Source: an uncultured archaeon
GTDB lineage: Archaea; Aenigmatarchaeota; Aenigmatarchaeia; CG10238-14; SCSR01
Assembly (NCBI GenBank): GCA_964581305.1
Contig: CAZONC010000004.1
Coordinates: 1,848-37,409 of the forward strand
Direction of reading: 5' to 3'
Length of the DNA: 35,562 bases
Within the stretch, counting starts at the first letter, position 1. Each line of letters starts with the position of its first letter. The notes under the pieces are model-generated. The model saw only the letters and a list, made by a program, of their open reading frames with translations. It was not told where the DNA came from and did no database searches. Shown here one piece after another: positions 1 to 35,562 of the stretch. The translations under genes and the position numbers were made by a program.

Positions 1-74
1 GAATTGTTTTTGAGAAAAAGATTTTATCTAAGCTAAAACTTTTTACTTTCAAATTAAAATTTTAATTTAAAAAT

Positions 75-224
75 ATGAGAAAGGAATGTCCAAATAAAGA
101 AGAAAATGAGAAAGATTGTCCGTGTGAAGAAGTTGAATGTCCACGACATGGTATATGTTGTCTTTGCATTAGATATCATTTAAAAAGTAAGCAATGGCCT
201 TTTCCTGCATGTTTAAGAAAATAA
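75..224 (+). CDS. Small Cys-rich protein, DUF6485-like (49 aa, below ORF-track cutoff)
   Basis: Manual translation MRKECPNKEENEKDCPCEEVECPRHGICCLCIRYHLKSKQWPFPACLRK; CxC...CxRxGxCCxCIxYH...PAC pattern recalled from DUF6485. Confidence 0.7.
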   Translation: MRKECPNKEENEKDCPCEEVECPRHGICCLCIRYHLKSKQWPFPACLRK

Positions 225-475
225 TAGAAAATTTTATAAATAGTGACGTTCTAATTAATTTTTGCCGGTGTTAGTATGTCTAGCTAATTTAAACATCGGC
301 CTTTTATTTAGCGATGATTTCGTGCTTTTTCTGATTCGATGAAGATAAGGGCACCTTATGAGCAATTTGATGCAACTCCTTATTTGCGTAAGGGGTGAAG
401 TGTTGAGGTTGATGATTAAAAGTTTGATCTGATAAAAAGATGAAGACGAACTGTCTATAAGAAACCGTAAGATGA

Positions 476-512
476 TACATCATAGGTTTGTGGCCAAAGA
501 GGTCTGGAAAAG
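476..512 (+). other. 5' arm of pre-23S processing stem with BHB motif
   Basis: Pairs with 3673-3709; central helix GCCA (493-496)/TGGC (3686-3689) with 3-nt bulges AAG (497-499) and AAA (3690-3692). Confidence 0.9.
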
Positions 513-2534
513 GCTAAACCACTTGGTGGATGGCTTGGCTCCAGCACCGAAGAAGGACGTGGCAAGCTGCGATAAGCCTGGGTTAGCCGCATGCAGGCTT
601 CGACCCCAGGATCTCCGAATGGGAATCCTTGCCCGTTAAGGGCAATTCCGAAAGGAAGGGGAACGCCGGGAAGTGAAACATCTTAGTACCGGCAGGAAAA
701 GAAATCAATTGAGATGCCGTTAGTAAGGGCGACTGAAAGCGGCACAGACCAAACCGAACGGCTGTCGAAAGACAGTACGGATGTGGAGTTGTAGGACCTG
801 GGTACTTCTTCGCTTTCCGACCCGAAGTGAGCTGGAAAGCTCCGCCAAAGAGAGTGATAGCCTCGTAGGGGAAGGAAAGAAAGAAGATTCCCAGGTATCC
901 TGAGTACTGCTCCTTGGATATGGAGTAGGAAGCTGCGGGGCATTAACCTGCAAGTCTAAATATGTCTGGAGTCCGATAGCGCACTAGTATCGTGAGAGAA
1001 AGCTGAAAAGTACCGCGAAAGCGGGGTGAAAAGAGCCTGAAACCAAGTGGTGAAAGTCAGATATGGCCCGAAAGGTTTTGTTCCGAAGGAAAGCCTCGCA
1101 AGGGGCGAGTACGAGGAACAAATTACAGGGTCATATCGTCCGTTTTGAAAAACGGGGCAGGGAGTGTATCTCAGTGGCGAGGATAAGTGGTTCAAACCAC
1201 GGATCCGTAGCGAAAGCGATAAGCACGTAGCCCGAAAAGGGTGTGGTGCACTGTACGAAAGTGCAGGTAGTCACTGGGATACGACCAGAAGCCAGTCGAG
1301 CTAACCCCGGACAGGGTGAAGCCTCTCGAAAGAGGGGTGGAGGCCCGCTACCGGTGTTGAGATGCCAATCACTCGGGTGATCCGGGGTTAGGGGTGAAAA
1401 GCCTATCGAGACTGGGGATAGCTGGTTCCTCCCGAAATGCATCTCAGTGCAGCCTGGCCTGAGGAAAATGACCTGGTAGAGTTACTGATTGGACGGTCAA
1501 GGTGCGAAAGCATCAGCCGTCCTGTCAAACTCCGAACAGGTCATTTCCGTAGAAGGCCGGAGTGAGGGTGCCGGGGTAAGCTCGGCATCCGAGAGGGGAA
1601 CAACCCAGACCAAGGTTAAGGTCCCTAAATGCTAGCTAAACGAGGAAGGGAGTCCAAATCCTTAGACAGCAGGGCTGTAGGCTTAGAAGCAGCCATCAGA
1701 TAATAAGTGCGTAACAGCTTACCTGCCGAGGATTTGGGCCCCGAAAATGGAAGGGACTAAGCTAGCTACCGAGACCTTGGAGCTCGAAAGAGCTGGTAGG
1801 GAGGCGTTCTGCGTGGGCAGAAGCCTCTGCGTGAGCAGGGGTGGACCGCGCAGAAATGAAGATCCTGCCATGAGTAGCAGCATAGCTAGGTGAGAATCCT
1901 AGCCACCTGAAGGATAAGGGTTTGCCAGCAATGTTCGTCAGCTGGCGGTTAGTCGGTCCTAAGGGCTTGCTTAACCGACAAGCCCGAAAAGGGAAATGGT
2001 TTAATATTACCATACCATGAGGGTACGTGCGGCAACGCAAGCCAAGTTTCCGACGCTTTTGGATAGGCCGACGCAAGTTAACCGTGTAAGCCTGCGGAGT
2101 CTCGTAATGAGGAGAAGCAGGTGAAAACGGGAATAGCTCTGCGTATGCAGAGTTCGGCTGATTCCAAGAGCCAGTGAAAAGGAAACTTGGAAGGATCCCT
2201 CATGACCGTACCGAGAACCGGAACAGGTATCCTCGCTGAGAAGGCGAAGGTGTGTTAGGACAACCCAGCCCAGGGAAATCGGCAAATTGGCTGCGTATCT
2301 TCGGTAGAAGCAGTGCCTGTGATCCTGAAACAGGAGTTCTGCTTAGCAGAGCGACTGTGGAGGGATCGCAGGTCGCAGTGACAAGGAGGGGGCGACTGTT
2401 TAACAAAAACGCTGGAGACTGCTAGTCGGAAACGATGTGTACAGTCTCTGATGCCTGCCCAGCACCGGTGTGTGAAGCCCTGGTTCAACAGGGTGAAGCC
2501 CCGGTTAGCGGCGGCGGTAACCCTGACCGTCGTA

Positions 2535-2579
2535 ACCAAGGCGGTCATATGATTTCATGATGCGCCGCCTGGGCGGCAT
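2535..2579 (+). other. 23S rRNA BHB intron 1 (45 nt), after E. coli-equivalent position 1927
   Basis: Insertion between H69 and GTAGCG; helix GTCG (2529-2532)/CGGC (2574-2577), bulges TAA and ATA, inner stem AGGCGG/CCGCCT. Confidence 0.85.
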
Positions 2580-2946
2580 AAGTAGCGTAATCCCTTGCCG
2601 TTTAAATGACGGCCCGTTGAACGGCTTAACGACCTCCTCGCTGTCCCGGGCTGGGACCTAGCGAAATTGCCTTTCCGGTGAATAGGCCGGAGACCTCCAG
2701 TGGGAAACGTAGACCCCGTAGAGCTTTACTGCAGTCTGATGCTGTGGTGTGGTTACAATTACATAGAGTAGCTAGGACTCGTTGAGGCTTGGCCTCCGGG
2801 CCAAAGCTGAGAGGAAAGTGTAACACTAGCTTTTTGTAACTGCACCGCTAACCCGAAGAGGGGACACCATCAGATGGGCAGTTCGGCTGGGGCGGTACGC
2901 CCTTGAAAAGATATCAAGGGCGCCCTAAGCTCAGCTCATCCGGGTC

Positions 2947-3034
2947 ATGATAGAAGTTGGCAATGATTTGATCGCTCCGGAATGACTACATGATTTCAGA
3001 GGTAGCTGATGAGCACCAACTTCTATCACCCGAA
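2947..3034 (+). other. 23S rRNA BHB intron 2 (88 nt), after E. coli-equivalent position about 2306 (H84 loop)
   Basis: Perfect 13-bp stem 2948-2960/3016-3028, helix CGGG/CCCG, bulges TCA and AAA; splicing restores GGGTCAGAAATCC. Confidence 0.92.
2961..3014 (+). ncRNA. Putative intron-encoded box C/D guide sRNA
   Basis: C ATGATTT 2963-2969, 12-nt spacer, D' ATGA 2982-2985, C' ATGATTT 2990-2996, 12-nt spacer, D ATGA 3009-3012; each spacer has 9-bp complementarity to this 23S. Confidence 0.7.
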
Positions 3035-3206
3035 AGAAATCCGGAGTAGAGTGTAAGCGCAAAAGCTGGGCTGACTGGATCTCGCAAAGCGAGAGATCCA
3101 GGTGCGAAAGCAGGGGCTAGCGATACATCGGCTGGTCTTAATGGCCGCCGGTGGTATCAGAAAAGCTACCTCGGGGATAATGGGCCCGTGGCCGGTGAAA
3201 GTCCAC

Positions 3207-3234
3207 AGCTGGGGTCTACTTTCCTAGCGGATAG
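3207..3234 (+). other. 23S rRNA BHB intron 3 (28 nt), after E. coli-equivalent position about 2477 (H89 loop)
   Basis: Helix GTCC (3201-3204)/GGAT (3229-3232), bulges ACA and AGA, inner stem GCTGGG/CCTAGC; splicing restores GTCCACATTGAC. Confidence 0.9.
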
Positions 3235-3333
3235 ATTGACCCGGCGCGTTGGTGCGTCGTTGTTGGCTCCCCCCCTCCTGGCCGTGCAGCAGCGGCCAAG
3301 GGTACAGGTGCCCACTGGTTAAAGGGGGACGTT

Positions 3334-3367
<34 letters not shown>

Positions 3368-3672
3368 GCTATCTACTGGAGGTGCTGGCTGTCTGACCGG
3401 AAGGAAGCATTAGTACGAAAGGAACGTGCTTCCGTGGCCTCTGGTGTACCGGTTGTGCTTTTGCACCGCCGGGTAGCTACGCCATAGCAGATAACCCCTG
3501 AAGGCATCTAAGGGGGAAACTGCCCGGAAAAATAGACAGCCACTCGCTCGACTGCTGAGAAATCAGCGGAAGAGCGACGAAGGCCCTCGTAGACGACGAG
3601 GTTGATGGGGCAGGAGTGTACGCCTCGAGCTTTCGAGCGAGAGGTTCAGCTCACTGCTCCCAAAAGCCTGAG

Positions 3673-3709
3673 CTTTTCCAGACCTTGGCAAACACAAACC
3701 TGTGATGTA
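3673..3709 (+). other. 3' arm of pre-23S processing stem with BHB motif
   Basis: CTTTTCCAGACCT-TGGC-AAA-CACAAACCTGTGATGTA is complementary to 476-512. Confidence 0.9.
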
Positions 3710-3837
3710 GAAGAGGCAATTGCATTATTCAAAGGTATTCTAACATGAAAGATTATTGATGTACGCATGATAGGAGAGGTTGTTGCAATTAGCCAGGAAA
3801 ATAATATAGATTTGAAATAAACTTACTAAGATTGCTT

Positions 3838-3930
3838 ATGAAGTACTGTAATAAATGTAATAAACAATTTCCTGATAAAATGAAAAAATGTCCTGAGTGT
3901 GGAAATAAATTAGTTAGGCTTGCATACTAA
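3838..3930 (+). CDS. Zinc-ribbon microprotein (30 aa) or gene remnant
   Basis: MKYCNKCNKQFPDKMKKCPECGNKLVRLAY, two CxxC knuckles. Confidence 0.5.
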   Translation: MKYCNKCNKQFPDKMKKCPECGNKLVRLAY

Positions 3931-3932
3931 TT

Positions 3933-4322
3933 TTATTTTAGTTCTTTAAGTGTCTTTATTCCCATAACTTCAAAATAAGGTATTTCCTCACCCGGCTTTA
4001 CTTTTTCTTTTATTTCTTCAGGTATATCTAGTTCAACCACAGAAAAATCTTGAAGATCCATTATTTGTGCTTTGTTACCCATTATTGCTAAAACCTGGGC
4101 AGATTTTTTAATTACTATTGGAACTTCTACTGTTTCGTCTGCAGGCTTAACAATACTTCGTCTTTTTCCATCAAGCAGCCCAATCGCATCAACCCGACAT
4201 TTTGCTGCACCATGTTTTCCAGAAGTACTAACTGCAACTTTTTCAACTCGACATGGCACACCGTCTATTAAAATAAAACCATTGGGTTTAAGTTCTTTTA
4301 TAACAGCTGTGGTTTTTTCCAT
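3933..4322 (-). CDS. eif5a: Translation factor aIF5A
   Basis: GKHGAAK hypusine loop, VEVPIVIKKSAQV; ATG at 4322. Confidence 0.95.
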   Translation of the reverse strand: MEKTTAVIKELKPNGFILIDGVPCRVEKVAVSTSGKHGAAKCRVDAIGLLDGKRRSIVKPADETVEVPIVIKKSAQVLAIMGNKAQIMDLQDFSVVELDIPEEIKEKVKPGEEIPYFEVMGIKTLKELK

Positions 4323-4326
4323 CAAA

Positions 4327-4542
4327 TCACTTTTTTGCTAATAAAATATCTTCTCTTTTAACTGTAACACGTTTTGCATGATGAGCATATGCAACAGCAT
4401 CAGCTGCAATTGCATTGCTAATTTCAACTAAAACATTTTTTAATTCCTTTACAGCTGAGAGTGAAACACGATCTACCCCAACTTCTTTACCAGCCTTTTT
4501 CAAAATTTTTTCTAATGGTAGTAGTGGAAAGTCTTTTGTCAT
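4327..4542 (-). CDS. Archaeal histone
   Basis: Histone fold: RVS...A...AHHAKRVTVKREDILLA. Confidence 0.92.
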   Translation of the reverse strand: MTKDFPLLPLEKILKKAGKEVGVDRVSLSAVKELKNVLVEISNAIAADAVAYAHHAKRVTVKREDILLAKK

Positions 4543-4569
4543 ATAATTAATTATTATCTATATATTTTT

Positions 4570-5049
4570 ATGAAAGCACTCCTTGACACCTCAGCATTGA
4601 TTTATCTAAACGATTTTAGAAAATTTAAGAAAATTTTTACTGTTACAGAAGTGCTAGATGAAATTAAAGATAGAAACACACTACTTAAATTGTCTGGACT
4701 TAAGATAGAGGTGCTTGAACCAAAAAAAGAAACAGTAAATGAAATAAAAAATATTGCAAGAAAAACAGGTGATTTGGAGAAATTATCAAAAACTGATTTA
4801 AAAATTTTAGCGTTAGCGAAAGAAACAGGTTCGACCATAATTTCAGACGATTACTGTATCCAAAATGTTGCACAGAAAATAGGAATTAATTACATTTCAC
4901 TTTTCAGCAAAAAAATAACAAAATTAATAAAATGGAAAAAATTTTGTCCGATCTGTAGAAGATATTTTGGAAATGGAAAAATATGTCCTTTTTGTGGTGA
5001 AAAATTGATAAGGCTACCTACTAAAATTAAAAAAATACGAAATCTTTAA
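4570..5049 (+). CDS. nob1: Nob1-like PIN endonuclease with zinc ribbon
   Basis: LDTSA, LSKTD, SDDY-IQNVA PIN motifs; CPIC...CPFCG. Confidence 0.9.
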   Translation: MKALLDTSALIYLNDFRKFKKIFTVTEVLDEIKDRNTLLKLSGLKIEVLEPKKETVNEIKNIARKTGDLEKLSKTDLKILALAKETGSTIISDDYCIQNVAQKIGINYISLFSKKITKLIKWKKFCPICRRYFGNGKICPFCGEKLIRLPTKIKKIRNL

Positions 5050-5097
5050 ATACCTTTCGATATAAAATTTAATAAGCTTTTGGTTTGAAATTTTTAC

Positions 5098-6039
5098 TTG
5101 AAAGTGATTAAATTGGCAAAAAAACATGGTACAAAATGCCCTGATTGCGGAAGCTATCAATTTATTGAAGATCCTATAAGAGCAGAGCTAATTTGTAGAA
5201 AGTGTGGACTTGTAATGAAGGAAGAGCTGATTGATACAGGTCAGGAGTGGCGTGCATTTGATAGTGAACAAATGTCAAAAAGAGCACGATCAGGAGCTCC
5301 TTTAACATTTACAAAACATGATAAAGGAATGACAACAGAAATAGGTAAAGGTCTAGGTGAACTTTACAAAGTTCCTACAAAAAAGCGTGCACAATATTAC
5401 CGATTAACTAAGTGGCATAAAAGACTTATAAGATCGAAAGATAGAAACCTTTCTTTTGCTTTATCAGAACTTCAAAGAATTGTTTCATTCCTAAATTTAT
5501 CGCGAAGTATGCATGAACGAATCGCTAGATATTACGGCGAGGCAGTTGATAAAGGTCTTGTGCGAGGAAGAAGTATTGAGTCTGTGATTGCTGCACTAAC
5601 TTATGTTGTTTGCCGTGAGTTTGGTTCACCAAGAGCTATTGATGAAATAGCGCAAGCATCAGGAGTGGATCGAAGAGAAATTGGTCGAACATATCGATAT
5701 ATTGCACGTGAGTTGAAGTTGCGAATTCTACCAGCCGATCCAATAACATATATTCCACGTTTTTGTTCAATGCTTGGTTTAAGTGATAAAGTTCAAGCAA
5801 AAGCTATAGAGATTTTGAAAAAAGCAAAAAAACATGATATAACTTCTGGTAAAGGGCCAACCGGTGTGGCGGCAGCTGCAATTTATATAGCATGTGTTTT
5901 GTCAGATGAAAAAAGAACTCAGAGAGAGGTTGCAGATATTTGTGGTATTACAGAAGTTACAATCAGAAATAGATACAAAGAACTTGTGGAAAAACTTGGA
6001 ATAGAGGAAGAGGTAGAGAAAAAGGCAAAAGAAGAGTAA
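5098..6039 (+). CDS. tfb: Transcription initiation factor B
   Basis: CPDCG zinc ribbon, EWRAF B-reader, two cyclin repeats, TEVTIRNRYKE; start may be a few codons later. Confidence 0.97.
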   Translation: MKVIKLAKKHGTKCPDCGSYQFIEDPIRAELICRKCGLVMKEELIDTGQEWRAFDSEQMSKRARSGAPLTFTKHDKGMTTEIGKGLGELYKVPTKKRAQYYRLTKWHKRLIRSKDRNLSFALSELQRIVSFLNLSRSMHERIARYYGEAVDKGLVRGRSIESVIAALTYVVCREFGSPRAIDEIAQASGVDRREIGRTYRYIARELKLRILPADPITYIPRFCSMLGLSDKVQAKAIEILKKAKKHDITSGKGPTGVAAAAIYIACVLSDEKRTQREVADICGITEVTIRNRYKELVEKLGIEEEVEKKAKEE

Positions 6040-6099
6040 GTAAATGGACAATTATCATGCTACACGTGCTATCGAAAAATGCTTTAAGAGAATGAGCGC

Positions 6100-6594
6100 C
6101 TATCCCAATAAATTATGTTTTATTTTATCACAGAAGATTTTAAGTTTCATTTTTTGCTCTATATCTTTTTCTTTCAGTCTATGCTCCTGAATTTTTTCTT
6201 TGTCAAATATATGAATTACCGTGTATCTTAGCTTAGCAAGCTCATGCGCAACATATCTTCGATGGCACCTAAACCAAAGCGCTTCTGCACAGAGTATTGC
6301 TATTGTTTTTTCATCAGCTATTTGCAGAAGTTTTTTTATCCCATCTGCAAATTCCTTTGTTTGTGTAAAAGCCGCATAACCACCGACCCTATATCCACCA
6401 AGTTCTGGAAAATGAACATATTGTATGTTGTTTTTAGCTAATTCATTTTCCAAATTTTCTTTATTGAAATGAGGAAATTTTTTGCTTGAAGGAAATCGCC
6501 GTATATCAATTACCAACTCTATTTGAAATTTTTTTAAAATTGAGAGGAAATCCTCTAAAGTTCGGGTTGAATGACCAATGGTATAAATTTTCAT
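6100..6594 (-). CDS. DUF488 family protein
   Basis: IYTIGHS, DIRRFP-S, LGG, CAE...CHR motifs. Confidence 0.9.
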   Translation of the reverse strand: MKIYTIGHSTRTLEDFLSILKKFQIELVIDIRRFPSSKKFPHFNKENLENELAKNNIQYVHFPELGGYRVGGYAAFTQTKEFADGIKKLLQIADEKTIAILCAEALWFRCHRRYVAHELAKLRYTVIHIFDKEKIQEHRLKEKDIEQKMKLKIFCDKIKHNLLG

Positions 6595-6604
6595 AATTAA
6601 ATAT

Positions 6605-7771
6605 TCATTTTTCTTTACCAATTTTTCCTTTAAGTGCTTTTGCTAGCTCGTGAATTAGTTTTCTAACCCATTCTCTCATTTCATAGACATCTTTATCAGG
6701 AATTTCTGTAATTTTCTTCTGTTCAACCAACCTTTTCATATCTTCAACTTTTTTCCAAACATCCCAATAGTAACTTTCTATAAGTTTTCTATCAATAAGT
6801 TCTTTTTTAAAAGTCGTACCGAGCTCTCCTTCTTTTTCTGGAATTTTCTTTAGCGTTTTTAGTGCAGCAATAGCTGCTTTATGCATAACCTCATACGTTC
6901 TTTCAATAATTTTTTCTTTTTTCTTTTGTTCGAGTGCATTTAATAAGCTAAACATTTTATTAACAAATTTTTCTGCTTTTGCAATCCATTCATCCACAAA
7001 AGCACCAGTAACCTCTGATAGTTCCTTATGCTCAATCTTCTTCCTTATTTCGATTATTTCCTTTAGCCATTCTGCATATTCTGGCTCAAGTATACCTGGC
7101 TCCACCAAAAATTTTTTCACATCTTCATATGCTTTACTAGGAACTGGCGGTGCAAGTCCCATGAACATTAGGACAGCTTGAGCAGTATTTAGCATTGCAT
7201 AATAACAATCTTCTGCCAGCATGAGAAGTTTAACCGTTTTAGCTCTCATTAATTTTTTCGGCGCACCTTCCATGTAATTTTCTATTGCTTCTCTTGTTCC
7301 AGGAATTTTCCCTGCAAGTAAAAGTCTTTTCCATGGACCAAAAAATCCTGTATCATAAATTGGAATACCTTCTTTTATGAAATTGTAAATTATTGGATGA
7401 CAGACTCGCGCATAATCTGTAAATTCTGTCAATGTATAACTTGGCTGAACAGAAATTAAGCACGTTTTTTCTTCTTTTCCTTTTTCATTTTTTGTTGTTA
7501 TGATAGCCTCAGGTATGGATTTAGCAATTTTTTCCAGATCTTCATCGATTTTTTCATGAAGCTCTGGCGTAATTTTAAAAGTGGTATCATCTAGCACAAC
7601 AAAAACGTCTATGTCACTTTTTGGCTTAAATTCTTCACGGGCAACAGAACCCATCATTACTATGCATTTTACATATTTACCATATTTTTTTAGAACTTTT
7701 TTTGCAAATTTCTTTACTGCATCTATTCTTTTCTCTTTTTCTGACAGTTCCTTTTTGCTTTTTTTTGACAT
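6605..7771 (-). CDS. Pol-beta-type nucleotidyltransferase fused to HEPN-like domain(s)
   Basis: GSVAR...SDIDVFVVLDD catalytic motif; YYAMLNTAQAVL helix and RKKIEH (Rx4H); extra C-terminal helical repeat. Confidence 0.8.
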   Translation of the reverse strand: MSKKSKKELSEKEKRIDAVKKFAKKVLKKYGKYVKCIVMMGSVAREEFKPKSDIDVFVVLDDTTFKITPELHEKIDEDLEKIAKSIPEAIITTKNEKGKEEKTCLISVQPSYTLTEFTDYARVCHPIIYNFIKEGIPIYDTGFFGPWKRLLLAGKIPGTREAIENYMEGAPKKLMRAKTVKLLMLAEDCYYAMLNTAQAVLMFMGLAPPVPSKAYEDVKKFLVEPGILEPEYAEWLKEIIEIRKKIEHKELSEVTGAFVDEWIAKAEKFVNKMFSLLNALEQKKKEKIIERTYEVMHKAAIAALKTLKKIPEKEGELGTTFKKELIDRKLIESYYWDVWKKVEDMKRLVEQKKITEIPDKDVYEMREWVRKLIHELAKALKGKIGKEK

Positions 7772-7784
7772 TAAATCATCTTTC

Positions 7785-8570
7785 TTATTCTTCACCAACT
7801 ATTTCTTTGGGCAATAACTTTTTAAATCTATCGATAATGTCTTTTGTCAAATTCAAAGCCAGTTTCAAATGATCTGTTGTTATATCTTTTATTTTTTTAT
7901 GATCTATATCTTTCCATAGTTTGTCCAGCCGCTTAAATTTTCTTACATATTCAGCCTCAATTTTTCGCTCTTTTACCAGTTTTTTCAAAAATTTTGGAAT
8001 CATTTTTGCATCAGGCTGTTCTTTGAAATAGTACATTATCACTGATTGACAAATATCAAGTGCACTATATCTTAGCTCAAAAATCAGACTTTTCATATCA
8101 ATTTTAATTTTTTTGTATCTTCCTTCTGCAGCCTTTGCTTTTAATTTAATTGTTTCTTCGCTTGGAGGAAGTAAACCCATTGTCAGCATTCTTTGTACCG
8201 GTTTAATAAAACCAGTGTCGTATATTATAAGACCGTATCTTAGAAAATTGATCAATTCAGGCGAGCCGAGTTTAACCCAACTCCAAAATTCAGTCAAGGT
8301 AGTTATTTGAATATGAAGATTGCGCAACTCATGTGCAATTAAATATAGCTGTGTATTTACTTTTTCTAAATCTTCTGAGCTTTTGGTTGCTGTATCATCC
8401 ACTATAACCCACACATCAATGTCAGATCCCTTTTTCATCATGCCTCTAGCCGCAGAACCGAATATAAGAACAGATTTAATTATATCTCCATATTGTTTTC
8501 TTGCTTCATTTGTAAATTGCACGACTTTTGTATGTATTTCTTCTTTACCAATTTTTTCACTTTCTTTCAT
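7785..8570 (-). CDS. Pol-beta-type nucleotidyltransferase with degenerate HEPN-like domain (paralog of downstream gene)
   Basis: FGSAARG...SDIDVWVIVDD; shares LTEF and IYDTGF motifs with neighbour; WKDIDH replaces Rx4H. Confidence 0.8.
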   Translation of the reverse strand: MKESEKIGKEEIHTKVVQFTNEARKQYGDIIKSVLIFGSAARGMMKKGSDIDVWVIVDDTATKSSEDLEKVNTQLYLIAHELRNLHIQITTLTEFWSWVKLGSPELINFLRYGLIIYDTGFIKPVQRMLTMGLLPPSEETIKLKAKAAEGRYKKIKIDMKSLIFELRYSALDICQSVIMYYFKEQPDAKMIPKFLKKLVKERKIEAEYVRKFKRLDKLWKDIDHKKIKDITTDHLKLALNLTKDIIDRFKKLLPKEIVGEE

Positions 8571-8580
8571 AATTATCAAA

Positions 8581-10287
8581 TTATTTTAACTCCTCTTTTT
8601 TAAATTTTTCAGGCGGAATGCCTTTTTCGATCGCAGCCCGACTAATTACTCCATATTCCTCCTCCGGCACAGCAAGTAATCCTTTAAGCGGATCTCTTGC
8701 ATGTTCCCTTATAATTGCGAGTTGCCGTTCTTCCGATGCAATTTCGCCTATAGAAATTCCAAAGAACGATGGTGGCAATTTTTCTGGGGGCACATCTTTT
8801 TCCAGATGTTCTGCCATAATTTTTAATGCAGTTATACTATTTTTAAATGGATCATCACCACCTCCACGCTCAAAAATTAAATAGACCGTGTGATATTTTC
8901 CTAGTCCCGTTTTTCTCAGCATCCATAGAAGCTTATAAATTGTTATATCACCGATTTCGATTGGTCTGTGTGAATGTAATGGGCTTGGATAATTAGCATG
9001 TATAGATAATATGTATTTGCCTGTATCTGAAAATTTTTCAGTAAACTCGCGAACTTCTTCTAGCGGATCTACACCATGCGTTGCCAAATGTTCCCAATCC
9101 ATAAGCATAAAAATTTTATTACTAAATTCTTCCAAACCAATTTCTTTTAACCTTTCTGATAAATTTTTAACAACGACGTATATCTGTTTAGGTCTCCACA
9201 AAGGATAAAGTCCAGCTTGCGAGGGACTCCTCGCATCAGGTATTTCAATTGTGATTTTCAAATTTTTGGCAAAATTTTTAAGTTGTTCTTTATCTTCCTT
9301 TTCCACAATTTTCATTTCTTCAATCTCTTTTGGTAACTTATTTTTTATAAATTCAAATGCGCTTATAATATGACCCTCTAAAAACTTAGCTGCAACAACC
9401 GAATAAAAAAATTCTTTAAACATTTTTTCAAATTTTCCACCTTTAACTTTTGCTTCTTCAAATTTTTCTTCAATCCACGTTTTTGTTCCATTTTTCCCAT
9501 CCTTTGTGTAATCAACATCACCAATTTCACTTGAATATAATTCAGAAATCTTAACCCATAGCGCATCTTTTTTAAAAAAGAGCCAGTGTGCCAATATTTT
9601 GTAAGCTTCAACCTCGTTGCCGTATTCCTCTATTCTCCAAGGACGACCTTCATATAAAGCCTTTTCTATCTCTTTTTTTATTAATTTTTCTATTTCTTTG
9701 CTGATTTCTTCTGCAGATTTTCCACTTTCTCTTAATTTGTATGCCATTTCATTAATTTCTCGAATGGCCGTTTCGTCAAGAATAACTGAATCATAATCTT
9801 GCCAAAATCTATCAACAAACCATTTTCTCAATTTCGTATTTGCCTCATCATCACCTTTCATAAGTGTTGATATAAAATTACCATAGAATTCAACCATTGC
9901 AATTCTAAGTTTAGTTTCGGCATATGTAAAAAGTTCTGGCCAAGGATAAAGGCATGCATGGAAATTAACATATTTCATCCCACCAAAAACAGCAGATCGA
10001 ATTGATTTTTCTATATGTTCTTGTGCCTCCCTCCACGTCTCTCTATCAGCTGATTCCATTCTTACAGTCAAACTACCGTGAAAAAACAATTCTAAACCTT
10101 GTTTTTCAGCTATGTATCTTATTTCTTTTCCTTCAGTGTAATTAATCTCATGTGGCACATCGCCTGCAATTTCTATAACATCTGTTCCTCTTGTAAGTGC
10201 ATAGGCTACTTTTTTTACTGCAGAGGCCAACTGCACATCTCCTCCAATTGAATACAACCCAGTTGTAGTTCCAACTTTAAACCCCAT
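8581..10287 (-). CDS. AP-endonuclease-2/xylose-isomerase-like TIM-barrel metalloenzyme with large helical insertion
   Basis: Ordered putative metal ligands FFHG, NFHA, IEIP, DWEH, IHAN, HSH, FER. Confidence 0.7.
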   Translation of the reverse strand: MGFKVGTTTGLYSIGGDVQLASAVKKVAYALTRGTDVIEIAGDVPHEINYTEGKEIRYIAEKQGLELFFHGSLTVRMESADRETWREAQEHIEKSIRSAVFGGMKYVNFHACLYPWPELFTYAETKLRIAMVEFYGNFISTLMKGDDEANTKLRKWFVDRFWQDYDSVILDETAIREINEMAYKLRESGKSAEEISKEIEKLIKKEIEKALYEGRPWRIEEYGNEVEAYKILAHWLFFKKDALWVKISELYSSEIGDVDYTKDGKNGTKTWIEEKFEEAKVKGGKFEKMFKEFFYSVVAAKFLEGHIISAFEFIKNKLPKEIEEMKIVEKEDKEQLKNFAKNLKITIEIPDARSPSQAGLYPLWRPKQIYVVVKNLSERLKEIGLEEFSNKIFMLMDWEHLATHGVDPLEEVREFTEKFSDTGKYILSIHANYPSPLHSHRPIEIGDITIYKLLWMLRKTGLGKYHTVYLIFERGGGDDPFKNSITALKIMAEHLEKDVPPEKLPPSFFGISIGEIASEERQLAIIREHARDPLKGLLAVPEEEYGVISRAAIEKGIPPEKFKKEELK

Positions 10288-10291
10288 CTTA

Positions 10292-11980
10292 TCACGGAAA
10301 TTCAAAACTTTTTAGGAAAAATTCTTTAATTGTAGAAAACCATGTGGAAACTTCGGCAAGATAATATTTTGCTAATCTATGTTGAATTGCAAATTCATAA
10401 GGTCCTTCTGCACGTAGAAAACCCACTTCCATTCCAAGTGTTTCAAAAAACTTTCCAAGAGCTATTCGAATTTTTTTTATCACATTCATCAAACCACTTT
10501 CTTTAACTTCTGTTTTTCTCTCACCAACTTCTTTTTTATAAATTTCTGGATATTCCTCCTCAACAATTTCTGTAATTTTTTTACCTTCGGCGCCATATTC
10601 ACCAAGCAATGTGTTAATATATAGATCAAATTGTTTATCTCTTGCCACAATTTCGAGACAGCGTGAAATTATTATATTTTGTGAAGCAGTGTAAACTTTT
10701 AGATTCTCAATGCTTAGACCCTCCATTTCTGTTCCATCAGGAAATCGTATAACAGATCTCTTCATCGGAATTTCAACAAAAATATAATATGGGCTAAAAA
10801 GCCATGTCGGCATTGTTTCTGTTCCTTTGTATGCTGCTTTAAATTGCGTTACAAGCATTTCTCTTGCTTTGTATAAATCTTTTGTAGTAATTTTTACTTT
10901 ATACTCATCTTCTATTTTTTTAATCATTTTGCGTACAAGAGTATCGATAGAAGGTTCAAGTGGTAGCGCATCTACCTTTTCATCCCACTTCTCACCTTCT
11001 TTATCCAATTCTTTATGTAAATCATCAATTTCACTCCTTGTAAAACCAGCCTTTAGCGCGTGAATACGATCAAGCGGCTTCTCTCTTGTTATTTTCCATT
11101 TTTCTGCTGGTGCAAAGGGACGCCATGCCCAAATGCGCATTGAGTCTAAAGCAAAGGCCTGTGCATCAGGTCTTAAAACGGATTTTAACAATGGCGATGG
11201 TTTTGATAGAGCATCTTCAATCATTTTAAATCTTGCAATTACCGGTCTTAGCATGTTTTTGTATTCTTCCACAGATTTCTTTCTTGCTTCTTTGAGAGAT
11301 GTTAAAGTTTTATATCTCTCTTCGACTGTTGGTCGAAAAAGTCTATCTCTCCATTCAAGATATAATTTATTTTTCGTTGCAAGCACCACGCCTTCGGCTT
11401 CAGAAACTTTTAGCTTTTCTTTAATTTTTTTCGGATCTATATCTTCATCCGACAGTTGCATAAAGTCAGCAATTATGGTTGGCCATCTTGATGTAATAAG
11501 TTTTAGCGCAATACCTTCACCAGTATGAACATCTACCTGATCAATAAAGATTGACCTAAGAGTTTGATCACCTTTTTTTATCAATTCCAAATTACCTTCT
11601 TTTTTTCCTTTTTCGATTAACAAATAATAATCCATGTATTCTTTATATTTTCGCCAATCATGCATTATCAATTCCAAATCAGAAATTGCAGTTGAAATAC
11701 TTGCTAACCCAGTTTTAATTTGTCCTTGTAGGGTATCTTTTTGCGAAATTACCAAATCATAATATGGTTTAAGAATTGGTGAGACAAAAATTTCTTCTTC
11801 AATTTTATACGTTTGAAAACCCCATTTTGGAAGTTGAAATGCAATTGCATAGTATACTTTTGTACATTTTCCCATTGGTGCTGCAAAGTCCAGATAAACC
11901 TCTGCTGGTTTTGGACTTATATTTACTCCTTCTCCTGGTTTTAATTCTTCTGGTGGACCTTCTGGATATTTAACTACCAT
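10292..11980 (-). CDS. Large hypothetical protein, helical/coiled-coil (562 aa)
   Basis: Long ORF with native composition in an operon; no recognised motif. Confidence 0.75.
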   Translation of the reverse strand: MVVKYPEGPPEELKPGEGVNISPKPAEVYLDFAAPMGKCTKVYYAIAFQLPKWGFQTYKIEEEIFVSPILKPYYDLVISQKDTLQGQIKTGLASISTAISDLELIMHDWRKYKEYMDYYLLIEKGKKEGNLELIKKGDQTLRSIFIDQVDVHTGEGIALKLITSRWPTIIADFMQLSDEDIDPKKIKEKLKVSEAEGVVLATKNKLYLEWRDRLFRPTVEERYKTLTSLKEARKKSVEEYKNMLRPVIARFKMIEDALSKPSPLLKSVLRPDAQAFALDSMRIWAWRPFAPAEKWKITREKPLDRIHALKAGFTRSEIDDLHKELDKEGEKWDEKVDALPLEPSIDTLVRKMIKKIEDEYKVKITTKDLYKAREMLVTQFKAAYKGTETMPTWLFSPYYIFVEIPMKRSVIRFPDGTEMEGLSIENLKVYTASQNIIISRCLEIVARDKQFDLYINTLLGEYGAEGKKITEIVEEEYPEIYKKEVGERKTEVKESGLMNVIKKIRIALGKFFETLGMEVGFLRAEGPYEFAIQHRLAKYYLAEVSTWFSTIKEFFLKSFEFP

Positions 11981-12006
11981 ATTTTAAAAATTATGTTTTA
12001 CTTATC

Positions 12007-12168
12007 TTAAGTTTTCATTAAATACAATCCAATCATGATTAAAAGAAGACCAAGCAAAATTCCTGCATTACCAAGTTTTTCAGTTTGATAATCACTTATC
12101 CATGGAAATTTAATTATAATTAGCAGTCCAAATATAAAGCTTACAACACCAACTATCTTTTTGATCAT
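12007..12168 (-). CDS. Two-TM membrane microprotein (53 aa, not in ORF track)
   Basis: MIKKIVGVVSFIFGLLIIIKFPWISDYQTEKLGNAGILLGLLLIMIGLYLMKT; fills the gap at the head of the operon. Confidence 0.75.
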   Translation of the reverse strand: MIKKIVGVVSFIFGLLIIIKFPWISDYQTEKLGNAGILLGLLLIMIGLYLMKT

Positions 12169-12220
12169 ACTATTATTTTGGAAATAATATCTTTTTAACT
12201 TATACGACTAAATTATTTTT

Positions 12221-12763
12221 ATGCCAGTATTTGCAAGAACCAAGCTTGTAATTCATGAAGATTGCTTAGCTCCAGCTCCGGGTTCACCATTGCCAGGAAG
12301 AGAAATTATTACACTTAATTATACAGGTCCGAATCCGCAAAATATATATCCAGAAATAAAAAAGCTCTTTACCACAATTTTTAAAGTTGAGGAAAAGGAT
12401 GTGATAGAGCGCGAGGTGTTTTGGAATCCTGACGGAAGCTTTAAAGTAGCTTTTGAGGTAGTAAAAGATTTGGATAAATTTAGTTTTATGCAATTTAACA
12501 TCGACCTAGATGGTGTAGCAAAACCAAGTAGAGAATTTGGAAAAGAAGGAAGTGTAAAGATAAAAATCGAAGCACTTCTTAGAACAGAGTATCCACAGGA
12601 TACAATTTGGCAAAGAAGTTTATTTTATGAAATCTTTCGTGTTTTTTATCATAAAATTGTTTATGATAAAATAAGAGCAAAATATAAAGAACAATGTGCC
12701 CAATTAGCAAAAAATTTTCAAGAAGCACTTAAATCCTTTTTTAACGTTTTGAGGACAAGATAA
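12221..12763 (+). CDS. Hypothetical protein, paralog A
   Basis: Colinear similarity to next ORF (EDCLAP, GxNP, FY...Y helix). Confidence 0.8.
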   Translation: MPVFARTKLVIHEDCLAPAPGSPLPGREIITLNYTGPNPQNIYPEIKKLFTTIFKVEEKDVIEREVFWNPDGSFKVAFEVVKDLDKFSFMQFNIDLDGVAKPSREFGKEGSVKIKIEALLRTEYPQDTIWQRSLFYEIFRVFYHKIVYDKIRAKYKEQCAQLAKNFQEALKSFFNVLRTR

Positions 12764-12765
12764 TT

Positions 12766-13266
12766 ATGGCTGAAAAATGGGTTTTGGAGGACGATTGTTT
12801 AGCACCGAGGGCACAAATAAAAATCGAATTTGAAGGAAAAAATCCTATCGAACTATATAAAAAAACTTCTGATATTTTGAAAAAGGTATGGGAAGTTGGC
12901 GGAACCGATCTTTGGGAACGCGATGTTCGTTGGGATATGATGTCTGGCGATTTTTATCGGCGAATTTATATTAACAAAGGACTCGATTCGCATAGCAAAA
13001 TTTTTGCAGAAATAATAATGGAGGGCCAACAACCAAAAGATCCAACAAAAAATGGTAAAATAACAATTTATATAAGTGCAAAATTACTAAGTGAGTTTGA
13101 GCTTAAGTCTGCTTTGCAAAAAAATCCATTATACAAAGGATTACTTTGGCTTTACAATAGAATTTTCTACAAAGATGTTCGTGCAGGCTATCTTAAAATT
13201 TGTCAGGATCTCCTTAATAAAGTCGACATGGAATTTAGATCTATTTTAAGTATACCAACAACATAA
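12766..13266 (+). CDS. Hypothetical protein, paralog B
   Basis: DDCLAP, GKNP, YNRIFY; 2-nt gap from paralog A. Confidence 0.8.
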   Translation: MAEKWVLEDDCLAPRAQIKIEFEGKNPIELYKKTSDILKKVWEVGGTDLWERDVRWDMMSGDFYRRIYINKGLDSHSKIFAEIIMEGQQPKDPTKNGKITIYISAKLLSEFELKSALQKNPLYKGLLWLYNRIFYKDVRAGYLKICQDLLNKVDMEFRSILSIPTT

Positions 13267-13274
13267 AGATTTTT

Positions 13275-13511
13275 ATGGCATTCTTAACAAAATTTTTTAG
13301 AAAAAAAGAAAGCGAAATAGAAATACCAAAGTTGGAAGAAAAAATAGAAGTGCCTAAAATTGAAGAAAAAACTATGGAAACTCTGAAAGCAAAAATGGAT
13401 CTGATTCTTGCTCAATTAGATTCTTTAGCAACACAGTATCAAGTTTTAAATGAAAAAATTAATCTAATCGAGAAAATGCTTAAAGAACTATATAGTATGG
13501 CAAAAAGCTAA
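13275..13511 (+). CDS. Small coiled-coil protein with N-terminal amphipathic helix
   Basis: MAFLTKFFRKK, IE(I/V)PK(L/I)EEK repeated twice, heptad-like C-terminus. Confidence 0.7.
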   Translation: MAFLTKFFRKKESEIEIPKLEEKIEVPKIEEKTMETLKAKMDLILAQLDSLATQYQVLNEKINLIEKMLKELYSMAKS

Positions 13512-13610
13512 TTTTTTTTAGTTGCATTTAAAAAATTTTAAAAAAAAATATTTGTTTTAAGTATATTTTGTTAAAAAGTAAAGCTTAAATATTTTTATAA
13601 CATAAAATTT

Positions 13611-14159
13611 ATGGTTATGAAAGATAAAAAACTTTTTAGCGATTCGACCAGAATAATAATTTCTGAATTAGTGAAAGATGGACGAATTAAGTATACAGAA
13701 ATTGGAAAGAAGCTAGGCATTACACCAGCAGCTGCTAAAGAACGCGTTGAAAGACTTATAAATAGAAAAATTATAAAAATTTCTGCTTTACTCAATACAT
13801 CTGAAATATTTCCACTTGTTTTTAACATAGGTATTGAGGCCGATCCGGAAGCGGTCGATTTATTAATTAAAAAATTGAAAAACTGTCCATTAGTTTTCTA
13901 TATGGCAAAAACCTCTGGAAACCACAATCTTATACTAACAATAGTATCAAAAGATATGCACCAGGCTGATGATTTTCTTAACAAACAAATTAGATCTGAA
14001 CCAGGAATTCGACATGTTGAAATTAACATAGGTAATAATACTGTTGTTCCAGAATTTATGCAACTTCAACTAACTTTAAATACTGAAAAAAATACCGCTG
14101 CATGTGGTGTTAAAAAAGATCAACCAGATGTATGTTTTGGTTGTCCATGTTTTGATTGA
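13611..14159 (+). CDS. Lrp/AsnC family regulator with Cys-rich tail
   Basis: DGRIKYTEIGKKLGIT HTH, TSGNHNL RAM domain, CG...CFGCPC. Confidence 0.9.
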   Translation: MVMKDKKLFSDSTRIIISELVKDGRIKYTEIGKKLGITPAAAKERVERLINRKIIKISALLNTSEIFPLVFNIGIEADPEAVDLLIKKLKNCPLVFYMAKTSGNHNLILTIVSKDMHQADDFLNKQIRSEPGIRHVEINIGNNTVVPEFMQLQLTLNTEKNTAACGVKKDQPDVCFGCPCFD

Positions 14160-14169
14160 GGGAGAATAA

Positions 14170-14655
14170 ATGACAAATGAATTAGAAAAACTTCGTGAAA
14201 TAATTAATGCAATATCACCAAATAAAAAAGCAATATTGGCAAGTGAAACTTTGGGTAATATAATGTTTGTTTTAGCAAAACATTTTACAAAGATAGCTGG
14301 CTATTCTGTGGCATCCACAGTTTTACAACGAGAAATAAGAGAAATAGGTAAAAAGGATGCAAAAACTCTAGCTAAAATTTTAAATATAAAGGAAGTAACG
14401 TTGCAAAATGCTAGCAAATTATTAAGGGCAGCAGCATTTATTTTTGGTCTTGAGCTTAGTCCAAAGGGCGAACATTCTATTGTTACAGATTGTCCGTTTT
14501 CACGTGTTCAAGGGCAACCACTTATTTGTAAAATTTGCCTTGAATATAATAAAGGCATTTTGGAAGGTTTTGCTGGTGACCGATTTAAGTTCACTCAAAT
14601 AAAGAGCTTAGGTAAAGGTGATGAGTATTGTGAATTTGAAACTACTGAAAAGTGA
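14170..14655 (+). CDS. V4R/methanogen-output-domain-like ligand-binding protein
   Basis: DCPF...ICKIC...GILEG...GDEYCEF. Confidence 0.7.
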   Translation: MTNELEKLREIINAISPNKKAILASETLGNIMFVLAKHFTKIAGYSVASTVLQREIREIGKKDAKTLAKILNIKEVTLQNASKLLRAAAFIFGLELSPKGEHSIVTDCPFSRVQGQPLICKICLEYNKGILEGFAGDRFKFTQIKSLGKGDEYCEFETTEK

Positions 14656-14696
14656 AGATTTAAAAATCTTTACATCCATAAAATAATAGGTATAGT

Positions 14697-15743
14697 ATGG
14701 TATTTGAACTATACGATGAAGCTGGTTTGGCTAAGTTTTTATCAAAGGTTGATGAACTATTGAAAGATTATTTGACTGAGAAGAATTTTTATCCATCTAC
14801 TTCTGAACCGCGCGATCTTTACGAGTATGCAAGAAAAAGAGTTTTGGGACCAGGAAAAAAATTTAGGCCAGCCCTTGCATTAGCTACATGCAAAGTATTT
14901 AGTGAAGGAGAAATGCAAAAGGCATTGCCGTGGGCAGCTGCCATTGAAACTGATCACGCTGGGCTATTAGATATAGACGATTATATTGACTCTTCAAAAC
15001 TAAGGAGAGGGGAAGAAGCAACTTGGATAAAAATAGGTTATGAGAAAGCACTTGTTGTAGGGTTAATGAATTGTGCAGCTATACCTTGGGCATGTATTTA
15101 TGATGGTATTGTTAATTTTGGATGGACTCAAGAAACTTCAAACTATCTTTTACAGCTGTTTTACACAATGCAAAAAGAAACGGCAGAAGGTGAATTTTTG
15201 GATATAATGTACAGAAAATCAAGAGATTTGACTAAGGAAAAACAGAAACTAATTTATCTTCGAAAAACCGGAGCATATACTCTTGCTGCACCAGCAGCAG
15301 GTGGAGCAAAAATAGGTGGTGCTGATAAAAAGACTGCTGACGATCTTTATGCGGCCCTAAAAATTAATATTGGTCCGGGCTTTCAAATGCGCGACGATAT
15401 AAGAAATGTTACGGAGAGAGATCTAACGAAATATGGTAAAGAATTTGGCGATGATTTAAATGAAGGAAAGCCAACATATCTTGTCGCACTTTTCAATGAA
15501 GAAGCATCTGAAGAAGATAAAGATAAATTTTATAAATTATTTGGACGGCTAAACCCACCCCTTAGTATGGAAGAAAGAAACGAACTTGTCGCTTTACTGG
15601 AAAAATATGATGTTATAAATAAGACAAAAGAAGAGTCAGAGGAAATGCTTAGGTATGGCATGGAAATAATTAAGTCAATATTGCCTCAAAATGAAAATAG
15701 TAAAGAATTCTGGAGTTTACTCCAATATGCAATAAAATGGTAA
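14697..15743 (+). CDS. Trans-polyprenyl diphosphate synthase (IdsA/GGPPS family)
   Basis: GKKFRP, DDYID...RRG, GEFLD, KTG, FQMRDD, DLNEGK. Confidence 0.9.
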   Translation: MVFELYDEAGLAKFLSKVDELLKDYLTEKNFYPSTSEPRDLYEYARKRVLGPGKKFRPALALATCKVFSEGEMQKALPWAAAIETDHAGLLDIDDYIDSSKLRRGEEATWIKIGYEKALVVGLMNCAAIPWACIYDGIVNFGWTQETSNYLLQLFYTMQKETAEGEFLDIMYRKSRDLTKEKQKLIYLRKTGAYTLAAPAAGGAKIGGADKKTADDLYAALKINIGPGFQMRDDIRNVTERDLTKYGKEFGDDLNEGKPTYLVALFNEEASEEDKDKFYKLFGRLNPPLSMEERNELVALLEKYDVINKTKEESEEMLRYGMEIIKSILPQNENSKEFWSLLQYAIKW

Positions 15744-15745
15744 AT

Positions 15746-17509
15746 TTATACATAGAAAAATTCTCCACTTTCTTTTTGCTCTCTATCAATTTTGCTATTA
15801 GGTTTGTTTGCTCTTGGCCGACCGGTTTGTGGATCCTTTCTAAACGTAATTCCTATTTCTTTTAAAAATTTGTTAAATGAATTTTTTAAAGTATCAATCT
15901 CAGCATAACCACTTTTACCCGGAATACCCAAAAATAACATTGCTCTTCTACCAATTTGACTTAGAAATAGCAAATCATGGTCTATTACAAGAACACTTTT
16001 TTCCTTTATTTCAGCTATCTTATTTATCATTTTACCTATTGCAATTCTTTGTTCTACATCTAAAAAGGCAGATGGTTCATCAAGCAAATAAAGATTTGCA
16101 TCACGCGATAGAGTCAAAGCAATAGCAACTCTTTGCAGCTCACCTCCAGATAGCTCCTGAACATTTTTTTCCAACAATTTTTCTAAACCGAGTGGTCTAA
16201 TAATTTCCGACTTATATTCATCATTTTCCACATCCGCTACTGTGCTTAGTAGTTGCCTCACCGTTCCTTTAAAATCTGTTTGTACATATTGTGGTTTATA
16301 TGAGATTTTTACTTTATTTTTGATTATACCGTAATCTGCTTTTATTTCACCAGCCAATATCTTTGCAAAAGTTGTTTTACCAAGTGCATTCGCACCAAGT
16401 ACAGCTAATACCTCTTTTTTCCTTATATCTCCGCTCCGAATTTCTAACTGAAATTTCTCAAATTTTTTCTTTATATTTTCAAAAAAAACTGCAATCTCTG
16501 GCGAGATGCTTTGCTCAGCCAAACTTGTAAAAAATGTTATCGGCTCCTGCCTTATTCGTACATTATCTTCCTTTATGAAACCGTCCAAAAATGTATTTAT
16601 GCCAGCTCTCACACTATATGGCTTTGATACAATACCATACACACCTGGGCAGCCATAAAAAATGTGTATACGATCTGCTAAAAAATCCAGTGTTGCAAGA
16701 TCGTGATCAACAACCATTACAGCCCTATTTTCACAATATTTTCTGATAATTTTCGCAACATTCAGTCGCTGAAAAACATCAAGAAAACTTGTCGGTTCGT
16801 CGAAAAAGAAAAAGTCGGCATCTTTAGCTAAACATGCAGCAATAGCAACTCTTTGCAGCTCACCGCCAGAGATCTCATCTATTTTTGAATCCATAACCGA
16901 TTGAAGATTAAGAAGTGATATAAGTTCGTTTAAGATTTTTCTTTCATCAACCTTCTCCAAAAGTTTAGAAACTTTTTCTCTATATAAAAATGGAATTTGA
17001 TCGACTCTTTGTGGTTTAACAGACGTTTTAATTTTTTTCTCGATTAACATTTCTAAATAGTTTTGAAGTTCTGTACCTCGAAATATTTTTATCAATTGTT
17101 CCGGTTCGGCCACCCCATCAAGCACTCCAAGATTTGGTTTTAACTCACCAGACAATATTTTAAGTGCTGTAGTTTTTCCCAGTCCATTCGAGCCTATAAT
17201 CCCTACAATTTCATTTTTTATAGGAAATGGCAATCTATAAAGTACAAACTGATTTGGACCAAATCTATGTATAGGATTTTCTTTAAGTTCCTCAGGAAGA
17301 TTTACAATTGAAATGGCCCCAAAACCAGCCTTTTCACATGATTTAACACATAATCCGCAGCCAATACACAGGCTTTCATTTATTTCTGGAAATTCATTTA
17401 CCTTTACACACTCTTTTCCAGCTCTATTTAGTGGACAAACTTTTGCACACAAATGTCCACATTTTTTACTTTTGCATAGATTTCTATCAATTACAGCAAT
17501 TCTTGGCAT
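15746..17509 (-). CDS. rli1: Ribosome recycling ATPase ABCE1/Rli1
   Basis: N-terminal FeS cysteines, two NBDs with SGGELQR, GRPRANK. Confidence 0.97.
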   Translation of the reverse strand: MPRIAVIDRNLCKSKKCGHLCAKVCPLNRAGKECVKVNEFPEINESLCIGCGLCVKSCEKAGFGAISIVNLPEELKENPIHRFGPNQFVLYRLPFPIKNEIVGIIGSNGLGKTTALKILSGELKPNLGVLDGVAEPEQLIKIFRGTELQNYLEMLIEKKIKTSVKPQRVDQIPFLYREKVSKLLEKVDERKILNELISLLNLQSVMDSKIDEISGGELQRVAIAACLAKDADFFFFDEPTSFLDVFQRLNVAKIIRKYCENRAVMVVDHDLATLDFLADRIHIFYGCPGVYGIVSKPYSVRAGINTFLDGFIKEDNVRIRQEPITFFTSLAEQSISPEIAVFFENIKKKFEKFQLEIRSGDIRKKEVLAVLGANALGKTTFAKILAGEIKADYGIIKNKVKISYKPQYVQTDFKGTVRQLLSTVADVENDEYKSEIIRPLGLEKLLEKNVQELSGGELQRVAIALTLSRDANLYLLDEPSAFLDVEQRIAIGKMINKIAEIKEKSVLVIDHDLLFLSQIGRRAMLFLGIPGKSGYAEIDTLKNSFNKFLKEIGITFRKDPQTGRPRANKPNSKIDREQKESGEFFYV

Positions 17510-17545
17510 AAATAATTTTATATATTCTACAATGTAATTTAAATT

Positions 17546-18118
17546 ATGAAAAAACTGTATGAAATTGTAATTAATCCCATTTCCGCTATAACAAAAGCTA
17601 AAAAAGAAAAAAATCTTTCATTCACATTTTTAGTATTAATTGTTGCATGGATCCTAATCGCAGCCGCAGTTACTTTTGTCTATAAGTTTGGTGGTCGGAC
17701 GACATTAACAGAACTTACATCTTTAGATATTTTAATTTCAATATTTGTTGGCGGGTTATTCGTATCGTTGCTTGGCGGAATGTTAGTAAAAATTGTAATG
17801 GTAATTTTAGGTGGAAAAGGAAAATATTTTGAAGGGCTGACATCGCTTGCATATAGTATTTTACCACTTTCTAAGGGATTTTTACTAGCAGCCATATTTT
17901 CTTTGCTATCAATTTATGGTATCATGCTATCTTTTATAGTTTTAATAATATTTTGTGCTATTTCTGTATCCGTATTTTTCAGATCTATTAAAGAGTTATT
18001 TGGAACAGATACGGTTACAACATGGGTTGGTGTTGGAATAATGTCATTTACAATAATTTTGACTTTTTCTATTATTAACTTCTGTTTTCCGTCTACTTTA
18101 TCACTTATAAGAGCATAG
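17546..18118 (+). CDS. Yip1-like membrane protein
   Basis: INP..., five hydrophobic segments, LGGKGKY...LAYS..P. Confidence 0.75.
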   Translation: MKKLYEIVINPISAITKAKKEKNLSFTFLVLIVAWILIAAAVTFVYKFGGRTTLTELTSLDILISIFVGGLFVSLLGGMLVKIVMVILGGKGKYFEGLTSLAYSILPLSKGFLLAAIFSLLSIYGIMLSFIVLIIFCAISVSVFFRSIKELFGTDTVTTWVGVGIMSFTIILTFSIINFCFPSTLSLIRA

Positions 18119-18159
18119 GATTTTTGCGATTTTTAAATTCTTAATTGGTAATTAATGAT

Positions 18160-19308
18160 ATGATAATTGGGCTTGTTGGCAAACCAAATGCTGGAAAATC
18201 AAGTTTTTTTAAAGCAGCAACAATGATCGATGTTAAAATTGCTTCTTACCCATTTACTACAATAGAGCCAAACGTGGGTATAGCTTACTTAATAGTTGAT
18301 TGTGTTTGTAAAGAATTTGGAAAAAAATGTAACCCAAAATATGGAAAATGCGAAAATGGAAAGCGATTTATTCCTGTTAAATTAATTGATGTTGGTGGAC
18401 TTGTTCCTGGCTCACATCTTGGAAAAGGTATAGGAAATAAATTTTTGGACGATTTGCGCCAAGCATCTGTTTTAATTCATGTTATCGATTGCTCTGGACT
18501 AACAGATTCAGAGGGAAAACCAGCTGTAAATTATGATCCAGAAATAGAAATTAAGTTTTTGGAAGATGAAATAGATTTTTGGTTTGCGGAAGTAATTAGG
18601 CGGGCATTGCAAAAGATTGAAAGAAAAATAGAAAGATGTTCAAAGACCGATTTAATTCAAATCTTGTCCGAACAACTTTCTGGTTTAGAAGTTAGAAAAG
18701 AACATATCGAATTGGCACTGCAAAAAGCTAGCGTAACAGATGTAGAAAATTTTGCGCGAGTGATAAGAAGAATTTCTAAACCAATAATTATAGCTGCAAA
18801 TAAAATAGATCTTAAACCAGCACAGGAAAATTATGAAAAATTAAAAACAAAATATCCAATAGTTCCTACATCTGCTGAAGCAGAAATTGCGCTAAAGAAA
18901 GCAGCCGAAAAAGGATTAATTAGCTATTTACCGGGCAATGATTTTGATATAAAGTCAGAAATAAGCGAAGAACAAAAAAAAGTTCTAGAAATGATCAAAG
19001 AACTTGTGAAAAAATACAACTCTACTGGCGTACAACAGTGTTTAAATAAAGCCGTTTTTGAGACATTAAACTATATTACTGTTTATCCGGTGGCCGATAT
19101 TAATAAATTAAGCGATAAGGATGGTAATGTGCTCCCTGATGTGTTTCTTGTACCAAAAGGCACAACTGTTAAAGAACTTGCATTTAAAATTCATACAGAA
19201 CTAGGAGAAAGATTTATTTGTGGCATAGATGCACGAACTAGAAAAAAACTATCAGCTGACTATCAGCTTAATGACCGAGATGTGGTAGAAATAGTATTCA
19301 GTAAATAA
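18160..19308 (+). CDS. ychF: Obg-family ATPase YchF (archaeal)
   Basis: GKPNAGKS, YPFTTIEPN, DVGGL, NKID, C-terminal TGS domain. Confidence 0.93.
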   Translation: MIIGLVGKPNAGKSSFFKAATMIDVKIASYPFTTIEPNVGIAYLIVDCVCKEFGKKCNPKYGKCENGKRFIPVKLIDVGGLVPGSHLGKGIGNKFLDDLRQASVLIHVIDCSGLTDSEGKPAVNYDPEIEIKFLEDEIDFWFAEVIRRALQKIERKIERCSKTDLIQILSEQLSGLEVRKEHIELALQKASVTDVENFARVIRRISKPIIIAANKIDLKPAQENYEKLKTKYPIVPTSAEAEIALKKAAEKGLISYLPGNDFDIKSEISEEQKKVLEMIKELVKKYNSTGVQQCLNKAVFETLNYITVYPVADINKLSDKDGNVLPDVFLVPKGTTVKELAFKIHTELGERFICGIDARTRKKLSADYQLNDRDVVEIVFSK

Positions 19309-19515
19309 ATTAAAATACAATTTATATGCGAGCGATATTTAAAGGAGCAATTTCTTTGGTTGAGTGCATATACCAAGAAGTGCAGAACACTTGGCAAGGT
19401 ATGAGCAAACTAGCGATCCGGCACCAAGCTTTATTCGGCTAAGAAATGATAAAAACGTTTCGGACTGCGTATTGGAAGTTTAGCTTTTAAATTGGTTTTT
19501 CCAAAAATAAATTAG

Positions 19516-20850
19516 GTGAAAATTTTGTATACAGAGGAAATTGAAAATTTTCTTAAATCGAAGAAAATAGCAGTTGGTGATCGTATACTTTTTATAAAAG
19601 GAAAGGAAAGATATGAAGGTATTCTAATGCCCAGAATTACTGTTGGTGATCGTTCTTGCTTAGTAATCAAATTAGATAATGGTTATAATATCGGAATTAA
19701 GTTTGAAAAGGGAGTTAAAATTAAAAAAATAGGTAGAAGACAGCCAATAAAATTCAAATCTATAAAGAGTGTACCAAAAAGGGATCCCAAAAAACCAACA
19801 GTCTCTATTCTTGGTTGTGGTGGCACCATTGCTTCACGCATAGAATATGCTACTGGTGCAGTTTTTCCTGCTTTTTCACCCGGCGATCTACTGTTTTCTT
19901 TTCCTGAATTAAAAGAAATGGCAAATATTAGAGGGCGAAAAATTTTTGATCTTCTTTCCGAGGATATGACACCGTATCATTGGCAAATTATAGCTCGAGA
20001 GGTTGCAAAAGAAATAAAAAATCAAGTTGATGGCATTGTTCTAATGCATGGAACCGACACAATGCATTATACATCAGCAGCTTTAAGCTTTATGCTACGC
20101 AATTTACCAGTTCCTGTGGTTCTAGTGGGTGCACAACGTAGTTCAGACCGTGGGAGCAGTGATAATGCAATAAATCTTTTGTCAGCAGTTATTGCAGCTA
20201 CACAATCAGATATAGCAGAGGTAACAGTTTGTATGCATGGTAGTATGTCTGACGATTTTTGCTTTATTCATCCAGGAACAAAAGTAAGAAAGTTGCATAC
20301 AAGTCGACGCGATGCTTTCCAAACAGTAAATGCAAATCCATATGCAAAGGTGCTATATCCAGATAAAAAAATCGAATATTTGCGAAGTGATTATAATAAA
20401 CGCGGAAAACGAAAGCTGATTCTTGATGATAAAATTAATCCAAATGTTGGACTTATTTATATTCATCCTGGCATTAAGCCAGAATTTGTGGAAAATCTTT
20501 CGAATTTTTATGAAGGTATAGTTATTGCCGGAACAGGTTTAGGTCATGTTCCAACAAATCCATTTAACGATAAGTTTACAAAAAGTTTAATTCCGGCTCT
20601 TAAAAATTTAATCAACGCAGGTATACCGGTTGTGGTTGCACCTCAAACAATTTTTGGTCGGCTAAATCTAAATGTTTACACAGCTGGTCGATTGTTGAAT
20701 GAGATTGGTGTTATAGGAAATTACTGTGATTGGTTGCCCGAAACCGCCTTGGTAAAACTCATGTGGGTTTTAGGTCATACAAAAAATATGGATAAGGTAA
20801 AAGAGCTAATGTTGCAAAATATAGCTGGAGAGATTTCTGAGCGAATTTGA
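19516..20850 (+). CDS. gatD: Glu-tRNA(Gln) amidotransferase subunit D
   Basis: KLDNGYNIG, GGTIAS, HGTDT, QRSSDRGSSD. Confidence 0.97.
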   Translation: MKILYTEEIENFLKSKKIAVGDRILFIKGKERYEGILMPRITVGDRSCLVIKLDNGYNIGIKFEKGVKIKKIGRRQPIKFKSIKSVPKRDPKKPTVSILGCGGTIASRIEYATGAVFPAFSPGDLLFSFPELKEMANIRGRKIFDLLSEDMTPYHWQIIAREVAKEIKNQVDGIVLMHGTDTMHYTSAALSFMLRNLPVPVVLVGAQRSSDRGSSDNAINLLSAVIAATQSDIAEVTVCMHGSMSDDFCFIHPGTKVRKLHTSRRDAFQTVNANPYAKVLYPDKKIEYLRSDYNKRGKRKLILDDKINPNVGLIYIHPGIKPEFVENLSNFYEGIVIAGTGLGHVPTNPFNDKFTKSLIPALKNLINAGIPVVVAPQTIFGRLNLNVYTAGRLLNEIGVIGNYCDWLPETALVKLMWVLGHTKNMDKVKELMLQNIAGEISERI

Positions 20851-20858
20851 GTGATTGA

Positions 20859-22310
20859 ATGAGTGAAAATGTTAATTATAAAAAGCTTGGATTGAAAGTA
20901 GGTTTAGAAATTCATTGTCAACTTGATACAAAAACAAAGTTATTTTGCAATTGTTCAACTGAGCAAAAAGAGAGGGAACCAATAGCAATTGTTATGCGCA
21001 AAATGCATCCAGTTGCAAGTGAACTTGGACAGGTAGATGTTGCTGCTCAGTATGAATATCTACGGGATCGAACTTTTTATTATCAGATTTTTAAAAATGA
21101 GACTTGCCTAATAGATCTGGATGAAGCGCCACCAATGCCATTGAATCAAGAGGCACTTACAATTGCTTTGCAAATAGCACTACTTTTGCACTGCTCCATA
21201 CCAGAAGAAATTAATGTTATGAGAAAAACTGTTATCGATGGCTCGACGCCAATGGGCTTTCAAAGAACAATGATTGTCGGAAGCAATGGCTATTTGAAAT
21301 TTAAAAATCAAAAAGTACCCATTGCACATGTTTGCTTGGAGGAGGATGCAGGGGCTATTGTTAAGGAAGAGGGAAAAAATGTCTATTATCGTCTCAATAG
21401 ATTGGGTATACCTTTGGTTGAAATATCTACTGGGATACTTACTGGCTTTTCACCAAGTGAGATTCAAGAAATTGCATATTTAATTGGAATGATTTGCCGA
21501 TCTGTAAAAACCAAAAGAGGCATAGGAACTATCCGTCAGGATTTGAACGTCTCAATTAAAGGTGGTGCTCGAGTGGAAATAAAGGGTGTGCAGGAACTTG
21601 GATTGATAGCAAAAGTTATCGAATTAGAAGTTCAAAGACAGCTAAAGGAAAAGGTCAAAGAGGAAACACGAGCAGCTTTACCAGATGGCACAACACGATT
21701 TACTCGACCACTGCCCGGTGCTGCCCGTTTATATCCAGAAACGGATATACCTCCAGTAGCAATTTCAAAGGAATTTCTTACACAAATCAGAAAAAGTTTG
21801 CCTGAACCATTAACAGAAAAACTTGTTAAATTTAGAAAAAAGTTAAAGCTGTCCAATGAGTTGGCAACCGAAATTCTCCGATCCGATTATCTTTCACTAT
21901 TTGAAAAAATCATTTCGAAAAAAGCAGTTTCACCATCCATCGTTGCAAACACTTTTGTAAACATTTTGAAAGATCTGGAAAAAAGAGAAGGTATAAAACC
22001 TGAGCAACTGAGCGAAAGACACTTCATGGAACTCTTCGACTTTCTGGAAAAAAAGAAGATTGTGAAAGAGGCAATACCTGAAATTTTGAAATATTTGGCT
22101 AAAAAACCGACTGCAAATGTGGCAAGCGCGATTAAGGAGCTAAAGATCGAACCGATCAAGCTAACCGAGCTAAAGGCAATTGCTAAAGAGATTTTGGCTC
22201 AACCAGGACTTACTCTAGATAAGGCAATTGGTTTAGTAATGGGCAGGGTCAGAGGACGAATCGAAGCAGAGGTTGTGGTAAAAACTGTAAAGAAAATGTT
22301 TAGAAGATAG
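20859..22310 (+). CDS. gatE: Glu-tRNA(Gln) amidotransferase subunit E (short form)
   Basis: GLEIH, MRKTVIDGS, LEEDA, RGIGTIRQDLNVSI, PGAARLYPETD. Confidence 0.95.
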   Translation: MSENVNYKKLGLKVGLEIHCQLDTKTKLFCNCSTEQKEREPIAIVMRKMHPVASELGQVDVAAQYEYLRDRTFYYQIFKNETCLIDLDEAPPMPLNQEALTIALQIALLLHCSIPEEINVMRKTVIDGSTPMGFQRTMIVGSNGYLKFKNQKVPIAHVCLEEDAGAIVKEEGKNVYYRLNRLGIPLVEISTGILTGFSPSEIQEIAYLIGMICRSVKTKRGIGTIRQDLNVSIKGGARVEIKGVQELGLIAKVIELEVQRQLKEKVKEETRAALPDGTTRFTRPLPGAARLYPETDIPPVAISKEFLTQIRKSLPEPLTEKLVKFRKKLKLSNELATEILRSDYLSLFEKIISKKAVSPSIVANTFVNILKDLEKREGIKPEQLSERHFMELFDFLEKKKIVKEAIPEILKYLAKKPTANVASAIKELKIEPIKLTELKAIAKEILAQPGLTLDKAIGLVMGRVRGRIEAEVVVKTVKKMFRR

Positions 22311-22311
22311 A

Positions 22312-22521
22312 TCATTCATTATTTTGGAAAACTCTTTCAACATACAATTTTATAAAATCAGAAGGTATTTGCGCATATTTGGTTCTTTTGAGATATGCTA
22401 CTATGCTTTTATAATCGAGGCCTTCCTCTTTAAGTGATTTAGCATCTTCGTATATCTTTATACCAAAGTTTTTGTGTTTTTGGCTAATAATATCCCAAGG
22501 CTTTCTCAGTTTTTGTCCCAT
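22312..22521 (-). CDS. Small hypothetical protein
   Basis: Fills the gap downstream of speD on the same strand. Confidence 0.55.
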   Translation of the reverse strand: MGQKLRKPWDIISQKHKNFGIKIYEDAKSLKEEGLDYKSIVAYLKRTKYAQIPSDFIKLYVERVFQNNE

Positions 22522-22545
22522 ACTATTAGAAAAGATAAAATTATC

Positions 22546-22983
22546 TTAACAAGGCCCCGAAACTTTAAGCTTTTTTCTCGATTTCAAAACAATTTTCTTT
22601 ATCTTCTCTATGTTGCGTGGAAATTCTTTTCCTCTAATTAGAAATGATTTTTCAACCTTTTTTGCACCAAATTTTTCAATTAGATATTTTTCTGCTTTGG
22701 CAATATCAAATTCTTTGCAAGAAAAAATATCTACTGAAGCGAATTTTTGTTCAAGAAAAGTGTGAATGGTTATATGACTTTCTGCTATCAAAATGAAAGC
22801 CGAAATACCACCTTTATCAAATGAGTTTGGATTTCCACTGTAATAAAAAACAAATGGCTTAGAGATTTTGCGCATTCCAATCAAATCCGGTAATTCCTCA
22901 AGAACCTGGGTAATAAAATCTAAATTGGAAAGCAGTCTTTCGTTACATTCATACAGATCTAAAGTCAAATGTGGTCCTAACAT
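22546..22983 (-). CDS. speD: Pyruvoyl-dependent S-adenosylmethionine decarboxylase proenzyme
   Basis: GPHLTLD, GIS...ESHITIHT, DIFSC. Confidence 0.9.
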   Translation of the reverse strand: MLGPHLTLDLYECNERLLSNLDFITQVLEELPDLIGMRKISKPFVFYYSGNPNSFDKGGISAFILIAESHITIHTFLEQKFASVDIFSCKEFDIAKAEKYLIEKFGAKKVEKSFLIRGKEFPRNIEKIKKIVLKSRKKLKVSGPC

Positions 22984-23034
22984 TTTTTTGCTTTAAATAA
23001 ATTATTAGTAAAATTCGTATTTAAAACTATCATT

Positions 23035-24120
23035 TTAATTTTTCAATTTTTTTACTAAATGATGAATAATTTTACTTCTTTGGCTTAAAATTTTTGGATC
23101 TAGTTGCTTCATTTTTGCCGCTTCCGTTCCAGTTCTTGCACCAAATTTTGATATATTCACCTTTTGCGGTTTAACCTTTTTTATTAGTTCAATTGTTTTT
23201 TCAAAATCTTTTTCGCTCTCTCCAGGAAATCCAACAATTATATCAGTAGCCAAGTATATGTTCGGAATCTCTTTTCTAAATTTTTCCACAATTTCTATAA
23301 AATCTCTTACAGTATACCCTCTTTTCATTAGTTTCAAAATTCTATCTGATCCAGACTGCACAGGCAGATGCAAAAATTTTTCTATTTTTTCATTCTTGTA
23401 AATTTCGATAAGCTCATCAATTATCGACTTTAAATGTGCAGGGTTCATCATACCAACTCGAACAGAGAAATTTCCTTCAATTTTACAAATTTCTTTTAGA
23501 AGTTCTGGTAAGTTTGTACCTATATCTTTTCCATAACATGCATTATCTTGCGAAGTAAGCCATATTTTTTTGCAACCATTTTTGATAGCCAGTTTTATTT
23601 CTTTTATAATCATATCAATAGGATAACTAGTTAACCTCCCTCTAGCAAATTTTACCGAACAGTATGAGCAATTTGAGAGGCAACCAATCGAAATAGGCAC
23701 AATATCAATGTTTGGATTTTTTCTTATTTTTGGCAAGCAAACTTTTGGTTTTCGCAGATCCTCCAAAAACACAACTTTTTTATTTTGTAAAGTACCTTTT
23801 ACCACATCTACAATTTTTTCCACAGAATCAGGACCCAACATACTTGCATTTGGTGCAATTTTTTCGATAATTTTTTTATCAGTTTTCGTCATGCATCCTG
23901 CAACAATCAATGGTTTACCAATTGCTACAAATTCCTTTATTTTATGTATCATTCGTTGCAATGTTGGAGTTTTAACAGTACATGTAAATATAATATTTAG
24001 ATCTGACTTTTTTTTGCTATTTACAACTTCAAAACCGTTTTGTTTTAATATTCCTAGTGCTATCTCATAATCTGCTATATTTGATGGGCAACCGTATACT
24101 TCTGCATAAATCCTAGCCAT
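23035..24120 (-). CDS. tRNA methylthiotransferase (MiaB/MtaB family radical SAM), no C-terminal TRAM domain
   Basis: YGC..N, TCTVK, AGC; CLSNCSYC; HLPVQSGSD; DIIVGFPGE. Confidence 0.92.
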   Translation of the reverse strand: MARIYAEVYGCPSNIADYEIALGILKQNGFEVVNSKKKSDLNIIFTCTVKTPTLQRMIHKIKEFVAIGKPLIVAGCMTKTDKKIIEKIAPNASMLGPDSVEKIVDVVKGTLQNKKVVFLEDLRKPKVCLPKIRKNPNIDIVPISIGCLSNCSYCSVKFARGRLTSYPIDMIIKEIKLAIKNGCKKIWLTSQDNACYGKDIGTNLPELLKEICKIEGNFSVRVGMMNPAHLKSIIDELIEIYKNEKIEKFLHLPVQSGSDRILKLMKRGYTVRDFIEIVEKFRKEIPNIYLATDIIVGFPGESEKDFEKTIELIKKVKPQKVNISKFGARTGTEAAKMKQLDPKILSQRSKIIHHLVKKLKN

Positions 24121-24165
24121 AAAAATCACTATATTATCAATAAATAATTAAAAATATAAGAGAAA

Positions 24166-24984
24166 ATGGCAGAATATAAGTTTTTGGGAAAAGAAGCGCA
24201 GGATTTTGAAAATTCGCAATTTGTTGTAATTCCTGTGCCATACTCTTTTGATGGTCAAAATGTTCCGAGAGAAATAATAAAGGCATCGTATGAGCTGGAA
24301 TCTTTCGATGTGGAACTTAAAAGTGAGCCGTATAAAAAGGGAATTTTTACAATGGATGAAATTGATGTTGATTTTGACAGTCCAGAGAAAACTATGGAAA
24401 AAATTAAAAATGCTGTGAAAAGTGTTGTGGCACAAGGAAAAATTTCCATTTTGCTTGGTGGCGATCATACAATAACACTAGGTGCAATTCAAGCCTTTCC
24501 CGAAGATATAGTTATTATAAGCTTTGATGCGCATGCCGATTTGCGTGATGAGTTTGAAGGTGGAAAAATAAATTATGCATGCGTGATGCGAAGAATTTTT
24601 GAAATAAATAGAAATTTGATCGAGATCGGTGTAAGAAGTTTGAGCAAGGAGGAATTCGAATTCATAGCTGCAAATAAAGTTGATGTTTATTTAAAAGATG
24701 AGATTGATAAAAACGGAATTAAAAAAATAGTAAGAAAAATTGTGAAAAGAATTAAAGGTAAAAAAGTTTATTTGAGTATAGATCTAGATTGTTTTGATCC
24801 AAGTATTGCAAAGACCAAATTTCCAGAACCAAATGGCCTTAGTTGGACCCAAATGTTATTCATTCTTGAAGAAATTGCAAAAAATTCTAAAATTGTAGGA
24901 TTTGATATAGTTGAGGGAACTACTGAGTGGGCAACCTGTTTTCTTGCAGCGAAAATAATATATAAGTTGGTTGGGCTAGCGTGA
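24166..24984 (+). CDS. speB: Agmatinase (ureohydrolase family)
   Basis: GGDH, DAHAD, SIDLDCFDP. Confidence 0.88.
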   Translation: MAEYKFLGKEAQDFENSQFVVIPVPYSFDGQNVPREIIKASYELESFDVELKSEPYKKGIFTMDEIDVDFDSPEKTMEKIKNAVKSVVAQGKISILLGGDHTITLGAIQAFPEDIVIISFDAHADLRDEFEGGKINYACVMRRIFEINRNLIEIGVRSLSKEEFEFIAANKVDVYLKDEIDKNGIKKIVRKIVKRIKGKKVYLSIDLDCFDPSIAKTKFPEPNGLSWTQMLFILEEIAKNSKIVGFDIVEGTTEWATCFLAAKIIYKLVGLA

Positions 24985-25589
24985 TAAATGAGCAAAAGCA
25001 AAGATTGAGAGAAAAAATCTGGAAAATTATGGAAGAGAAGAATATTGCACGCTTCCCTTTACCTTGCTTCGGTCGGATACCAAATTTTGTTGGTTCAGAG
25101 AAAGCAGCAGAAAAATTACGCGAACTGGAGGAATGGAAAAATGCAAAGGTTGTAGTTGCAAATCCCGATTTTGCACAACAAAAGGTTCGGCAATTCGCTT
25201 TATTAGATAGGAAAATTTTGATTATGGCATCACCAAAGTTGAGATCCGGTTATTTACTTATTAAACCAGATCTGGTTAAGGGGAAAGAGGAAATAGCAGC
25301 AACAATTAAAGGTGCATTTCGTTATGGAAAAAAGTTAAAAAGTTTGATTAAGCCAGATTTAATTATTACAGGGTGTGTTGCTGTAAGTTATAAAACATTT
25401 TATCGATTGGGTAAAGGTGGTGGGTATGGCGATGAAGAGATTCGCACATTTAAAGAAAAATTTGGTGAAATACCTGTTGCTACTACAGTTCATGATGTTC
25501 AAGTTGTAGAGGAGGTTCCAATAGAAGATGGTGATACAAAAATTGATATAATAGTTACACCAACAAAAATTATTCGTAGAGAAAAATGA
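24981..25589 (+). CDS. 5-formyltetrahydrofolate cyclo-ligase family protein
   Basis: GRIPNFVG, NPD..Q, RLGKGGGYGD, TTVHDVQ. Confidence 0.9.
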   Translation: MINEQKQRLREKIWKIMEEKNIARFPLPCFGRIPNFVGSEKAAEKLRELEEWKNAKVVVANPDFAQQKVRQFALLDRKILIMASPKLRSGYLLIKPDLVKGKEEIAATIKGAFRYGKKLKSLIKPDLIITGCVAVSYKTFYRLGKGGGYGDEEIRTFKEKFGEIPVATTVHDVQVVEEVPIEDGDTKIDIIVTPTKIIRREK

Positions 25590-26311
25590 AAATAAATGTT
25601 GGCTGCTGTGGCTGGGGGTTTTTTCGTCCAAATATTTTTTTAGGTAAAAAATGGAGGGAAAAATACAAATCTATTTTGCAAGCCTATTCGGTCCTATATC
25701 CGTGCGTTGAGATTAACACAACTTTTTACCGAATACCAAAAATAGATACTGTAGAAAAATGGCGTAAGGAAGTTAGTAAAGATTTTCAATTTACAGTAAA
25801 ATGTAATAATATAATAACACATCAAGATCAGTTTAAAACGATGCGTTCCATTGCAATTTTCAAACTAATGAAAAGAATTTGTGATGTTTTGAATGCAAAG
25901 CTTTTGCTTTTGCAGTGTCCAGCAAACTTTAAAGCAACAGAAGAAAATATAGAAGCAATGACAAGTTTTTTGAAAAACATTAATCGCGAGCATTTAACTA
26001 TTGTATGGGAGCCAAGAGGAAAAAGTTGGGAAAATAAAATTATAAGAAAAATTTGCAAGAAATTTAATCTTGTGCATTGTGTAGATCCATTTCGGCGTGA
26101 ACCTGTGTATTTTGGAAAAAATAGTATAGCTTATTTTCGCCTGCATGGTCTAGGAAAAATAAGTATGTATAAATATAATTTTTCTAAAAAAGAACTTGAA
26201 CAGCTGAAAGAAAAAATAGAAAATTTAAAGGTTAAACAAACATGGGTGTTTTTCAATAATACAGAAATGTATGCAAATGCGCAGCAATTTATAGAAATTT
26301 TAAAAAAATAA
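25586..26311 (+). CDS. DUF72 family protein
   Basis: GCCGW, EINTTFY, ITH, WEPR, YFRLHG, FNN. Confidence 0.92.
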   Translation: MKINVGCCGWGFFRPNIFLGKKWREKYKSILQAYSVLYPCVEINTTFYRIPKIDTVEKWRKEVSKDFQFTVKCNNIITHQDQFKTMRSIAIFKLMKRICDVLNAKLLLLQCPANFKATEENIEAMTSFLKNINREHLTIVWEPRGKSWENKIIRKICKKFNLVHCVDPFRREPVYFGKNSIAYFRLHGLGKISMYKYNFSKKELEQLKEKIENLKVKQTWVFFNNTEMYANAQQFIEILKK

Positions 26312-26324
26312 AAAAGAAAAAAGA

Positions 26325-26678
26325 TTATTCTTCAGCTTCTTCCTCACTTTCTTCTTCGAACATTTCTTCTTCAGGTTCTAATTCTTCAGACACATCCTCC
26401 TCTTCTTCAATTTCGCTTTCTTCCATTTCTTCTCCAGGCATACTACCACTCCTCTCTCCAACAGCAAACCTATTTCTCACTTCTTTAATTTTTATATGTG
26501 CCTTTTCACCTTTTTTTGTATTTGGTACAAAAACCACAAAATTCTTCACTCTAGCTATTCCATCACCTTTTGCACCAACTTCATTTATTTCCACATCGTA
26601 TTCTTCCCCAACTTTTACTGGTTTGGGGATATTTGGCATTGATCTAAATTTTCTTTTAAAAGGTTTCCTCTCTCTCAC
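26325..26678 (-). CDS. Stand-alone TRAM-domain RNA-binding protein with acidic tail
   Basis: PVKVGEEYDVEI...GDGIARVKNFVVFVP; GTG start chosen from upstream GAAGGGGG. Confidence 0.88.
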   Translation of the reverse strand: MRERKPFKRKFRSMPNIPKPVKVGEEYDVEINEVGAKGDGIARVKNFVVFVPNTKKGEKAHIKIKEVRNRFAVGERSGSMPGEEMEESEIEEEEDVSEELEPEEEMFEEESEEEAEE

Positions 26679-26694
26679 AGTCAAACCCCCTTCA

Positions 26695-26738
26695 AATTTG
26701 AACTCAAGAAAAAGCAGCGCTTTTCCAGAGTTCAAATT
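26695..26738 (-). promoter_or_regulatory. Hairpin in putative 5' leader of TRAM gene
   Basis: Perfect 11-bp inverted repeat AATTTGAACTC/GAGTTCAAATT plus inner AAAAGC/GCTTTT. Confidence 0.55.
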
Positions 26739-26760
26739 AATTTTTCTATATATCACCTTT

Positions 26761-27180
26761 CTAATAGTTCAATAAACAACTATTTAAATCTTTTTTTATT
26801 TTCCAGTGGAAGATATGAAAAAATGTAGATGGATTAAACAAATTTCTCCAAAATGATATATCAAATACGAATTCAACCTCTTTATAATCTCCTCTCCTCA
26901 GATAAACTTTTTGTGTTTGCTTTTCACTTTTACCTTGACCTTCAAATATAGCAGTGACAGTAGCTGTTCCAGGAAAATTCCATTGTTTTTCACACAACAT
27001 TTGACTACAAAAACATAATCTAATTCTTTGAAAGTGTCATATCCCTCTTTTTTTACGATTTCAAAACCCATTAGTGGTCCAATATATTCACTAACAGCGA
27101 TATACTACAATTCCAACCAAAACAGATGCTAAAATCCCGATTAAGATAATAATCCATTGATATTTCTTTGTTTTTTTCAT
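26761..27180 (-). pseudogene. Frameshifted gene for a membrane-anchored exported protein
   Basis: MKKTKKYQWIIILIGILASVF leader at 27180, with protein-like continuation in other frames (VVKCCVKNNG; GTATVTAIFEG...EVEFVFD). Confidence 0.55.
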
Positions 27181-27386
27181 AGCTGCTAATTGAAAAATAA
27201 AGTTTATAAATTTTTAGCAATAGTTTGTTGTATCTCTTGGAGTTATGCCTCTTTAAGTTCTCTACTTATCACTAAAGTTGTAAACATTGGAAACAAAAAT
27301 TTTCTTTTACTCTGCTTTCCTCTTTTTACTTAGAAACACTGAACATCCAAAACTTTTTCATTTTAACTTAGAATCTCTGTTAAAAT

Positions 27387-27698
27387 TTATATCTCTTTTG
27401 CCTTGTTGTAAGCATCAAATATTTGCCATATCCATAGAACAAAATAAATTAGAAGCATAGGAATACCAATCACAGCACCAATAATAGTGACACCAATGAG
27501 AGTGGAAAAAAGAAATATTTTAGTAAGAGCTATTCCACCAATTTCTAAAATCCAACCAATTATCATAAGTAGTAAACCACGTCTAACTTCACCTAAATAA
27601 ATATGTCCTAGGCCTAAAAAACCGAAAAGACCACCTATGGTTGCTATTAATGCCGTTGTTCCTGGGTTTTTCCTTTCTCTTTTAGTTCTCGTTTTCAT
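27387..27698 (-). CDS. TM2-like small membrane protein
   Basis: KNPG.ALI...GLGHIYLG...GLL, W..QIFDAY. Confidence 0.8.
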   Translation of the reverse strand: MKTRTKRERKNPGTTALIATIGGLFGFLGLGHIYLGEVRRGLLLMIIGWILEIGGIALTKIFLFSTLIGVTIIGAVIGIPMLLIYFVLWIWQIFDAYNKAKEI

Positions 27699-28011
27699 GG
27701 TTATATATTGTAATGGTAAATATAAAACTTTTAATGAAAGCTGTATTTTAGCCACGAAAAGGTAGTTATATCTAATTTCTATTGTAGCTTCACAAAACCA
27801 GCCTATGCTGTTATGAAGTGTTTTAATAACTCAATAGAGTCGATAAACTCTTGCAGGGAAAATATTGGTTCTAATCTTTCTATTCAATTAATTCTATTTT
27901 TTTTACTTCAACCGACCATTTTTATTTCTGCAGTATGATATTTCGGTGCAATTAGCATGCCCTTTGGTACAAACTGTTTTAAGCGAATTCAACTACTATA
28001 TACAAAGTAAA

Positions 28012-28540
28012 TTAAGAGCTTAACATCCTAACCAGCTTTTGCTTTAACTCTTCTGGCAATTCATCCTTACTTAGCAATTCTTTAGTCCTCTCAATCATAA
28101 TTCTTAAAACATTCGGGTCTTTAACCAAGTATTCAACCACTTATCTATAACCTCTCTTTCCTTCTCAGCTTCCATAGCAGCTTCTAATGTTAAAGGCATT
28201 CCACAAGCTTTACAAAACTTATTAGTCGCTTCATTAACAGTTTTACAACGAGGATAAGTGATTGGCTTTAACTTCGTCTATTTTCCTTTTTCTTCTTTTT
28301 TTATTCCATAAACTTTTCCTAAAATTGCTTCATCTGTATCTCTAGCTGATAAGCGAACATAAGTTCCTGCCATTTTGCTTGATTGGACCCAGCCTGCAAA
28401 AACTTTCAGCTCTTGTTCGGTAAGTATTTTTGCCAAATGAGTTAACCTAGAATGTCTAAACAAATATGACGAAACTTTCTTTTTTTATTCCTGCTAACTT
28501 ACTAACTTTTCTTATAACTTTTGCTAGTGCAGGATAGGTA
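28012..28540 (-). pseudogene. Tyrosine recombinase/integrase C-terminal remnant with zinc ribbon
   Basis: LFRHSRLT, FAGW..SKM..TY; frameshift in A-run near 28480, in-frame TAG at 28278, then PRC...FCKACG; N-terminus absent. Confidence 0.85.
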
Positions 28541-28565
28541 TATAAAGATTTAACTCAGAGCTAAA

Positions 28566-28665
28566 CGCCCAGGCTGGGATTTGAACCCAGACGGGACAAA
28601 GTCCCACACGGTCTCCAGCCGTGCGCGAAAATCTGTGCGCGTTAACCTGGTTCCGCCACCTGGGC
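28566..28665 (-). tRNA. tRNA-Ser(GGA) with 14-nt non-canonical intron
   Basis: Acceptor GCCCAGG/CCTGGGC, anticodon arm CACGG-CTGGAGA-CCGTG, long variable arm, TTCAAAT loop; no encoded CCA. Confidence 0.93.
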
Positions 28666-28693
28666 ATATAATAAGGTTTTATTTAAAAATATT

Positions 28694-29437
28694 TTACTCT
28701 TCCACACGTGGAGCCAAAATGTAAGAAAGGGAAAGCTTATCTTCTAATTTAAAGCTCATTTTCATTGGAAAGTCCTGTCCAAGTTCTATAGTTGTGGAGT
28801 TAAAAAGACGTCCTGTTTTAATCATTTTTCTTAAATAGTCAAGTGGATATCGTGCACTTACGCTTTTTTCTGTTTTTATATCAAGCAAAGCATCACTTCC
28901 TTTTTCAAGCTCCAATTCCGCAGTGTTGACATCACTTTCTGCTCGCATTAAAAATTTTGATGGTGAAATTTCAAGCACAACCGAATCGGTAATTAGCTCT
29001 GCATCTTCTATGCCAGATTGAAGCACATCTGGTTTAAGTTCTGCCTTTGCTGTAAATTTAAGCTGTTCTATAGCAAGTTCTTCTTGAGTTATTTCTAGTA
29101 GAGGAAGAACAAACCGCCTTTTTGAAGAATTTTTAATTATAATTTCTAGCTTTTTACCATCAAATCGAAATGTAACTTTATCTTTTGGTCCTGCTCTTTT
29201 TAATATAGAAAGCAAATTACCTATATTAAGCCCCATCGACATTTCTTCATCCAATTTAAATTGTTCAAAGCCATTTGCAAAGATGCGAAAATCTACTGCA
29301 GCAACAACGGCACGGTCGGCAACAGCCAAGCATATTCCCTCTTTGGTTATTTTAAACACACCTTCATCTATTATTTCAGCAATCGATGAAAGCGGTTCTG
29401 TCAATAGCTTTATATTACTTATTGTCGCTTCAAACAT
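28694..29437 (-). CDS. pcn: PCNA sliding clamp
   Basis: DRAVVAAVD, YPLDYL, LGQDFP, LAPRVE. Confidence 0.96.
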   Translation of the reverse strand: MFEATISNIKLLTEPLSSIAEIIDEGVFKITKEGICLAVADRAVVAAVDFRIFANGFEQFKLDEEMSMGLNIGNLLSILKRAGPKDKVTFRFDGKKLEIIIKNSSKRRFVLPLLEITQEELAIEQLKFTAKAELKPDVLQSGIEDAELITDSVVLEISPSKFLMRAESDVNTAELELEKGSDALLDIKTEKSVSARYPLDYLRKMIKTGRLFNSTTIELGQDFPMKMSFKLEDKLSLSYILAPRVEE

Positions 29438-29714
29438 TCAAACCAGCCTCACTATATAATTTTTTAATTTTTTCAAATACACTTAAATTTAATCCCTCCA
29501 AGTTCTGAATAACATTAACTTTTAGCTTACCTTCTTCCATATAGCAAAAAACTCTTACTAATTTGTTTTCTTCAACAGTTCCATTTACTAAAATTTCAAT
29601 TTCTCCTGTATCATCTACTAAAAAAAATTTATCTTCCACTTTTCTAATTTTCCCAATTAACGAAACCTTCTTATCATTTTTCATAACTTGGAAAACTTTT
29701 TTGGGAATGTACAT
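29430..29714 (-). CDS. Small OB-fold protein (RPA3-like)
   Basis: VSLIG...LVDDTGEI...LVRV; ATG at 29714 avoids overlap with tfs. Confidence 0.7.
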   Translation of the reverse strand: MYIPKKVFQVMKNDKKVSLIGKIRKVEDKFFLVDDTGEIEILVNGTVEENKLVRVFCYMEEGKLKVNVIQNLEGLNLSVFEKIKKLYSEAGLNV

Positions 29715-29718
29715 TGCA

Positions 29719-30048
29719 TCAGCCGTAAGTTCGCCAAGAATATCCACATTTTGCGCATCTATAAAATATTGTTGGTGGTTCATCAGCAGATCTAGTTTGT
29801 TGCATCCACCAATATGCTTCCATATTTCCGCATTTTGGACACATTATCTTTGTTTTTGGAAATTCTGCCAGTCCTTCATCCTTTCCTATAAAAATAACTC
29901 TTTTCTTTTGTGGTGCCATTTGTTGCGATACCAATATTTTTTCATCTTTTAATTTGATTTCTTTTTTACATTTTCGACAAACCAAATAGCTTACTTTTCT
30001 TTTTCTCTTTACATACATTAGATTTCCACATTTTTCGCAAAATCGCAT
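29719..30048 (-). CDS. tfs: Transcription factor S
   Basis: FCEKCG, CPKCG, QTRSADEP. Confidence 0.95.
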   Translation of the reverse strand: MRFCEKCGNLMYVKRKRKVSYLVCRKCKKEIKLKDEKILVSQQMAPQKKRVIFIGKDEGLAEFPKTKIMCPKCGNMEAYWWMQQTRSADEPPTIFYRCAKCGYSWRTYG

Positions 30049-30600
30049 TTAAACACCAAAGATTTTATATATAAACATTCTTAAATATCCAAGTTTTGGA
30101 ATTATAAAGATTACTTTTCCGTGAATTTGGTCTTTACTTATATTTTTTTCATATGGTAGCTGATTGAGATTATTATCACCTTTTGTTTGATAACTTCCAT
30201 CCTCATTAATTTTAATAATTCTATGAATTATTGGAGTGTCTTGACCTTGAACGTCGAATACTATTACATCTCCGATAGAATATTTTTCCATTCCTCTAAT
30301 AATCGGCATATCACCTTTTAAAAAACCCTTTTTGTAAGGCCAGGAATTGATGAATTCTCTTGTATAGTTTAATTGTTCTTCCAGCCATTTATAGTGCGTT
30401 AGCTCAACATTGTCATGTTGCATAGAAGTGCTTGAAACCCATGTTATAGGTGTATTTGTATTTAATAAAACACAAAGCGATTTAAAAAAAATCAAACCAC
30501 AAAGAATTCCTAGAGCGATATAAATAAAAACACCAAATGTACCTTCAGTTAGCTCATCCCATTTTTTCTTTATATGATTAAGCACGCCCAGAGCTTTCAC
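30049..30600 (-). CDS. Signal peptidase I (Sec11-like)
   Basis: TM helix, SM, GD, IIHR, TKGDNN. Confidence 0.9.
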   Translation of the reverse strand: MKALGVLNHIKKKWDELTEGTFGVFIYIALGILCGLIFFKSLCVLLNTNTPITWVSSTSMQHDNVELTHYKWLEEQLNYTREFINSWPYKKGFLKGDMPIIRGMEKYSIGDVIVFDVQGQDTPIIHRIIKINEDGSYQTKGDNNLNQLPYEKNISKDQIHGKVIFIIPKLGYLRMFIYKIFGV

Positions 30601-31153
30601 CCTTTACAATCCCTGTGGCAATTAAATGAGCAACCCGCAGGGGTTCTGGAATATAGCCATGCGTTGTACTTAACTTAATAATTTCTTCTACTTCCTCATC
30701 ATCAATGCCAACATTCTGATAGTATATTTTCCTATCGGCTATTTTCATTTCTTTAATTTTTCCTGCATTTAAAACCATTTGCCACCTTTTTTTAAAATTT
30801 TTTAAATTTTTCAAAGCCTTTTTTACATTTTCCAGATTTGGGCACTTTCTATTTATAACAATAACTGGCAATTTTGTTTTTTCATAAATCTCCTGAATAT
30901 CGATCACATTAAATCCACCCATAGTTATGCCATCAAACATTATAACTTTTAATTGGCTTTTGTGTCTGGTTGAATTTATGCTTTTCACAATTTTTTTTGT
31001 CGCATCCATACCATCAACTTCGACATCTGTTCGCAAAATTCCGTCTAGAAATTTACCACCACGATATATTACTCCTATTACAGGAACATTTTTATCGCTT
31101 CTTTCAAATGGTCCGTCATCAAAGCCAAGAATTCGAATTTCGGCTTTTATCAT
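30578..31153 (-). CDS. DUF99 (endonuclease V-like) protein
   Basis: GFDDGPF, DGMDAT, GGFNVID, PEPLRVAH. Confidence 0.92.
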   Translation of the reverse strand: MIKAEIRILGFDDGPFERSDKNVPVIGVIYRGGKFLDGILRTDVEVDGMDATKKIVKSINSTRHKSQLKVIMFDGITMGGFNVIDIQEIYEKTKLPVIVINRKCPNLENVKKALKNLKNFKKRWQMVLNAGKIKEMKIADRKIYYQNVGIDDEEVEEIIKLSTTHGYIPEPLRVAHLIATGIVKGESSGRA

Positions 31154-31208
31154 AGAAAGAAAGTGGGAATTCGTAATATATAAATTTTATTAACCAAAAA
31201 CATCATTT

Positions 31209-31379
31209 ATGGTAAAAAAAGTATTTCCAGAGGCAGTAGCACGCCTTTTTCATCGCGTTTATGTCTGTCGTGTTTGTAAGTCTAAGATACGTGCAGATCC
31301 ACGCAAAGTAAAAGAAGGAAAAGTTAAATGTAGAAAATGTGGATCTAAGGCGTTAAGGCCAAAAAGAAGACCACAGTAA
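31209..31379 (+). CDS. rpl40e: 50S ribosomal protein L40e (56 aa, not in ORF track)
   Basis: FPEAVARL...VCRVCK...CRKCGSKALRPK. Confidence 0.9.
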   Translation: MVKKVFPEAVARLFHRVYVCRVCKSKIRADPRKVKEGKVKCRKCGSKALRPKRRPQ

Positions 31380-31388
31380 AGGAGTTAT

Positions 31389-31643
31389 ATGGAAAGTAAA
31401 TTGATAAAAAAATGGAAAGATATGGGACTTACTATATCGAATTTTGAGTTTTTTACTAATAGGCCGAATGTAGTGATCGGCAAGCTTCCTGGGCAAATGG
31501 CAGAAGTAGAGTATGTTTGTGATAAATGTGGTTTCTATGAAATAAAAAAAATAGAAATAAAGAAAGGTGCAAAAAAATTTTTACGGCCAAAATTTAACTG
31601 TAGCAAATGTGGAAAAGTAATAACTGTGCCTGCGCTAAAATAA
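31389..31643 (+). CDS. Zinc-ribbon hypothetical protein
   Basis: YVCDKCG...FNCSKCG; GGAG upstream. Confidence 0.7.
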   Translation: MESKLIKKWKDMGLTISNFEFFTNRPNVVIGKLPGQMAEVEYVCDKCGFYEIKKIEIKKGAKKFLRPKFNCSKCGKVITVPALK

Positions 31644-31686
31644 TTTAAATTTTCTTATTATTAGAATATATTTAGTTCTGATAACC

Positions 31687-32973
31687 ATGGAGTTTCACAG
31701 AGTGTGGAATTGGTATTCAAGGGAATCTGTACAAAAAGCCATTCTTGAAGTCGCAAAAAACAGAGAAGTTGTTTGTGTTTTTAGAGATGGCAGTTTTGGC
31801 AAACGGCCAGACATAATTCAATATCCTGCTGACATCTTACAAGCAGTGGCGAATGGAACAATAGCTTTTCACGCTTCAGTTGAGAGATGGACACAGCCAA
31901 TGAAATTGATGGCAGGAATGACAAAACAAGAGTTAGACAGCCTGCGACAAGGTTGGGACATTTTAATCGATCCAGATGTAAATGATTTTGAAATTGCGAA
32001 AATAGCTACGAGGCAAATAATTGAAGCACTTAAAGATCACGGCATTTCTAGCTATTCAGTTAAGTTTTCTGGTGGGAAAGGCTTTCATATAGGCATACCA
32101 TTTGAGTCGTTACCGCCAAAAATAAATTTTCAGCCAGTTTCGACTCTTTATCCAGATTTACTTCATAAGATAATAGGTTATATTAAATGGTACATACGCG
32201 ATCAACTTAAAGAAGCAATACTTTCTCTTGATACGCCAATGAATTTATCCAAAAGAATTGGAAAGCCGTTGGAGGAAATAACTGATAGTGAAGGAATAGA
32301 TCCATTTAAAATTGTGAATATTGATTTATTTTCTTCTCGCCATCTATTTCGCTTACCATATAGTTTGCATGAAAAAACAATGCTAGTAAGCCTTCCTATC
32401 AATCCAGACCATCTTGAAAAATTTGAAAAAGAATATGCTATACCAGAAAAGGTAAAAATAGAAGAAAAATTTTTGATACCAAAAACAAAATTGCATAATG
32501 CAGAGGCGCTTGTAATAGATGCATTGGATTGGGCATCAAAATACAAAGGCGAGGTAAAAGTCGAGATATCAAAACAAAAAGTAGTTAAAAGAAAATTTAT
32601 TTCAGAGGAATTTTTCCCCCCGTGCATAGCACAGATATTGCGTGGATTACCAGATGGTCGTAAGCGATCGGTTTTCATTCTTGTCAATTTCCTTCGAAAT
32701 ATGGGATGGACATTTGATCAAATAGAAAAGAGGCTGACCGAGTGGAATGAAAAAAATTATCCGCCACTTAGAGCAAACTATTTGAGAACTCAACTTAAGT
32801 GGCATTTTCGTCAAGAAAGAAACATTTTGCCACCGAACTGCGACAATTTGCAATTTTATCCCTCAATAGGTGTTTGTAACCCAGATATATTTTGTAAAAG
32901 ATATGAAATTAAGAATCCTGTTAATTATCCTTTAAAAAAACTAAGCCAAATGAAAAAATCAAAACTTAAATAG
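31687..32973 (+). CDS. Fused DNA primase PriS-PriL
   Basis: DILIDPD, FSGGKGFH, RLPYSLH (PriS) followed by FPPC, DGRKR, PPNC...C...C (PriL FeS domain). Confidence 0.92.
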   Translation: MEFHRVWNWYSRESVQKAILEVAKNREVVCVFRDGSFGKRPDIIQYPADILQAVANGTIAFHASVERWTQPMKLMAGMTKQELDSLRQGWDILIDPDVNDFEIAKIATRQIIEALKDHGISSYSVKFSGGKGFHIGIPFESLPPKINFQPVSTLYPDLLHKIIGYIKWYIRDQLKEAILSLDTPMNLSKRIGKPLEEITDSEGIDPFKIVNIDLFSSRHLFRLPYSLHEKTMLVSLPINPDHLEKFEKEYAIPEKVKIEEKFLIPKTKLHNAEALVIDALDWASKYKGEVKVEISKQKVVKRKFISEEFFPPCIAQILRGLPDGRKRSVFILVNFLRNMGWTFDQIEKRLTEWNEKNYPPLRANYLRTQLKWHFRQERNILPPNCDNLQFYPSIGVCNPDIFCKRYEIKNPVNYPLKKLSQMKKSKLK

Positions 32974-32992
32974 AACTATTTAATATTATTTA

Positions 32993-33526
32993 GTGGATTA
33001 TATGGAGGAAATGATAACTTTTGAAATAATACGAAAAATTCAGAGAGATGAACAGCTTACACCAAAATTAACTAAATTACCAGAAAATTTTTACCAAAAT
33101 GTAAAGATTTACCTTGATCAAAAAAGGAAAATAACAGATAGAAAAATCGTTTTAGAAGTAAAAAATATAGAAAGACTTGTAGAAGATATATTTAATCGAA
33201 GAGAAAGAAAAATAATAAATTCTGCAATTATAGCAGCACGAACAAACATACCACCTGAAAATCTAACAAATGAGGAAAAGGATTTTTTTGAAAAAATAGT
33301 AAGTTTAATTAAAAGTCGGAGAGGAGATATTTTAGAAAATTTGTTTAAAACTAAGGAAGAAACAGTTGGATTGGTTGTTTTTAAAGAAAGTGTACCAGAA
33401 TTTGTGGGATCGGATGAAAAAGTTTACGGTCCATTTCAAAAAGGAGATATAGCTAAATTACCAGAAGAAAATGTAAAGATACTTAAAGAAAGAGGTATTG
33501 TGGAGGAATTTGAAGTAAGTAAGTGA
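32993..33526 (+). CDS. GINS subunit (GINS15/51-like)
   Basis: [34 protein letters not shown]. Confidence 0.88.
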
Positions 33527-33530
33527 TGGT

Positions 33531-33818
33531 ATGAAGTTTCCAAAAATTGTAAGAACTTACTGTCCTTATTGTAAAAAACATCAACAACATGAGGTAGAGA
33601 TTGCAAAAAAGAGACCAAAAAGATCAGTTGCCGCTGGTGAAAGGCGATTTAAAAGGAAGATGAAGGGATATGGTAGTTTTCCAAAAGAGCATCCAAGAGG
33701 AAGAGAAAAACCGACAAAAAAAGTTGATTTGCGATTTAAATGTACTGTTTGTGGAAAGAAGCATGTGCGTGGCGAAGGATTCAGAATTAAAAAAATTGAG
33801 ATTGTGAAAAAAGAATAA
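33531..33818 (+). CDS. rpl44e: 50S ribosomal protein L44e
   Basis: [30 protein letters not shown]. Confidence 0.96.
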
Positions 33819-34283
33819 TTAGAACCGTATTGTTCTTCGACTTTTAGGAATTAAATTTTTAATCTTATCTTTCAGAAACAAGCTGCTTCCCAGAATTTCA
33901 TCTTCAGATTTTACTATTACAAAATTGCCGTATTCGCAGTTAATTTCTTTTTCCGCCTTTACATCCGAGCCTTTCAAAAATTTTTCTGCCGAATTTTTAT
34001 TTATAAAAACAACATTTTTACTTGCATATCTCCCAACAATTTGTGAACCTTCTATTGTTAAATGTATTTTACCTTTTCTTATTTTGCCAAAATTTAATCC
34101 TGCAGAATTTATCAGTATGTTCAGAGAAAAAATTTTTGCACATTCTTTCGTAGCTATCCAAATTTTTTCTTTCGAAGTGAATACCAAATAGTCGCGCAAA
34201 CTTATTTTTACTCCATAATTTTTTTCAATCAATTTTTCTAATTCCTCAATTTCTTTTTTGCTTAAAATTTTCTTAATTTGCAT
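33819..34283 (-). CDS. NIP7/PUA-like ribosome biogenesis protein
   Basis: GLNFG...LTIEG, FLKG.D, NLIPKSR; adjacent to RNA methyltransferase. Confidence 0.75.
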   Translation of the reverse strand: MQIKKILSKKEIEELEKLIEKNYGVKISLRDYLVFTSKEKIWIATKECAKIFSLNILINSAGLNFGKIRKGKIHLTIEGSQIVGRYASKNVVFINKNSAEKFLKGSDVKAEKEINCEYGNFVIVKSEDEILGSSLFLKDKIKNLIPKSRRTIRF

Positions 34284-35149
34284 ATAAAAAATCCCTCCAT
34301 CCTTTCTGTTGGCACAATCCTAATTGCATTTACAATTTCATTTACAAACCGTTTTCCTTCCCATTCAGTCAGTGCAGGCATGAAATTCAAATTGTCAATT
34401 TTTATTTTTTCAATTGTCAAGCCAAGTTTTCTGACAGCAAAGTCTACATTTTCTTCATTTTCCTCTGGCTCCAAACTGCAGGTAGAATATACAATGATTC
34501 CGTTATCATTTAGACACTTCGTGGCAGAGATTAGCAGTTTCTTTTGCAGTTTACTCAGTCTTGCTATTGAATTTTTATTTACACTCTTTAATACTCGTGG
34601 AATAAGTGTGCCTGTCCCTGTGCAGGGCACGTCAAGTAAAATTTTGTCAAATTTTAGACCAGTTTGCCAGAATTTAGTGCCATCCATATTTGTAACAACA
34701 ACATTCATCACACCACATCTTTGCAAATTTCCTCTTAATGCTTTTAATCTTTCTCTTTCCACATCATTTGCAACTATTACTCCTTCATTTTTCATCATAG
34801 CAGCAATTTGTGTAGTTTTTGCTCCAGGTGCTGCACACAAATCAAGAATTGTCTCGCTCTTTTTTGGATTAAGAACCAAAGCCGGAATCATGCTTGATGC
34901 ATTTTGAATGAAAAAATAACCTAGTATATGCTCGATACTATAACTCAAATTGTATGGTGCCTTTACCCAAAGACCCTCTTTATAGAATGGAATTTGCTCA
35001 ATTGTGCAACCCCTTTCATTTAACTTTTTGATCAAACTTTCTACAGATATTTTAAGTGTATTAGTACGGATAGTCCAAATTTTTTCTGTAGGTAGTGATA
35101 TTGAAAAGTTTTTCCCAAAAATTTTCCTATATCTTTCAATTTTTTCCAT
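34262..35149 (-). CDS. RsmB/NOP2 family RNA m5C methyltransferase
   Basis: DLCAAPGAKT, LLDVPCTG, YSTCS.EPEENE. Confidence 0.95.
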   Translation of the reverse strand: MEKIERYRKIFGKNFSISLPTEKIWTIRTNTLKISVESLIKKLNERGCTIEQIPFYKEGLWVKAPYNLSYSIEHILGYFFIQNASSMIPALVLNPKKSETILDLCAAPGAKTTQIAAMMKNEGVIVANDVERERLKALRGNLQRCGVMNVVVTNMDGTKFWQTGLKFDKILLDVPCTGTGTLIPRVLKSVNKNSIARLSKLQKKLLISATKCLNDNGIIVYSTCSLEPEENEENVDFAVRKLGLTIEKIKIDNLNFMPALTEWEGKRFVNEIVNAIRIVPTERMEGFFICKLRKF

Positions 35150-35207
35150 ATTTTTGATTTATTCAAACTTAGATAAGCATTTAACATTTTCCTTTTATAT
35201 ATTATTT

Positions 35208-35504
35208 ATGTGCAGATACTGTAAGTTGTCAAAAGAACGAAAATATGGTGTAAATCTAATTTTTGATATAGAAGAGTATTTGAAAAAAGCAAAGGATGAG
35301 CATATAATTTTTGGCTTTTATTTATATGATTCTAGAGCGATAGATTTGGTTAAAGATATGGAAGAAACGTATTTTCCACCGGGCACAGATGAAAATGCAG
35401 ATTTTGAACTTATTATCGGAATCGGCAAAGCATATATGCTCATACCAAAAAATGAAGAAAACTATCGGCGACTTGCAATTTTGAAGAAAAAATACGGGAT
35501 ATAA
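35208..35504 (+). CDS. Hypothetical protein (98 aa)
   Basis: ATG at 35208 after a TTTATATA element; MCRYC start. Confidence 0.6.
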   Translation: MCRYCKLSKERKYGVNLIFDIEEYLKKAKDEHIIFGFYLYDSRAIDLVKDMEETYFPPGTDENADFELIIGIGKAYMLIPKNEENYRRLAILKKKYGI

Positions 35505-35507
35505 AAG

Positions 35508-35562
35508 CGCCGAGGCTGGGATTTGAACCCAGACGGGGCAAAGCCCCACACGGTCTCAAGCC
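35508..35562 (-). tRNA. tRNA-Ser(TGA), 3' part (truncated by window end)
   Basis: Anticodon loop CTTGAGA, long variable arm, CTGGG-TTCAAAT-CCCAG, CCTCGGC-G. Confidence 0.9.

Follow-up and report, generated by a model that had tools for sequence, protein, structure and literature searches.

A bulge-helix-bulge intron in an archaeal 23S rRNA gene carries a conserved box C/D sRNA with predicted targets in its own host rRNA

The window, by which we mean the whole stretch of DNA that was analysed (35,562 nucleotides, G000:C4:1848-37409), belongs to a 430-kb genome (G000) that is assembled in 21 contigs, 90.6% complete and AT-rich (33% G+C). It contains a 23S rRNA gene that is interrupted by an intron of 88 nt. 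Upstream of the window, the contig begins with ~686 nt from the 3' part of a 16S rRNA, which an Rfam search did not pick up, and a tRNA-Ala(UGC) gene is located at C4:1610-1682 between the 16S 3' end and the 23S rRNA gene, followed by a run of N and then the window start. ARAGORN with intron search lists 34 tRNA genes for the genome, many of them with predicted introns. Homologous loci of relatives, most of which are labelled Candidatus Aenigmatarchaeota (DPANN group), were collected by a pattern scan. E. coli numbers were obtained with MAFFT against E. coli rrlH, in which G2890 of the window corresponds to G2251 and U3167 to U2438; in the same alignment the intron follows E. coli 2306/2307 and precedes 2308, and it lies at the tip of the domain V hairpin 2299-2318. 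The host gene and the elements that bound the intron are as follows.

502 to 3683, + strand: 23S rRNA gene that contains the intron (2683 bits with Rfam RF02540, model positions 1-2987)
2941 to 2944, + strand: 5' strand of the central helix of the bulge-helix-bulge (BHB) motif, exon CGGG, pairs with 3029-3032 and covaries
2945 to 2947, + strand: BHB 5' bulge UCA, predicted cut after C2946, UCA in 20 of 27 intron-bearing loci
2947 to 3034, + strand: 88-nt intron, delimited by the excess over Rfam and over the intron-less relatives L022 and L031 and by the BHB geometry
2948 to 2960, + strand: 5' strand of the intron stem, pairs with 3016-3028, 13 bp in the MFE fold (z = -3.55)
3016 to 3028, + strand: 3' strand of the intron stem, pairs with 2948-2960 in the MFE fold
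3029 to 3032, + strand: 3' strand of the BHB central helix, intron CCCG, pairs with 2941-2944
3033 to 3035, + strand: BHB 3' bulge AAA, predicted cut after A3034, AAA in 18 of 27 loci

In the Rfam archaeal LSU alignment, 92 nt stand right after UCCGGGUCA at the position of a 4-nt consensus loop, which makes an insertion of 88 nt. The first-pass annotation had proposed a BHB intron of this length with exactly these boundaries, and both the excess over Rfam and the BHB geometry bear this out, as a 4-bp helix (CGGG/CCCG) lies between two 3-nt bulges, UCA and AAA, on opposite strands. Since the outer helix has just 2 bp, the motif is of the relaxed type. BHB motifs are cleaved after the second bulge nucleotide, and removal of 2947-3034 gives a 7-nt loop, UCAGAAA, which matches the intron-less genomes G057, G073, and G053 as well as the Rfam consensus length. 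An alternative BHB register, GGGU/ACCC, was dropped because it gives a 9-nt mature loop, whereas CGGG/CCCG fits the conserved 7-nt loop. Of the 30 loci compared, 28 have an insertion at this point of the 23S rRNA gene, and L022 and L031 have none. All four pairs of the central helix are kept in at least 22 of 27 loci (CGGG/CCCG in 14, GAGG/CCUC in five, and AGGG/CCCU, GAGG/CUUC, and GUGG/CCGC in one each), and three failures are mis-parsed long introns. Across the 27 loci the first two nucleotides of the 3' bulge are variable and the third is constant, and the terminal stem of relatives is altered in sequence with its complementarity kept. Three metatranscriptomes from other habitats, compared at 80% likeness, gave contigs of other organisms, possibly intron-less, in which the exons are covered and the depth over 2964-3011 is zero. 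Two contigs in X19 join 2946 to 3035; they come from other organisms, perhaps without the intron, and are hence no evidence of splicing. The DNA run X2 contains the homologous intron of a relative.

The interior of the intron consists of the following elements.

2963 to 2969, + strand: box C, AUGAUUU, UGA invariant in alignment A1, position 6 covaries with position 1 of box D
2970 to 2981, + strand: D' guide, 12 nt, with conserved pairing to the P loop
2982 to 2985, + strand: box D', AUGA, position 1 covaries with position 6 of box C'
2986 to 2989, + strand: D'-C' loop, sequence CUAC
2990 to 2996, + strand: box C', AUGAUUU, position 6 covaries with position 1 of box D'
2997 to 3008, + strand: D guide, 12 nt, pairs with 3164-3172
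3009 to 3012, + strand: box D, AUGA, position 1 covaries with position 6 of box C; canonical CUGA in the homologues L008 and L085

These are the boxes, and this is the C-12-D'-4-C'-12-D layout, that had been read from the sequence alone before. Compared with the box C/D motif RUGAUGA/CUGA, the UGA cores are invariant and the boxes read AUGAUUU and AUGA. Among the homologous loci, 22 of 30 parse as C(7)-12-D'(4)-loop-C'(7)-12-D(4) within a complementary stem, and L026 and L030 parse additionally; box D' is degenerate in L017, L021, and L028. The two spacers of 12 nt agree with the length of about 12 nt that is typical of C/D sRNAs, and relatives mostly have 12 nt as well; the length is 13 nt in L008, L023, and L018, and one clade combines 14-15 nt with an expanded loop. 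An internal D'/C' pair of boxes is present, and its loop measures 4-8 nt in 18 of the 22 parsed loci. Among the homologues, the boxes turn out to be conserved and the box pairs to covary, so that the U-A pair, noted earlier as a replacement of the usual G-C pair between the boxes, is genuine and a trait of the lineage. For the pair counts, a sequence-only covariance model was built from 17 compact copies, which gave 57 aligned matches, and box C position 6 was counted against box D position 1 according to the well-known pair geometry of k-turns. This pair is U-A in 27, A-U in 13, G-C in three, G-U in one, and unpaired in four of 48 cells, and the corresponding D'1/C'6 pair is A-U in 30, U-A in 12, C-G in eight, G-C in one, and unpaired in two of 53 cells; such counts overstate the number of events, as related sequences are not independent, and several events are needed because three pair types per position occur in separate clades. 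Taking the box pairs and five flanking stem pairs together, 85.2% of the cells of the 57 homologues are paired compared to 53.3% in shuffles. The covariation score is 0.418 compared to 0.108 in shuffles, none of 500 shuffles is as high, and slid registers reach at most 0.11. Furthermore, a strict pattern of box, 12 nt, box, 3-9 nt, box, 12 nt, and box occurs three times on both strands of the 430-kb genome, compared to a mean of 0.2 in 20 mononucleotide shuffles. The third match is located at G000:C11:1268. A permissive Rfam scan of the intron gave four matches, all of them to CD-box families and all under the gathering score. Pyrococcus sR44 (RF01129) and sR38 (RF01121) align with the intron end to end in box layout and length with E values of 0.0079 and 0.026; at 18.2 bits against a gathering score of 45 and 17.0 bits against 50, respectively, the intron is a member of neither family. 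These sequence comparisons confirm that the interior of the intron has the make-up of a complete dual-guide archaeal box C/D sRNA.

In both guides the predicted target nucleotide faces the fifth nucleotide upstream of box D or D', and the two target regions lie on either side of the intron, the P loop 57 nt upstream and the D target 130 nt downstream.

2887 to 2896, + strand: target of the D' guide, the P loop (E. coli 2248-2257), predicted methylated nucleotide G2890 (E. coli G2251)
3164 to 3172, + strand: target of the D guide (E. coli 2435-2443), nine Watson-Crick pairs, predicted methylated nucleotide U3167 (E. coli U2438)

An unbiased scan of the rRNA of each relative gave the P loop as the sole recurring site of the D' guide, the best or tied best in 12 of 22 genomes. 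The guide pairs with the P loop in one register in all 38 homologue/genome pairs, with position 5 on G2890, and the contiguous run through position 5 comprises at least nine pairs in 28 of the 38 and at least six in all of them. In G000 there are ten pairs, three of which are G-U, and this is why the first-pass annotation missed the P loop. Throughout the 38 pairs, positions 4 and 5 of the guide are C-G, and at positions 6, 7, 9, and 10 the target G is always faced by a pyrimidine (C or U). At position 11 there are 29 A-U, eight G-C, and one A-C, at position 3 there are 30 A-U, four G-U, and four C-U, position 8 shows mixed covariation (G-C 27, A-U 4, A-C 7), and position 12 is random. With the D' guides of L006, L016, and L023, 3-5 of 300 shuffled versions score as high as the real guide. 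For this genome alone, 99 of 300 do so, which is chance level, and the same holds for the D guide with 36 of 300; the significance of the pairing to the targets comes from the relatives and not from this genome alone. In L026, L030, and other genomes of genus g6, the half with the D guide is conserved, the D' guide differs, and the covariance model R1 matches at model positions 28-62 only, which suggests that the D' guide was retargeted in these genomes. The P loop of L003, L005, and L007 (and of G104 and G099) is split after GCUGGG by another insertion of ~84 nt, which is itself C/D-like in L003 and L007 and has a CUGA box D in L003.

The D guide is perfectly complementary to 3164-3172 with its nucleotides 2999-3007, and the fifth nucleotide upstream of box D faces U3167. 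This target had already been named from the window alone, and we keep it, since all 20 relatives in which the target is readable show the same register. At least nine contiguous pairs are present in 15 of these 20, and L025 has a compensatory change from C-G to U-A in guide and target. Mismatches are found at position 8 of the guide in L018, L019, L024, and L027 and at position 4 in L013. We know of no methylation at the equivalent of U2438. The D target is also split in some relatives, by an insertion of ~27-33 nt after AAAAGCUAC (equivalent to 3169/3170 of the window) in L005, L012, L031, and the X2 contig. As the P loop and the D target are both interrupted in relatives, both targets of the sRNA are intron sites in some of them.

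Beyond the intron, 73 of the 118 genomes of the order contain a match to the model R1. In a phylum-wide sample of 151 genomes, matches at E ≤1e-5 are found in 51; 13 of these, with weaker matches, are among the 99 sampled genomes from outside the order. A further 33 matches comprise five introns at the same 23S site, one match in a long intron there, and 27 free-standing copies in 26 genomes. The free-standing copies are located in AT-rich intergenic DNA and are each closed by a terminal stem of their own, and a TTTAAATA-like box stands ~30 nt upstream of many of them. At least 13 of the 26 genomes with a free-standing copy have an uninterrupted hairpin at the intron site. Moreover, L158 (G081:C18:8150-8560) contains the same sRNA with both guides in another stem-bounded 23S insertion ~20 nt upstream of the P loop, and the hairpin at the site of the G000 intron has no insertion in G081. 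Judged by this homology, the same sRNA family is found sometimes as a gene of its own and sometimes inside an intron, at one of two sites in the rRNA.

The genome encodes the proteins with which such an intron would be expected to work. The genes for fibrillarin and Nop5 are adjacent, L7Ae is encoded, and the splicing endonuclease EndA (PF01974, 89.3 bits) and the RNA ligase RtcB (558.7 bits) are both present, as a BHB intron calls for. A second L7Ae-family match at G000:C2:30586-30846 (56.9 bits) contains one in-frame TAG. No SpoU-family (RlmB-type) methylase was found in the 90.6% complete genome. We consider it probable that the intron becomes part of a C/D RNP, that this RNP methylates the host rRNA at G2251 and U2438, and that the intron is removed via the BHB pathway. 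From the features described above we infer 2'-O-methylation, splicing, and protein binding in the following way. L7Ae would bind the terminal k-turn (C/D) and the internal k-loop (C'/D'), both with U-A for G-C, and Nop5 and fibrillarin would assemble on the intron RNA. The D' guide would then pair with the P loop at 2887-2896 and bring G2890 into the methylation position, and the D guide would do the same for U3167 by pairing with 3164-3172. Since both targets are part of the host pre-rRNA, the RNP could modify its host in cis, while the transcript is still being made, or work in trans once the intron has been cut out, and guide and substrate would be made in a ratio of 1:1. The splicing endonuclease is predicted to cut the 3-nt bulges after C2946 and A3034, upon which RtcB would join the exons to the loop UCAGAAA and probably circularise the intron.

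The explanation that competes best with a methylation guide, although we regard it as unlikely, is that the RNP or the bare intron acts as a folding chaperone only, which holds the P loop and the 2435-2443 strand during the folding of domain V and leaves both unmethylated. Both targets flank the intron in one domain, a mismatch next to or within the duplex is tolerated in some lineages, and dual-guide sRNAs that bridge nearby rRNA segments have been proposed as chaperones (part of PMC4644070). Such a role alone does not account for the fixed register, in which position 5 is always on G2251, a nucleotide methylated in all domains of life, nor for the 12-nt spacers and both k-turn pairs being kept, and it would leave the encoded fibrillarin aside. 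The two roles are not exclusive. Very unlikely in our opinion is a structured BHB intron whose L7Ae-binding k-turns serve splicing or RNA stability and whose spacers are conserved for a cause other than pairing. Other archaeal processing RNAs contain k-turns, and the complementarity within this genome on its own is at chance level, which would both fit; but the guides vary only in such a way that pairing at two rRNA sites is kept, while position 12 and the loop vary freely, and the RNA persists as a free-standing gene, outside any intron that would need splicing.

The same comparison of guides among relatives bears on where the D' guide is aimed. The first-pass annotation had assigned it to G1560 by pairing with 1557-1565, with 3040-3047 beside the splice site as an alternative. 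Both can be formed in this genome, the former with nine pairs including one G-U and the latter with seven Watson-Crick pairs and one G-U, and the guide has a site at 1556-1567 that scores as high as the P loop, as well as an 8-bp Watson-Crick site in the partial 16S rRNA. Neither of the two assignments persists in relatives: the pairs with 1557-1565 are lost, most relatives have an A at guide position 3, where the opposing C has stayed the same at both sites, and the helix of the hairpin around 3040 varies (CCGGG, CGAGG, CAGGG, CGUGG) without compensation in the guide. The score is also reached by 99 of 300 shuffled guides, and we consider either target highly improbable. A search for a 16S target of the D' guide, which had been suggested at the same time, did find eight Watson-Crick pairs at 790-801 of the partial 16S rRNA, but these are not conserved. 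The site was rejected as a conserved target, because relatives keep the 16S sequence and their guides mismatch, and because the 16S match of f5 is located in another, variable hairpin; it could still be an extra target in this genome alone. That the intron is a selfish element with box-like motifs by chance, to which a genome of 33% G+C with its common UGA motifs might give rise, is hardly credible in view of the three pattern matches where 0.2 are expected, the conservation in 73 of 118 genomes of the order, and the covariation that none of 500 shuffles attains.

Returning to a methylation guide within the intron, its origin may be viewed in two ways. Since 26 relatives have the sRNA as a free-standing gene, uptake of such a gene into the rRNA gene is no less likely than domestication of an intron. 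Going further, it is possible, and put forward here tentatively, that box C/D guides are mobile cargo that creates rRNA introns in this DPANN lineage. This would also take in the other C/D-like sRNAs in introns of 16S and 23S rRNA genes, and the free-standing copy as a promoter-driven gene. Circular sRNAs with BHB-like ends would insert into rRNA near their own pairing sites, by reverse splicing or an equivalent at the DNA level. If this were true, the rRNA operon would bear its own set of modification guides, which would be an archaeal parallel to the intronic snoRNAs of eukaryotes and a route by which archaeal rRNA introns originate. In any case, free-standing and intronic copies with two intron sites within one order bear on the origin of rRNA introns and on the association of snoRNAs with introns.

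Archaeal rRNA BHB introns are reportedly insertions at conserved rRNA sites that are variably present among relatives, as in Thermoproteales and Desulfurococcales. The intron described here shares the BHB bounds and the patchy presence with them and differs in that it carries a guide RNA; to our knowledge, the described rRNA introns are empty or contain ORFs of homing endonucleases. A literature search among the main texts of mostly open-access articles, so that an earlier mention elsewhere is possible, found no published C/D sRNA in an rRNA intron. Intron-borne C/D guides are named for tRNA introns only in the portions of PMC7994747 and PMC3491384 that deal with them. The closest likeness is the pre-tRNA-Trp intron of Euryarchaeota (Haloferax volcanii; Pyrococcus sR50), in which a dual-guide C/D sRNA makes up the bulk of a BHB intron and is aimed at the RNA that contains it (PMC7994747, in part), and in Nanoarchaeum equitans the tRNA-Met intron likewise is a BHB intron with a C/D guide to its host RNA (PMC3491384, in part). 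Unlike in these tRNA introns, the host is a 23S rRNA, the targets are 57 and 130 nt off in a host of 3 kb, the boxes read AUGAUUU/AUGA, and homologues are free-standing and at a second rRNA site. As far as we know, C/D guides in BHB introns have so far been a matter of tRNAs, and here an rRNA intron would guide the modification of its own host, which would tie guide synthesis to substrate synthesis in a genome of 430 kb. Eukaryotic intronic snoRNAs are similar in that the guide is freed from an intron of a translation-related host gene (PMC7994747, in part). They differ by residing in spliceosomal introns of mRNA or lncRNA genes and by being processed by exonucleases, in contrast to a BHB intron inside the substrate rRNA.

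As far as the relevant parts of PMC7600485 and PMC11121408 go, Gm2251 is a universally conserved modification, introduced by RlmB in bacteria, by MRM1 in mitochondria, and by the snR67/U31 snoRNPs in eukaryotes. The D' guide would thus share its target nucleotide in the P loop with the protein enzymes RlmB and MRM1 and with the C/D guides yeast snR67 and human U31 (Gm2619/Gm4196, equal to E. coli Gm2251; PMC7600485, PMC11121408, both in part), a likeness of target for which no sequence homology is claimed. The second guide of snR67 is directed to Um2724 (PMC11121408, in part), unlike the equivalent of U2438 here, and the gene context differs, too. The intron would hence provide an archaeal guide for the universal Gm2251 of the P loop in an organism in which no RlmB-type enzyme was detected. 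In addition, sRNA finders that require RUGAUGA/CUGA would miss this family, and the U-A/A-U variant of the k-turn is a useful correction for them.

Further insertions were noticed in the rRNA genes of this genome and of its relatives. Upstream of the window, around G000:C4:548-640, an insertion within the AAGUCG/AACAAGGUAGCC region of the 16S rRNA contains another C-12-D'-4-C'-12-D sRNA at C4:574-636. The D' guide of this sRNA forms nine Watson-Crick pairs with GUCAAGCCA, where position 5 faces the first A, presumably A1408 in E. coli numbering, and its D guide forms eight Watson-Crick pairs with UCACCUCC at the 16S 3' end. Homologues are found in the 16S loci of eight relatives. A different 16S intron, located after GGAUUAGAUACCCCGGUA and with CUGA/AUGA motifs, is present in the genomes of L003, L004, L007, L010, and L011, and in L010 and L011 it includes a stretch complementary to the neighbouring GGAUUAGAUAC exon. 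Within the 23S rRNA gene of the window, 2535-2579 is an insertion of 45 nt that is missing in five compared relatives and has similar counterparts in L007, L011, and L012; it carries an AUGA-UUUC-AUGAUG motif on a GGCGG/CCGCC stem and is possibly a k-loop mini-intron. At about 3203-3232, 30 nt stand in place of 2 nt in the Rfam consensus at a hairpin tip after GGGGAUAA (region of the E. coli 2470s), and this excess could be an expansion or another small insertion. Among relatives, the 23S rRNA of G055 has an 84-nt insertion with C/D layout (L031:323-406), with a D' guide that by eye shows complementarity to CUGACCGUCGUA of the 23S rRNA at 11 of its 12 positions. Long AT-rich insertions of ~0.8 kb each are present in the 23S rRNA genes of L015 (G037), there within the P loop, and L006 (G007), and both look like ORF-bearing introns.
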